Part shown: one piece after another, positions 1-64,000 of the stretch
Layout of the letters: each line of letters starts with the position of its first letter
Numbering within the stretch: the stretch's first letter is position 1
Assembly: GCA_036170915.1 (NCBI GenBank)
Contig: JAVHQC010000036.1
Coordinates: forward strand, 128,001-192,000
Direction: 5' to 3'
From: Cyanobacteria bacterium auto_48_18
GTDB lineage: Bacteria; Cyanobacteriota; Vampirovibrionia; Obscuribacterales; Obscuribacteraceae
Length of the DNA stretch: 64,000 nucleotides
The notes under the pieces: model-generated
The model's input: only the letters and a program-made list of their open reading frames with translations
Database searches by the model: none
What the model was told of the DNA's origin: nothing
Position numbers and translations under genes: made by a program

Positions 1-2
1 GC

Positions 3-227
3 ATTCGCGACGGTCGCGGCCGTGTCGAGCAAGTTTTTGTACTGGTAAAGAATTGGAAAAATGACACCATTGATGGTGAGCTTGCCAGCCAGGTCGCACT
101 GACCGACTATAAAATCGGCCAACCGCTCAAGGTGGCTGAAAAGGACATGCTTGACTGGACAATTTTGAGCCCGCAGGGCACTGAAGAAGGTAACTTAATC
201 GGTAAGTTTTTAGACTCGCAGCACTAA
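3..227 (+). CDS. 3' fragment of a DUF2314/YegJ-like protein (runs off the window start)
   Basis: Own translation of frame 3: IRDGRGRVEQVFVLVKNWKNDTIDGELASQV...MLDWTILSPQGTEEGNLIGKFLDSQH*. The C-terminal DW..EEGN..GKFLD pattern is typical of this family. Confidence 0.6.
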   Translation: MRDGRGRVEQVFVLVKNWKNDTIDGELASQVALTDYKIGQPLKVAEKDMLDWTILSPQGTEEGNLIGKFLDSQH

Positions 228-347
228 TGCTGAAATTATCCGATGGTATATAGCTAGCCTTAAATAGTGACGCAATTGCTGGTGTTTCAATCACAGACGC
301 AGCAGAGCAGTACGCCCTTTTTTCAGCCTACATATGCGCCCCAAAAA

Positions 348-1958
348 TTATTTATCATGATCCATTTTACTGTGGTCCATCCCGGGCATTTTGCTGTGGT
401 CCACGGTCCCCTGCAGTTGGGCAGGGTCAATTCGACCAGCTTTTATATCTGACATCAGTCGGTCATATTCTTTTGGCGGCAAAACCCGCACTAGATTCAT
501 CATTCCCTGCAGCATAGAACTCCATTGGGGTGCTAGATAATTGTTTTCCGGCCTAGCTACCGCTGCATCCATCGGCATCATCATTAGTTGATCCTGTGGA
601 TACCCCGGACCCTTTCTACTGTTTGCATCTTTTCCTAGAGTCGATTCTGCTTGAGAGTTGTCTCCCGCTGTATGTCCGATGCTATGAGGTGTAGCTTGGT
701 CACGATCAACAGTGTTACCCATGCCTCTTCCCATAGCCGGACCCATCTCTTCGCTAGTTGCAGTACCCTGGGTGACGATTCCCATTCCTTCTTCCAGTCC
801 GCCGCCAGTTTGCATGCCATGCCCCACGTGGGCCATTGGTCCAACCATTGAAACCATGTTATTCATCATGTGGTGAGGCATATGACAATGCAACATCCAA
901 TCACCTGGATATTTAGCATCAAATTCAATATCCCGCGCCTGAGCAACTCCCACAATCACAGTGTTGCCAGGGAACCAAGCTGATTGAGGTATCCGCCCCC
1001 CTTCAGTACCAGTGACGTAGAACTGATGGCCGTGAAGATGGATCGGGTGGTGGTCCATACCAAGATTGACCAATCGAATTTTCACGCGGTCGCCGAGCCT
1101 CACTATCAGCGGAGTCGTTGACGGCGCGGATTTCCCATTCATTGTCAACCAATTGAATTCCATTCCCATTGAATTTGGTACCGGGTTATTTTGCAAGACT
1201 GCGAATTCCTGTAAGACAATTCCGAATTCCTTGTCCACTGGCGGATTGTGTGGCTTTTTTGGATGAATGACAAACATGCCGATTGCCCCCATCATCTCCT
1301 GCATTGCACCATGTGAATGATAAAAATATGTACCGTTTTGGTGCAGAGTAAAGTCGTAAGTGAATGTTTCACCCGGCTTAACTGGATGCTGGCTAATGTA
1401 GGGCATGCCGTCCATAGAAATGGGAATTTCGAACCCATGCCAATGAACAGTAGTATCCTCTGGCAGGTTGTTGTGGAAAATCACACGCACATGATCTCCT
1501 TCATTTACTTCGATGATCGGACCAGGAACACTGCCGTTATATCCCCATAGAGTTAGCACCTTTGCAGGTCCCATCCCAGAAGCAGGTAAAATTTCTCGCT
1601 TTACTATTTCAGCCTGAAGATGAAAAACCTTTACTCCGTTTTGCATTGTCCACGGTAGATGTTTGATGTCGGGCGTCACTACTGATACTGTCTGTGGTGC
1701 CCGTTGCGATAAAGTCTTAACTTGCGATATCGCCTTTGTGGTCCTCATCTGTGGCTCTTTACGACGAATCATTACATCATGATCCATCTTGCTATGGTCC
1801 ATGGCAGGCATTTCTTTCTTTTCTTGCTTGTTCGCGGGCATTTGCATTTTACTGTGATCCATACCGGGCATATTCATCTTGCTGTGATCCTGTGCAAGTG
1901 CATTGGAAACGGAAATGGAGCCTGCAAGAAAACAGACAAAAAACCTAAAAGCTTTCAT
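348..1958 (-). CDS. Two-domain multicopper oxidase (copper oxidase) with Met/His-rich termini
   Basis: Cu motifs HWHG, YHSH, HPIHLHGH and HCHMPHHMMNNM; five DHSKM repeats; Sec-like signal MKAFRFF...ALA. Start placed at the ATG at 1958 (ORF track starts at 1979). Confidence 0.92.
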   Translation of the reverse strand: MKAFRFFVCFLAGSISVSNALAQDHSKMNMPGMDHSKMQMPANKQEKKEMPAMDHSKMDHDVMIRRKEPQMRTTKAISQVKTLSQRAPQTVSVVTPDIKHLPWTMQNGVKVFHLQAEIVKREILPASGMGPAKVLTLWGYNGSVPGPIIEVNEGDHVRVIFHNNLPEDTTVHWHGFEIPISMDGMPYISQHPVKPGETFTYDFTLHQNGTYFYHSHGAMQEMMGAIGMFVIHPKKPHNPPVDKEFGIVLQEFAVLQNNPVPNSMGMEFNWLTMNGKSAPSTTPLIVRLGDRVKIRLVNLGMDHHPIHLHGHQFYVTGTEGGRIPQSAWFPGNTVIVGVAQARDIEFDAKYPGDWMLHCHMPHHMMNNMVSMVGPMAHVGHGMQTGGGLEEGMGIVTQGTATSEEMGPAMGRGMGNTVDRDQATPHSIGHTAGDNSQAESTLGKDANSRKGPGYPQDQLMMMPMDAAVARPENNYLAPQWSSMLQGMMNLVRVLPPKEYDRLMSDIKAGRIDPAQLQGTVDHSKMPGMDHSKMDHDK

Positions 1959-1994
1959 AGATGCTCCGTAAGAAATCATTTTTTAAATCCAGAA

Positions 1995-3458
1995 TTAGTA
2001 ATGATCAACATTGTGATTTTCGTCCAATGAGCTGATATCGCCCTCTTCCGAGCCCATCATTCCTTGTAACCCAGTCAGCTCTCCATGTTCAAATTGCGAG
2101 CGCGGAAGATCAAGTCCACCACCAAGCAAATATCCGTCTAGCTGAGTCGAGCCCTGCTGCAAACGAACTAACGAAGAGATGTATTTTTGACGCACCTGAA
2201 ATGAGGTGCGCCTGGCTATAAGTACTTGAGGATATGCGGCAGCCATCTGTGCAAACTTTGTTTTTTGCAGTTGATAGGCTTCGTCTGCACGTGGCAAAAT
2301 AATATCGCGATATCGAGTGACAGCGTCAAGAGCCGTGTTGTAGTCTCGCACGGCACCTGCCAGCTGAATACGCAATTGCATTTTCAGTCGGTCTATTTCC
2401 CGCTGGGCAATGAGAAGTTCTGATTGCGCAGATGCTATACCACCAGGGTTACGATTAAAAATCGGCAGAGTTATTCCAACTTGAGCATTAGCCAAAACTC
2501 CTGTGCGCGGTGGTTTTCCAGCGCCACCAGTGTCAAGAAATTCAGTGCTATAACCCATAGCGCCACGAACAAACAGATCGGGCATCGGCTCAGCTTTGGC
2601 TCGTATTACTACCGCCCGCGCCCGTTGAATCTGCGCCTGAGCAGCTTTCATTTGAGGGCTTTGATCAATAAGCCGCTTATATAATTGTGCTTCGTCAACT
2701 GGTCCAAGTCTATCTTCAAGATTGCCTGAGAGCCTAACAGGTGACATCTCAGGAGTGCCGAGAAGTACCGCTAAAGTGCGCCATGCGTGTAGGTATGAGT
2801 TTCTTGCAGATACTACTTCGTGTTCAACTAATTCTTTTTCAATACTGGATTCTAAATAATCGGGCTTGTCGGCCTGTCCTACATTGAACAATTCAGAAGT
2901 GGTATTAGTTGCATCCCGTGCTAAGGTAGCTAACTCGTTCTGTAAATCAAGCATTTCTTGTGCGCCTAATACCCGATAAAACAATCCGCGAATGGTATTC
3001 AAAACACGCTGTTTCTGACTTTCAGATTCAATTCCAGCTTGTGTAACTTCAGCGCTATACACGTCTCGCATTTTGCGTAGTTTGCCGCCAAGTGGAATGG
3101 TCTGAACGACAAAGCCTAAGTATGTGGGCTTTTGACTAAGTGCACGAAATGCAAAATTCTCCACTTCGCCACCAACCACAGGATTAGGCAAGAGTCCGGC
3201 TTGTTTTCGTCTCCCTTCAGCTCCCCGAACCATTGATTCAGCTTGTGCCAGAGTAGGATTTGTCTTAATCGCCAGCTGTTCGATTTGTGTTAGTGACATA
3301 GAAGAGGCAGGTGACGACAGCGTTATGGCCTCTCGCAGCTGGAGTTTGGGTTGTAGCTCAGGTTTAGGTTGTACACCTTGCGCCTCCACAACGCCATTAG
3401 TAATCGTAATTGCAACAGCAAAAACTGCGGCGGTTGACTGTTTCGCTAATAATTTCAT
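1995..3458 (-). CDS. TolC-family outer membrane efflux protein (heavy-metal/CzcC-like)
   Basis: Signal peptide and two OEP repeats (A..NP.L...; LPNP; QTIPLGGK; ITLPIFNRN); 15 nt upstream of the copper oxidase ORF. Confidence 0.9.
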   Translation of the reverse strand: MKLLAKQSTAAVFAVAITITNGVVEAQGVQPKPELQPKLQLREAITLSSPASSMSLTQIEQLAIKTNPTLAQAESMVRGAEGRRKQAGLLPNPVVGGEVENFAFRALSQKPTYLGFVVQTIPLGGKLRKMRDVYSAEVTQAGIESESQKQRVLNTIRGLFYRVLGAQEMLDLQNELATLARDATNTTSELFNVGQADKPDYLESSIEKELVEHEVVSARNSYLHAWRTLAVLLGTPEMSPVRLSGNLEDRLGPVDEAQLYKRLIDQSPQMKAAQAQIQRARAVVIRAKAEPMPDLFVRGAMGYSTEFLDTGGAGKPPRTGVLANAQVGITLPIFNRNPGGIASAQSELLIAQREIDRLKMQLRIQLAGAVRDYNTALDAVTRYRDIILPRADEAYQLQKTKFAQMAAAYPQVLIARRTSFQVRQKYISSLVRLQQGSTQLDGYLLGGGLDLPRSQFEHGELTGLQGMMGSEEGDISSLDENHNVDHY

Positions 3459-3529
3459 ATAAACCTAGTTTTGTTTTCGCTGAGGTGAAGTGCATTTGTC
3501 CTGCGGCGTGGTCAAATTTTATTTCAAGA

Positions 3530-3562
3530 TGAAGCGGCCAAGGCAGAGCCTCAGCCGCTTCA
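3530..3562 (-). promoter_or_regulatory. Intercistronic RNA hairpin between the Cys-rich gene and tolC
   Basis: Minus strand TGAAGCGGCTGAGGC-TCT-GCCTTGGCCGCTTCA forms a 15-bp stem with two G-U pairs; no strong U tract follows. Confidence 0.6.
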
Positions 3563-3579
3563 CACATGGTGTGCGCTAA

Positions 3580-3840
3580 TTATCCGCAGCAGGCCGCGTC
3601 TGAATCGCAACATGGTGCTTCAGCTGCGCAGCAATCAGAAGCGCTTGTCTTAACTTGCTGCTTGTCTGCGTTCTTAACTTCCGCATCACAGCAAGAAGCT
3701 GTTCCTGAAGAACAACACGAAGCTTGCACTTCGCAGCACGATGACGCTTTTTCGGGAGTCGAGGCCTGGCTAATTGCAGGCAGCAAGCCAAAAGCAGCTA
3801 GTGCTAAAGCGATTGCGAATAAGCCAATATTAGATTTCAT
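3580..3840 (-). CDS. Small secreted Cys-rich (6x CC) metallothionein-like protein
   Basis: 86 aa from the ATG at 3840 with AGGAGT SD 7 nt upstream; signal peptide MKSNIGLFAIALALAAFGLLPAISQA; mature part has 12 Cys, all as CC pairs. Confidence 0.8.
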   Translation of the reverse strand: MKSNIGLFAIALALAAFGLLPAISQASTPEKASSCCEVQASCCSSGTASCCDAEVKNADKQQVKTSASDCCAAEAPCCDSDAACCG

Positions 3841-3918
3841 AAGTAAAACTCCTTGAGAAAAACACATTAATAGGGCGCTCTGATTAAAAGCGCGTCAAAA
3901 AGTTGCCAGATGTGCTTT

Positions 3919-4113
3919 TTAGATCAGGAGTGAACGCTTAAGTAAATAAAGCTTGTTGCTAGCTAAATGAAGTGGATCGCTCCACAATTCAAAGGTTGTC
4001 GATGTGGCGGCTATCTCTGAGATTAGAGACCCCGGAGCAATAGGTGTAATGTGCAGCAATTGGGAGTATCGTAAGTCGAACTCAGCAGCTGGGAAGGCCG
4101 CAGGTGCATGCCA
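3919..4113 (-). pseudogene. Leader-peptide-like reading frame ending KLYLLKRSLLI*, 5'-truncated or non-ATG start
   Basis: Own translation: 64 open codons (WHAPAAFPAAEFDLRYSQLLHITPIAPGSLISEIAATSTTFELWSDPLHLASNKLYLLKRSLLI*) bounded by an in-frame TAG at 4114-4116. No ATG; a TTG at 4057-4059 lacks an obvious SD. Confidence 0.55.
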
Positions 4114-4190
4114 CTATGGGAAGCGCTAACTATTAGGGGTTCGCCCCTGTTAATTAGCGCGTACATTGAAGTTACAGGGGACTTCACATC

Positions 4191-4529
4191 ATGCAAAACA
4201 ACCAACAAAGCCTGGCAGAGCTTGAGAAACTGCACAAAGAGGCTACTGCCGAAGCTGATCAAGTCTTTAGCATCCATGGTGACACTGTTGAACTAAGAAC
4301 AATGCGGAGTGGATTAGCTATCATCGAAGAAAAGATTACTGAGTTACGCAGAGAGTTGCAGATTGGCGTTGAAGAGATCAAGAATGAAGTTGAAGAACTA
4401 AGAAATGTTGCCCGAGTCACTCAAGAACATATCAATAAAGATGTTGAAGAGTTGAACACTAGAATGCTCGACGAAATCCACGAAATCGAAAAAGAAGTCA
4501 AAGAATTACGTGACGCAAACGAGCAGTAG
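4191..4529 (+). CDS. Hypothetical coiled-coil protein
   Basis: 112 aa, Glu-rich heptad pattern (VEEI/VEEL repeats); GGGGA SD-like sequence upstream. Confidence 0.65.
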   Translation: MQNNQQSLAELEKLHKEATAEADQVFSIHGDTVELRTMRSGLAIIEEKITELRRELQIGVEEIKNEVEELRNVARVTQEHINKDVEELNTRMLDEIHEIEKEVKELRDANEQ

Positions 4530-4567
4530 AGATCCGGCTTACATCCTGATATTGCCTCTCACATAGC

Positions 4568-4599
4568 AAAAAATGGTCTCCAGGGAAACCATTTTTTTT
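4568..4599. terminator. Probable bidirectional intrinsic terminator
   Basis: AAAAAATGGT-CTCCAGGGAA-ACCATTTTTTTT between convergent genes. Confidence 0.6.
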
Positions 4600-4647
4600 A
4601 GCAATTTAATTATCCGACGTTCCAATCACTGCTTTAAAGCTTCGACC

Positions 4648-5262
4648 TTAGAGCTTCTGCATGTAGTACTCTGGGTCTTTCAGACCGCCATCTAAAGATG
4701 GCTTTTTGCCGCCGTCAAAAGGCTTACCGGAATTTTGCCACTCGTTTGAGCCCTTGTCTTTGAGGCCGCCGTCAGCTGGAATCTTTGGCTTGTCTGGCGA
4801 GAATTCGAGGGTACCTTCCACTGTGGCTCCAGGTTTGCCGGCAGCAGCCAGTTCTTTCTTCTTCTGAATCAAGTTAGCCTGTTCAACTGCTGTTTCCTTC
4901 TTCATTTTGATCAGCGTGCCATCATCAAGGTCGTCACTTTTCTTTTGACCAATGATGTCATCTTCGCTCATCATTTTCTTTTCTTTCATACCTGAAGAAT
5001 TGTCATTCTTCTCATTTTTGCCAGTTTTGTATGGGTCGTCAAATGTCAAAAATTTGTCGTCTTTAGTGCCACCATCGTGGTTAAGGCTATTCTTCTCTGA
5101 GGAGGCTTTACCGGGAGCATCCTTGAACGTTTTCTCCATGCCTTTCCAAGATTCCACGGCGATGCTACCTAATTTTTCTGACTTCCCTTGTTGATTCTCG
5201 TTTCCTTTAACAGCGGTGTTATCGTGCGATTCAGTTTCAACTAAATTGTTTACTCTGGCCAT
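4648..5262 (-). CDS. Hypothetical hydrophilic, low-complexity protein
   Basis: 204 aa, K/D/E/G-rich; repeated DGG and DGGLKD motifs; GAGG SD; no signal peptide. Confidence 0.7.
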   Translation of the reverse strand: MARVNNLVETESHDNTAVKGNENQQGKSEKLGSIAVESWKGMEKTFKDAPGKASSEKNSLNHDGGTKDDKFLTFDDPYKTGKNEKNDNSSGMKEKKMMSEDDIIGQKKSDDLDDGTLIKMKKETAVEQANLIQKKKELAAAGKPGATVEGTLEFSPDKPKIPADGGLKDKGSNEWQNSGKPFDGGKKPSLDGGLKDPEYYMQKL

Positions 5263-5408
5263 GATTGCTTACCTCTAGTAATTTGTCGTTTGATCCACCG
5301 ACCTGGGGCTGTTTGAGCCGGTGTGATGCGCTACGAGAACAAATCTAGAAGAAAGTTATTACGGACTTGTGATTGCGATGTGTCTGGTTTGTAACGGGGT
5401 AAACCTAT

Positions 5409-6863
5409 CTATAGAGCCCGCAGAATACGCACCAACCTATCAATGCCGCGGCCAAAAGCGGCCAGAGGAATGCGTTCGTCTTTGCCGTGCATGGTGGCCA
5501 GGTGTTCGGCGTCTACTTCAATAGGCTCAAACCCATAACTATGTATACCGAGCTCACGGAACCAGTGCGAATCAGTGAACCAAGGCACTACCACCGGTAC
5601 CACAGGCGCTGTCGCACCTTCAGCAGCGTTGGCGGCTTTGATAGCGCGAAACATGTCATTGTCGTAAGGTGATGGGTCACCTTTTTCCCACTCAATCACT
5701 TTAACTTCGATACTCGGATCCCCAATGGTTTGCTTGATATCTGCCACAAACTCTTCTGGCGTTACACCCGGCAGTAGCCGGCAGTCTAGCTCTGCGTAAG
5801 ATTGAGCAGGGATGACATTGGTTTTATAGCCGGCTTTGAGAACAGTAATCGACACGGTATTGCGCAGCATAGAATATTTGAGTTTATCTACTGACAGTTT
5901 TGCTTCTGTTTCTTTCGAAGGGTTCACAGCGGTTTTGGCAATATCAGCGTAAAGATCTTTGAGTGGTCCTGACTCCGTTGCAGCGATAGACTGGAAAAAT
6001 TCTTTGACCGGCGGTAACAATTTCATCTTTGGCGGATTATCAGCAATGCGACCGAGGGCTTTAATCATTCTATTGTTGGCCGAATCACTCATAGGCATAG
6101 AGGCATGGCCAGCCAGGCCGTTGGCGGTCAGTGAAAGCCAAAGAACCGACTTCTCGGCATAATCAACGCCCCAATATTTTGCCTTGCCACCACTTTCGGC
6201 TTCAATTGAATAACCTTCATTCAATAAATATTCCGCATCGCTCACCAGTTCTTTTTTGTTCTTTGCAAACCATTCGGCGCCATAAGTGCCACCCACTTCT
6301 TCGTCAGGAGTGGCAATAAAAATAATATCTCTATCCAGTAATTGACCAGAGCGTTTAATGGCAAGCATAGCAGCCAGTTCAATAATGCCCATGCCTTTCA
6401 TATCGAGGGTGCCCCGGCCCCACAATTCACCATCATGAATCTCGGCAGCGAAAGGCGGGTACTTCCAGTCGCTGGCTTGAGCTGGAACAACATCAATGTG
6501 ACTGAGCAAAATAACGGCTTTCTTTTTACCCGTGCCTTTCAAGCGACCGATTACTATGGCGCGATCTTTTGCCGAGTCAAAGACTTGAGCCTCGATGCCA
6601 TTGTCGCTAAGCACCTTTTGTAAATAGAGAGCGCCTAGCTTTTCATTGCCTGGCGGATTGGTGGTATCAATTTTAATGTAGTTGCTAAGTAGCTTGACCG
6701 CCTGATCATATTCGCTGTCATCGATAGCGCCTTTTATGTTTGCGGCATCAACTAATGCACTGGAGCTCGTGAACAACGTTGTTAAACTAAGTGCCGAAGC
6801 CAAAATTACTCTATTCAAAATCAATGACAATTTGTCCTCACATTGGCGGAAGTTGCAAAGCAC
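5409..6863 (-). CDS. M20/M25/M40 family metallopeptidase/aminoacylase (secreted)
   Basis: SHIDVVP, GRGTLDMKG, DEE, GHAS, TDS and HGKDER motifs; N-terminal hydrophobic signal; exact start uncertain. Confidence 0.9.
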   Translation of the reverse strand: MLCNFRQCEDKLSLILNRVILASALSLTTLFTSSSALVDAANIKGAIDDSEYDQAVKLLSNYIKIDTTNPPGNEKLGALYLQKVLSDNGIEAQVFDSAKDRAIVIGRLKGTGKKKAVILLSHIDVVPAQASDWKYPPFAAEIHDGELWGRGTLDMKGMGIIELAAMLAIKRSGQLLDRDIIFIATPDEEVGGTYGAEWFAKNKKELVSDAEYLLNEGYSIEAESGGKAKYWGVDYAEKSVLWLSLTANGLAGHASMPMSDSANNRMIKALGRIADNPPKMKLLPPVKEFFQSIAATESGPLKDLYADIAKTAVNPSKETEAKLSVDKLKYSMLRNTVSITVLKAGYKTNVIPAQSYAELDCRLLPGVTPEEFVADIKQTIGDPSIEVKVIEWEKGDPSPYDNDMFRAIKAANAAEGATAPVVPVVVPWFTDSHWFRELGIHSYGFEPIEVDAEHLATMHGKDERIPLAAFGRGIDRLVRILRAL

Positions 6864-7013
6864 GCCGAATCTATATACATTGCGGTAAACCAGTGTAACG
6901 GCAAGATCAGTTTACTTGAAGGCAATGATATGGAATTAGGGTGGCTTATTTGACAGAATGATTAGCTGAGAAGGTCTTTTGACTTTCCATGTGGTTCTGA
7001 AAGGATTATATAA

Positions 7014-7457
7014 ATGACTAAGTCAATTCGTGTTTTGGCCCTCACTGCCGCTGTCGCTCTTTCTGCCTTTGCCCCTTCATGGGCCGAAGATACAACGACA
7101 ACATCAACCACCACCACTACTTCTACCGATACAACCGTTGCTCCGAAAAAATCGATTATGAAAACTATCAAGGCCGATAGCAAAAAAATCGAAACCGGCA
7201 TGGTAAACGGTACTAAGGGCGCAGTTAAAGGTGTCGAGAAAGTAACTAAAGACATCGGTAACGGTACAAAGAAAGCCGCTACAGCTGTAGTGAAGGGCAC
7301 CGAAAAAGTAGTAAAAGACACAGGCAAAGGTCTTCAGAAAATGGGTGCCGGCGCTAAAACTGGCGTTGAAAAAATGACCGGCAAAGGCAAAGTCAAAACC
7401 ACTGCCACCACCACTAACACAACAACTACTACCACAACCGACGATTCAGCTAAATAG
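7014..7457 (+). CDS. Secreted protein with six 11-mer amphipathic repeats flanked by poly-Thr tracts
   Basis: Signal peptide ending PSWA; 11-residue periodicity (xxxGxxKxxKx); Thr runs at both ends. Confidence 0.8.
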   Translation: MTKSIRVLALTAAVALSAFAPSWAEDTTTTSTTTTTSTDTTVAPKKSIMKTIKADSKKIETGMVNGTKGAVKGVEKVTKDIGNGTKKAATAVVKGTEKVVKDTGKGLQKMGAGAKTGVEKMTGKGKVKTTATTTNTTTTTTTDDSAK

Positions 7458-7487
7458 AAATCAGTCACAGGGAGCAATTGAGGAAAT

Positions 7488-10358
7488 ATGAGAATTAGTG
7501 GCAAAATAAAAAACATTACGGCTACAGCTCTCAGTCTTTCTCTCTTCTTTGCACTATGGGCGGTGCCATCTAGCTTTGCACAAAAAGCCAGAGTGGCACC
7601 GTCTCCTGTTAAAGCCGGTTCCGCGGCGCAGTTTGTCTATCGCGATAAGCTTTTAGGCATCGAAGAATATCGACTGCCTAGCAACGATTTAACCATTTTG
7701 CTTTGCGAAAGGCATGCTACACCCGTAGTGACAGTGAACATGGTCTACCGTGTGGGCTCTCGCAATGAGGCGGTAGGTTATACAGGCTCGACCCACTTCC
7801 TTGAGCACATGATGTTCAAGGGAACAACTGTGCACGACCCCCTGAAAAAAACCGGCCTCGATGATTTACTAAAAAAAGTTGGTGGTATCAATAATGCCAC
7901 CACGTCTTATGATCGCACCAATTATTTTGAACTGGTGCCTAAAGAAGGAATAAATCTTTGCCTCGATCTTGAAGCTGATCGCATGCGCCATTTACTTTTA
8001 CGAGAAAGCGATCGCAAAGCCGAGATGACGGTAGTACGCAATGAACTCGAGCGCGGTGAAGACGATCCTTCGCAGTTGCTTGAGATGAACACTTTTGCGA
8101 CAGCTTTCCGCGAGCATCCTTATCACCACCCGGTTATAGGCTGGCGTACTGATGTAGAAGGAGTGCCTACAGAGCGACTGCGCCAGTTTTACAACGACTT
8201 CTATTATCCGAATAACGCTACTTTAGTAGTGGTGGGTGACTTTGATAAAGCCGCCGCGCTCAAAGAAATTGCCAATAAATTTGCGGCCATTCCCCGATCA
8301 CCAAAGGCTTTTCCCAGCGTCTATACGGTTGAACCGCCGCAAATTGGCGAGCGTCGCTTTACTGTCAGCCGGGGTAAAGAGCTTGCCCGAGTGATGGTGG
8401 CATATCACACGCCCCGTGGTCTCGATCGTGCTACTTATCCGCTTGATGTAATGCAAAGCGTACTGGGCGGCAGTCGCAAATCATCGCGTCTCTATAAGCG
8501 TTTAATCGAAACGGGCCTGGCATCTGATTGTTACGCCGCTAACTATACCCTCAAAGATCCGGCCCTGTTTATTATTTCTGCCACTGTTCAACCAGGTATC
8601 GACCCCAAACTGGTGGAAGAAGCCATTGATAGTGAGGTAAAAAAACTAACTGAGCAACCGATCACAAAAGAAGAATTGCGCCTGGCACACGCATCGCTCT
8701 CAAAACGATTTCGCTTGAGCCTGTCAGACCCTATGGGGCTGGCCCAGTCTATTACTGAAGGCATTTCCGTAGGTGACTGGCGGTGGTGGGCCACTTATGC
8801 CCGCGACGTGCAGACAGCCACAGCTGAAGAAGCGCTGGCCACTGCTAAAAAATATTTTGTCGCGAGCGGTAAAACCGCCGGCTATTATTTGCCCACCGAT
8901 TTTAAAGTCGACCCTGCTGCCATTGCGCAGTTAAAACCGGTGCAAACGGCTCCTGAGACCACCCAGTCTGCTGCTGATCAAATTGAAGTCACATCCCCTT
9001 CCGCCTCATCTGAGTCAGCCAATTTAAAAACATGGCAAGAAAGAGTAGAACGCTTTCGCTTGCCCAATGGCTTAACTGTATTAATAGCCCGAGTGGCAGA
9101 AAATACGAATAGAGATGCAAAAGATTCAAAAGAACCAAAAGACCAGATACGCGGTACTGTTGCCTTCGCTGGTAAAATTCGCGCCGGCGATTATTTCGGC
9201 ACCATAGGTAAAACCGCAGTACCAGGCGTTACAGCTGAACTTTTAAGCTACGGCACGAAAAAATTCACCAAAGAACAAATTGCAGCTCAAATGGAAGAGA
9301 TGGGAATTTCTCTCGATTTTGGCAACGGCACATTTTTCCACGAATTTGAGTCAGAAGTAGCTGCCGAAGACCTGCCTAAGTTAATTAAACTGGTGAGCAG
9401 CGAAATGCGTGAGCCACAGTTCAAGCAAGCTGATTTAGATCTTGTGCTCAAACTCAGTCAGGCCGAAATTAAAGAGAAGCTTACTGATACTGGTGAAGTG
9501 GCCTGGAATAATCTGGTGCGCACTCTATACAAACCAGGTTGCGTTTACTGGGAACCAGAATTGAGCAAACAACTCGATGAACTCTCCACAATTACATTGA
9601 GCGATGTGGAAAAATTCCACGGTCAGTTTTATACCCCCGGCAATACAGTATTGGCTGTAATCGGAGACATAGATCCGCCACAAATAAAGAAAATGCTCGA
9701 AGCAGAATTTGGCAGCTGGCAGGGGGAGACCGCCAAACCAATTGAAGTAAGCGCCAGCGGTTTGATGGAGCGGGCGCCAGGTAGTAAAAGCACGTTTGTC
9801 ACTGAGTTGGCCGATAAGGCCAACGTTGATATTGCCATAGGCAAACCAGTAGACATATCGATGAAATCAAAAGACTACCTGGCTGCCAGCATTGGCAATG
9901 CAGTGCTTGGTTATGACAGTTTTGCCTGTCGATTGGCACCAGTACGTGACCGCCTGGGGCTCACCTATTCCATTTCATCACGAATAACTGAAGGCCATTA
10001 CCCTTATTCACCATGGGCCATTGATCTTTCTGTCAATCCAGCCAATGTAGGTAAGTCAATTACCGTGGTTAAGAAAATTGTTGATGATTTTGCCAGGGAC
10101 GGCATTACCGAAGCGGAGCTGGCTACTGAAAAAGACCATTTAGCAGGCGTCTATCTGGTGGGATTGCGCAGCATTCGCGCCATTGCCAAAAGGCTGACCG
10201 ACTATGAGCAGTTGTCTTTACCGGTTTCGTATATGGATAGTTTTGGCAAAAGAGTAAGGGACGTAAGTCTGAAGGATGTTAATCAAGCTTCCGGCCGATA
10301 CTTCCGTCTCAATGACGCAGTTACTTCGGTTTGTGGTTCAGTGGCAGACGTTAAGTAG
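7488..10358 (+). CDS. M16 family zinc protease (pitrilysin/PqqL-like, two fused halves)
   Basis: HFLEH inverted zinc motif, NATTS.D.TNY, VVRNE; second inactive M16 half (LPNGL...); signal peptide. Confidence 0.93.
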   Translation: MRISGKIKNITATALSLSLFFALWAVPSSFAQKARVAPSPVKAGSAAQFVYRDKLLGIEEYRLPSNDLTILLCERHATPVVTVNMVYRVGSRNEAVGYTGSTHFLEHMMFKGTTVHDPLKKTGLDDLLKKVGGINNATTSYDRTNYFELVPKEGINLCLDLEADRMRHLLLRESDRKAEMTVVRNELERGEDDPSQLLEMNTFATAFREHPYHHPVIGWRTDVEGVPTERLRQFYNDFYYPNNATLVVVGDFDKAAALKEIANKFAAIPRSPKAFPSVYTVEPPQIGERRFTVSRGKELARVMVAYHTPRGLDRATYPLDVMQSVLGGSRKSSRLYKRLIETGLASDCYAANYTLKDPALFIISATVQPGIDPKLVEEAIDSEVKKLTEQPITKEELRLAHASLSKRFRLSLSDPMGLAQSITEGISVGDWRWWATYARDVQTATAEEALATAKKYFVASGKTAGYYLPTDFKVDPAAIAQLKPVQTAPETTQSAADQIEVTSPSASSESANLKTWQERVERFRLPNGLTVLIARVAENTNRDAKDSKEPKDQIRGTVAFAGKIRAGDYFGTIGKTAVPGVTAELLSYGTKKFTKEQIAAQMEEMGISLDFGNGTFFHEFESEVAAEDLPKLIKLVSSEMREPQFKQADLDLVLKLSQAEIKEKLTDTGEVAWNNLVRTLYKPGCVYWEPELSKQLDELSTITLSDVEKFHGQFYTPGNTVLAVIGDIDPPQIKKMLEAEFGSWQGETAKPIEVSASGLMERAPGSKSTFVTELADKANVDIAIGKPVDISMKSKDYLAASIGNAVLGYDSFACRLAPVRDRLGLTYSISSRITEGHYPYSPWAIDLSVNPANVGKSITVVKKIVDDFARDGITEAELATEKDHLAGVYLVGLRSIRAIAKRLTDYEQLSLPVSYMDSFGKRVRDVSLKDVNQASGRYFRLNDAVTSVCGSVADVK

Positions 10359-10412
10359 ATGTTTTAGACCCCTTTAAGTGGGCACAATCCAATTACAGAG
10401 AGATTTGGAGCC

Positions 10413-11108
10413 ATGAGCGAGAAGAAAACAACTAAGTTTACTACCGGAAAGTTCGAAATCGACGGAAAATGGGCGTCTGTACGCGAGACCAAATTTACTA
10501 AAATGGTCTTAGAGACGCGCTTCGACCGGCAAAAATTTAAAGAAACTCGCCAGAAGGAAATGCTCGACAGGCAAAGAAAGCCTATGAGCGATGAAGATCT
10601 GGAAGAGCTTGAGCGCAAATCTCTAAAAGATCCAATTACCGATCTCTACAACCAACGCACTTTTTTGCGCAAACTTGAGTATGAAATTCGCCGGGCCAAA
10701 CGCTACAAGCGGCCTCTTTCTTTGCTGGTTATGTCAGTAGACAATTTGAGCCAGTTGCAGCGCCAGTATGGCCAGATGATTGTCGATGAAGTACAAAGAT
10801 GCGCCTCGAGAATTGTGGGCACTTGCATTCGTGACGTGGATCTTTCTGGCGTTTGCGACGGAACCAGAATTGCAATTATTTTCCCCGAGACTTATTCTTC
10901 AAGAGCTACCATCGTAGCTGAGCGCATTCGTGAACGCATTAAGCAGGAGCCAATCAATAGTGAGATGCGTCATTTGCGCGTGACTGCTTCCATTGGCGTT
11001 GTTTCTTTTCCTACTCACGCTCGCGATGAGCTTGATTTGATGTCTCGGGCGGTAGAGTTTTTGGTTAAGGCTGAAGCAGAAGGCGGCGACCGCGTCCATA
11101 ACGGCTAA
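10413..11108 (+). CDS. Degenerate GGDEF-domain protein
   Basis: DPITDLYN start and SIGV motif; A-site replaced by DGTRI; I-site RDVD retained. Confidence 0.85.
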   Translation: MSEKKTTKFTTGKFEIDGKWASVRETKFTKMVLETRFDRQKFKETRQKEMLDRQRKPMSDEDLEELERKSLKDPITDLYNQRTFLRKLEYEIRRAKRYKRPLSLLVMSVDNLSQLQRQYGQMIVDEVQRCASRIVGTCIRDVDLSGVCDGTRIAIIFPETYSSRATIVAERIRERIKQEPINSEMRHLRVTASIGVVSFPTHARDELDLMSRAVEFLVKAEAEGGDRVHNG

Positions 11109-11131
11109 AAGCGTGTCTTTTTAGCCTTTCC

Positions 11132-12928
11132 CTATTCAAGCTCTTTCATGGTTTTTTCTTCTGCTGACGGCGGCTTTATTGCCGGAGCCAGCGGCGGCTC
11201 AGCGTCTTGAGTTCCTGGGCTCGGAGCGCCACCTGATACGGCGGCAGTGCCGCTGGCACCACCGTTAGTACCACTGTTAGTGCCAGGGCTGGTGCCACTT
11301 GTGCTACCACTACTAGTGGTGCTGTTCGCCGGTGTTTCAACTTTAGGCGTTTTGACAATCTCAGTTTTCTCAACCCGCTCTTTCTTGCCGATTGGATAGG
11401 TGTTGTAGAGTTTGCCATCAAAATAAACTTTAAATTCGCTGCTGCCGTCGTTGCGCACGCTGGCACCACCGGTAAGGTCAATGCTTTTGCCACTGCGACC
11501 GGCCAGTGGTGGCACAAATTCATCAACCAGGGCCGTTTCTTTGCTCCACAATACTTTGTCGGCCGACTTGCTTTCCACCAGGTCTACTTTCATGGTCAGA
11601 GCGTTAATGGGTGTGTCACCGGGGTTCCAAACTTGCCCAGCGATGTGAGGCATACCACCTTGAATATCAACAGTGACGGTTTTCAAAGTAACAGTAGGAA
11701 CCGTATTGCTCGGATCCACCGATTTTGCTTGTTGCAGATATCCGTATCCGGCATCGAGTTCGCCGGCATCAAGTAATTCTTTGCCGCGCTTTGCCAGTAA
11801 GCTGGCCAATTTGCGACGTACAGCATCATCACGAGTAGAAAAGCGAGATGCTTTGCGCAGCTGATCAATAGCTAGCTCTAATTGACCGGTGCGTTCATAA
11901 ATGTCAGCCGCCATTTGATTGAACCGGGCATTGTCGGCGATGGCATTGAGCTTACCTAAATAAGAGAGTGCCTCTTTGTCTTTCTTCTGCGAAACAAGCT
12001 TCTCAGCCAATCTTTGATAAATTGTAGAAAGCCTGGCGTCTGCCTCACTAAAGCGCGAGCCATCTTTTAATTGTTTGACTTCTTCCCAGAGAGCAAGTGC
12101 TTTTTCAAGGTGGCCATCACGTAATTCTTGATCGCCCCATAGAGCATCGAGATCAGCTAGTTCAGCTTTTTTGCCTGGTATATTTTTTTGTGCCAGAGGC
12201 CGCAGTAGATCTACTGCTTTGTCATAACGCGAATGCACACGATAATAATTGGCTAATTGAGAGGCGAGATCGGGATCTTCGACCACTCCTTTGCCCATTT
12301 GATTGGCTTTAGAGATGCACTCCCAGGCTTTATCTACTTGATCAACACCAACATAGGCACGCGCCAGGGCCAGCATAATTTTGGGGTTGTCTTTATTAGT
12401 GGTTGAAGCTTTATTGAGAGTCTCCACGGCAAATGCATACTGTCCATTTTCTAATTCTTTGAGACCTTTACTGAGCAACCTGTCGTCTTCAGGTGTTTTG
12501 GTCAGAAAGAAAATGGTGGCACCAGCAAAAATAAGCAGGGTGGTCAGACCAAAAAGTACTCCTGCCGTAATTGGCATGCCACTTTTAAGATCAAGTTTCA
12601 TATTGCGCGAACGGCGCTTGCCGCCGGGCTTGTCAAAATCTTGATCAAACTCGACAACAACGTCTTTGCGCGAAACGTCGTAGCGGATTTTTTTGTTTTC
12701 TTGCGACTCTTTCAAAGCTTCTTGCTCTTGCTGCAACTGTTGCTCTTGTTGATTTCTGTCTAGTTGGTCTGTGGACTGTAATTGACTAGAGACGGCCCTT
12801 GCATCTAACCCTTGGTCAGAAGCAGGAGCCGCCTCCAGAATTTCTTCTTCTACATAGAACTCGAGCCCACAAGAGACACAGTTCTCATATTGCGAAGGAT
12901 GATAGGTACCACATTTTGGACAGCGCAT
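11132..12928 (-). CDS. Zinc-ribbon/TM/TPR membrane protein with C-terminal Ig-like domain
   Basis: CPKC...CVSC; one TM (GVLFGLTTLLIFAGATIFFL); TPR-like helices; GQVWNPG beta-rich domain; S/T/G/P tail. Confidence 0.8.
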   Translation of the reverse strand: MRCPKCGTYHPSQYENCVSCGLEFYVEEEILEAAPASDQGLDARAVSSQLQSTDQLDRNQQEQQLQQEQEALKESQENKKIRYDVSRKDVVVEFDQDFDKPGGKRRSRNMKLDLKSGMPITAGVLFGLTTLLIFAGATIFFLTKTPEDDRLLSKGLKELENGQYAFAVETLNKASTTNKDNPKIMLALARAYVGVDQVDKAWECISKANQMGKGVVEDPDLASQLANYYRVHSRYDKAVDLLRPLAQKNIPGKKAELADLDALWGDQELRDGHLEKALALWEEVKQLKDGSRFSEADARLSTIYQRLAEKLVSQKKDKEALSYLGKLNAIADNARFNQMAADIYERTGQLELAIDQLRKASRFSTRDDAVRRKLASLLAKRGKELLDAGELDAGYGYLQQAKSVDPSNTVPTVTLKTVTVDIQGGMPHIAGQVWNPGDTPINALTMKVDLVESKSADKVLWSKETALVDEFVPPLAGRSGKSIDLTGGASVRNDGSSEFKVYFDGKLYNTYPIGKKERVEKTEIVKTPKVETPANSTTSSGSTSGTSPGTNSGTNGGASGTAAVSGGAPSPGTQDAEPPLAPAIKPPSAEEKTMKELE

Positions 12929-12982
12929 AGATTGAATACCCCTGATAATTCAGGCGAGAAAATACACTCTGCCCACCGGCAT

Positions 12983-13369
12983 CTATTTGATTTCGACCTT
13001 AGCTCCAGCAGCTTCGATCTTCTTCTTCATCTCTTCAGCTTCTTCCTTCTTCACTTTCTCTTTCAAAGGCTTAGGAGCTGAGTCTACGAGGTCTTTAGCT
13101 TCTTTCAAACCAAGACCAGTAACTTCACGAACGATTTTGAGAACTTCGATTTTCTTGTCGCCGACTGATGTCAGAACAACGTCGAATTCAGTTTTCTCTT
13201 CAACGGCAGCAGCACCGCCGGCAGCGCCGCCAGCAGGAGCGAAAGCCATAGGAGCAGCGGCTGTTACGCCAAAAGTTTCTTCCATTTGTTTCTTAAGGTC
13301 AGCGGCCTCAAGAAGGGTCAAGTTGCCGATTACTTCAATGAGTTCAGCGGTTGACATTTTAGTAGCCAT
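12983..13369 (-). CDS. rplL: 50S ribosomal protein L7/L12
   Basis: [34 protein letters not shown]. Confidence 0.99.
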
Positions 13370-13417
13370 TTTAATTATCTCTCCTTGTTACGGTTGTAGA
13401 CAGCTCAAACAATCTGT

Positions 13418-13945
13418 TTAAGCTGCTTCGTCATTCTTCTTTGCGACCTCTTCAACGAGGACAGCAATGTCTCTAATCACTGCGTTCAGGATGCCAGCGA
13501 TATTTCTGGCGCCTGAATCAAGACCACCCATAATGGACGAGAGCAATTGCTCTTTCGATGGTAGTTCGGCAAGACCCTTAACTTCTTCAATAGATAGGGA
13601 TCTACCTTCCAGCACTCCGCCTTTGACGGAACCTTTCTTCATTGTCTTGATGAAATCAACGACAGCTTTGGCAGGTTGTGCAGGGTCATCGTATCCAACC
13701 ACTACGGTTGTTGGTCCCTTCGCGAGTTCGGCGATTGCTTTGAACTCAGTTTTTTCAGTAGCAATTTTCACCAGAGTGTTTTTTGCTACGCGACATTTGG
13801 CCCCTTGTTTATCAAGAGAACGTCTGAACTGAGTCAACTCAGCCACCGTATACCCGTTCAGATCAGCGACGATAGCGACCTTGCCTTCAACAAAGATAGT
13901 CTCGAGGTCTTTGATGACCCCGGCCTTGAATTCTCTGGTTGGCAT
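13418..13945 (-). CDS. rplJ: 50S ribosomal protein L10
   Basis: VAKNTLVKIA, LAELPSKEQLLS; directly upstream of rplL; start MPTREFK preceded by GGAGG. Confidence 0.97.
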   Translation of the reverse strand: MPTREFKAGVIKDLETIFVEGKVAIVADLNGYTVAELTQFRRSLDKQGAKCRVAKNTLVKIATEKTEFKAIAELAKGPTTVVVGYDDPAQPAKAVVDFIKTMKKGSVKGGVLEGRSLSIEEVKGLAELPSKEQLLSSIMGGLDSGARNIAGILNAVIRDIAVLVEEVAKKNDEAA

Positions 13946-14016
13946 TTGGCCTCCTGGAGTCGCCTCCATTGGGATTACGGATGCTAAGTACGCTCATGGC
14001 ATTCGAAAAGTTTTCC

Positions 14017-14176
14017 AAAAAGAAAACCCGACAAATGCCGGGATCACAAGGACGAGATTAGCTCTCGCAAACGACGTTTTAACAAAGTCGAATTTGTGAC
14101 CTCAAGTCGGCGACTCTAAAAGAGTGCATTAAACTCCCGCTATTGCTTTTGGGAGTACCATACTGTCTGCGGCCTT
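14017..14176 (-). promoter_or_regulatory. L10 leader (rplJ autoregulatory RNA) with downstream terminator-like hairpin
   Basis: Minus strand GGCCGCAGACAGTATGG...TTTAAT...GCCGACTTGAGGTC resembles the L10-leader consensus; followed by CCCGGC-ATTT-GTCGGG-TTTTCTTTTT. Confidence 0.75.
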
Positions 14177-14334
14177 AGTTAAAAGCAGCTAACAAAACTC
14201 AGACTAATTACTTAGATGAGTTCGATCAGATGCAGTTGCGAATTCTCTCGTTATATTGGGGTTGCGTCAAGAAAACTCATTTTGATGTAACAATTTCAGA
14301 CTACATTGGTAAGCACAGAGGAGACCGCGGGGCG

Positions 14335-14643
14335 ATGGAAGTTTTCGAAAAGCATGTATTCGTCTGCGTTTCAGGCAAAACATGCCCCAAAGAAGGGTCG
14401 GAAGAGATTTGCTCAGCACTGCGGGCCGAGATTGCCGCTCTGGGACTGAAAAAACAAATTCGCATCAATAAGTCAGGCTGCTTTGACCAGTGCGGCAACG
14501 GAGCTGTGATGGTGGTCTATCCGGAAAGCACATGGTACGCCCATGTGAAACAAGTGGATGTCAAAGAAATTGTAGAAAAGCATCTAGTCGGCGGCATGCC
14601 CGTGGAGAGACTGCTTTATGACGGCAGGGGCCGTTGCGAATAA
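14335..14643 (+). CDS. Thioredoxin-like [2Fe-2S] ferredoxin
   Basis: HVFVC...C, SGCFDQC, VVYPE.TWY motifs; start placed at the ATG of MEVFEKH. Confidence 0.9.
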   Translation: MEVFEKHVFVCVSGKTCPKEGSEEICSALRAEIAALGLKKQIRINKSGCFDQCGNGAVMVVYPESTWYAHVKQVDVKEIVEKHLVGGMPVERLLYDGRGRCE

Positions 14644-14787
14644 GAAAAAAAGTGCCGGTGGAGACGCCCTCATGACAGATAGTCTAAACGAGGCAGCAAG
14701 CCAACCACCAGCTAATTTTTAAAATACCCACAGCCACGAGCTGCTTAAACGCTTTTTGGCGCGCTTTCTAAAAATTTATTTGCCTGT

Positions 14788-16290
14788 TTATTTTGTAGCT
14801 GGTTTGGCTTCGGTTTTAGCGGCAGGTGCTGCTTTGCTCTCAGCTTTAGCGTCGCTTTTGGCCTCTGGTTTCGCTTCTGGTTTCGGCTCTACTTTCGCCT
14901 CTGACTTGGCGTCTTTGACAGGAGCTTTGCTGTCTGTCTTAGGGTCTGTTTTAGCCTCAGTTTTAGTTTCAGCTTTAACATCGGCCTTTGGCTTCACTTC
15001 AGCTTTAGGGTCAGCTTTAGCGTCTGTTTTAGGCTCAGCCTTAAGATCTGCTTTAGGGTCTGCTTTAGCGTCAGTTTTAGCGTCAGTCGCCTTAGGGTCG
15101 GTCTTCTCACCAGCCTTGGCAGGGTCTTTTGCATCTTTGACGCCATCCTTAACGCCGTCTTTGACGATATCTTTGCCGTCCGCATCCTTTTCGGCTTCAG
15201 GATCGGCTACAGGAGCAGCATCCACCTTAATAGTGCTGGCATGGGGATCGTACTTAAGCGCTTCTTCTACAGCTGAAGCTGAGATTGTGCCATCGTCTGC
15301 CACCAGACGCGAGTCGATCTTAACGCCGGCCAATTTCTCGGAGAACGACTGGGCATCATCAAAGACCGGCGGAATTACAACTAAACCTTTGGTATCGATA
15401 TAGCCTTTTCTAGCATTGGCAACACCTACCAGAGCCACGCCTTCAGAGAAATCTTCAGCATAGGTAAAGCGGCGCTTGATAACAATTTTGCCCTTCTTGT
15501 TCATGAAGCCATATTTGGCTCGCTTCAGGCTCAAGCCGAGGTCGTCATGGAAAAATGTGCGCGAATTGAGAGCATCGCTCATGGACATAGTACCGATAGT
15601 ATCGAGGATGACAAAATCTGAGCCGAAATAGCACTCAGCTACTCTGTCTTTAAATGGCTTAGCCTGGTCAAACTTCAAATCGATGACCAGCTTGCCGGTG
15701 GCATCAACGTAACCCCATTTGCCAAGCTTACTGACCGCAGCTAGACCTTCCGAGAAGGGCCCCACAGCGTCGTAAGCAGCTGCAACTTTAACTTCGCCGG
15801 CTTTGTCAATAAATCCCCATTTATTGCCTTCAGCTGCTTTATACGCGCAATAAATGATGGTGTTCGGCTCAAGTGGTTTGTTTGCCTCACCGCATTCGCC
15901 GATACCTTCAAATGTTGTAGCAGAGGTAGCGGCCCCGGTTTTATCAATCAGGCCCCACTTACCTCCGAAAACTTTGACCGCTGCCAGGTCTTTAGTGAAT
16001 GGTTTGACTTCTTCGTATGTTCTCTCAATGATGAACTTACCAGTGTTGTCAATGTAGCCCCAGCGATTAGAGAGGTCGGCTGCCGCGAGCCCACAAGAGA
16101 AAGGCAGAACTCGCCTGAATTGAGGCTTAATGACAAATTTGCCACTGTGGTCAATGAATCCCCACTTGGGGCCAACTTCTACAATTGCCGTCGAAACTTC
16201 TTCTTTTTTGCCGCAGGCGCTCAGCGAGAGCAACATGGAAAGGGCGGCGATTACTGTTTTGCTGTAAGAATGCTTAAAATTTCGCGACAT
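14788..16290 (-). CDS. WG/KWG-repeat lipoprotein with K-x-D/E-x tetrapeptide-repeat tail
   Basis: Lipobox LSAC; repeated KWGFID..G....P.F..A..FSEGLA.V units; low-complexity KADP/KAEP tail; start placed at MSRNFK. Confidence 0.88.
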   Translation of the reverse strand: MSRNFKHSYSKTVIAALSMLLSLSACGKKEEVSTAIVEVGPKWGFIDHSGKFVIKPQFRRVLPFSCGLAAADLSNRWGYIDNTGKFIIERTYEEVKPFTKDLAAVKVFGGKWGLIDKTGAATSATTFEGIGECGEANKPLEPNTIIYCAYKAAEGNKWGFIDKAGEVKVAAAYDAVGPFSEGLAAVSKLGKWGYVDATGKLVIDLKFDQAKPFKDRVAECYFGSDFVILDTIGTMSMSDALNSRTFFHDDLGLSLKRAKYGFMNKKGKIVIKRRFTYAEDFSEGVALVGVANARKGYIDTKGLVVIPPVFDDAQSFSEKLAGVKIDSRLVADDGTISASAVEEALKYDPHASTIKVDAAPVADPEAEKDADGKDIVKDGVKDGVKDAKDPAKAGEKTDPKATDAKTDAKADPKADLKAEPKTDAKADPKAEVKPKADVKAETKTEAKTDPKTDSKAPVKDAKSEAKVEPKPEAKPEAKSDAKAESKAAPAAKTEAKPATK

Positions 16291-16445
16291 CTTGAAAATC
16301 TTATTTTCCTGAATAGGGCTATGAACCAATAATAAGCGGTCTTGGATAGGAATGTCTAAGTTTTTGCATATTTGCACCAATTACAGAGCAGACTCTTTTG
16401 TATGATGTGAAGTTCTACCTCTCAGAGATACTCTAAAAGATATAA

Positions 16446-18620
16446 ATGGCTAAATATTTGCTCGAAATTGGTGTCGAAGAATTGCCTGCCGGTTTTGTAC
16501 CGGAAGCAGAAGAAAGGTTGCGCGAACTTTTCAAGTCGAATCTCAAGGAAGCGAATATAGCTTTCTCTCAATTGCGCACCTATTCCACACCAAGGCGGCT
16601 CACAGCCATTGTGGAAGATATCGCCCCAGAGCAAACAACTACAGAAAAAAAAGTTAAAGGACCTGCTGTCAAAAGTAGTTTCACTGAAGACGGCAAGCCC
16701 ACTCCACAAGCTGAAGGCTTCGCTAAAAAACATGGCCTCACCGCCAGTCAACTGTCGCGCGAAACCATTGGTGACGTTGAATATTTACATGCCGTGGTTG
16801 TAAACAGCGGTCAAAAAACTGAAACTGTATTGCCCGAAATCGTCAAAAAAGTAATTTCTCAAATTTCAGGCGAGCGCTTGATGCGCTGGGGCGATTGCGA
16901 AGTCAAATTTTCCCGGCCACTGCGCTGGATAGTTTCACTGATGGACAACAAGGTGGTAGAAATTGAAGTTGCTAACTTCAAAAGCGGCAGAATAAGCCGT
17001 GGTCACCGCATTTTGCATCCGGGCGAAGTCACCATAGACGATGCCTCGAGTTATGAAGAGACCATGAAAAAGGTCTTTATTATTGTCGACCCTGCTAAAC
17101 GCAAAGAAATGATCAAAAGCCAGGTGACCAGTCGCGTGGCCGAACTTGGTGGTCAATCACCGCAGCTCGAATCTGGTTTACTCGATGAAGTGATTAACTT
17201 GACCGAATGGCCCACAGCTTTAGTTGGCCAATTTGAAGAAGATTATCTTTCGCTGCCTGCCACTCTGATTGAAACAATCATGATTCATCACCAACGTTAT
17301 TTTCCAGTAGAGCAAAAAAGTACTGTTGGTAACGAAAAGCGGTTGCTGCCCTATTTCGTCACAATAACAAACAACGACCGGGCTGAAGCGGCACCACACA
17401 TCAAACAGGGCAATGAAAGAGTTTTGCGTGCCCGTCTGGCCGACGGTAAGTTCTTTTACTTTGACGATAGCAAAGTCAAATTAGAAGATCGAGGGGGCGC
17501 GCTGGCCAAGCTGACCTATCAAGAAGGTTTAGGAAGCTATGGTGACAAAACGGAGAGATTGAGCCAGCTGGCACAAGTACTCATTAACAGCATGCCATCA
17601 GGTCACACTTTGAGTGACGAGCAGCAAAGTCATTTAATTCGTACTTGTGAGCTAATCAAGCTCGATCTGGTCAGCAACCTGGTGCGCGAATTGCCTGAAT
17701 TACAGGGCTATGTTGGCAGCTGGTATGCCAAAGCAGAAGGCGAGCCACTAGATGTGGTGCAGGCGATACTTTCGCATTATGCACCGCGCAGCAGCACTGA
17801 TGGCATTCCACAAGACCTGTTGGGTCAACTGGCGGCCGTACTAGATAAACTCGACCACGTGGTCGGCCTTTTTGCTCTAGGCAAAAAACCTACTGGTTCG
17901 TCTGACCCATATGCTTTGCGCAGAAATGGTCAGGGGCTGATTGACATTCTGGTGGATGGTCTGACGCGGATACCTATAAATATTTCGCTCTTGATCAACA
18001 GTTTGCTTATGGCATTCGAGCCGCTAGTGGAGAAAAATGGTAAGAAGCTTGATACCACTCAGGTAGCCGCAGACATCAAAGATTTCCTCACCCAGCGCTT
18101 AAAGGGCAAACTGCTCGATAGCGGCTACAACAAAGAAACCATCGAGGCAGTGCTTAATGCCCGCGATCCGTTGGCCAACATCAGTGATGTAATCATTCGG
18201 ATGAACACAGTTAAACACATGAGCTCCGCCCCTGGTGCCAGTGAACTGATTCGCGTGGGTGTGCGCATCGGCAATATATTAGGGGCAGACTCACCAGATG
18301 TAGTGCATGCAGACAAACTTAGCGAAGATGCTGAAAAGGCTCTCTGGGAGGCTTTCCAGAAAAATGTGAAAGCCAACTGGCAGCGCTCAGCCAATAATAA
18401 TGGTAATTCGTTCGTCATGCCCACTACAGAAGCAGAGTATCAATCGATGCTTGATTTGTTGAGCAATCTCACACCTTATATAGATAAGTTCTTTGTCGAC
18501 ATTCTGGTCAACGACAAAGATCAAGATAAACGCAACAACCGCCACGCCATACTCAAGCAGATTGATCAATACTTCCGTGCCCTGGCCGATTTCACAAAGT
18601 TACAACCGCTTATTTCTTAA
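16446..18620 (+). CDS. glyS: Glycine--tRNA ligase beta subunit
   Basis: LLEIGVEELP, TPRRL, MRWG, RPLRW, GNERVLRARLADG.FF, PTGSSDPYALRR. Confidence 0.98.
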   Translation: MAKYLLEIGVEELPAGFVPEAEERLRELFKSNLKEANIAFSQLRTYSTPRRLTAIVEDIAPEQTTTEKKVKGPAVKSSFTEDGKPTPQAEGFAKKHGLTASQLSRETIGDVEYLHAVVVNSGQKTETVLPEIVKKVISQISGERLMRWGDCEVKFSRPLRWIVSLMDNKVVEIEVANFKSGRISRGHRILHPGEVTIDDASSYEETMKKVFIIVDPAKRKEMIKSQVTSRVAELGGQSPQLESGLLDEVINLTEWPTALVGQFEEDYLSLPATLIETIMIHHQRYFPVEQKSTVGNEKRLLPYFVTITNNDRAEAAPHIKQGNERVLRARLADGKFFYFDDSKVKLEDRGGALAKLTYQEGLGSYGDKTERLSQLAQVLINSMPSGHTLSDEQQSHLIRTCELIKLDLVSNLVRELPELQGYVGSWYAKAEGEPLDVVQAILSHYAPRSSTDGIPQDLLGQLAAVLDKLDHVVGLFALGKKPTGSSDPYALRRNGQGLIDILVDGLTRIPINISLLINSLLMAFEPLVEKNGKKLDTTQVAADIKDFLTQRLKGKLLDSGYNKETIEAVLNARDPLANISDVIIRMNTVKHMSSAPGASELIRVGVRIGNILGADSPDVVHADKLSEDAEKALWEAFQKNVKANWQRSANNNGNSFVMPTTEAEYQSMLDLLSNLTPYIDKFFVDILVNDKDQDKRNNRHAILKQIDQYFRALADFTKLQPLIS

Positions 18621-18623
18621 GGC

Positions 18624-20225
18624 TTGGCATTGAAAAACTTGCGCTTCCACCTCATAGCCGCTCTTTCTATCATCACCATCGCTGGTGCATTGTTGCCGGC
18701 CCTGGCCGTCAATTTTAATTCTGACCTGCCGCCTGATTCCATGAACATTCCCCTCATGGCAAAAGAAAAGTCAGTGAGCACTTACGTACCGTCTGCCACC
18801 GCTGATGGGCACGGTTTGGCTGTAAATCTGATCTTTATTGCCAAGCCCCGCTTCAAAACCGGCGCACCTGTGGCAGTGGTGGCACCCGGTGGCATCGGCC
18901 CTGATGGCTTGGGCTTCAATATGCATGCTGCTCAGATTGGAGCAATAGAAGTACGTTTTGCTTTTCCTGGTGGCGGCAGCGCAGAGTTTGGCAGCAGAGG
19001 CGTGTTCGACAATCGAGGAGCCAAATCAGTTGAAGCTTTTCGAGATATTTTGCTCTTTGCCTCTGGTCGTAAAAAAGATTACAAAGACCGCACCATTACT
19101 GAATTGCTCGCTCCCAGTATTAAAGTCGACCCGCTCAATATCGGCATTGTCGGCTGGGATAACGGCGGCAATATTGCCCTGGTGACCATGGCCAAGTATG
19201 CCGCTGACTTGAGTTTCATCAAGTGGCTGGCTCTTTACGAAAGTCCTGTTGGTTCCATGTTTTCTCCACCCAACTTAGGGTCGTCTACCGATCTACTCAA
19301 GAACAAACACTATCGTGAAGGGTCGGCGGCCACGGGCAACCTCTTAATTGATTACCGCAATTTGACCTGGCTCGGGCATCTATTTCGCAATCCTAATAAA
19401 ATTGCCGGTAAGAAGCGTGGCTTGCCTGGCACGAAAGGTGTACTTTTCTTTGATGAAAATCAAAACGGCATCTGGGAAGAGTCATTGGAATACGCTTTCA
19501 ATTCGGCTCTAGATACTGGTGTGACCAAACACTATTTTCCGCCTCAGTTAACTGCAGCCAGCCAGCGCAAGATGGTTTTTGGTAAGGAATGGCCCAGCAA
19601 TGTGGCTACCGTAGCCGAATCAGAAGAATTCTTTGCTGAGAGAGACGGCTCTTTGTATGTCAAAGAAATTACTCAAGCTTTTCCAAAACTACTTGTTGGC
19701 ATGTTTGCCTCTGCTGTTGATCACAATCAGCAACAACTGGACCATCCTCATATCTGTTTTCTCTACAACCTTTTCTTGACCAACAAAGTGCGCTGGCTCA
19801 GGCTTAATCCAGACCCTTGCTACCTGGCCGATATCGGCCAGATGAGCGGCTATAATTTCGTCAACAATAAACCCAATGTGCCGCTCGATCCTACCGGCCT
19901 GCTCTCACACATGGAGCCAGAAGGGGCGCTGCCAGACTATGTTTGCATGCAGGGAATGGTGGCAGAGCTAGTCGACCGCATCAAGGTCGGCAATCTGGTC
20001 TATCCAATCAGCCAGCCCCTCTGCGCTTTCTCAAACGGCGCCGCTGCCGCTAAAGCAGAAGCAGAGGCCAGGCATAAAAAAGCAATTGAAGCGGAGAATA
20101 AACAAGAGTCTGAGAGCGATCAAGACTCTGAAAAAACCGAACCCATTAAAAATATTGCGCCTAAAGCCAAGCCAGTCAAAGCAAAAGCACCTGCTAACCC
20201 GGTCAAGAAACGTACTCAGCACTAA
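18624..20225 (+). CDS. Secreted alpha/beta-hydrolase-fold protein
   Basis: Signal peptide; PGG oxyanion-like loop; nucleophile-elbow-like GWDNGG; DENQNG Ca-loop-like motif. Confidence 0.55.
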   Translation: MALKNLRFHLIAALSIITIAGALLPALAVNFNSDLPPDSMNIPLMAKEKSVSTYVPSATADGHGLAVNLIFIAKPRFKTGAPVAVVAPGGIGPDGLGFNMHAAQIGAIEVRFAFPGGGSAEFGSRGVFDNRGAKSVEAFRDILLFASGRKKDYKDRTITELLAPSIKVDPLNIGIVGWDNGGNIALVTMAKYAADLSFIKWLALYESPVGSMFSPPNLGSSTDLLKNKHYREGSAATGNLLIDYRNLTWLGHLFRNPNKIAGKKRGLPGTKGVLFFDENQNGIWEESLEYAFNSALDTGVTKHYFPPQLTAASQRKMVFGKEWPSNVATVAESEEFFAERDGSLYVKEITQAFPKLLVGMFASAVDHNQQQLDHPHICFLYNLFLTNKVRWLRLNPDPCYLADIGQMSGYNFVNNKPNVPLDPTGLLSHMEPEGALPDYVCMQGMVAELVDRIKVGNLVYPISQPLCAFSNGAAAAKAEAEARHKKAIEAENKQESESDQDSEKTEPIKNIAPKAKPVKAKAPANPVKKRTQH

Positions 20226-20332
20226 AGCCAAAGCTTGAGAAAAAGCCACAATTCAGGCAAGCAGAACCCTATGCTAGTATCTTTAATAAGTAATGGGTTT
20301 CAGAGTGAAAACCCGGGAGCGAGGGAATTGTC

Positions 20333-20590
20333 ATGATGAATCCGGTCACAGTTGGCGTCTTGTTCGGCATTGCGCTGCTAGTGTTTGGTCCTAAGAAATT
20401 ACCCGAACTAGGCAGATCACTTGGTCAGGGCATTGGTAACTTCAAAAAAGCATTGACTGATGCCACTGAAGAAGTAACCTCAGCAGTAAAAGTCGAACCA
20501 AAGGCCATCGAGTCAAAAGAAGCTCATGACGCTCAAGCAGAAGCGTTGGCTTCAGAAAATGCCGATGCAAAAGATGGAAAAAAAGAATAA
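20333..20590 (+). CDS. tatA: Twin-arginine translocase TatA/TatE subunit
   Basis: LLVFGPKKLPELGRSLGQGI.NFK signature. Confidence 0.95.
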   Translation: MMNPVTVGVLFGIALLVFGPKKLPELGRSLGQGIGNFKKALTDATEEVTSAVKVEPKAIESKEAHDAQAEALASENADAKDGKKE

Positions 20591-20642
20591 GCTGCTAAGA
20601 CAAGTCAAATAGTTTCAGCTTAAAGGGAATCTCAGCCATTTA

Positions 20643-22700
20643 ATGGCCAAATTCAAAGTCGTCTCAGAATACACACCAGCCGGCGATCAGCCTCGGGCGA
20701 TCGCGGCGCTTGAACGCGGCATCGATGCCAAAATGCCTTACCAGACACTGCTTGGAGTGACTGGCTCAGGCAAAACTATGACCATGGCCCAGCTCATTGC
20801 TGAAACGCAAATGCCCGCCCTGGTATTGGCGCACAATAAAACGCTGGCAGCCCAGCTCTGCAACGAGATCAAAGAATATTTTCCTGAAAATGCAGTGGAA
20901 TATTTCATCTCTTATTACGACTACTATCAGCCCGAGTCGTACATTCCATCAACTGATACTTTTATTGAAAAAGAAGCAAGCATCAATGACGAAATTGATC
21001 GCTTGCGGCACTCTACCACTAGATCACTCTGGGAAAGAGAAGATGTGGTGGTGGTAGGCTCGGTCTCTGTAATTTATGGTTTAGGAGTACCAGAGCGTTA
21101 TCTGGCAGCGGCGTTAGAACTGACTGTAGGTCAGGAAGTCGACCGCCAGGATGTCTTGCGCAAGCTGGTACATATTCACTATGACCGCAACGACATGGTG
21201 GTAGAGCGCGGCAGATTTCGCGCCCGCGGTGAAATTTTAGAAGTCTTTCCATCATATGAAGAACGTATTTGCAAAGTCGAATTTTTCGGCGACGAAATCG
21301 AGCGTATCGCTCTGGTAAACCCGGTTACGGGCGAAGTCGAAGAACTCAAACAGACAATCAAGATATATCCGGCCAAGCACTATATTGCCGAAGAAGACGA
21401 AATTGAACGCACCGTTGCCGCCATCGAATTTGAATTAGAAGAACGTATAGGCGAACTGATTGGTCAGGGCAAACTGGTGGAAGCGCAAAGGCTGAAACAG
21501 CGCACCAGATTTGATATCGAGATGCTAAAAGAAGTTGGCTATTGCAACGGCATTGAAAATTATTCGCGCATTTTAGAAGGGCGTGAACCAGGCATGCCAC
21601 CAAAAACATTGATCGATTATTTTGTACGTAAGTTTGGTAAAGATGGATTTATTACTTTTATCGACGAGTCGCACGTCACGGTTCCACAGTTGCGGGGCAT
21701 GTTTCACGGTGACCGGGCGCGCAAAGATACTCTTATAGATTATGGCTTTAGATTGCCTTGTGCCAGAGACAATAGACCACTTACTCCTGAAGAATTTTTT
21801 GAGCGCGTTGGCAAAGTTGTTTTTGTCTCAGCCACACCTGGTGATTGGGAGATTGCTGAAAGCCAGCAAGTAGTGGAGCAAATCATCAGGCCCACAGGCC
21901 TCGTGGACCCCATTGTAGAAATCAGACCAATTAAGGGTCAGATTGATGACTTGATTGGCGAAATCAAAGATCGCGCTGCCATAAGCGAAAGAGTTCTGGT
22001 CACAACATTGACTAAACGCATGGCCGAAGACCTTACCGAGTATCTTTCTGAACTTGGTATCAAGGTGCGGTGGCTGCACTCAGACATCAAAGCTCTGGAA
22101 CGAGTCGAGCTTTTGCGCGATTTGCGCCTTGGTGTTTTCGACGTACTGGTAGGCGTCAACCTGCTTCGAGAAGGCCTCGATTTGCCTGAGGTAACCCTCG
22201 TTGCCATTATGGAAGCAGATAAAGAAGGATTTTTGCGAGCGGAAAGGTCACTGGTACAAACTATCGGCAGAGCGGCAAGAAACGTCAAAGGGCGCGTGAT
22301 TATGTACGCCGACAAGATGACTAACTCAATGGAACGAGCAATCGCCGAGACCAATAGAAGAAGGGTTATACAGACTGCATATAATGTAGAGCATGGTATT
22401 ACCCCCACTACCATAGTCAAACAAACAGGCAATTCGCTCTTGGAAGCCCTGCGCGGGAAGGGTGATGGCAACGACTTTGTAGAGCGTATGCGTTTACCTT
22501 CAACAAAAGCAGAACAAGAAAAAGCGATCGCTGATCACATCATGGAATTGACCGACAAAGACCTCAGAACCGCCATCAAACGGGTGGAAAAGGAGATGAA
22601 GGATGCTGCTCGCGAACTCAATTTTGAACTGGCCGCTGACCTGCGTGATCAATTAAAAGTCTTACATGAACGGTCAGCGCAGCTTCGAAAGTCAAGCTAG
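20643..22700 (+). CDS. uvrB: Excinuclease ABC subunit B
   Basis: [30 protein letters not shown]-terminal UVR domain. Confidence 0.99.
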
Positions 22701-23072
22701 GCAAATGATTCGGGCTTTGCAAGTAGTTGAAATATAGTTTTAAACTCACTTAACGAAATAGGCACTGCGAGCAAAGCGCACTTATACTAGGCTTAAGGCG
22801 TTGCAAAGCAGTACTCATTCAGAAGGTGTATACGTACAAATCCCAATGGTATTTCCGACAATAATTACGGAAATGTATAGATCCCACTTGGATACGTAAA
22901 ACGCACTTAGGATGAATTTGTTGAACACACCTGAACTGTTCAAGCCGAACACCAACATCCACATCAAATGGTCCTTCCGGGGACATTAAAGTCATAAAGA
23001 ACGGATGAATAGGTCGACGCTGAAGCTGTCTCGTTAAGCACCAGAACCAAGAAGCAATTCACGAGGAACCAC

Positions 23073-24095
23073 ATGGCTAAAAGCAAGTCCCCGGATACCG
23101 AGCGCGGCACTAGTAATCCTCTTATTGAGGATGAGAACATCGCCAAGAGAAATGAGCTCGAAGAGCTTGATCTAGTCGACGAAGATGATAAATTCACCAT
23201 TCTCGACGATGAAGAAAATGATCTCGATGACGACGATGAACCAGTAGAGCTGCCCTCTGCCAGAGAAGTTGCTACCGAAGATTCGGTACGTCTCTATCTA
23301 AGAGAAATTGGACGCATTCAATTACTTAAACCAGACGAAGAAATCGAACTCGCTCGCAAAATTTTGCAAGGCGACATGATGGCGAAACGTAAGCTTGTAC
23401 AAGCTAACTTGCGTTTAGTTGTATCCATCGCTAAGAAGTACATCGGTCGCGGTCTATCTTTCCTTGATTTGATTCAAGAAGGTAACCTCGGATTGATTCG
23501 CGCTTCTGAAAAATTTGACCATGAGCGTGGTTATAAGTTCTCTACTTACGCTACCTGGTGGATCCGTCAAGCAATTACAAGAGCGCTTGCCGACAAATCA
23601 CGCACCATTCGTGTTCCTGTGCACATGGTTGAGACCATCAACAAGCTCAAAAAAGTCACCAGACAACTGGCTCAAGAGCTCAATCGCAAACCAACAGAAC
23701 AAGAGTTGGCCAAGTCGATGGATGTCTCTATCGTTAAACTGCATGAGATCATTAAAGCAGCTAAAGAGCCAATTTCACTGGAAACACCAATCGGTAAAGA
23801 AGAAGATTCTCGCCTCGGTGATTTCATTGAAGATGCTGAGACCGACAGACCAGAAACCACAGTCACTCATGAACTGCTAAGACAAGATCTGGCTAAGATG
23901 CTCAACGAACTCACTCCTCGTGAGCGCGATGTATTGCGTCTGCGCTTCGGTCTTGATGATGGTCGTCAACGCACATTAGAAGAAGTAGGCCAACTATTTG
24001 CCGTTACTCGTGAAAGAGTAAGACAAATAGAGTTCAAGGCTCTCAGAAAATTGAGACAGCCAGGACGGTCTTCCAGACTAAGAGAATACCTCTAA
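23073..24095 (+). CDS. rpoD: RNA polymerase sigma-70 factor, RpoD/SigA type
   Basis: [46 protein letters not shown]...[10 protein letters not shown]; short acidic N-terminus. Confidence 0.92.
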
Positions 24096-24102
24096 AGAAA
24101 TC

Positions 24103-24146
24103 AGAGTTAGGCCCGAACACAGAAGTTTCGGGCCTAACTCTCTTTA
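24103..24146 (+). terminator. Strong hairpin/terminator after rpoD
   Basis: Perfect 15-bp stem AGAGTTAGGCCCGAA / TTCGGGCCTAACTCT followed by CTTTAT. Confidence 0.8.
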
Positions 24147-24175
24147 TAGGTTTATACAGATGGTTGGAGTAATTA

Positions 24176-25531
24176 ATGACTTACGGCAACAACGAGCAAG
24201 AAGATAACGACAATATCGAAATCAACCGCATGGATGATGACCTAGATTATCTCTATGGCGAAAGACCAGAGCGTCCGATTTATGCGTCGCGCTCAAGTCT
24301 GAGTGCCGAACCCTTGCCTGAGCGCTATGAAGCCAGAAGTAGAGACGATCAAAGTTTCAGCAACAATGCCGAATTCACATTGCTCGACAAAGAGTGCCAG
24401 CTAGAAACGCAATCTGGTTTTATGCTTGTATTTAAAGGAGCAAAAGACAAAGCTACTTTATCGGTCAGACGAAAAGTCGGAACTCCGCCATCAACAGCAG
24501 TGGCACTGACACCAGATGAACTGCGCAGACTAGCCAATTTAGTCGGCGAACTGTCACCTGAGCCGTCGTCAAGACAGAGAGTAGGCGTGGGTTCTGAGCG
24601 TCCACCGGCAGAATCTGAATTTGACTCATTTGTTGAAAGAGAATATCCCGAGTTAGCTCAGCGCCGCAGAGTCAAAAAAGCTTTTCCCGTGAGCTTACCT
24701 GAAGCACTATTCGAACTGGTAACCGAGAAAAAACTTTTACTCGGTGCTGCTGCATTTGCAGTGCTGGTGCTAGCCGCCGGTATCACTACATATGTACTTT
24801 CGTCGAAGCCACATACAGCGGCAACCACCGCTGCAGCAACCGCAACCGAATCTGGTGCCTCCGGAACTCTGGCTTTAGAAGAAACCGCTCGCACTTTTGT
24901 CATGGACATGCTTAATTTCCGCAAAGGCAGCTACAGGCAGGCGCAAATTCGCGCCATGGCGATGATGACTCCTGAGCTTGCCGATCGCTATTGGACTGAG
25001 ACTCATTTTCCACTGACTAAAGTTCAGCTGAAGGCCATGCCTCAAGATCAGGAAGTGCGCATTGAATCAATCACTCCTGTAACCCTTGCTGTGGGCAGCT
25101 ATCAAGTTGACGTGCAGGGTAACTTGATTGGTGCTTCAGGCACACCTCCGACACCGATTATCATTCGCCTTTCAATTGTGAAAGACGCAACTGGCAAATT
25201 GCTCGTAAGCGAACAGAAAGACATAACTAATGGTACTGGTGAAACTGCTTCTGCAGATACGCCTGCCACCTCGGCGGCAGAGCCTGCCCCGGCCATAGCA
25301 CCGTCTATAGCACCACCTGCTGTCGCTAATGTAGCCCCGGCTGTCGCTCCAGCACCTGTTGCTGTAGCCGCTCCACCTGTGGCACCGGCCGCCATTCCCA
25401 CAGCTTCAGCACCTGCCGCTGCCGTCGCTACTGCGCCGACAGCGCAGCCTGCAGAACCAGAAGGCGCGCCTGCTCCTGGCACTAGTACTGGTGCTAGTAC
25501 TGGTACTAATGCTGGTGGCAGTCAAGAATAG
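24176..25531 (+). CDS. Single-pass membrane protein of unknown function with Pro/Ala-rich tail
   Basis: 451 aa; GGAG SD; TM LLLGAAAFAVLVLAAGITTYVL; folded-looking domains on both sides of the TM. Confidence 0.8.
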   Translation: MTYGNNEQEDNDNIEINRMDDDLDYLYGERPERPIYASRSSLSAEPLPERYEARSRDDQSFSNNAEFTLLDKECQLETQSGFMLVFKGAKDKATLSVRRKVGTPPSTAVALTPDELRRLANLVGELSPEPSSRQRVGVGSERPPAESEFDSFVEREYPELAQRRRVKKAFPVSLPEALFELVTEKKLLLGAAAFAVLVLAAGITTYVLSSKPHTAATTAAATATESGASGTLALEETARTFVMDMLNFRKGSYRQAQIRAMAMMTPELADRYWTETHFPLTKVQLKAMPQDQEVRIESITPVTLAVGSYQVDVQGNLIGASGTPPTPIIIRLSIVKDATGKLLVSEQKDITNGTGETASADTPATSAAEPAPAIAPSIAPPAVANVAPAVAPAPVAVAAPPVAPAAIPTASAPAAAVATAPTAQPAEPEGAPAPGTSTGASTGTNAGGSQE

Positions 25532-27153
25532 CCTCTCTGAATCAATGGCTTAATTGCTTTGATCCATCTATTTGATGGATCGCGTTTTGACCATAGTTTT
25601 GTGCGTCGCAATGCCAGTTTGTTGCGAGGGTCAGCGCGAAGTAGCGCATAGAGCATCTCCGGCTCTAATTCGGCGTGATCTTTCCACCGACTATAAGCTA
25701 ATTCAGCCTTAGCAATTGTTTCTGGATCTGGTGCACGTATGAGCAGCCGCATCAAAATCCACAATAGACTATGACTGTCATAGAGTTCTTTCGCCATAGC
25801 AATACTGTTTTCGTCAGGTCTAACGCTGACCAGAGCACCAATCAAACGTGCCATATTGCTTGTCACTGGTTTCGTAGCTAGTAATCGCCGTGCTTCGTTG
25901 ACAGCGTATTCATCAACGTTGGCTCGTCCCCAATAGGAGAGATCTAGTATATTTGAGATTATAAAATACGAACGTTCACTGGTTAAGTGCGTCGTGTACC
26001 ATTTTTTCGCTGAGTTAATATCTGTCTTTGATGCTGTGGCGGAAAGCACCGCTGCATAAACTTTACCCGCACCTTCGTGTTCTGGATTGGCCTTCAACCA
26101 AGCTCTGGAAAAACGGAGAACACTTGGAAGGATGGCTCGATGATATCTTGCTGCGGCTGAAATGGCACTGTCAAGCGTAGATGACAAATATTTGGATGTC
26201 TGGCCCCCTGAGCGCATCCAATCAAATGTCGCCTCTATGACTTCCGGTGACCTGGTTAAGTAGATATGCGTATTGAAAAGTTGTGAATCATCGACATTTA
26301 ACTGCAACCATCGTGCCGCTAAGTTCTCGCTTTGCTGTCTCACGTGCCTGGATGTACTGAGAAGGGCGTCTCTCCATCCTTCGTCGTGCGGATATTTTTC
26401 TAGAAGATCAGCAATTTTTTTCTGCAGTCCGGCGTGGCGTGGGCCTTCAATAAGCGCTCTGATAATTGGACGGGCCTGTGAAACATTAGCGGAACCTTTG
26501 AGATACTTGCCGGCTAATCGAATAATTTTTGGGGAACGTGCAGCTTTAAGGAGTTCACCTATAACAGCCGCGCTGGAGTCATGTTGAGGATATCGGTCAA
26601 GCCAAGCTTCTCCCAAAGTAATAAGACCAGGTGTCGACTTTATTGCCAGGAGCCTGGCAATAGCCTCTCCGGCAGCTTCATCTGTTCCATTCTTCCTTAA
26701 CCATATTCGCCCATTTTTAATCAATTCGTTATCGTCTTCAGCTTCAAATACCAAATTAGACCACTCTTCCTCTAAGGCAGAAGGCTGTCTTTTTTTACAT
26801 TCGCAATCGGTGTGATCGTCAGGTGGGTCTTGTTCATCAGAATTGCCACCACGAGTATTTCGATCTGAAGATTCGTCAATAATCTCTTCGCATTGATTCA
26901 AGCAAATTTTGCAAATTCGAACTCCTTTTGTGTGTATCAATTTTGACTCAAAGACCGGCTGATTCGCTGCACAGAATGAGCAATTCCCCTCCGCTTCGAG
27001 TTTAGTAGAGACATTCTCAGTGCCAGTCGGAGTAAGCCGAGCCACACACAAATTGCAGATGTAGGCTTTTGGTCCTGCAATCAGCAAATCAACCTGGCAA
27101 TCAGTCTTACCGCACCACCCGCATTTCAATTCGAAGAACTCCGGTTCGCACAA
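25522..27153 (-). CDS. Protein with two ClpX C4-type zinc fingers and a helical-repeat body
   Basis: CGWCGK...LIAGPKAYICNLCV and CSFC...ICKICL; no AAA+ Walker motifs. Confidence 0.8.
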   Translation of the reverse strand: MCEPEFFELKCGWCGKTDCQVDLLIAGPKAYICNLCVARLTPTGTENVSTKLEAEGNCSFCAANQPVFESKLIHTKGVRICKICLNQCEEIIDESSDRNTRGGNSDEQDPPDDHTDCECKKRQPSALEEEWSNLVFEAEDDNELIKNGRIWLRKNGTDEAAGEAIARLLAIKSTPGLITLGEAWLDRYPQHDSSAAVIGELLKAARSPKIIRLAGKYLKGSANVSQARPIIRALIEGPRHAGLQKKIADLLEKYPHDEGWRDALLSTSRHVRQQSENLAARWLQLNVDDSQLFNTHIYLTRSPEVIEATFDWMRSGGQTSKYLSSTLDSAISAAARYHRAILPSVLRFSRAWLKANPEHEGAGKVYAAVLSATASKTDINSAKKWYTTHLTSERSYFIISNILDLSYWGRANVDEYAVNEARRLLATKPVTSNMARLIGALVSVRPDENSIAMAKELYDSHSLLWILMRLLIRAPDPETIAKAELAYSRWKDHAELEPEMLYALLRADPRNKLALRRTKLWSKRDPSNRWIKAIKPLIQRGYS

Positions 27154-27282
27154 TTAGGTCTAAATATGTCAGTACAGATACAAACATAGCATCGAGTCAT
27201 TCAGAATTTTGTTTACAAGGCCAGTTATCGTCTGAGGATTGCTTCCTTAAATCCTCAGAAAAACAACCAAGCCTGGCAAGGC

Positions 27283-27732
27283 TCAGTCTTCCGGATGCAT
27301 CGTCTTATGATCTTGAAAATCTACGAAATCACTTATTCCAATAAACATACCTTTTTTAAAATCAAACTGGGTTTTTCTTCCGACTACCAATACCTGGCGC
27401 CAGATTATGCCGGCGGGTATTTTACGGGCCTCCATTACCTGACCCTGCATCATGTCCGCCGTGAAAACCGTTCCCGCCGGAATGTCTTTAGTCGCGGTGA
27501 AAACCAAACGTATAGCAGTGCATTGATGCAGTTGAGTAGAAATTTTTGGTCTAAACCCTTGCATGCACAGCAATGTGCATAGGCAACTGAACGCGCCAAT
27601 AGCTCCGGACTTTAGATCTTGTTTGCTAACCACGCATGTTTCACCTATGGCAGTTGGAGGCCGAAGTCCGAGAGCTTGGCCTGCTGATTTTTCTTCAGGT
27701 CTCGCATAGCTATTCTCCTCACAATTATCCAA
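27283..27732 (-). CDS. SAF-domain protein (start probably near the GTG at 27633)
   Basis: ATKDIPAGTVFTADM...VVGRKT..DFKKG pattern after a hydrophobic segment. Confidence 0.65.
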   Translation of the reverse strand: MDNCEENSYARPEEKSAGQALGLRPPTAIGETCVVSKQDLKSGAIGAFSCLCTLLCMQGFRPKISTQLHQCTAIRLVFTATKDIPAGTVFTADMMQGQVMEARKIPAGIIWRQVLVVGRKTQFDFKKGMFIGISDFVDFQDHKTMHPED

Positions 27733-28055
27733 TTGTGAGACACCCGTTGTTCTGAAGACAATTTGCGATCGACAGCTTGTTCTTCGAGCATTGAGTGTTT
27801 TATCTTGGTACCACGCTTAATGTCTTTAGTATAAAAAACTGCTGAGACCTGCCGGTGATCAAAAGCATTAAGGTCGCTTTCAGCACTAAACTTCTGTGCT
27901 TCTACGTCATTAGCCCTTCGTTGAGCATCCAGGCTTGTAAAACAAAAAGCGGTAACAGCAGCACCTATCGTTGCAGCGAGCATTTTCCTGCCGGAATTTT
28001 CGAAGAAACTAGTGCCTTGAGTTTTAGACAATTTAGCCTTCAGCCTTTGCTGCAA
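27645..28055 (-). CDS. SAF-domain protein
   Basis: TM segment then YTKDIKRGTKIKHSML...R.AMRDLKKN....SDFG pattern. Confidence 0.65.
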   Translation of the reverse strand: MQQRLKAKLSKTQGTSFFENSGRKMLAATIGAAVTAFCFTSLDAQRRANDVEAQKFSAESDLNAFDHRQVSAVFYTKDIKRGTKIKHSMLEEQAVDRKLSSEQRVSHNWIIVRRIAMRDLKKNQQAKLSDFGLQLP

Positions 28056-28476
28056 AAAACTTCTTCCGCACTAGAAAAGCAATAACTAAACCAAGCACGG
28101 CACCACAAGTATCAACACCAGCGTCATAAATACTAGAACTTCTGCCCACAACAAATGACTGGTGCCATTCGTCAGAAAGGGCGTAAAGAACGGCAAAACC
28201 CAGGGCAAGCAAATTTGTTCTCCAACTCAGTTTCAAGACCTGATCTTGAATTGCATCAGCCGCCAGTGCCCGTTGTACCAGTATCGCCAGTAGTGCAAAT
28301 TCAAGCATGTGAGCAAGTTTGCGCACCGGTACATTGGCGTCTTGCAGATAGGTCTCAGTCACCGCACCCGAATTTGCCTGATGCGAAAAAGCAAAAATCA
28401 CAATCATCCAGGCCATGGCAAGAACCCAGTATGTAGCTTTACTTCCGCCTTGAGACGCTGTGGTTATCTTTAACAT
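28033..28476 (-). CDS. VanZ-family membrane protein
   Basis: WMIVIFAFS, RKLAHMLEF, YALSDEWHQSFV.GR...D...D; start placed at MLKITT. Confidence 0.9.
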   Translation of the reverse strand: MLKITTASQGGSKATYWVLAMAWMIVIFAFSHQANSGAVTETYLQDANVPVRKLAHMLEFALLAILVQRALAADAIQDQVLKLSWRTNLLALGFAVLYALSDEWHQSFVVGRSSSIYDAGVDTCGAVLGLVIAFLVRKKFFAAKAEG

Positions 28477-29029
28477 GAAATCTCCACAACCGGTCAGCCG
28501 CTTTAGTGATACCAATACGAGTAGAAATTTCCACTTCTCTATCTTTGATGGTACGACCAGATTTGATATAAAGCTCCTGCTTGGCATCAAAAAGAGGAAT
28601 GCCGTTAAACTCGCGGTCAATGCCAAGATAGCGGCAAAGTTTTCCCGGACCATTGGTTTTACTTTCACGAACGCTGGGAGCGCTGTCATCAATTGCCCGA
28701 ATAAGCACTGCTCCGGCAATTCCATCAGACTCGGTCACCACATTTAAGCAGTGATACATGCCGTAGATGAAATATACATAGGCAAAGCCCGGCGGGCCAA
28801 ACATCACTTCGCAACGTTGTTTTCTACCGCCGAATGCATGACAAGCTGGGTCGTCAGCTGTATATGCTTCCACCTCGACAATGGCTCCTGAAAATACTCG
28901 ACCATCAGCGAAGCGGCGCACCAGTGTCTGTCCGAGCAGAGCTCTGGCCACTTCCACCGTTGGTCTATCGTAAAAAGAGCTTGGCAAGCACTCTTGCCTT
29001 GATTTATCTGGTCTATATGCAATCGACAT
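28439..29029 (-). CDS. mpg: DNA-3-methyladenine glycosylase (MPG/AAG family)
   Basis: IVEVEAY, DPACH, YVYFIYGMY.CLN, AVLIRA, NGPGKL, RIGI; start placed at MSIAY. Confidence 0.95.
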   Translation of the reverse strand: MSIAYRPDKSRQECLPSSFYDRPTVEVARALLGQTLVRRFADGRVFSGAIVEVEAYTADDPACHAFGGRKQRCEVMFGPPGFAYVYFIYGMYHCLNVVTESDGIAGAVLIRAIDDSAPSVRESKTNGPGKLCRYLGIDREFNGIPLFDAKQELYIKSGRTIKDREVEISTRIGITKAADRLWRFHVKDNHSVSRRK

Positions 29030-29130
29030 CCAATAATAATAACCTGCCACAAAGCTGCACAAAGACTCAAATCTAATGCCCAAACGACGTAAATACAGGA
29101 CAATTGATTATCATCAAAAAGGGTTCGAAT

Positions 29131-31038
29131 ATGTGCGGCATTGTCGGATATCTCAATTTAAGCGGTGAGCCCCTCACCGAACGCGAAAACCATCTGGGGG
29201 CCATGTGTCATAGCATTGCCCACCGAGGCCCTGATGAAGAAGGCATGAAACTGGTTGGCGCCGCTGCCATTGGCATGACGCGCCTGGCCATTATTGATGT
29301 GTCCGGCGGTCAGCAACCAATCACCAACGAAGACGGCACCATCTGGATTGTTTTCAATGGCGAAATCTACAACTATCAAGAGCTGCAAGAGCGCGTGCGC
29401 TCACTTGGCCACACGCTTGTAACCAAGTCAGATACTGAATGCATCGTTCACCTTTACGAAGAATATGGCACCGGTTGCCTTGATTATCTCGAAGGCATGT
29501 TTTCTTTTGCCATTTACGACACGCGCAAAGAAAGGCTATTCATCGCCCGGGACAGACTGGGTGAGAAGCCGCTGCACTATGGTGTCTTCGGCGGCACGTT
29601 TATTTTCGGCTCTGAAATTAAGGGTATCCTCGCTCATCCAAAAGCCACACGTGAACTGGATAGCCTGGCGATGCAAAAATATTTGAGCCTTGAGTATGTA
29701 CCCAGTCCACATTCAATTTTTAAAGGCATAAGCAAATTACCTCCTGCCCATTTCCTTCTCGTAGAACGTGGCCAGGTCCAGGTTGAGCGTTACTGGTTGC
29801 CTGATATCAAAACTGAAAAAATTTCAGAAGAAGAGGCACAAGAAGAACTGGTGCGTTTACTCAAACGCTCTATCGAACTGCGCCTAATTTCTGAAGTGCC
29901 GCTTGGAGTCTTCCTCTCCGGAGGCATTGATTCATCTTGTATCGCTGCGCTGGCCAGTCAATTTTCTAGTAAACCAGTGAAGACATTCTCGATAGGCTTC
30001 AACGACAAATCATTCGATGAGTCGTCTCACGCACTGGCAGTGGCTAAACACATCGGTGCTGATCACGAAGTCGCCACTTTTTCGCCTGAGCTAGGCTTTG
30101 AAACTCTTTCACAGCTGTGGGAGATTCTCGACGAGCCTTTGGCTGATGCCTCCATTGTGCCTACCTATTCGCTGTCAAAAATGACTCGCAAACATGTCAC
30201 CGTAGCTCTGGCCGGAGAAGGGGGCGATGAGCTTTTTGGCGGTTATCCTACTTATCAGGCACACAAGTTCGCCCCCATGTGGGGTCTGATGCCCGCCGCC
30301 CTGCGTCACGGCTTACTTGAGCCTGCCTTCAACAGCTTGCCCGTTAATATGAATAACATCAGCTTTGACTTCAAAGTGAAGCGCTTTATTGGCGCTGCTG
30401 CTGAGCCAGCCGTGCGCCGCCATCTGAGATGGATGGGTGCTATTCGCATGGCTGACCAACCGCAACTATTAATGCCTGAGCACCAGATTCTCACCGAAAC
30501 CATGGAAGAGCGCATTCTTGGCGACTTGCCCCTGGTGCATCTAAACGGTCACAGCCCACGGGGAAGCGTGCACGATGTAATCAACAACATCATGCGCCTT
30601 GACATGACTACCTACTTACCTGATGACTTGCTGGTTAAATCTGATCGGGCTTCTATGGCAGCTTCTCTAGAGGTGCGCCTGCCGTTTCTGGCCTACCCTC
30701 TGGTGGAATTTGCCCTGAAACTGCCGCCAGAGCTTAAAGTTCACGGTCTGACGACAAAATATTTATTGAAGAAGGCCGTGGCGCCCTACCTACCTGAGTA
30801 CATTTTGAAGCGGCCAAAGAAAGGTTTTGGCATACCAGTGGGCAAATGGCTGCGGAATGAGTTCCGCCCCGTGGTAGATGAATTATTAGGGGAATCATTT
30901 ATTCGCCGGCAGGGAATCTTCCAGTGGCCATATATCAATCGCCTGGTTGAAGAACACATGAGCCAAAAAGCCGATCGACGCAAAGAATTGTGGACCCTGT
31001 TGATGTTCCAGTGGTGGTGGAAGAAATTCTTCGTTTAA
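29131..31038 (+). CDS. asnB: Asparagine synthase (glutamine-hydrolysing)-family amidotransferase
   Basis: N-terminal MCGI (Ntn Cys), HRGPD, NGEIYN, LSGGIDSS, GEGGDELFGGY. Confidence 0.93.
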   Translation: MCGIVGYLNLSGEPLTERENHLGAMCHSIAHRGPDEEGMKLVGAAAIGMTRLAIIDVSGGQQPITNEDGTIWIVFNGEIYNYQELQERVRSLGHTLVTKSDTECIVHLYEEYGTGCLDYLEGMFSFAIYDTRKERLFIARDRLGEKPLHYGVFGGTFIFGSEIKGILAHPKATRELDSLAMQKYLSLEYVPSPHSIFKGISKLPPAHFLLVERGQVQVERYWLPDIKTEKISEEEAQEELVRLLKRSIELRLISEVPLGVFLSGGIDSSCIAALASQFSSKPVKTFSIGFNDKSFDESSHALAVAKHIGADHEVATFSPELGFETLSQLWEILDEPLADASIVPTYSLSKMTRKHVTVALAGEGGDELFGGYPTYQAHKFAPMWGLMPAALRHGLLEPAFNSLPVNMNNISFDFKVKRFIGAAAEPAVRRHLRWMGAIRMADQPQLLMPEHQILTETMEERILGDLPLVHLNGHSPRGSVHDVINNIMRLDMTTYLPDDLLVKSDRASMAASLEVRLPFLAYPLVEFALKLPPELKVHGLTTKYLLKKAVAPYLPEYILKRPKKGFGIPVGKWLRNEFRPVVDELLGESFIRRQGIFQWPYINRLVEEHMSQKADRRKELWTLLMFQWWWKKFFV

Positions 31039-31065
31039 ATACAAGCGCCTGAGATAAGTGTTTTA

Positions 31066-33876
31066 GTGGAAACCGAAAGCAGACTAGCCGAACAAGCACC
31101 CAAGGAAGAATTCCTGGATGCTGTGCAGCGCCATATCTGCCAGGTATTGGGTTTTGACTTTGGTTTTATTGACCTGGTCAGTGGCCATGAGATTCACAAC
31201 GTCATCACATTTTCGGGCGACGACAGTGACGAAGAGGCGCGCAAATCAGTTCGCAATCTCAATGACGAAAACAAGCAACCGCTGGCGGTGGCAAACTCTC
31301 TTGTGGCTCAAAAAGTCAAATCGACTTTGCGTCCATGGCTCGGCCGAGCCTTCTCTACCACCGACGGAGAAACTCAAGAATTCCCCTATGCCATAGTGCC
31401 TGTGATGGCCGATGCGTCTCAAAAGGCTGGTGAAGTGCGTGGTTTGATTCGCGTCATATCCTTTGACTCTTCAAGAGAAGTTTCTACTCAAGATTTACAA
31501 ACTCTTCGTCTAATGGGAGAACACCTCGCCAACCGTACACAGTTGTTTTTCCAGGCAGGCAATGATGATAGAGAAAAGATTTCGCATCCCACTGCCAGCA
31601 AAGCCGAACAGTTAGACGTAGACCACGTGCTCATTTTGCACTCAAACCGTGTTGTTAGACGTCGTTTCTCGCGCACACTGGGTGAAAAATACAGAGTGCT
31701 CGAATCTGACTCAGAAGAAAAATCGCTGCAGATTTTGTCTGAAAGCAGAGTCGATTTGATTATTGTGGACAGCAATATTTCGGGCTCCACCGGATTTGGT
31801 TTCTGCAAAGTCATTAAAGAATCTACCGAGTTCAAACATATTCCAGTCATTATCGTCACTCCCGACACTAATCCCTCTGCCCGAGTAGAAGGCCTGGTTG
31901 TTGGGGCCGACGACTGCTTGACCGATTCTTGTTTTGATTCAGAATTGATGGCCAGAGTGCAGTCTTCACTGCGGCACCGCAAAATTGAAAAAGAGCTGGC
32001 GGTGCAATTACAGTTGCTCGAAGATTATGCTCAGCGCTTAGAAAAAGCCCACGAGCAACTATCGCAAGATAGGCAATCGCAATTGCAGCGCAACACTTTG
32101 CTTGAGCAGCTGCGGCGAGAATCTGACATTCTGCGCAATCAAGAATCGCTTCTGCACCGCATCAGCAACACCATCAGGCGTTCATTTACCATCAAAGAAA
32201 ATCTGGGTGAAATGCTTGAAGAGCTTTCGGGCTATTTCGGCTTAGATTGTTGTTTTATTGTTTTGCCATCAGAAGAAGAACCTGAAGATTCACTTCGGGT
32301 TGAATATGTTACTGATGATATTTACCGAGTGTTGGAATATGGACGTGATCTCAAAACCCTTGATTTATACAGCCAACTGTTTCAATCAGACCAGGCCATT
32401 ATCGCCAATGATGTAGCCAACGACCGCAGGCTCGACCCTTTCCGCGAAGAGGTCTTGTCCGGATACAACATCTTGTCGCTGTTCTATATTCCCATTCACT
32501 ACAGCGAAAAACTTCTGGGTCTCTTGGTCGGTTATAAAGGCGAAATTCCAGCTAACTGGAATCGCGTCAACGAAGCCTTTATGAAATCGGTGGCAGACCA
32601 GGTGGCATCAGGCGTAACCAACGCTCGCCTCTACGCTCGGGTACAGAGGCAAGCCACCACAGATGGTTTGACTACTTTATACAATCACCGCACAGGCCAG
32701 GAAAAACTAACAGAGCAAATGCGTATGGCAGAGCGCTATCAACGCCATTTGGCAGTGCTTATGGTCGACGTGGACCACTTCAAGTCAATCAACGACAATT
32801 ATGGTCACCCTGTTGGCGACACAGTTTTAAAGGCCGTGGCCCGACTGATCAAAAATAATTGCCGCGACGTTGATATTCCCATTCGTTATGGTGGGGAAGA
32901 ATTTATGATTGTCTTGCCTGAGGTCAATCAAGAAGGGGCACATGTGGTGGCTGAACGTATTCGGCGCTCGCTGGCTTCAGAAGTAATTTTGCACGAAGGC
33001 ATTAACCTTTCGGTTACCGCCAGTCTTGGTATCGCTACATTTCCTGAAGACGCTTCTGATCAACATCACTTGTTAGAGCTGGCAGATAAAGCGCTCTACT
33101 TGTCTAAACGACTGGGTCGCAACCAGGTGCATACCGCAGCTGACTTGATGTTTGAGACGCCGCGCGAAACCAAAGAGGCAGCTGAGCCCACCGAGGGCGC
33201 CATGGCGCAAATAACAATAGATACAAGCAATAAACTGGCTCTCGAAGATTTTGTCGCCCCCACAGTTTCACTGGAGGCACAAAATAAAGAAGAGCTGGTG
33301 CCTGAAGTGGTTGAGATGGTTAAAGCTCTGGCGCAAAATCTCTATGCGCGCTCTGACTACAACAAAACGCATCACTTAGAAGTAGCTCGAATGTCTGAAA
33401 TGCTCGGTAAAGTAATGGGCCTATCAGCCACTCAAATTGAGCAGATCAGAGTGGCCGGGCTGTTGCACGATGTAGGCACACTCAAACTTCCTTCTGATTT
33501 ACTGACTAAGGGTGGTGTGCTCAGTGATGCCGAACGTGAAATGGTTAATCAGCATCCGGTTTTGGGTGCACAGTTGCTGAGGCCCATCAGAGCCTTGAAA
33601 GACATCTGCGAAATTCTTGAAAATCACCATGAGCGCTGGGACGGCACCGGGTTTCCTCGAGGGCTCAAAGGTGAGGATATTCCTCTGCCCGCGCGCATCG
33701 TCGCCATCGTAGACAGTTTCCACGCTATGATTTCCGATCGTCCGTATCGCCCGGCCATGGGTCAAGAGCAAGCTATTCTGGCCCTGAGACAGGGCGCAGG
33801 CACGCAGTTTGATCCCTTCCTGGTGGATATCTTTATAGCCGTACTTTCCAACTTAAAGCAGCAACCTCATGCCTAA
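31066..33876 (+). CDS. Multidomain diguanylate cyclase: GAF-like, receiver-like, coiled coil, GAF, GGDEF, HD-GYP
   Basis: TDGLT, DVDHFK, RDVD I-site, RYGGEEF; HDVG, HHERWDGTGFP, DRPYR. Confidence 0.92.
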   Translation: METESRLAEQAPKEEFLDAVQRHICQVLGFDFGFIDLVSGHEIHNVITFSGDDSDEEARKSVRNLNDENKQPLAVANSLVAQKVKSTLRPWLGRAFSTTDGETQEFPYAIVPVMADASQKAGEVRGLIRVISFDSSREVSTQDLQTLRLMGEHLANRTQLFFQAGNDDREKISHPTASKAEQLDVDHVLILHSNRVVRRRFSRTLGEKYRVLESDSEEKSLQILSESRVDLIIVDSNISGSTGFGFCKVIKESTEFKHIPVIIVTPDTNPSARVEGLVVGADDCLTDSCFDSELMARVQSSLRHRKIEKELAVQLQLLEDYAQRLEKAHEQLSQDRQSQLQRNTLLEQLRRESDILRNQESLLHRISNTIRRSFTIKENLGEMLEELSGYFGLDCCFIVLPSEEEPEDSLRVEYVTDDIYRVLEYGRDLKTLDLYSQLFQSDQAIIANDVANDRRLDPFREEVLSGYNILSLFYIPIHYSEKLLGLLVGYKGEIPANWNRVNEAFMKSVADQVASGVTNARLYARVQRQATTDGLTTLYNHRTGQEKLTEQMRMAERYQRHLAVLMVDVDHFKSINDNYGHPVGDTVLKAVARLIKNNCRDVDIPIRYGGEEFMIVLPEVNQEGAHVVAERIRRSLASEVILHEGINLSVTASLGIATFPEDASDQHHLLELADKALYLSKRLGRNQVHTAADLMFETPRETKEAAEPTEGAMAQITIDTSNKLALEDFVAPTVSLEAQNKEELVPEVVEMVKALAQNLYARSDYNKTHHLEVARMSEMLGKVMGLSATQIEQIRVAGLLHDVGTLKLPSDLLTKGGVLSDAEREMVNQHPVLGAQLLRPIRALKDICEILENHHERWDGTGFPRGLKGEDIPLPARIVAIVDSFHAMISDRPYRPAMGQEQAILALRQGAGTQFDPFLVDIFIAVLSNLKQQPHA

Positions 33877-34750
33877 GCTTTATCTTTTTCTAGCTACTAT
33901 TGTGGTTCTTGCCCTGATTGCATATGTGGTCATGGCACCACGTTTTCATCCCGAATTTGTCAACCAAGTGGCTTTCTACCCTGGTCCTGAAGAAGAAGGC
34001 TCTGAAAAATATCTCAAAATCGGCGATATAGTTGGCGAGCGGGTGATGATTCCGGTCAATACCAGATATGGTGACAGACAGATTTCGGCTATCTTTTTTG
34101 CCAAGCCTGGGTCGAATTTAGTCACTTTGTATTCTCACGGCAATGCCGGCTCGATGATCGGCCGCTGGCCGAAAGTAAAGTGTCTGCTTGATGCCAATTC
34201 TTCAGTACTGATGTACGACTATGCCGGTTATGGCAGAAGTCCTGGACATCCTTCCATGGAAGCAGTGGCCGCCGACGGCATAGCAGCTTACGATTATTTG
34301 GATAAAGTAAAACACTATAAGAGCGATCAGATCGTTCTCTATGGCGAATCAATTGGTGGCGGCGTCAGTTCAGAAATTGCCAGAGCGCGCAAAACTTGTG
34401 GGCTTATATTAGATTGTACATTTTTGTCACCTGCAGCCTGGGCAAAAAAACGTATTGGTTTTCTCAATATTTATCCTGACGCGCTGCTCATGAACCCATC
34501 ATTAGACGTAGAGTCGCTTTTTCCTGACTATAGAGGAAGTGTTCTAGTGATTAAACCTGGCCACGATGATGTTATTCCTACCAGTCACTCAGATAGATTA
34601 TTTGCCATTGCTACCGGTTATAAACAAATGCTTCTTTTACCGAACAGCCCCCACGGCTGGGTAGAGGCGGCTGATATGCCCGCGTATGCTGCAGGTGTGA
34701 AAGAGTTTTATCAATTTATAACCGCACTGCCTGCGGTGCAGCAACGTTGA
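33869..34750 (+). CDS. Alpha/beta hydrolase (ABHD13/17-like) with N-terminal anchor
   Basis: HGNAG, DYAGYGRS, GESIGG nucleophile, DDVIP and H; overlaps the upstream gene by 8 nt. Confidence 0.9.
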   Translation: MPKLYLFLATIVVLALIAYVVMAPRFHPEFVNQVAFYPGPEEEGSEKYLKIGDIVGERVMIPVNTRYGDRQISAIFFAKPGSNLVTLYSHGNAGSMIGRWPKVKCLLDANSSVLMYDYAGYGRSPGHPSMEAVAADGIAAYDYLDKVKHYKSDQIVLYGESIGGGVSSEIARARKTCGLILDCTFLSPAAWAKKRIGFLNIYPDALLMNPSLDVESLFPDYRGSVLVIKPGHDDVIPTSHSDRLFAIATGYKQMLLLPNSPHGWVEAADMPAYAAGVKEFYQFITALPAVQQR

Positions 34751-34767
34751 ATTAGCAGTAATACTCA

Positions 34768-35607
34768 TTATTTAAGCATCATCAAATCTATGGCTTCAGG
34801 TGAACTTTTGGTCTCTAGAGTCTCTGACAGGTCTCTAGCAGCTTTTAACCCGGTAGGAATCTGCATAGTTTTAGCATCGATTTTGCAGGGCCGACAGACA
34901 CCAGTAGTAAGGTAGGCAGTGTCTTCACCGCCCACACTTCGGTAACGAACAGAAATTGGTATCAAACCGGTTTTTGGCAAACCATAAATGCGTTCGAGCA
35001 AAACAGATATACGTTTATCATAAGGTAATTTGTCTGCCGCCAGAAGCACTAAATGATGAGGTGAAAGGCTTCCTAACTCACGATTTTTCAGACGCATCAG
35101 TTGCATGGCTTCGAACTCGCTGGTGGTCTCAAATTTGACCAGATCAAGCGCGCCCTGTTTGACCCGCCCTGCCGCTTTCAGCCTGGCATCTTCCAGAGTA
35201 AAAGCAGCAAGGAGGGTCATAGATGTACTGAACGTATTTCGAAATGATTTAATCGGGCAGCGAAATATTTTGCCTGAATCGCGAGCGAAACAAATGGCTT
35301 CATTGTATGGCGGTAGAAAGAGAAATGTTAAATTGGTTTTTTTTGTAGTGAGGCGCAGTCCAAGGTTGCTTATGAGCACATCGCAATCGCCGGCCATCTT
35401 ATTTGTCTGCCGCAGGTTTAGCGCGGAAATGCCCGTTTGCGTTTTTGGAGCGGCCGTAGCCGCAAGCGGGCACACGTACGCGATAAGCAAAGACAAAAAA
35501 GCGATTGGGACAGCTCCCGGGCATGATTGGCGTTCGCCACGTAAAATCGGAATATACATGAAATAAGTTCGTTGCACGTCAAGGCCTACATTAAGATCTA
35601 TTGACAA
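34768..35607 (-). CDS. Hypothetical secreted protein
   Basis: 279-aa ORF with signal-like segment IAFLSLLIAYVCPLAATA; start uncertain. Confidence 0.65.
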   Translation of the reverse strand: MSIDLNVGLDVQRTYFMYIPILRGERQSCPGAVPIAFLSLLIAYVCPLAATAAPKTQTGISALNLRQTNKMAGDCDVLISNLGLRLTTKKTNLTFLFLPPYNEAICFARDSGKIFRCPIKSFRNTFSTSMTLLAAFTLEDARLKAAGRVKQGALDLVKFETTSEFEAMQLMRLKNRELGSLSPHHLVLLAADKLPYDKRISVLLERIYGLPKTGLIPISVRYRSVGGEDTAYLTTGVCRPCKIDAKTMQIPTGLKAARDLSETLETKSSPEAIDLMMLK

Positions 35608-35708
35608 GGGCCAAGAGCAGGCGTACTATTGGTTCACCCAGGATAATTTTCTAATCCGGCCAGAGCCGACGGCTCTTCAGTACTCACTTACCAATGCGAG
35701 CATAGAAT

Positions 35709-36554
35709 ATGAGATTTCGCGGTGAATTTGCCCTTTTAGCTACGCTATTTATGATGGCCCCTCCGGCCATGGCGCAGAGCTTTATCGATTCTATTATTCC
35801 CGGCCAGGTAGTGTCGCAAGCTGTATATAACATGCTGCCGCCTAATATCAGGGCCATGGTTAGAGTAGCTGGCGCCGGTGGTGGCGGGAATGGCTTGAAT
35901 GCCAGGGGCTTACCACCCACAACTCTCGACAGTTTTGTGCACCAGGCCGGCAGTCGCGCTGAGGACATTTACGGTGACGAGGGCGTAAACGGCCCACCAC
36001 CAATAGATAGCTTCTTGCCCAACAACCGCATTGACTACGGTATTTTCGGCAGCAGAGACGCTGGTATAACCACAGGTCACGGAAGCCGTATGCCCGCAGC
36101 ATGGGGCGGAGACGAGTATTGCCACGGCACCGAATGGGTCAACACTGGAGCCCGAGCAGGCAATCGTGCGCCGATTTATGTGCCGCAGACAGCCCTTGAT
36201 ATCAATGGCGTACTCAATTCATCAACCACCAGTCTCGGCATTGGCTCAGAGAGGCCCAATGTCATGGCACCGGTCACTTTAGCTAACAACACGATTAATT
36301 ACGACAGAAATGCGCCAGACTTTATTCGCAATTTGGGTCAATGGGCCACAGAGGTAGTGCCTTATCCGGTCACTCCCGACATGAGGCCTGTGCAAAATTC
36401 AGAAACACGCCAATTAATGGGCTGGATGGCTCCAGGTGAAAGCGTAGCTGACTTCCTCAGCGGCAGAACCGGGCGCCTGATTCCGACACAGGCAGCAGCA
36501 GCTCAGGTGATGTTGAGTAGATTGAACCCGTCGCAAGGTACTTTCGGTTTCTAA
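35709..36554 (+). CDS. Hypothetical secreted protein
   Basis: Signal peptide ending PAMA; G/P-rich; followed by a terminator. Confidence 0.75.
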   Translation: MRFRGEFALLATLFMMAPPAMAQSFIDSIIPGQVVSQAVYNMLPPNIRAMVRVAGAGGGGNGLNARGLPPTTLDSFVHQAGSRAEDIYGDEGVNGPPPIDSFLPNNRIDYGIFGSRDAGITTGHGSRMPAAWGGDEYCHGTEWVNTGARAGNRAPIYVPQTALDINGVLNSSTTSLGIGSERPNVMAPVTLANNTINYDRNAPDFIRNLGQWATEVVPYPVTPDMRPVQNSETRQLMGWMAPGESVADFLSGRTGRLIPTQAAAAQVMLSRLNPSQGTFGF

Positions 36555-36589
36555 GTTAATTTGATTCATTATTTCTTTATCTAATTTAG

Positions 36590-36624
36590 AAATGTGCCAT
36601 CACTATTGGTGGCACATTTTTTAT
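36590..36624 (+). terminator. Intrinsic terminator
   Basis: AAATGTGCCATCA-CTAT-TGGTGGCACATTT followed by TTTATT. Confidence 0.75.
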
Positions 36625-36872
36625 TGCTGAACAGTGTTTTTAATCGCCCTCGCTCCAACGCTCAAGCCCTGTCACGAAGTCAACAATCCACGTAAATGGC
36701 ATGTTCGAGCTATTAACAACTATGTCGATATGGTAAATATTCTGGCAATCATGCTAGCACTATGCGAAAATTACTGAACGTCTTCAATCGCACAAAAAGC
36801 GCGGCAGTAAAATGCATGCAATTTGGAGTTCTCCAGTGCGGCGGCGGGCCCTTCTCAGGATGAAGTCAATCA

Positions 36873-37826
36873 ATGCTAGTCAGTTGCTTAGTTGCGTTCT
36901 TATGTTTCTACACTGTGCATATGATAGGAATTACAGTCGGATACCATCGACTTTTGGCTCACCGCTCTTACACCTGCCCCAAGTTTGTTGAATACATCCT
37001 CGTTATGGCCGGATATCTCGGTTTTGAGAGTTCACCAATGTGGTGGGCAACACTGCACCGTGCGCATCACCGCTATACAGATACTGAGCTCGATCCACAT
37101 GCACCTAAGTACGGCATGTATGAAGCCTACATCGGTTGGTTTTTGCACAAAGAGTACGCTGACTATCTTAAGCCTGAAAAACTTTCACGCGACATGGTTA
37201 ACGATCCTCTCTACAAATTTCTCGATGCTGGCGGCGACTGGCACCGTGCTCACTTGCTCAATTCATTCATCAATTTCAGCCTGCGCGGCATCATGGCGCT
37301 GATCTGGGGCTGGGAAATAGCAGCTGCCAGCTTGGCCGCTGCACTGGTTGTGCAACAAATGCCACTGTTGTTGAATGTGGTTTGTCACATTCCTAAAGCC
37401 GGCTACAAAAATTTCAATACTGCTGACACTAGTGTCAACGTCGGTTGGGTTGCTTTCCTAACATTAGGTGAAGGCTGGCACAACAATCACCACGCATTCC
37501 CAGGTTCTGCCCGTCACGGTTTGACTGCTGCCGAAATTGACCCTTCGTGGTTGATCATCAGAGCAATGAAAGCACTTGGTCTTGTGGGCTGGATGAATGA
37601 AGTGACCATTAACACTCAGTACAAGGGCAAGCAAGACCAGGCCGTTGAAGTGAAGAAACCCGTGGAGCTAGAAATTGTTTCTGACTTGCACGCTGTTGAA
37701 ACCAAAGACGCAGTGGGAGCTGACCGGCTCAATCAGCCATTGTCGGTAACTGTACTAGCTGACCATACCAGCACGCGTACACGCGCTGAAGGTCACAGAC
37801 GAGCACGTCAAAAAGTTAAGCGCTAA
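36873..37826 (+). CDS. Delta-9-type membrane fatty acid desaturase (DesC/OLE1-like)
   Basis: His boxes HRLLAH, HRAHH and HNNHH; GEGWHNNHHAFP. Confidence 0.93.
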   Translation: MLVSCLVAFLCFYTVHMIGITVGYHRLLAHRSYTCPKFVEYILVMAGYLGFESSPMWWATLHRAHHRYTDTELDPHAPKYGMYEAYIGWFLHKEYADYLKPEKLSRDMVNDPLYKFLDAGGDWHRAHLLNSFINFSLRGIMALIWGWEIAAASLAAALVVQQMPLLLNVVCHIPKAGYKNFNTADTSVNVGWVAFLTLGEGWHNNHHAFPGSARHGLTAAEIDPSWLIIRAMKALGLVGWMNEVTINTQYKGKQDQAVEVKKPVELEIVSDLHAVETKDAVGADRLNQPLSVTVLADHTSTRTRAEGHRRARQKVKR

Positions 37827-37845
37827 GGCTAAGCTAATTAAATCC

Positions 37846-38820
37846 CTATTCCCAGCCTTCGAAAAGCGCTGTAGATAGATAACGCTCGCCACTGCTGCAG
37901 ATTACTGTAACTATAGTCTTGCCCTTGTTTTTGGCAAGTTTAGCAAGTTCCACTGCGGCAAAAACGTTAGCACCGCTGCTGATACCACCAAGTATGCCTT
38001 CTTCGCGAGGCAAGCGGCGAGCCATACCAAATGCTTGATCATTGGTAACAAGAAACACTTCATCAATAAGTGCTAAATCAAGCACGTCTGGAATAAACCC
38101 GGCGCCGATACCCTGAATCTTGTGCGAGGCCGGTTTAAGCGGCATGCCTGCCAGCTTCTGGCTAATGACTGGGCTATCCATCGGTTCTACTGCCACCACT
38201 TCAAAATTCTTGCCTAGCTCCCGGCGTTTTTCTTTCAGCACCTCACCGACACCAGTTATGGTGCCTCCGGTGCCTACGCCGGCCACAAACATATCTATAT
38301 CTCCAGCAGTGTCGTCCCAGAGCTCCACGGCGGTGGTAAGCCTGTGCGCCTGGGCATTGGCCTGATTTGAAAATTGCTGCAACATATAGTTTTCATCTGA
38401 CTGTGCCACCAGCAGGTCGGCCTTTGCCAGAGCACCCTTCATGCCGTCGGCACCAGGTGTTAAAACCAGCTCAGCACCCAATACTTTCAGCATTCGTCTG
38501 CGTTCAAGAGACATGGTCTCTGGCATACAAAGCACAAGCTTATAGCCTCTAGCTGCTGCAACAAAAGCCAGAGCGATTCCGGTATTGCCCGAAGTCGGCT
38601 CAATCAGCGTAGTTTTTCCCGGCGTTATCAAACCTTTTGCTTCAGCATCAAGCACCATTGAAATGCCGATGCGATCTTTGACTGAGCTGAGCGGATTCAT
38701 AGACTCAACTTTGACCAGCACAGTAGCTTCGAGCCCTGCAGTGATGCGGTTTAGCCGTACAAGGGGAGTACGACCGACGGCCTCAGACAGGTTGTCGAAA
38801 ACTTGTTTTTTAACTGGCAT
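37846..38820 (-). CDS. cysK: Cysteine synthase A
   Basis: SVKDRI (PLP Lys), [30 protein letters not shown]. Confidence 0.97.
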
Positions 38821-38851
38821 AAATTGACTATCTATTTATTCGAACGGTACT

Positions 38852-39307
38852 TTACTCTGCAGGTTTATTATCGAGGGGTCTGTCCGGAAGTTTCTTATCT
38901 TCAGGAAGCGGACTATTGGCCTTGAATTCAGCGAACTGCCGCTCGCCGATACCCTTAAGAACTTTGCCTTTCTTGGTCATTTTTTCGTCTTTGCGAGCTT
39001 CGCCGTCTTTAATCATACGGTCGCCTTTGGCGATCAAATTTTGGCAGTGCTTGAGCATCTCGCGATATTTCTTTTGCATGCGCTTTTCGTCGCCCGAGAG
39101 GTCAGTGCCATTAGCTCCACCCATGCCAGGCGGCACCAGTTCTCCAGGTGACGCGGCGGCGGACCCCCCGGCCGGTTCACTACCACCGCTGGACGGCAAT
39201 GAATTGCCAAAAAAGTCGTTGGCTCCCGCTGCAAACACAGAAGGCATCGAAGCAAAGGTGCTGAGAGCGACAAGAGTGGTGAACAGTAGATTTTTAATAT
39301 TGCGCAC
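38852..39307 (-). CDS. Hypothetical secreted protein
   Basis: Signal peptide ending VFA; G/P linker; Lys-rich helical C-terminus. Confidence 0.75.
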   Translation of the reverse strand: MRNIKNLLFTTLVALSTFASMPSVFAAGANDFFGNSLPSSGGSEPAGGSAAASPGELVPPGMGGANGTDLSGDEKRMQKKYREMLKHCQNLIAKGDRMIKDGEARKDEKMTKKGKVLKGIGERQFAEFKANSPLPEDKKLPDRPLDNKPAE

Positions 39308-39384
39308 TGCTTCTATTTATCCTCGCTGGTCCACTTATAGTTTATAGGCTCAACAGTAAGACTGCCGTATTTATGGTTTTGAAT

Positions 39385-40920
39385 TTACTTAAGAAAAGGC
39401 GATTGAAGCGTTAATTTTAGTGCTTGCTCGAATGCGTATGCCACTTTGATCAAGAGTGCATCTGATACCGGCGCTCCCAACAATTGCAAACCGATGGGCA
39501 TCGCTTTGGCGTTTTCGCTTGCCATGCTGGTGCCGCAAGGTAGTGAAATTCCAGGCAACCCGGCCAGGTTGGCGGGAATAGTAGCAATGTCGGAGAGATA
39601 CATTTGTAGGGGATCCCCGGTTTTTTCACCGGTTTTGAAAGCGGTGGAAGGCGCTGTGGGAGAAAGCACCAGATCGAATTTTTCGAAAATTTTCTCAAAA
39701 TCAGACGTAATCAAACGCCTTACCTGCTGCGCTTTTTTGTAATAAGCGTCGTAATAGCCGCTGCTCAGTGCGTATGTACCAAGCATGATACGGCGTTTGA
39801 CCTCGGCGCCAAAACCTTGCGAGCGCGAGCTGTTGTACATAGACAAAATATCTGGAGCATCAAGGTCACGCAGACCATATCGCACACCATCAAAACGGGC
39901 CAAGTTGGCCGATGCTTCGGCTGTGGCGAGAAGGTAATAGACCGGCAGAGCATAACGCGAGTGAGGCAATGAAACTTCTTCAACAATGGCACCAAGGGTG
40001 GTGAGTAACTTTGTTGCTTCCAAAACCGAATTGCGAACATCGGCTTCAATGCCTTCACCGACTAACTCTTTAATGATACCGATTCTGGTGCCCTTGAGCA
40101 GTTCAGCCGGTGACTGTTTGCTCAAAGATTCAATCATGCTCAAAGTCAGCTCAGGGAAGCCTTTCGGATTATTATCCTGGAAAGGCGCCGCCAGAGAAGT
40201 TGAGTCTTTTTGATCGTGACCAGCGATTGCCAGCAGCGTCAACGCGGTATCTTCTACGGTGCGACCGAATGGCCCGATTTGATCGAGACTGGAGGCAAAC
40301 GCCACCAGTCCGTAGCGTGAAACCATACCGTATGTGGGTTTCATTCCTACCACACCACAAAAACTGGCCGGTTGCCTGATTGAACCGCCGGTGTCAGAAC
40401 CTAATGCGGTGACAGCGAAACCTGCTGCTACTGCCGCCGCTGAGCCGCCGGAGCTGCCTCCCGGTACACAGGCAGTATCGTGGGGGTTGTTTGTGCATTT
40501 GTAAGCGGAATTTTCAGTGGACGAGCCCATGGCGAATTCGTCGAGATTGGTTTTACCCAAAATCAACGCACCATTATTTTTTAAATTGAGAATTGCTTGA
40601 GCATCATAAGGTGCAGTGAAATTTTCTAAAATTTTGCTGCCGCAAGTGGTCACTTTGCCACTGACGCACATATTGTCTTTGACAGCCACAGGCACACCAG
40701 CCAGCACGGCACCTGCGCCGCCGAAATCACCAACTTTATCTAGAGCGCTAGCTTGCTCGCGCGCCTGATCAAATGTAAAAGACAAAAAAGCGTTGATTTC
40801 ACCTTCATGCTTTTCTATATGAGCAATGTGCGATTCAAGCACTTCCGAAGCTGAAACCGTTTTTGCCTTAAGCATTGACCGCAGTTCGGAAATACTTTTG
40901 CCAATTACTTCTGCAGACAT
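39385..40920 (-). CDS. gatA: Asp/Glu-tRNA amidotransferase subunit A
   Basis: GKTNLDEFAMGSSTE, PGGSSGGSAA, GSDTGGSIRQPA, EVKRRIMLGTY. Confidence 0.98.
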   Translation of the reverse strand: MSAEVIGKSISELRSMLKAKTVSASEVLESHIAHIEKHEGEINAFLSFTFDQAREQASALDKVGDFGGAGAVLAGVPVAVKDNMCVSGKVTTCGSKILENFTAPYDAQAILNLKNNGALILGKTNLDEFAMGSSTENSAYKCTNNPHDTACVPGGSSGGSAAAVAAGFAVTALGSDTGGSIRQPASFCGVVGMKPTYGMVSRYGLVAFASSLDQIGPFGRTVEDTALTLLAIAGHDQKDSTSLAAPFQDNNPKGFPELTLSMIESLSKQSPAELLKGTRIGIIKELVGEGIEADVRNSVLEATKLLTTLGAIVEEVSLPHSRYALPVYYLLATAEASANLARFDGVRYGLRDLDAPDILSMYNSSRSQGFGAEVKRRIMLGTYALSSGYYDAYYKKAQQVRRLITSDFEKIFEKFDLVLSPTAPSTAFKTGEKTGDPLQMYLSDIATIPANLAGLPGISLPCGTSMASENAKAMPIGLQLLGAPVSDALLIKVAYAFEQALKLTLQSPFLK

Positions 40921-40924
40921 TTAG

Positions 40925-42181
40925 TTAGCCTTTAAAGCGCTTGAACACCAGCGAACAATTGTGACCACCAAAACCAAAACTGTTTGACATGGCAATATCA
41001 ACTTTGGCATTGCGCAGAGCAACATTGGGAGTGTAATTGAGATCGCAGTCAGGATCAGGCTCATTTAAATTGATGGTGGGCGGAACAATATTGTCTTGGA
41101 TGGCCATGACGCAAACAATTGCTTCAATGGCGCCAGCAGCACCAAGTAGATGGCCCGTCATCGATTTACTCGATGAGATGTGCAATTTATGAGAAGTGGC
41201 ATGAGTGCCAAATACTGTCTTGATCGCTTTAGTTTCGGCCTTGTCACCAAGCGGAGTGGATGTGCCGTGGGCGTTTATATAATCGACTTCTTCGGCAGTG
41301 ATACCACTTTGCTTAAGCGCAATCTCCATGGCTCTGGCTGCTCCAGCTCCATCAGGCGAAGGTTGGACGATATCAAAGGCATCACCAGTGCTACCAAACC
41401 CGGTAATTTCAGCGTAAATATGAGCGCCGCGAGCTTGAGCGTGACTGAGCGATTCGAGCATCAGCACTGCTCCACCTTCACCCATGACAAAACCATCTCG
41501 AGTTTTGTCGAAAGGACGACTGGCTTTCTCCGGCTCTTCATTGCGGGTGCTCAAAGTGCGAGCAGAAGCAAATCCGGCCATGACCAGTGCAGCAATCGGA
41601 GCTTCGGAGCCGCCAGCAAACATAATATCGGCCTCGCCACGCTCGATAATGCGATAAGCATCACCGATGGAATGAGCCGATGTAGCGCAGGCGGTAACCG
41701 TGCAAGTATTAGGGCCTTTAGCGTTATGCAGCATCGATACCCAACCGGCAGTCATATTGACAATCAGCATGGGTACTGTGAATGGCGAGCAACGATCCGG
41801 CCCCTTATCCATCAATACATGGAATTGGTCCTCAATAGATTGAAAACCACCAGCGGCCGAGCCAACAGCCACGCCCACCCGCTCAGGATCTTCTTTAGTC
41901 AGATCCAATTTTGAATCTTCCACCGCCAGCTTTGAGGCGGCAATGGCAAATTGAATAAAGCGATCAGTGCGTTTGACGGCGCGGAAATCCATGTACTTTG
42001 ACGGATCAAAATCGTACATTTCGGCTGCAATTTTGCAGGAAGGTCTGAGTTTTTCAGGAATTCGCTGCACCAGCTTAACGCCGGATCTGCCATTTACAAT
42101 TCCGTCCCAGAACTGCTCCTTGCCTGTACCGACTGAGGATATAGGCCCCAGACCGGTAACAACCACACGCTCTTTTGTCAT
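40925..42181 (-). CDS. fabF: 3-oxoacyl-ACP synthase II
   Basis: TACAT, NAHGTST, GHLLGAAG, SNSFGFGGHN. Confidence 0.97.
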   Translation of the reverse strand: MTKERVVVTGLGPISSVGTGKEQFWDGIVNGRSGVKLVQRIPEKLRPSCKIAAEMYDFDPSKYMDFRAVKRTDRFIQFAIAASKLAVEDSKLDLTKEDPERVGVAVGSAAGGFQSIEDQFHVLMDKGPDRCSPFTVPMLIVNMTAGWVSMLHNAKGPNTCTVTACATSAHSIGDAYRIIERGEADIMFAGGSEAPIAALVMAGFASARTLSTRNEEPEKASRPFDKTRDGFVMGEGGAVLMLESLSHAQARGAHIYAEITGFGSTGDAFDIVQPSPDGAGAARAMEIALKQSGITAEEVDYINAHGTSTPLGDKAETKAIKTVFGTHATSHKLHISSSKSMTGHLLGAAGAIEAIVCVMAIQDNIVPPTINLNEPDPDCDLNYTPNVALRNAKVDIAMSNSFGFGGHNCSLVFKRFKG

Positions 42182-42210
42182 GACTCTACTTATCTCTAGT
42201 TAATACCACA

Positions 42211-42243
42211 CCAAAGTGGACCAGCTTACGTGGCCCACTCTGG
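42211..42243 (-). promoter_or_regulatory. Hairpin between acpP and fabF
   Basis: Minus strand CCAGAGTGGGCCA-CGTAAGC-TGGTCCACTTTGG, with G-U pairs on the coding strand. Confidence 0.55.
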
Positions 42244-42263
42244 ATACAACACCTCAGGTTTAT

Positions 42264-42503
42264 CTAAAGATGCCCTGCAATGTACTTTACGGCTTCACCA
42301 ACGGTGGTGATTTTTTCGGCGTCTTCGTCCGGAATTTCCATTCCAAACTCTTCTTCTAAAGCCATGACGAGCTCGACTGTGTCGAGTGAATCAGCGCCAA
42401 GGTCTTTAGTGAAGCTTGCTTCCATGGTTACTTCTTCAACGTTAACGTTGAGTTGGGCCACAGCCACCTTCTTTACTCTTTCGAAGGCTTCCTTCTCTTC
42501 CAT
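42264..42503 (-). CDS. acpP: Acyl carrier protein
   Basis: [20 protein letters not shown]. Confidence 0.99.
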
Positions 42504-42652
42504 GAGTACTGTCTACCTCTTTTAAAAAACTTGAAAAACGCATGTGAAACTAAATAGGCACTGAGGAGTGCCGGTTCCAAGAAAGATTAGAATATCACGT
42601 CGCAAAAGTAGTTTCTAATTGTGTTACCGATGTAAATGAAATCACTTGCGAT

Positions 42653-43393
42653 TTATGTGTATAGTCCGCCGGACACTTCCAGCACCTGACCAGTAACGTA
42701 AGATCCGGGTCCTGCGAGAAATACAACAGCAGAAGCGATGTCTTCAGGCGTGCCCATGCGCTTTAACGGCACTCGATCGAGAATCTTGTTTATAATTTCC
42801 TCACCCAGGGCTTTAGTCATATCAGTGTCGATAAAACCAGGAGCGATGGCATTGGAAGTGATATTGCGCGAAGCATATTCAAGGGCCACGGTTTTTGTGA
42901 ATCCAATCAGCCCAGATTTGGCGGCGGCATAATTGACCTGGCCAAAGTTACCGTGCACGCCTGAGGTGCTGGCGATGTTGATAATGCGTCCAGAACGTTG
43001 CTTCGACATCACTTTAACGATGGGCTGGGTGACTTTGAAGGCTGATGTCAGGTTGGTATCGATAACCGCCTGCCATTGATCCTCACTCATCCTCATAAAT
43101 AGCGCGTCTCTGGTTATGCCGGCATTATTTACCAGAATATCGATGCGACCCCACTTGGCAATAATGGCTTCCACCATTTTGGCCACGCTGGCAGAATCTG
43201 TCACGTTACAAGGCACGGCAATGGCTTCAGCCCCACCAGCCTGAAACTCGGCGGCGGTTTTCTGGCAAAGTTCTTCATTGATGTCGCTAATCACGACTTT
43301 GGCACCTTCTTTTGCCAATGCCTGCGATATCGCTCTGCCGATTCCCCGGCCGGAGCCGGTCACTATTGCCACCTGGTCAGCTAACATGCCCAT
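42653..43393 (-). CDS. fabG: 3-oxoacyl-ACP reductase
   Basis: TGSGRGIG, NNAGITRD, YAAAK, APGFI.TDM; adjacent to acpP. Confidence 0.95.
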   Translation of the reverse strand: MGMLADQVAIVTGSGRGIGRAISQALAKEGAKVVISDINEELCQKTAAEFQAGGAEAIAVPCNVTDSASVAKMVEAIIAKWGRIDILVNNAGITRDALFMRMSEDQWQAVIDTNLTSAFKVTQPIVKVMSKQRSGRIINIASTSGVHGNFGQVNYAAAKSGLIGFTKTVALEYASRNITSNAIAPGFIDTDMTKALGEEIINKILDRVPLKRMGTPEDIASAVVFLAGPGSYVTGQVLEVSGGLYT

Positions 43394-43833
43394 GCTTTTT
43401 TAATTCCTTATACAAAGATGCACCCTTAATTTACCGGCTTGACCATTAAATGAGATCGTCTGTTGCCATCTGTAGCAAAAAAAATACCTTTGAAGGTATT
43501 TTTTCCAGAATTCTTTCCAGAATCCTTCCCCTGGGACCCCAGGTACCCCGGCGGTGGCGTTTACCCCCACTTTTGCAAAAATCACGGCTTCTTGAAAAAT
43601 ATTTGAGCGATTATGAGATCAGAGTGGGGAAATTACGAAAGGAATGATGATTCCCCTTAGTGACATTAGATATGCTTTCGATTAATCTCTTAACATAACC
43701 GACGAGAAGTCGACTACCCCCCCCGAGAGCAACATGGAGCTTATGGCGGGCCACTGTCGTGCATCTGTTTTAACAGCACTGCAAAATCAATTCTCTAGTC
43801 GGCGCAAGCAGGAATCTGGAGATCAAAAAACAA

Positions 43834-46800
43834 ATGGCTGAAGGCAAATCGGACCTATCCGTCTCAAAAGACAACAATGACTCTTCCAATCAACTAAAAA
43901 TTGACGTAGCAGAAAAATTCCATCAGTCACTGGGTTCAGATCCTTCCAAAAATTCCAAAGTTGGCGCCGAGACCAACGCAAAAGCAGAAGTGGAGAAACC
44001 AATTGCGGTTGATACCACAGTCAGTGGCCTGAAACGCTCAGACCTTTTAAGCCTCTCAGACAGAATGGCTCAGGGCAGTGCCGTCAAAGTCGAAACAAAA
44101 GCACCTGCCAGCGGCGAAGAAACGATCTTCGACAGTGCAGCAAAAAATTCAAAAGCCGCCCGGTACGCCATGGTCACAGCTGAAGGTCTGGCCTACTCGG
44201 TGCCTGGTGTAGCCAAAGCCATAGCACACGATGTCACCCACCCGCTCGAATTTGCCGGCAAGATGGGCATGGCAGCATCCATTGGTGTCGCCATGAAAGT
44301 AGCCTTGCCAAAATCTGGCGTCGGCAAAGCAATCGTCGGCACGGTAATGGGCTATTACCTGGTCAAAGACGCACTGCATCCGGTGCTTGATGCTTACAGC
44401 GCAGTCTCTGACACTAAAGACATGAAGACTATTCACACCGCCGCCGAAAAAATGGGCGACGGTATTGGTCTTTTTGCCTGGGACACTTACACCGGTAACA
44501 AAGTCGGCTTGAAGGCCGAGAAAATGACCGGCAACTTTATGGAAGCCAAATTAGGCACCACTCGCTATTCTAATTTTGAAAAAGCCAAAGTCGACTTTTT
44601 CTCATCAGATGAATATTTTGTCGGCCGCATGCTCAATAAAGTAGCCAAACCAGTGGATAAATTGGCAGGCGTAATTTCTGAGCGTATGACAAGAAAGCCT
44701 GAAGAGCCAAAAGTTTCGTTAGAAGAAGCAGTACGCAAATTCCAGGAAGTGAAAGAGCAAAATGCCTACACTTCTTTGAGCGCCAATATGCATTTCAAAG
44801 GCTTAGAGACTGCAGATGCCAAATCTCTCGGTTTCTCGCAGTCTTTAGATTTGTTAGTGCAAGGTCATGACCCACGCAAAATCACCAGTGTTGAAGCGGC
44901 CACCCTGCTTCATAGCAGTAAACCACTGAGCGTTGAAGCAATGCCCGGTAAACAAGTCAGCCCTAAACTGGAAGGCACCGATCCAGTACCTGGAAGCATA
45001 GTTAAATCAGTGATCGGTCCCGTAGATAAGGCCGGAGAACTGGTGCCACCCTCTAAACCAGGCGACAAGGCCCCCACCGATGCCGCAAACATATCAGGCC
45101 TGGAAGTGAAGCCAGCCGCTGTTGCAGTCACCAAGCCCTATACAACCAAGGCTGAACAAGAACTCAACGTCGGCACTGTTTCTAAACTGGCCGAAATGAA
45201 CACCAAAGAAATGAAAGAATGGCCTGACCAGCGCGTTCTCATTGCTGATGCAATTGAAACTTCACTGGGGCCGATTCATGCCGCCACCACCCCTGGTTAC
45301 AAGCCCATGGACCCAGGCTATATTCAGGCGCGCAACCAGGCCGTTGCCATAGCCAACCAAGTGCAAAGTGAAAAAGATTTGCGGTACATAGATCCGCTGC
45401 TCAGCCGCTTCACTTCCGCTACCAATCAACACATCTCAAAAGGCCTTAGCGAAACAGCCAATTACAAAAGAGAATTAGATCTTTTAGCCCAAGAAATTCA
45501 CAGTACTTTAGTGCGCAACATGAAGAAGGCGGGCATAGACCCTGACCAGGTTTTGGCCTCCAAAAACCCGCCTATCTTCTCCATTATGCATGACGGGGGC
45601 TCAGGCCCACACACCATGCGTCAAATCGATGGCGTCTGGAACGTCGACCATGTGCTTTATCCACGTAACATGGTTGGTGTCCGAAGTGTCACCACCAGTG
45701 GTATTCATGGCCACGAAATTGGCCACGACCAGTATGGTGGCATTCTCAAATTTGAAGAATCAATTCGCGAAAACGTGATCAAGAACGCTGTGGAAAAAGG
45801 CCTCGGCACTCGCGCTCACGATAAAGTAACGGTGCCTGGTCATGGAGACATGACGAAAGCACAGTTAATTGAACACATCTTCAAAGCCCAGGCTGACGAA
45901 AATACCGCCGACATCTGGGGCGCTGCCTGGACAGGACACAACGGCGGTGGAGCGCTGGGAATTCTGCTTCAGTCACTAAGAAAGGGCGGCCAGCTCGAAA
46001 CCAGAAACGTTTACGGCAAGGAGTTTATTCCTAAAGATGCTCCGCAAGACAATCCAATCGGATTTGAAGTGCATGCCTTTGACGCTTTGCGACCCAAAAT
46101 CGTAGCCGCTACAATGCGCGCCAGGGCCAATGGCGATCAACGTGTGCTTGACTATGCCAAAGCTCTAGATCGCTATTCAGATGAAGCCTCGCGGCCTGGA
46201 GACTATGTCTTCGCCAACATGGACAAGCCGGGCGAAACTATCACCATCACCAGAAAAGATCTGGAAGATGTAATTCCACACTTGATCGACGCCCAGATGA
46301 ATACTCCACTGCCGGCTCTGCAAGGAAAGACTTTCGGCGATATGCTGCCTGATCTCCCAGCCCACATGGCAAAAATGGATAATCTGGCCGACTTGATGGT
46401 TGATGCCGTTATCAAAAACAAAAAGCCAAGCGATATTCCTTTTGACACTCAACACTATTCCATCAATCAGGTCTTCGGCGCTGGCATGCCCGCGGCTTTG
46501 CGTCTGGTGGCAAAAGGGGTTGATGCTACTGAAGCCAACAAGTCAGTCAACAAAATGTCTGATTACTTGAGAGCCCTCTATCACGACAATGACCCTCACG
46601 TTGACCCGCTCAAGCCAACAACTCTACAAGCAATTAGATTGAATTCGCCCAAAGAACTGTTTGCCTCTTCTAAGCGAGTCGGCGTAGCCCTGACTGAGGC
46701 AACCGGCCGCACCATCGGCAGACAGGCTGATTTCCGCGAAGCAGTGGCACGAAACACAGCTGGCCTTGGTGGCGCACTGGGCGCCAATCTCACCGGCGAC

Positions 46801-47001
46801 TACTTCCGCGAGCAAAGGGCGGAAAAATTGCAGAACATGCACGCTCTTGATCTCAACCATGAAAACCTGAAAACAAGCGTCGCTTCAGCCAAAGAAGGTC
46901 AGTGGCTCAAATCTAAAGACAGAACTTTGAGCAATATCTCGTATATGCAAGGTGCTAAAAAACAGTTGCTCGAGCCTGACACAAGCCTTGAGAAGCCTTG
47001 A
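43834..47001 (+). CDS. Large hypothetical protein with HExxH zinc-metalloprotease-like C-terminal region
   Basis: 1055 aa; GHEIGH followed about 55 aa later by DENTAD; G/A-rich hydrophobic helices in the N-terminal third; no Sec signal. Confidence 0.75.
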   Translation: MAEGKSDLSVSKDNNDSSNQLKIDVAEKFHQSLGSDPSKNSKVGAETNAKAEVEKPIAVDTTVSGLKRSDLLSLSDRMAQGSAVKVETKAPASGEETIFDSAAKNSKAARYAMVTAEGLAYSVPGVAKAIAHDVTHPLEFAGKMGMAASIGVAMKVALPKSGVGKAIVGTVMGYYLVKDALHPVLDAYSAVSDTKDMKTIHTAAEKMGDGIGLFAWDTYTGNKVGLKAEKMTGNFMEAKLGTTRYSNFEKAKVDFFSSDEYFVGRMLNKVAKPVDKLAGVISERMTRKPEEPKVSLEEAVRKFQEVKEQNAYTSLSANMHFKGLETADAKSLGFSQSLDLLVQGHDPRKITSVEAATLLHSSKPLSVEAMPGKQVSPKLEGTDPVPGSIVKSVIGPVDKAGELVPPSKPGDKAPTDAANISGLEVKPAAVAVTKPYTTKAEQELNVGTVSKLAEMNTKEMKEWPDQRVLIADAIETSLGPIHAATTPGYKPMDPGYIQARNQAVAIANQVQSEKDLRYIDPLLSRFTSATNQHISKGLSETANYKRELDLLAQEIHSTLVRNMKKAGIDPDQVLASKNPPIFSIMHDGGSGPHTMRQIDGVWNVDHVLYPRNMVGVRSVTTSGIHGHEIGHDQYGGILKFEESIRENVIKNAVEKGLGTRAHDKVTVPGHGDMTKAQLIEHIFKAQADENTADIWGAAWTGHNGGGALGILLQSLRKGGQLETRNVYGKEFIPKDAPQDNPIGFEVHAFDALRPKIVAATMRARANGDQRVLDYAKALDRYSDEASRPGDYVFANMDKPGETITITRKDLEDVIPHLIDAQMNTPLPALQGKTFGDMLPDLPAHMAKMDNLADLMVDAVIKNKKPSDIPFDTQHYSINQVFGAGMPAALRLVAKGVDATEANKSVNKMSDYLRALYHDNDPHVDPLKPTTLQAIRLNSPKELFASSKRVGVALTEATGRTIGRQADFREAVARNTAGLGGALGANLTGDYFREQRAEKLQNMHALDLNHENLKTSVASAKEGQWLKSKDRTLSNISYMQGAKKQLLEPDTSLEKP

Positions 47002-47060
47002 GGCCAAAAAATAGATAACAAAAATCGCACTAATTCGATTTTCAAGTTATCCTTAAACTG

Positions 47061-48530
47061 ATGAAGCCAATTCGACCAAATTTGCCCGTTAAATGTATGA
47101 CTTTGCTGCTTTTGCTCAGTCAATGCAGTATAGGACCCGTTTGCGCTCAATATGAAGACGAGTCACTGGGGCTAATAAAGGCCCAAGGGCAGTATCGCAG
47201 CGCTACTCAGATGTTTGCAATAGGCGACTATGGCAATGCCATAGGTTTATTAAAGCAAGCCCAGACCGGGGACGCGCGCAACAAACAAATTCCGCATCTG
47301 ATGGCCCTTTGCTACTCGCAACTGGGTGACAATAAAAACGCGGATCTTGCCTTTCGCTCGGCGCTTTCTCTTGATTACAATTTCATCGAAGCTCACAATA
47401 ATTACGGCATCTACTTTAAAAAGTTGAGCAAAATGGATGATGCGAAAAGGCAATTTAACGATTGTATTCGCATCAAACCAACTTATTCTAAAGCTCACTA
47501 TAACCTTGGCACAGTCTTTATGGAGCTGGGCGATCTTGACGCCGCTCTCGACTGTTTCCGCACTGCCACAAGGCTTGAGCCCACTTATTTTGAGGCCAAC
47601 CGCGATCTGGGTCTGGTGATTTTTCAAAAGTTTGAGCGAGGCGATGGCGGCGAAATTTCTGAGAGTTTGAGTAAATTAGAGATAGCAGCCAAACTGGTGC
47701 CAACCAACCCGACAATTCACTATCATCTCGCTAATATTTTTTGTTGCGACGGCAATCTTGATGAAGCTGAACTCGAATTTCGTAAGGCCTTAAAGCTAGA
47801 TCCCAAGCTAGCTATTGCCCACTATGAGCTTGGCCGGCTGCGTTATTTGCGTGGTGATCCAAACCGTGCGCTTTTTGAAATGAAAGAAGCGCAAAAAGTT
47901 AGCCCTGTTTACACGGAAGGCAAAAAATATCCTGCTGTAGACCGCGTCAAAATCAAGCAATTGCAAGCGAAATGCGAAGAATTGACTGAGAGTTATGACG
48001 CTGCCATTGAGTCTTTGAAAGACGTGGCCAGTCTGACAGCCAACAATGGCGAGACCATTAAACACATGGCAGAACTGGCTCGCATGGCTAGATCGAGCAG
48101 CAAGCGCAATGCCAAAGAAGTTGATCCAGCCGAAATAAAACAGATGGTTTCTCAAGGTATACGAGAAACCGAAAACGGAGATCTTGATGTTGCGAAAGCA
48201 ACGTTTAACAAAATCATAGAACTTGATCCTAAGTGTTGGCTGGCCTTTCAAAATCTCGGACTGATTTTCGAAGCGGAAGGCGATTTACCCCAGGCTTCGG
48301 TGCAGTATCAATCGGCCCTCGACCTCAAGCCAAAATTTGATGGTCTTTATTACAACATGGCCTACCTGCTGGAAAAAAACAACATGAAAGCCGAAGCAGG
48401 CGCCTGGTATAAGCGTTTCCATGAACTGGCGGGAAAGTATCCTTACGATCCCAAGCATATTGTTTCGCTGCAGCAACAATTAGCCAGAGAACAAGTGCGC
48501 GATCAGGCCAGTCGCAAACGCAACTATTGA
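47061..48530 (+). CDS. Secreted TPR-repeat protein
   Basis: Signal-like N-terminus; many TPR units (AHNNYG, AHYNLG, AHYELG, AFQNLG). Confidence 0.9.
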   Translation: MKPIRPNLPVKCMTLLLLLSQCSIGPVCAQYEDESLGLIKAQGQYRSATQMFAIGDYGNAIGLLKQAQTGDARNKQIPHLMALCYSQLGDNKNADLAFRSALSLDYNFIEAHNNYGIYFKKLSKMDDAKRQFNDCIRIKPTYSKAHYNLGTVFMELGDLDAALDCFRTATRLEPTYFEANRDLGLVIFQKFERGDGGEISESLSKLEIAAKLVPTNPTIHYHLANIFCCDGNLDEAELEFRKALKLDPKLAIAHYELGRLRYLRGDPNRALFEMKEAQKVSPVYTEGKKYPAVDRVKIKQLQAKCEELTESYDAAIESLKDVASLTANNGETIKHMAELARMARSSSKRNAKEVDPAEIKQMVSQGIRETENGDLDVAKATFNKIIELDPKCWLAFQNLGLIFEAEGDLPQASVQYQSALDLKPKFDGLYYNMAYLLEKNNMKAEAGAWYKRFHELAGKYPYDPKHIVSLQQQLAREQVRDQASRKRNY

Positions 48531-48579
48531 AATATTCGTATGGCCCGATGCTGGTCTGCTTAAATGCTAGAATCTGGCC

Positions 48580-49458
48580 ATGAGTAAAGCTGTTTCAACC
48601 CTCACCCTGCAAAAATATAAACGTGATGGCCGCAAAATTGTGGCTCTTACCGCATATGACTATTCTATGGCCAAAATTCTCGACAAGGCCGGCGTCGACC
48701 TCATTCTTGTAGGCGACAGCTTAGCTATGGTCGCTCTTGGTCATCGCACTACCCATGCGGTCACCATGGAAGAGATGCTGCACCACACCAGAGCCGTCAC
48801 TCGCGGTGTCACCAATGCCATGGTGGTGGCAGATTTGCCCTTTATGAGCTATCAAGTCGATGTCATTCAAGCAATCACTAATGCCGGAAGATTTGTTAAA
48901 GAAGCCCAGGCCCATGCGGTTAAACTCGAAGGCGCAACCAGGCTCAATCTCGAAATAATTGAGCGGCTCGTGGGCATGGGAATACCAGTGATGGGCCACC
49001 TCGGCTACACACCACAGGCCATACACGGCTTAGGTGGTGCCAGAGTACAGGGACGCTCGGCAGACGAAGCCGTCAAATTGATTGATGATGCCAGAGCCTT
49101 AGAGATGGCAGGTTGTTTTTCAGTGGTACTGGAGATGGTGCCAACGGCAGTGGCCAAAGCAGTAACCGAAAGGGTCAAGATTCCTACCGTTGGTATAGGT
49201 GCTGGCAACGTTTGTGATGGCCAGATACTGGTGACTGATGATTTGATGGGAAAATTTACAGATTTTCTGCCGCGCTTTGTACGCCGCTACGCAGACCTGA
49301 GCCAGGTTTGCCAGGATGCAGTGGGCAAATATGCAGAAGATGTGAAATCAGCTAATTTTCCTAATGCCTCAGAATCTTTTCTTTTGCCAAAAGACGAAGA
49401 AGAAGAGCTGATGCGAAAGCTTGCTCAAGAAAGTGTCAGCTCAGGCGAAATTTGTTGA
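48580..49458 (+). CDS. panB: 3-methyl-2-oxobutanoate hydroxymethyltransferase
   Basis: LTAYD, LVGDSL, DLPFMSY, VKLEG, GHLG.TPQ, GIGAG..CDGQILV. Confidence 0.98.
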   Translation: MSKAVSTLTLQKYKRDGRKIVALTAYDYSMAKILDKAGVDLILVGDSLAMVALGHRTTHAVTMEEMLHHTRAVTRGVTNAMVVADLPFMSYQVDVIQAITNAGRFVKEAQAHAVKLEGATRLNLEIIERLVGMGIPVMGHLGYTPQAIHGLGGARVQGRSADEAVKLIDDARALEMAGCFSVVLEMVPTAVAKAVTERVKIPTVGIGAGNVCDGQILVTDDLMGKFTDFLPRFVRRYADLSQVCQDAVGKYAEDVKSANFPNASESFLLPKDEEEELMRKLAQESVSSGEIC

Positions 49459-49469
49459 TATTTGGTTGA

Positions 49470-49625
49470 TGCGACTTTTTAACCAGTGCCGAGTCGGTAC
49501 TCTTTTAAATGTATAAGAAATTTTACAACCTTTAAGTTGTACAACCATACAACCTAGCGGTTGTAAAAATCCTTAGGCGGCGAATCAAGTACCAGCTGAA
49601 AGTAACAGTTAAAAGTAAGAGCGCA
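49470..49625. repeat. Nested imperfect palindrome with five TACAAC/GTTGTA half-sites
   Basis: Arms 49496-49501/49588-49593, 49514-49530/49559-49575 and 49536-49541/49548-49553 share the same centre. Confidence 0.75.
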
Positions 49626-49628
49626 AAA

Positions 49629-49883
49629 CTAACAGCTATGACACGAATGGGTACTGCATGAGCCGCAGCCACCACCTGAAGACTTAGATGAGGAGCTGCT
49701 TTTAGAACTTTGTCCAACGTCTGGTGTACTGCCGCTGCTTCGCAAAATCATATTCCAGATGCGCGAAACATTGGCCGATCCGCAATCAGAACAGTTGGTA
49801 TCAGATGAGTCACTCATTGAGCGCTCTACTGTAAAAGTGGTGCGACAATTTTCTTCCATACAGCGATAGTCGTAGTTTGGCAT
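49629..49883 (-). CDS. FmdB-family zinc-ribbon protein
   Basis: MPNYDYRC...C...F, CSDCGS; C-terminal CGSC...CHSC. Confidence 0.88.
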   Translation of the reverse strand: MPNYDYRCMEENCRTTFTVERSMSDSSDTNCSDCGSANVSRIWNMILRSSGSTPDVGQSSKSSSSSKSSGGGCGSCSTHSCHSC

Positions 49884-49888
49884 TTTAT

Positions 49889-51136
49889 TTACTTGGCTGC
49901 TTCTGGTTTTGCTTCTAGTTTTTCTTCTGGTGCAACTGGTACTTGTGGTGCAACATTCTGAATCTTGATTTTGTCATCAGGTTTTGGCGCGCTTTTTGCG
50001 TCTTTCTTTTTAAAATCGAGATCGCCCTTGACCCAGGCCTGCACATCATTAACAAGAACGATTACCATCAGCGCGATTAAACTGAGGAAACCCCATTTAA
50101 CAATTTCACCCTGAGCGCGCTCTTCCATTGGTTTACCTCGCAAAGCTTCAATCAGCATGAATGCAAGGTGCCCGCCATCGAGAGCTGGCCATGGCAACAA
50201 ATTGACGATAGCCAGATCCATTGAAATCAAAATCGTAAACATGAAGAGCTGGCGCCAATCTTCACTGGCAAAATCAGCACCAATTTTGACCACGGCAATC
50301 ACACCGTGGAAGTTTTCGATACCAGGTTCGGGTTTACCATCTTTGCCTTTCGCGCCTGGTTTAATGATGTTATTGGCCACGCCCTGGAACATTCTGCCAA
50401 TAGAATTGACCATCTGCGCAGTTTGCGTTGTCAGCTCTGTGGCGGCAGTTGAAATTACTTCCACTGGTCCACCGTCGATTTTCACATATTGCACTTTTGG
50501 TGCCAGAGCCATACCAACCTTGCCGTCCCGATTTGGCGTCATTGCTAAATCGACCGGCTGACCGTCGCGTTTGAGGTGTAAAGTCACCGGTGTCGATTTG
50601 CGGGTGCTCAAGTAGGCAATTACATCTTCGGCAGTCTTGACTGATTTGTCGTCTACCGCAATAACTTCGTCTTGCACCTTAATGCCGGCATTGGCAGCAA
50701 TCGGATTAGTTTTGACCAGTTCGTTGACAAAAATACCTTGTGGAATCGGCTTGCCAAGGGCTACCAGCATTACTACCATCACCAGGTAGGCAAAAATTAC
50801 ATTGAAAGTTACGCCGGCCACAGCTACTAGAGCTCGTTGCCAGATAGGGAATTTCTTAAAAGGAGAAAGTTGTACGCCAAAAACTTCACTTGAAGCGTTT
50901 GACTCGTCTCCAAGCTCAGGAATTGCGACATAGCCGCCAAGCATGCAAGCGTGAATGCGAAACTCAGTGCCCCAGCGTTTGCCCACGGTCCACGAGGGTC
51001 CGAAAGGAAGCCCCAGGCCGAATACCGGAGTTTGAAAACCAAAAAATCTCGCTACCAGAAAGTGGCCGCACTCGTGAACAATAATCAACGTGCTCAATAT
51101 GGCGAGCATCATGAAAACACCGAAAGCTTGTTCCAA
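49889..51136 (-). CDS. rseP: RIP metalloprotease RseP (M50, PDZ)
   Basis: HECGH, LGGYV, AGVTFN, PDZ domain, NLLPWPALDGG. Confidence 0.95.
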   Translation of the reverse strand: MEQAFGVFMMLAILSTLIIVHECGHFLVARFFGFQTPVFGLGLPFGPSWTVGKRWGTEFRIHACMLGGYVAIPELGDESNASSEVFGVQLSPFKKFPIWQRALVAVAGVTFNVIFAYLVMVVMLVALGKPIPQGIFVNELVKTNPIAANAGIKVQDEVIAVDDKSVKTAEDVIAYLSTRKSTPVTLHLKRDGQPVDLAMTPNRDGKVGMALAPKVQYVKIDGGPVEVISTAATELTTQTAQMVNSIGRMFQGVANNIIKPGAKGKDGKPEPGIENFHGVIAVVKIGADFASEDWRQLFMFTILISMDLAIVNLLPWPALDGGHLAFMLIEALRGKPMEERAQGEIVKWGFLSLIALMVIVLVNDVQAWVKGDLDFKKKDAKSAPKPDDKIKIQNVAPQVPVAPEEKLEAKPEAAK

Positions 51137-51186
51137 GACCTGAATCCCCTGCCACTGCCGAACGGATGTATATACTGGCAGGGCCG

Positions 51187-52935
51187 CTAAATAGCACCGT
51201 CCTGGGCCAGAGGCTCTATCGTGACATCTTTGTAGTAGTACGACAGAATCTGTTCTGCATTATATCCGTTATCAGCCAGGGCTTTCGCTCCCCATTGAGA
51301 AAGGCCAAGGCCGTGACCGTAACCTCTACCGCTAAAGATGTAGTTACTGTCGGCTTGAAAGAGGCTGAACTGGGTGCTGGGGAGGTTAAACAATCTTCTT
51401 AAATCAGCTCCCGAAATCACTCGCGCCGAGCTTTGACCAACAAGTAGAACGTCTTTGACTCGCTGAGAGACACCCGGATAGCGCCCAATTACCAGAACCC
51501 CTAAAAGGCTTTGATTTTCACCGTTGGGCGCTGCTGCTGTCAGCGTCTTAGCCAGAGCCTGGGCACTGACTGTTTTCTTCCAGTTAAATTGAGGAGCAGC
51601 ATCGTCGTAATCAACGACACTCTTCAAATAAGGTAAAGGGCGGCTCCAGACATTTTCAGAAACTTCAGTGCTACCACCACTAGTGCTGTGGAAAAATGCC
51701 GAAATCACTTTATTTGCGTTCTTTAGAACCAGTCCGGCCGTGTCGGCTACAGCACTGTTTGTCTCAGCAGATTCTGCCACAACTCCTCGATAAACTTGAT
51801 CATCGACTGTGGCTTTAACGTCATAGCCTTCTTTACCATGCTTGCCGAGATTAGCCACAGCGTATGATCGCGCGGCAATGGCCTGAGCTTTTAAGACCTC
51901 TTTGGGCCAGAGGGAAGGCACCTCTGACGGTACCACAGAAAGTAAATAATCTTCCAGGTCTAAGACATTGATAACGGCGATACTTGTAGTAGCGCCATTG
52001 CTATTAGTATTATCAGTGCTCACCGGTTTAAGAATGACCGCACCGCGATAAAGTTTACCGTTTACACCAAGCAGGGGCGCTGAACCGGGCTGGTTTGTGC
52101 TGCCGGCCACAGCTATATAACCTTGCGACGCATCGGGCAGTGCTGCACTGGTACTATCTTCGGTGCTGATTAAAGCCGCCGAGTTTTTTGCCGGCAGCGA
52201 CAGCTGAACGCCACCAGGAATAGTGCCATTGCCGAACATAGAACCAGTACTTGGTATAAATGCCGCCTTAGTAAAAGCTCCTACTGCTGCAATTTTGTCT
52301 CTTGCGCTTTTGGCGGCAAAATTGAAGTTTGGTTTACCGCCTACCTTGGCTAGATTTAAATTCCATGCGCTCTGTGGGGCAATTTTTGCCACTAGAACGC
52401 CGTCGGCAACAGTATAGATATTGCCTCCATCAGGAAAATCTAAGTCGACTTTCTGAACACCGCTGGCCAGACAAACTCTAATGTTGGTCCTGGCGAAATT
52501 TTTAGAATTTGCCCTCGACCAGGGCGTAGCTGATTTAGACGAATAAGCCAGCTGATCTTCAACTGGAGTTGGTTGAGCAGCCTGGTCTAATGGCGATTGC
52601 GCCAGCGCCGGTGGTGGCAGGAAACTGAATGATAATGAAGTTAGGAGGGCAAAAAAGCCCGTATATAACCTGGCGCCCCAGAGTGACTGTTTGGTACCAC
52701 CAAACCCGGTATCGCTGCTGTTGCCATTACTGCTTGCGTTACCAGTGGCAGCCAATCTACCTGCCACCATCCAGGGTGACATGACCGATAAATCTTCGGA
52801 CTCTTCTACCAGGTCTACAGCCATGTAGGCTTCAACCGCAGCAGAAATAGCCGCCATTTCTTCTTCTGTGGCCACAAGAGTAGTCGCAGAATCGGCTGAC
52901 TGCACTGAAAATTGAGACCCAGAAGACAAATGCAT
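51187..52935 (-). CDS. SpoIID/LytB-domain peptidoglycan lytic enzyme with unusual N-terminal extension
   Basis: LEDYL.SVVPSE, LKAQAIAARSYA, DQVY, FHSTSGG, G.GHG.GLSQWGA, IL.YYY. Confidence 0.93.
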   Translation of the reverse strand: MHLSSGSQFSVQSADSATTLVATEEEMAAISAAVEAYMAVDLVEESEDLSVMSPWMVAGRLAATGNASSNGNSSDTGFGGTKQSLWGARLYTGFFALLTSLSFSFLPPPALAQSPLDQAAQPTPVEDQLAYSSKSATPWSRANSKNFARTNIRVCLASGVQKVDLDFPDGGNIYTVADGVLVAKIAPQSAWNLNLAKVGGKPNFNFAAKSARDKIAAVGAFTKAAFIPSTGSMFGNGTIPGGVQLSLPAKNSAALISTEDSTSAALPDASQGYIAVAGSTNQPGSAPLLGVNGKLYRGAVILKPVSTDNTNSNGATTSIAVINVLDLEDYLLSVVPSEVPSLWPKEVLKAQAIAARSYAVANLGKHGKEGYDVKATVDDQVYRGVVAESAETNSAVADTAGLVLKNANKVISAFFHSTSGGSTEVSENVWSRPLPYLKSVVDYDDAAPQFNWKKTVSAQALAKTLTAAAPNGENQSLLGVLVIGRYPGVSQRVKDVLLVGQSSARVISGADLRRLFNLPSTQFSLFQADSNYIFSGRGYGHGLGLSQWGAKALADNGYNAEQILSYYYKDVTIEPLAQDGAI

Positions 52936-53031
52936 ATTGCTGACCAGCTGAAAACTACTAATATGCCACTTAGCAATTATAACCGTCAGTCAATTTTTGT
53001 CGAATTTACAGCTAATTTCTAATATGAGAAA

Positions 53032-53913
53032 TTAGCCTTTGAGGGCCTCGGCGCCACCTACGATTTCGAGCAATTCTTGCGTAATGGCCGCCTGACGAGC
53101 TTTGTTGTACACCAGGGTCAAGCTTGCAATTAGATCGCGAGCATTATTTGAAGCATTAGTCATAGCGGTCATGCGGGCCGCCAATTCGGCAGCAGATGCT
53201 TCAAGCAGGCCCTGATAGATAACGTTCTGGATATACTTCGGCAAAAGCTCCCGTTCCATCACATCAATAATGCTCGGCTCAAAAAGACGAATTGGTTGAA
53301 GAGAAGTTTTGACTTCAGCTTGCGGCATTTCAATAGGCAGATACTTAGTAGTCACCACTTCAGAACGCAACATCGAAATGAAATCGGTGCCAATCACTTC
53401 AATGGCATCCACTTTCTTCTCGGTATAGAGTTCGCCGGCGTAAGTAGCAATCATTTTTGCTTCTTCAACAGTAGGAATGGCAGGTAGCAAGGTGTAGACC
53501 TTTAGCTTTTCCACCTTGATTGATTTGAAGAACGAAACCGCTTTCAAACCAACCAGAATTAGACCCACTTCTTTGCCTTCAGCCTGCAATTGCGAAATGC
53601 GCGAAATTACTTCACGAAAGACTGTGGTGTTGTAAGAGCCGCATAATCCACGATCTGATGACAGAACGATGATGCCGACCTTTTTTACATCGCGCCTTGA
53701 AAGTAGCTCCAGGCCTTGCACATCAATGGGGCTAATTTCACCCACCACTTCGCGCAATACTCTTACTACAGCTTGAGTAAACGGCCGGGCCGCAAGCACA
53801 CGCATTTGCGCGCGCCTTACTTTTGCCGCAGCAACCAGTCTCATCGCCCGAGTGATTTTCTGGGTAGACTGAACGCTTTTAATTCTTTGACGAATTGCTT
53901 TGAGGTTAGCCAT
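53032..53913 (-). CDS. atpG: ATP synthase F1 gamma subunit
   Basis: KITRAMRLVAAAK, SDRGLCG, YNKARQAAITQEL.EIV.GA. Confidence 0.98.
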   Translation of the reverse strand: MANLKAIRQRIKSVQSTQKITRAMRLVAAAKVRRAQMRVLAARPFTQAVVRVLREVVGEISPIDVQGLELLSRRDVKKVGIIVLSSDRGLCGSYNTTVFREVISRISQLQAEGKEVGLILVGLKAVSFFKSIKVEKLKVYTLLPAIPTVEEAKMIATYAGELYTEKKVDAIEVIGTDFISMLRSEVVTTKYLPIEMPQAEVKTSLQPIRLFEPSIIDVMERELLPKYIQNVIYQGLLEASAAELAARMTAMTNASNNARDLIASLTLVYNKARQAAITQELLEIVGGAEALKG

Positions 53914-53934
53914 CTGATTGCCTTGCCTGTCTAA

Positions 53935-55464
53935 TTATGGTTTGAAGAAATTGGTCTTGAACTTGTTCAAGTGTTCTACAAGCGCGGCGTCATCAGCGTC
54001 GGAGAGCTTGTCGCCTGTAAGCAGTTTGGCGTCAAGATCTTTGGCCTGAGCTGCCAGATACTTGAACCATTCAACTTTGAACTTGGTGATGTTTTTAGTT
54101 TCTACATCATCAAGAATGCCTTTGTTAGCGGCAAAGAGAATTGATACTTGCTCAGACAAACTGAGCGGACGGTATTGAGCTTGCTTCAATACTTCAGTCA
54201 GTTTCTGGCCACGGCGAATTTGATCTTGAGTGGATTTATCGAGGTCTGAAGCGAATTGAGCGAATGCTTCCAGCTCTCTAAATTGCGCTAAGTCAAGGCG
54301 AAGTTTACCGGCTACGGCCTTCATCGCTTTAGTTTGAGCTGAACCGCCCACTCGGCTAACCGAAATACCGGCGTTGATGGCCGGACGTACACCAGCGTAG
54401 AACAAGTCTGTTTCTAAGAAAATTTGACCGTCAGTAATTGAAATTACGTTGGTGGGAATGTATGCAGATACGTCACCAGCTTGAGTTTCAATAATCGGTA
54501 AGGCTGTCAGTGAGCCGGCACCAAGGGCGTCGGACAATTTGGCAGCGCGTTCCAGTAAGCGGCTGTGTAGATAGAAAACGTCTCCAGGGAAAGCTTCACG
54601 ACCTGGCGGACGACGCAAGAGCAAGCTCATGGTGCGGTAAGCAGTAGCGTGTTTCGACAAATCGTCGTAAACCACTAAAGCGTGTCCGCCTTTTTTCATG
54701 AAGTACTCACCCATAGCCACACCGGCGTAAGGGGCAAGGAATTGCAGCGCGGGAGCGTCAGTAGCTGGTGCGTTGACGATAATTGTGTATTCCATTGCAC
54801 CAGCTTCTTCCAAAATTTTCTGGATTTTGCCTACGTTGGAACTCTTCTGACCGATGGCCACATAGATGCAGATAGGACGATTTGGTTGGTTCTTCTGGTT
54901 GATGATGGCATCAATTGCCACTGCAGTTTTACCGGTTTGACGGTCACCAATGATAAGTTCGCGTTGACCGCGGCCAATTGGAATCATGCCGTCGATAGCC
55001 GCGATACCGGTCATCATTGGCTCGTGTACTGACTTACGTGAGACGATACCAGGAGCTTTGACTTCGATTGGTGAAATTTCGGTGGAGTTAATTGGGCCTT
55101 TGCCATCGAGCGGGACGCCGATCGGATTGACCACTCTACCGAGTAGAGCTTCGCCCACAGGGACAGAGGCAATTTTACCGGTGGTGCGAACTTCCATGCC
55201 TTCGCTGATTTTTCTGCCTTCGCCAAGAATTACAACACCGACGTTGTCTTCTTCAAGGTTGAGCACCATGCCGCGAGTTTTTTCTTCATCGTCAAATTCG
55301 ACGAGTTCACCAGCCATGGCTTTTTCCATGCCGTAAATGCGGGCGATACCATCACCCACTTGAAGAACGCTACCGACGTTGCTGACGTTCAATGCAGAAC
55401 GGTATTGCTCCAGCTGTGATTTCAATACTGATGTGATTTCGTCGGGCCTGATTGCCATGGTCAT
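53935..55464 (-). CDS. atpA: ATP synthase F1 alpha subunit
   Basis: [35 protein letters not shown]. Confidence 0.99.
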
Positions 55465-55532
55465 TAACCTCTAGATTTTCTTGTCTGTTTCGATTTCTAT
55501 AAAAAACTGCTACTGCGAACTAAAAAAATTAC

Positions 55533-56078
55533 TTATACATTCATTAGGGTTTTTTCCAGGGCTTTCAATCGTCCCTTCAAACTGCCGTCAATCACTTGAT
55601 CGCCTAGTCGCAAAACCACTCCGCCTATCAGTGTGGGATCAACTTTTACTTCCAACTCAAGGCGCTTACCGAGGTGTTCAGTTAGCTGTGCTTTGATGTT
55701 GGCGATATTGTTGTCGGCCATTGGCTCAGAACAAGTCAAAAGCGCACTGACAATATTTTTGCGCTGATTCAACAGTTCTCTATATCCAGATTCGATAAAT
55801 GGAAGCAGATCAAGGCGGCGCTTATCAGCCAGCAAATTGATCAGATTGTCGGTCAAGACAGAAATTTTTCCGCCGAAGACCGTCTTCAACACTTCTTTTT
55901 TCTGGTTGGCGCGAATGGCCGGATGATTGATCACCACATGCATATCTTTATCAGAAGCAAAGACGACGTTTATCAATTGCAGTTCACTGAGAACCTTATC
56001 TTCTTCCGCATTCTTTGCCGCCAGATCGAGCACAGCTTCGGCGTATGCGCTTGCGATTCCTTGCAGTTCAGTATTCAT
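55533..56078 (-). CDS. atpH: ATP synthase F1 delta subunit
   Basis: YAEA.L, VDPTLIGG.V...GD.VIDGS; operon position. Confidence 0.96.
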   Translation of the reverse strand: MNTELQGIASAYAEAVLDLAAKNAEEDKVLSELQLINVVFASDKDMHVVINHPAIRANQKKEVLKTVFGGKISVLTDNLINLLADKRRLDLLPFIESGYRELLNQRKNIVSALLTCSEPMADNNIANIKAQLTEHLGKRLELEVKVDPTLIGGVVLRLGDQVIDGSLKGRLKALEKTLMNV

Positions 56079-56098
56079 TTCTAAGCGTGACCTGCCTG

Positions 56099-56653
56099 TT
56101 ATTTTCTAGTTGATTCAAGCGAACCGGTGGCAACAATCGATTTGGCGTTGAGCGTCTCAAGCTGTTCCATAAACTGGCTCAGCAAGCCGGCTTTTACTTC
56201 GGCGCTGGTTTGTTCTGCCAGCTGCGAACGTGTCAATTCGATAGCAGCCTTTACAGCAGCTTGACGCATCTCGTTTACCAGAAGTTGTCTTTCACCAGCT
56301 ACCGCGTTTTCAAATTTGACCAACATTTCGGCTATGTCTTTTTTTGTTTGAGCCTCAAGGGTGGCCTGCATCTCGGCAGCAATATTTTTTGCTTCGCTGA
56401 CGATTTGCTCAGCTTCTACTTCGGCGTTAGCTACAGCCGCTTTCTGTTTAGCCAAAAGTGCTTCGGCTTCAAGACGGGCTCTCTGAGCTGCTTCCAGAGT
56501 GGAGTTGATTTGCAATTCACGAGCAGCAAAAACCGGTGGAAGATTTTTTGCCAGTACCCACCAGAAGAAAATCACCAACAAGAACCAGTTGATGACATTG
56601 TTTTCAAACATGGCAAAAAGAGGATTGGCTTGTACTTCAGCAAACAAAAACAT
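56099..56653 (-). CDS. atpF: ATP synthase F0 subunit b
   Basis: FENNVINW then TM and coiled coil, cyanobacterial b-type N-terminus. Confidence 0.9.
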   Translation of the reverse strand: MFLFAEVQANPLFAMFENNVINWFLLVIFFWWVLAKNLPPVFAARELQINSTLEAAQRARLEAEALLAKQKAAVANAEVEAEQIVSEAKNIAAEMQATLEAQTKKDIAEMLVKFENAVAGERQLLVNEMRQAAVKAAIELTRSQLAEQTSAEVKAGLLSQFMEQLETLNAKSIVATGSLESTRK

Positions 56654-57133
56654 TTAGCAGGCCTCCTCTAACGCTCTCTTCACCTGGGTTTTATCCATGG
56701 AGACAGCTTTATGGCCTGCCCCTATGAGTTTGCCCATAATGATGTTGACCAGTTCGATTTCTTTATCAACCAACTGATCAACAAGCGCTGTTTTCTCTAC
56801 CGCCAACTCAGCGCGAGCAGCTGTAAGTCGCTCGCGGCCCTGAGTTTGCACTTTCGCTATTTCTTCATTGCGTACTTTTTGTGATGCAGTAGCAGCTTCA
56901 TTGATAATCGTCTGAGCTTTGTTGCGCACCTCTACCAGACGTTTCTGATAGTCGGCCAACACAACTTCGGCTTCAGAGCGAGAAACTTTTGATAGCGCCA
57001 GGTCTTGCTCTACTTTGGCAGCCCGGGCCTCCAGAACACTGGAGACGGGCTTAACAAAGACCAGATTCAAAGCCCAAATAAAGGCCAGGAAGCTGATTAA
57101 AAGTACGACGACTGTTCCGTTTAGTTCGAGCAT
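56654..57133 (-). CDS. ATP synthase F0 subunit b' (second peripheral-stalk subunit)
   Basis: LNGT....ISF..F...LN..F.KP....L..R pattern; lies between the c and b genes. Confidence 0.9.
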   Translation of the reverse strand: MLELNGTVVVLLISFLAFIWALNLVFVKPVSSVLEARAAKVEQDLALSKVSRSEAEVVLADYQKRLVEVRNKAQTIINEAATASQKVRNEEIAKVQTQGRERLTAARAELAVEKTALVDQLVDKEIELVNIIMGKLIGAGHKAVSMDKTQVKRALEEAC

Positions 57134-57176
57134 TTTGTTGAATTACTCTCTGGTTTCCTACTAATAATTCTAATTT

Positions 57177-57467
57177 TTAGCCTTTACCAAGAGTGAAAAG
57201 TTGGAGCGAAACCAAGAAAGCAAACAGACCAAGAGCTTCCATCAAAGCGGCGAAAATGATGCCGTTGATGAGCAATTTGCCTTGCATTTCAGGTTGACGA
57301 GCCATACCTTCCAGAGCTCTGGAAGCAGCGATACCGATACCGATACCAGGTACGCCGACGCCGATTGCTCCTAAGCCTGCGCCAAGAAGTGCAGCCGATC
57401 TGATGAATGTCTGACTATCTACTCCGCCCGCGACAGTTCCAGCCTGGGCAATAAGTTGGTGGTCCAC
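57177..57467 (-). CDS. atpE: ATP synthase F0 subunit c
   Basis: GxGxG glycine stretch, ARQPE loop, carboxylate in LMEAL; GTG start at 57467 with AAGGAG SD. Confidence 0.95.
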   Translation of the reverse strand: MDHQLIAQAGTVAGGVDSQTFIRSAALLGAGLGAIGVGVPGIGIGIAASRALEGMARQPEMQGKLLINGIIFAALMEALGLFAFLVSLQLFTLGKG

Positions 57468-57561
57468 AGAAAATCTCCTTAACTCGTATCGAAAAAATTT
57501 CGCCATCCATTTCGAATCGACTATTTCGCTTTCGCAAAAGCCAATTTCAAAAGGCGTACTG

Positions 57562-57570
57562 ATTATAACA
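57562..57570 (-). promoter_or_regulatory. Putative extended -10 promoter for atpE and downstream genes
   Basis: Minus strand TGTTATAAT (TGnTATAAT) about 95 nt upstream of the atpE start. Confidence 0.5.
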
Positions 57571-57810
57571 GTTGGAAGAAGCCCTATCGGTGGGCTTAAA
57601 AGCGCTTAAATAAGAGTAGAAGCAGCATGGCGAGCCGTTCTTTATCTAAGGGAGCTGGGGGGCGCGTCAAAAGACTGCAATAAAAGTGAACAATTTCCTA
57701 ACGATGTTAGTTACTAAATGCAGCACTGCAGGCCGGTTGTATCAATGGTGCACATATCCGGGTAGCCAAGACCAGTGCGTTTGACTGCCTGTATGTTTTG
57801 CACTTGACTG

Positions 57811-57848
57811 AAACGCAGAGAAATTTATGGCAAATTTCTCTGCGTTTT
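57811..57848. terminator. Terminator-like hairpin downstream of atpB
   Basis: Perfect 16-bp stem AAACGCAGAGAAATTT-ATGGC-AAATTTCTCTGCGTTT. Confidence 0.7.
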
Positions 57849-57898
57849 AGCAGGCGCATTTTAAGCATGCACTAAGCAGCCACCGAAATAGTCAAAAA

Positions 57899-58660
57899 TT
57901 AGTGATGCTCAGCCACTGCAGCACCAATATAAATTGATGTCAGCAAGGTGAAAACAAAGGCTTGCACTAAAGCGATGAACACTTCAAAGGCCATCACCAG
58001 CGAAGGCAGAATCACAGGACACATACCAAGGAAAGCACTACGAAGCATTTCATCAGCAGTGATTACCAGCAAAAGTCTCAAAGCCAGTGTGGCAGGACGA
58101 ACAACTAAGTCGAGCCATTCAAGAGGAGCAATTGGTTTCCACAAGAACAAGCCAACATAGTGATGGCCGTGCACTTTAACCCCTGATGCCAGGTAAGTGA
58201 AAATAGCCAGACCAGCTAGACCAGCAGTGACATTAAAGTCAGTGGTAGCAGCAGCTACTTCAAAATGTTTGCCGTGTACATGAGGCCACCAGGACATGTG
58301 CTCAAGTACTTGGTAAGGCAGAATGCCAATTAAATTGCTGGCCAAAATAAACATGAACAAGCCGCAAAGCAAAGGCATGTAAGGTTTATAGCGATGGTCG
58401 CCAATTGAGCCCTTAGCAATGTCGAGAATAAATGTATAAAGACCTTCCAGTACACCCTGGCCTTTGCCGCCGGGACCTTCCACAGTCATGTTGCTGGTAA
58501 TTGCCGAGCAACCAAGAAGGATGAGACCCATAGCCGCCCAACTGAGAATGATGGTGTCAGCGTGAATGTCTCCAACTGTACCGAGACCAAGTGGCAGTGC
58601 GATATTAGTAATGCTTGGATCGTGAACTAACTCTTTTAAGGGTAAACTTTCGCCTAGCAT
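57899..58660 (-). CDS. atpB: ATP synthase F0 subunit a
   Basis: F.FIL.SN.IG..P, A.T.D.N.T, RP.TLALRL (essential Arg), VQAFVFTLLT..YI. Confidence 0.96.
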   Translation of the reverse strand: MLGESLPLKELVHDPSITNIALPLGLGTVGDIHADTIILSWAAMGLILLGCSAITSNMTVEGPGGKGQGVLEGLYTFILDIAKGSIGDHRYKPYMPLLCGLFMFILASNLIGILPYQVLEHMSWWPHVHGKHFEVAAATTDFNVTAGLAGLAIFTYLASGVKVHGHHYVGLFLWKPIAPLEWLDLVVRPATLALRLLLVITADEMLRSAFLGMCPVILPSLVMAFEVFIALVQAFVFTLLTSIYIGAAVAEHH

Positions 58661-58755
58661 TCCACTGTTCCCATTTGAATTGACTGGTTTTTAAATCAAA
58701 AAAAAATTGCGCCGCAGCAAAGGCCGGACGAAGAAAATCATAGCAGATGGCGACT

Positions 58756-58989
58756 TCAGGATTTTTTGTCCATATCGCTGGAACGTTTGAGGATATAGGC
58801 TATGCCCAGACCAAATCCGACTGAAATGCCCACGATAACACCGTAAGGACTCCAGTGTAATTGACTGTCGAGCCAGGCTCCAGCGAAATATCCGGCAATT
58901 GACAAGACAACGATTGATGAACCCAGCTCAGAAGCCATCATGATTTGAGCGCCAAGGCTTGCCGAGGGCTTCTCTGCTTTGTTCTTCAT
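58756..58989 (-). CDS. AtpZ/AtpI-family (ATPase gene 1) small membrane protein
   Basis: G...G.WLD......P.G...G...G two-TM pattern at the head of the atp operon. Confidence 0.85.
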   Translation of the reverse strand: MKNKAEKPSASLGAQIMMASELGSSIVVLSIAGYFAGAWLDSQLHWSPYGVIVGISVGFGLGIAYILKRSSDMDKKS

Positions 58990-59217
58990 AATGATTTCAG
59001 CATGTCGTTAAGAAGCCTTTATAGACGCCACTGCAACTGCTTCTAATGTAGCACCAAGCAATTAAGATTAAGCAGGTCTAGTCTTACCTCAGACTGACAG
59101 CAGCAAAAGCGGGCATAAGTGAAAATGAAGGTAACTGAACGCGAAGGTTCATGCTAAGAGCAAATTTATGCTATGAGTATATGACTTATCTTGGTAGATA
59201 ATAGGAGTTATCAGTAG

Positions 59218-61096
<1,879 letters not shown>

Positions 61097-61135
61097 TTAG
61101 CTCTCAAGCATCAGTATAGATATAATTTCTAAGAG

Positions 61136-62749
61136 ATGAAAGAGATGCAAAATATTACTCAACTAAGAAGGGCTTTAGCATTGTGCTTGAGCTTGTGCCT
61201 GGGTGCCAGCGCCGCAGAGGCAACTGACACTGGTGTTTACGCCAATAAAGTATTAAAAAGAAGATTGCAATCAGACAAGCGCATGGCCGTTAGTGTGGCC
61301 GCCGAAGGTGGTGCTGACGTTTATGCCAGCTTCCCCTTTGCCAGTAAACAAATACAATCGCAACTGCACCTGATTCTAGGACGCTATCAAACTTTTGCTG
61401 GTCAAGACGATGCATTGGCTTTGCCCACAAGGCCAGGTGAAAAGTCTACCGCTGACATTGAAATGGAAGTAGCTGCTCTTAAAGGAGGCGCTGACCAGAA
61501 GCGTCTTGCTCATACACGTAAAAGTGCAGAACAACTGATTTTAGGCTCTGCCGTCAACGACGTAAAAGTTTTAGATGAGTTCAGCGCACCACCTGTGATG
61601 GAAGGTGCGGGCAGTGCATTGCGTAAAATCAAAAGCATTGATGCAGCATCGATTGAAGCCTTCGATCTGGCTCGCAGCAATCGAATAGCAGCGGCACTGC
61701 GTGTTTTAAGCACCGCACTGGCCGCGAGCAAAGAAACTGGTAGTGCGCAAATTCGCTTGAGCAATAATCATATTTGCTTACTGGCATTGAACGATGATTT
61801 AAGTGGTGCCCTCACGGCAATGAAAAAAGCAGCAGCGCAGAACCCTCAGTTTACTGACGGGGCAAAATACCCCATTACCGTGCTTAATCAAGTAGCCATT
61901 TATCTAGCGGCCAAAGACACAGCTTCGGCCCTGACGGCCCTCGATAGCTTAAGGAACACCACTATTTCGGGCCGTCTGGGGCTGTGCTACTGGCATAGCA
62001 AAATTAGAGCCTATCAAATCAATGGTCAGACGGCAGAGGCGCAAAACGCCCTTGATCAGATGATCAAACGCTATCCAAACAATACACTGGCGCTCACCAC
62101 TGCTGGTGACCTCTGCATGGAAGGGGGCAACTATAAAAAGGCCGCAGACTACTACGCCCCGGCCGCCAGCATCAATAAAAACGATCCTGATGCACTGATT
62201 AAACTGGCTCAGTGTCAGGCAAAGCTGGGTGATCTCGACAGCGCCATCAACACTGCCACCACTGCAGTCAATAATTGCCCCAACAACGCGCCGGCCCATA
62301 TTGCCCTGGGTAAGTTGCATATGGACAATAAAGAATTTCTCGGTGCCAAGCTGCAATTTGAACGGGCTCTGGAATTAAAACCTGAGTTTGCCGTAAAAAG
62401 AGCGGCTTTCACACCGCTGATAAAAGTACTCGATATCATGAATGAAGACAAAGAGCTTCTGCGTAACCTGGCTCTCTGGGCCAAAGAGAACCCTCAAGAG
62501 GCGCTTTGTCATTACAATTATGCATTTGTACTGGCGCAAAAAAATCAGATTGCACCAGCAATTTCGGCCTACGAGAAAGCGATCGCATTGACACCCGAGT
62601 TTAGTAAGGCGCGCTATAACCTGGCTTTGCTTTATCGTCAGACTAATCGCACAGAAGAGGCAAAAGCCCAACTCAGTCAGCTTTTGGCCAACACTAAAGT
62701 GCAGGCTGAAAAAGAACAGGCGGAGCAATTGCTGCGCAGTTTCAATTGA
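61136..62749 (+). CDS. Secreted TPR-repeat protein
   Basis: Signal-like LALCLSLCLGASAAEA; C-terminal TPRs (AHIALG, CHYNYA, ARYNLA). Confidence 0.88.
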   Translation: MKEMQNITQLRRALALCLSLCLGASAAEATDTGVYANKVLKRRLQSDKRMAVSVAAEGGADVYASFPFASKQIQSQLHLILGRYQTFAGQDDALALPTRPGEKSTADIEMEVAALKGGADQKRLAHTRKSAEQLILGSAVNDVKVLDEFSAPPVMEGAGSALRKIKSIDAASIEAFDLARSNRIAAALRVLSTALAASKETGSAQIRLSNNHICLLALNDDLSGALTAMKKAAAQNPQFTDGAKYPITVLNQVAIYLAAKDTASALTALDSLRNTTISGRLGLCYWHSKIRAYQINGQTAEAQNALDQMIKRYPNNTLALTTAGDLCMEGGNYKKAADYYAPAASINKNDPDALIKLAQCQAKLGDLDSAINTATTAVNNCPNNAPAHIALGKLHMDNKEFLGAKLQFERALELKPEFAVKRAAFTPLIKVLDIMNEDKELLRNLALWAKENPQEALCHYNYAFVLAQKNQIAPAISAYEKAIALTPEFSKARYNLALLYRQTNRTEEAKAQLSQLLANTKVQAEKEQAEQLLRSFN

Positions 62750-62782
62750 TTGATAAAACAATCTATATATAAGGTATCGCGA

Positions 62783-63982
62783 TTATTGTTGCCAACCGAG
62801 CAAATTTAGGGTTGAGACAAAGTCGCCGCGCCGCCAGAGCCAGACATGGAAAGCAAAAATTAGTTGCTCAGGAGTCAGTACTGCCTTGCCTATGAGGGCA
62901 TAGCCTTTTTTAATGGTGTCGAGTTTTACTTGATCGATAAAACCGCGGTTCAATAAAAAGGCGTCGACTTGATCGGGCTCTCTGCGCTCAACCAGACGCA
63001 CTTGTTCGAGGTCAGAACGGGTAACAATACCGATAAGCTCGATCATATCTACCAGGCTAAGATTTTCTGTGCTGACAAAAGGCCGCACCATCACTGGTTT
63101 CATAGCCGACAGTTCGTTCACTGAAAACTCAAGCGGACGGCCTGTTTTGGCGCATTGCGAAAGCATCTGAGAAGCCCTGACCGGTTCGACTGTACCCTCA
63201 ACGATATATTTTTGAGCTCGCAGCGCTGATGAAACTATGAGCTCACTGATAATTCCTTCATCAACCAAAACCTGGCCCAGGGGCTTGGCTTCAGCCATAC
63301 TTTTCTCAACGCAAGAGAGCAAATCGAGCTCAGAAATCAACTCTGCCAGCACCAGAAGTTCGCCCAGCCTGACAGAATTTTCTTCGCGATAACGCTTTAA
63401 ACCACCGAATTCTAAAATTTCTTCGATATGCTCATTGTGCAAATGTGAGAGCTTGAGAGCGCCCACAGCCTGGTCGTAGCCAATTTTGCGTTCATTAACA
63501 AGCAACTGAGCCGTGAGGCCGGCATAAGCCACAATTTCATTGAGTGACTTTTGCAGCACCAGTACTCGCACTATGGGCAGACCCGAGAGTATGCTTACTT
63601 CAAGCCCTTGAGACAGCTTATAAGGTGATATGGCGCCGGCGTCAACAAACAATTTGCCCAGGTTGCGGCTGAAATTTATGTGGTCAATTTCGCAGCCGAT
63701 AGCAAAAAGATTGTCGACAAAACTGCCACCATTGTCGCGAATCAGCTTCAAAACCTCGCCGGCTTTCTCCTGGCTAATGAGCCTTTCGCGAATTAAATTT
63801 TGCGCTTGCAGAGTGCCATTTAGCTCAGCCTCACTAACCAGGCCTGATTCGACTAAGACCTTACCCAGTGGGCTTTTGCGGCTGCGTGACATGGTCAAAG
63901 CGCCGTCAATGCTCTCGGGCGTTACCAACCCTGCGCCCACAAGCAAATCACCTATCTGGCTGGAAATATGAGATTGCGACAC
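62783..63982 (-). CDS. Multi-MshEN-motif (T2SSE_N-like) protein
   Basis: Repeats QIGDLLVGAGLVT, PLGKVLVESGLVS, NLGKLFVDAGAIS, RLGELLVLAELIS and PLGQVLVDEGIIS; no ATPase domain. Confidence 0.8.
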   Translation of the reverse strand: MSQSHISSQIGDLLVGAGLVTPESIDGALTMSRSRKSPLGKVLVESGLVSEAELNGTLQAQNLIRERLISQEKAGEVLKLIRDNGGSFVDNLFAIGCEIDHINFSRNLGKLFVDAGAISPYKLSQGLEVSILSGLPIVRVLVLQKSLNEIVAYAGLTAQLLVNERKIGYDQAVGALKLSHLHNEHIEEILEFGGLKRYREENSVRLGELLVLAELISELDLLSCVEKSMAEAKPLGQVLVDEGIISELIVSSALRAQKYIVEGTVEPVRASQMLSQCAKTGRPLEFSVNELSAMKPVMVRPFVSTENLSLVDMIELIGIVTRSDLEQVRLVERREPDQVDAFLLNRGFIDQVKLDTIKKGYALIGKAVLTPEQLIFAFHVWLWRRGDFVSTLNLLGWQQ

Positions 63983-64000
63983 TAGTACATCCTCATTATT

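Follow-up and report, generated by a model that had tools for sequence, protein, structure and literature searches.

A minus-strand frame in the 64-kb stretch of DNA analysed here (the window) is, judging from sequence comparison, a member of an unannotated family of leader genes encoding a predicted signal peptide, Cys clusters, a linker and a tail LY[LI]xxR[SA]LLI that runs directly into the stop codon. We favour, at somewhat better than even confidence, the reading that intact relatives act as cis-acting, metal-sensing translational switches similar to CutF, with a proline-free arrest tail, and that the window holds a truncated end of such a gene. Metal-sensing leaders are themselves an already known class; the candidate novelty is one that carries a proline-free arrest tail.

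The frame, which the initial annotation had picked out although it was unlisted, lies at 4113-3919, reads ...WSDPLHLASNKLYLLKRSLLI before its stop codon (TAA at 3921-3919) and ends in LYLLKRSLLI-stop, as that annotation had it. It contains no ATG and is closed upstream by a TAG at 4116-4114. Truncation at the 5' end had been suspected, and comparison with G006, a genome of the same genus, bears this out: blastn matches cover 4076-4929 and 3-227 of the window with 91 nt in between, so the copper cassette lies between conserved flanks, and the flank common to both genomes begins at 4076. The extent originally given for the leader therefore stands only from ~4070 to 3919, the part at 4113-4076 being flanking DNA common to G006. 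Only ~50 leader codons survive inside the cassette edge at ~4070, too few to reach the Cys cluster and the signal peptide, and the remnant accordingly has neither. Whether by insertion in the window or by loss in G006, either of which one comparison genome would fit, the cassette differs between the two; G113 matches the window over 363-3987 (blastn), and a DNA search of 60 relatives recovered the flank alone in G006. When the source genome (86% complete) was compared with the leader profile, the remnant was the sole match (E 7.9e-10). On the evidence of these alignments, the window copy represents a leader gene cut down to its 3' end. Because the start, signal peptide and cysteines are gone, its sensor is probably dead, and its stem would stay mostly shut. 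The label of candidate attenuator given to the locus at the outset fits the family by prediction, while the window copy itself lacks the sensor half and a credible start.

It is distinctly unlikely that the window copy is instead a working 46-aa short leader starting at TTG 4059 and conferring constitutive coupling, or an intact gene that was mis-assembled. The frame is open over 64 codons, and the tail, the stem and three downstream genes are intact, but TTG 4059 lacks a Shine-Dalgarno sequence (SD; duplex +0.3 kcal/mol vs -7.8 at ATG 3840). Mis-assembly is countered by the G006 flank from 4076 and by a 52.9-kb contig, probably from the source run and thus not an independent sample, which covers 1-5400 with zero differences; the region 4060-4130, where the initial annotation had wanted an indel looked for, is likewise identical in it, which argues against an assembly indel. 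A frameshift fusing an 84-aa ORF at 4277-4023 to the tail was considered and rejected: this ORF is the antisense shadow of a plus-strand gene, it has a similar counterpart in G006, and the contig is free of indels.

Table 1. Features of the leader remnant, its predicted RNA structure and the copper cassette (window positions).
Feature	Position	Strand	Basis or remark
Multicopper oxidase	348..1979	-	PF07732/PF07731; best match TIGR01480, below its cut-off
TolC/OEP-family outer membrane protein	1995..3458	-	PF02321, E 7e-34
Small Cys-rich protein of 86 aa, secreted, with CC repeats; putative first target of control	3580..3840	-	
3' arm with SD AGGAG (3853-3849)	3848..3867	-	MFE fold and sequence
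Nested 7-bp hairpin	3875..3893	-	MFE fold; like GCGC hairpins in place in L018, L052
Post-stop helix, 5' arm, partner 3867-3858	3910..3919	-	MFE fold
Leader-gene 3' remnant, ~50 codons	3919..4070	-	No start codon with SD, signal peptide or Cys
Conserved tail codons LYLLKRSLLI-stop, candidate arrest motif	3919..3951	-	Pattern and profile comparison
Anti-SD arm in Ser-Leu-Leu codons	3926..3931	-	MFE and centroid folds; masking test
Junction of cassette and G006 flank, cuts leader	4070..4076		blastn and alignments

Full-length homologues with a predicted signal peptide and Cys clusters upstream of metal genes, for which a motif search had been proposed, do exist. A degenerate tail pattern has 40 matches in the order, spread over 36 of 107 genomes (the reversed control has 5 matches), and these include 11 of the 14 other genomes of the genus; in 11 of 14 congeners the leader stands in front of a Csp-like four-helix gene. 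Thirty loci were fetched, comprising 27 leader frames (window included) and 3 chance matches, and 26 of the 27 leaders are co-directional with, and upstream of, Csp-like, Cys-rich, RND-adaptor or TolC/oxidase-operon genes. The next gene encodes a four-helix Cys protein in 13 cases, an RND adaptor in 7 and a small Cys-rich secreted protein in 5, the remaining two being a DUF5818 gene heading a TolC operon and an unrelated gene. One four-helix neighbour that was tested resembles Csp copper-storage proteins, and three tested adaptor neighbours best match CzcB/NccB or a generic RND adaptor, the other four-helix and adaptor neighbours being assigned by resemblance. Relatives reached via the TolC gene, and hence independently of the motif, carry the leader element too (G113, G085, G087): G113 has WSKPLHLATNKLYLLKRSLLI-stop in front of the same Cys-rich gene, and Cys-rich ORFs of 144-147 aa in G085 and G087 end in RYLLYRALLL and LYISHRALLL. 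A counterpart of the 86-aa Cys-rich gene trails the leader in L018, L052, L074, L075 and L081. By a hydropathy proxy (not SignalP), 31 of 39 full-length matches have an N-terminal hydrophobic stretch.

Several loci depart from this arrangement or elaborate on it. At L021:159-1135 and L022:3105-4031, a secreted DUF5818 protein and a multi-pass membrane protein recur between leader and TolC. One subfamily (L076-L080, L085, L087, P0027-P0039) bears WTxTLxHD together with CPC/His motifs and precedes CzcB-like RND adaptors, which suggests a different metal. The intact leader at L084:1195-1533 is a possible orphan, the next gene lying 222 nt on and being RNA-binding-protein-like, with no metal gene. 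At L038:441-809 (minus strand), a Cys-free acidic secreted leader with the tail LYLFKRTLLI precedes a gene for the inorganic-carbon pump DabA; a homologue search with L038 found itself alone.

A profile of 22 members retrieved 169 clusters at 50% identity (E<=0.001), and among the 150 of these that were listed, 139 fit the tail pattern. Twenty distant matches were looked up, and the phylum range of the family (Acidobacteriota, Zixibacteria, Bacteroidota) rests on the few organism names among them, namely three named clusters from Vicinamibacteraceae (Acidobacteriota), Zixibacteria and Chitinophaga caeni. Scanning metagenomes with the pattern yielded 33 matches, of which 7 resemble leader frames; the other 26, and all 4 viral-contig matches, were set aside as chance. 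The strict tail pattern was found in 0 of the 400 other genomes of the phylum that were searched, a loose pattern gave chance-level, uninformative counts in 300 phylum genomes, and tblastn of L051 against plasmids returned no match. Neither Pfam nor NCBIfam has a relevant match to the 22 core members at E<=0.1. Atlas neighbours, which serve as leads only, are clusters from Acidobacteriota, Thermodesulfobacteriota and Pseudomonadota (0.96-0.97), followed by DUF8199, DUF6769 and DUF6660.

The tail is conserved as a peptide. Across the last ten codons of 28 distinct leader ends, pairwise differences number 1930 synonymous vs 768 non-synonymous, an excess partly imposed by the search pattern, and this upholds the non-RAPP C-terminal motif of the initial annotation. 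At positions -7, -6 and -5, which are free or loose in the pattern, L, K and R occur in 17, 19 and 23 of 23 loci, respectively. A bias at the RNA level is present as well, the codon of Leu-2 ending in G in 23 of 28 loci. In all 39 matches the tail is terminal at the stop. None of the 150 listed matches has a Pro in its last 9 residues, and 145 of them have a penultimate Leu. Upstream of the tail, 63 of the same 150 have a Pro at -11, 39 have PP in the last 15 residues (as do 3 of the 22 core rows, the window copy having none) and 13 have a RAPP-like word in the last 25, so some members may stall on prolines there. In the HLASNK subfamily, which includes the window locus, the last 15 residues are free of Pro.

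The distance between Cys cluster and tail is also constrained. Of 22 aligned rows, which were gathered by tail or neighbour and not by Cys, 18 contain a CC or CxC, and in every one of these the last such cluster is 64-75 residues away from the C-terminus. The corresponding distance is 58-78 residues in 146 of the 150 listed matches, with the profile itself favouring such spacing. Force-profile work, in the part of the preprint available, places periplasmic folding ~70 residues from the PTC (bioRxiv 10.1101/2021.02.06.430026), and taken together with the ~70-residue spacing this would mean that the cysteines emerge as the ribosome reaches the stop.

At the RNA level, the MFE fold of the window locus pairs the third base of the Ser codon and both Leu codons (3931-3926) with AGGAGU at 3853-3848, the SD of ATG 3840, and contains the post-stop helix and nested hairpin of Table 1. 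Anti-SD pairing by the Ser-Leu-Leu codons and the 7-bp hairpin had both been claimed before, and both reappear in this predicted structure. Its stability is moderate (z -1.75; 10 of 200 shuffles equally stable). Masking the leader end lowers the opening cost of the SD from 8.3 to 4.2 kcal/mol, an effect matched by 2 of 150 control pairs. In a footprint model, the window SD becomes accessible wherever the A site lies between codon -6 and the stop (2.7-4.3 vs 8.3 kcal/mol), while an A site at codon -8 leaves it shut (8.4 vs 8.3 kcal/mol). A scan of 3400-4700 with Rfam and for promoters and terminators gave no relevant match.

The same masking, defined as from the leader end to stop+9, was applied to 28 folded loci, the near-duplicates L043, L047, L069, L070 and L072 having been left out along with L084 and L038, which have no clear adjacent start; 150 of the 268 co-directional gene pairs of the source genome served as controls. 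The median drop in SD opening cost is 4.19 kcal/mol (n=28) vs 0.06 in the controls (n=150), and the effect exceeds the control 90th percentile in 21 of 28 loci but not in the other 7. Compared with synonymous shuffles, the native codons give stronger hiding of the SD in 18 of 21 lineage representatives. The cognate duplex is stronger than duplexes with non-cognate ends in only 16 of the 21 (p 0.018, with kin not independent), so part of the pairing reflects the fact that Leu codons are in general complementary to purine-rich SDs. No consensus long helix emerged when six close loci were run through RNAalifold; single folds across lineages share the same layout and differ in helix register, and the conserved trait is therefore masking and not one helix. 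Of the anti-SD stem postulated by the initial annotation, what holds across loci is the predicted masking, enriched in the 28 loci, and not an alignable, covarying helix in RNAalifold. The start region of the Bacteroidota member L095 is unmasked. In G113, a 15-nt tandem duplication of the anti-SD and stop stretch (L018:189-218) places a second copy just past the stop, and in the predicted fold this post-stop copy takes over SD pairing.

For intact relatives, the favoured switch would work as follows. The signal peptide would thread the nascent chain through Sec, and the tail would make the ribosome pause on reaching the stop codon or slightly ahead of it. With the ribosome at the last codons, the Cys cluster ~70 residues back would just have reached the periplasm. 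With metal absent, folding or oxidation of the Cys part would drag the tail loose, the ribosome would depart, and the RNA would refold over the SD of the next gene. If copper or some other soft metal were bound, the ribosome would remain paused and cover the anti-SD codons, whereupon storage, efflux or oxidase genes would be translated. A proline-free tail has precedent in CliM and in the DGMK-stop arrest, which likewise do without proline.

A rival reading is plain translational coupling without arrest: the stem would be melted by every ribosome that completes the leader, which would thus do no more than link translation of the next genes to its own, and its exported Cys-rich product would serve as a metal chelator or chaperone. 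Since the SD is freed with the A site at any codon from -6 to the stop, no long pause is geometrically required, and the genes immediately downstream encode small Cys-rich metal binders in their own right. This account is nevertheless rather unlikely, as it leaves unexplained both ten fixed C-terminal residues with synonymous change and a constant ~70-residue spacing over an otherwise unalignable linker. The AlphaFold model of the intact member L081 also speaks against this account: it is of low confidence (pLDDT 60.6) and mostly unstructured, the only helices being that of the signal and one in the tail at 101-116.

The peptide itself invites two other explanations, each very unlikely. Hydrophobic C-termini are known as degrons or PDZ-type ligands of the Tsp/Prc-, DegS- or ssrA-like types, and the tail might act in this way after release, clearing the peptide or signalling in trans. 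Its obligatorily terminal position would suit such a role, as would the rarity of LL[IL] ends in the source genome (0 of 3037 long ORFs, ~4 expected) and the tmRNA tag of that genome, which likewise ends in RSL plus apolar residues. SD masking and the fixed distance of the Cys cluster would then go unexplained, however, and the conserved Tyr -9 and Arg -5 would sit in the ribosome tunnel, as in the KYxIW motif of CliM; degron activity could be a second role of the tail. Alternatively, arrest may be real but occur on prolines upstream of the tail (GPP, SPP, RGPP), leaving LLI to act mainly as an RNA-level anti-SD. The PP and Pro -11 counts given above and the G-ending Leu-2 codons are consistent with this, whereas PP is missing from the last 15 residues in 111 of the 150 listed matches, the HLASNK subfamily has no Pro there at all, and the window SD stays shut when the A site is at codon -8.

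The closest known system is CutF of Rhodobacter capsulatus (DUF2946), whose stalling at a C-terminal PPP is, according to the available portions of its descriptions, controlled by EF-P, and which has a CxxxC motif and an intergenic stem-loop (PMC9973294; bioRxiv 10.1101/2025.02.05.636593). As far as those portions go, CutF resembles the leader family in being a small Cys leader upstream of a multicopper-oxidase operon, Sec-exported (as family members are predicted to be) and with an RNA structure that hides the SD (a predicted one in the family), and in being predicted to switch on detoxification genes. The family differs in its Pro-free last 9 residues, its CC/CCC/CxC clusters, an anti-SD that often lies inside the leader's own codons instead of an intergenic stem-loop, and the want of a DUF2946 match (Pfam; none among 22 core or 40 distant members at E<=0.1). 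It also falls outside the CutF-like set as outlined in the accessible text, which was filtered by PP in the last 15 residues (Ozturk) or by a terminal RAPP. As 39 of the 150 listed matches would pass the PP filter, part of the family may nonetheless be in the published CutF-like list, unremarked in what could be consulted of it. CruR of Bordetella pertussis, in the passages available, combines RAPP arrest with a 45-residue spacing, a dispensable signal peptide and Rho-dependent termination, and copper turns its genes off (PMC9426467; arrest: PMC12992588). Like the leader family, it is a uORF of a metal operon with a conserved spacing between Cys motif and C-terminal motif; on the same partial basis, the family differs in having CC/CxC at ~70 residues instead of CxxC/CxxxC at 45, and no terminal RAPP.

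Proline-free arrest is described, in the sections available, for CliM of C. difficile, whose penultimate Leu blocks the release factor and whose motif is KYxIW (PMC13183943), for uDF_DGMK-stop, a C-terminal termination arrest (bioRxiv 10.1101/2023.09.02.556018), and for the LudP arrest peptide, whose C-terminal motif is able to arrest termination (10.64898/2026.10.26.761930). The leader family shares the penultimate Leu with CliM as there described. By these same excerpts, CliM, DGMK-stop and LudP monitor YidC/SecDF in Gram-positive bacteria and have no metal cluster, unlike the family, and KYxIW and DGMK differ from its tail when compared without alignment.

Among annotated families, the nearest is HYC_CC_PP (NF047658, Bacteroidota; curated cut-off 28 bits). 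The window remnant and the 22 core rows do not match it, whereas 3 of 40 distant members do, only distant Bacteroidota ones above the cut-off (59.9 bits). The Chitinophaga caeni member, with a match that extends over all 131 positions, ends in LYLLHESFLI. Two relatives on Bacteroidota plasmids, with tails YLLNRTFRI and FVHHCTFLI, resemble the family in preceding RND genes and having CC 72-73 residues from the end; they differ from the core in PP 17-18 residues from the end and in spacers of 190 and 237 nt. The core profile matches P0170 at E 6e-4. A literature search found no published description of the tail or of an HYC_CC_PP function among its top-ranked matches, which left subscription journals mostly uncovered.

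A wider proposal, which we hold more tentatively and at somewhat less than even confidence, is that LY[LI]xxR[SA]LLI-stop marks a multi-phylum, proline-free class of termination arrest with a periplasmic Cys sensor ~70 residues off, or one tunnel-plus-translocon length. It would be the counterpart of RAPP/PPP outside Proteobacteria and would give a function to HYC_CC_PP and many unnamed clusters. The tail may then be modular and joined to different sensors, such as His/Cys ones before CzcB-like adaptors and an acidic Cys-free one before DabA. RAPP/RGPP leaders are absent from many Cyanobacteriota and copper-related ones are missing in Bacteroidota, according to the part of the survey available (PMC12992588), and the characterised copper leaders CutF and CruR, as far as their accessible descriptions go, both stall on prolines. 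Published surveys that selected PP or RAPP/RGPP, as their available text indicates, would therefore miss most of the leader family. If the tail arrests, it would represent a new ribosome-stalling chemistry, bring at least 4 more phyla into the range of trans-membrane metal sensing by nascent chains and annotate many hypothetical genes; with ten residues anchored at the stop, it is directly testable in purified translation systems. The window's own copy, a decapitated relic, matters less in this respect.

The cassette downstream of the remnant has features of its own. The 86-aa Cys-rich protein belongs to no Pfam or NCBIfam family, and each end of the multicopper oxidase bears MDHSKM repeats, which are likely additional tails for binding copper. 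In L017 (G075; 4001-7111), a TolC-oxidase pair 81% identical in DNA to that of the window occurs without leader or Cys-rich gene, and the cassette is therefore modular. Two Csp-like four-helix genes elsewhere in the source genome (C10:191395-191868, minus strand; C4:33655-34101, plus strand) also have no leader. Between the convergent genes at 4191-4529 (+) and 5262-4648 (-), an A/T-flanked hairpin at 4568-4600 is probably a bidirectional terminator, which would shield the cassette from transcription entering from upstream. A 15-bp inverted repeat at 3530-3562, between the Cys-rich gene and TolC, is also present in L018 and is possibly an mRNA-stabilising or terminating hairpin.
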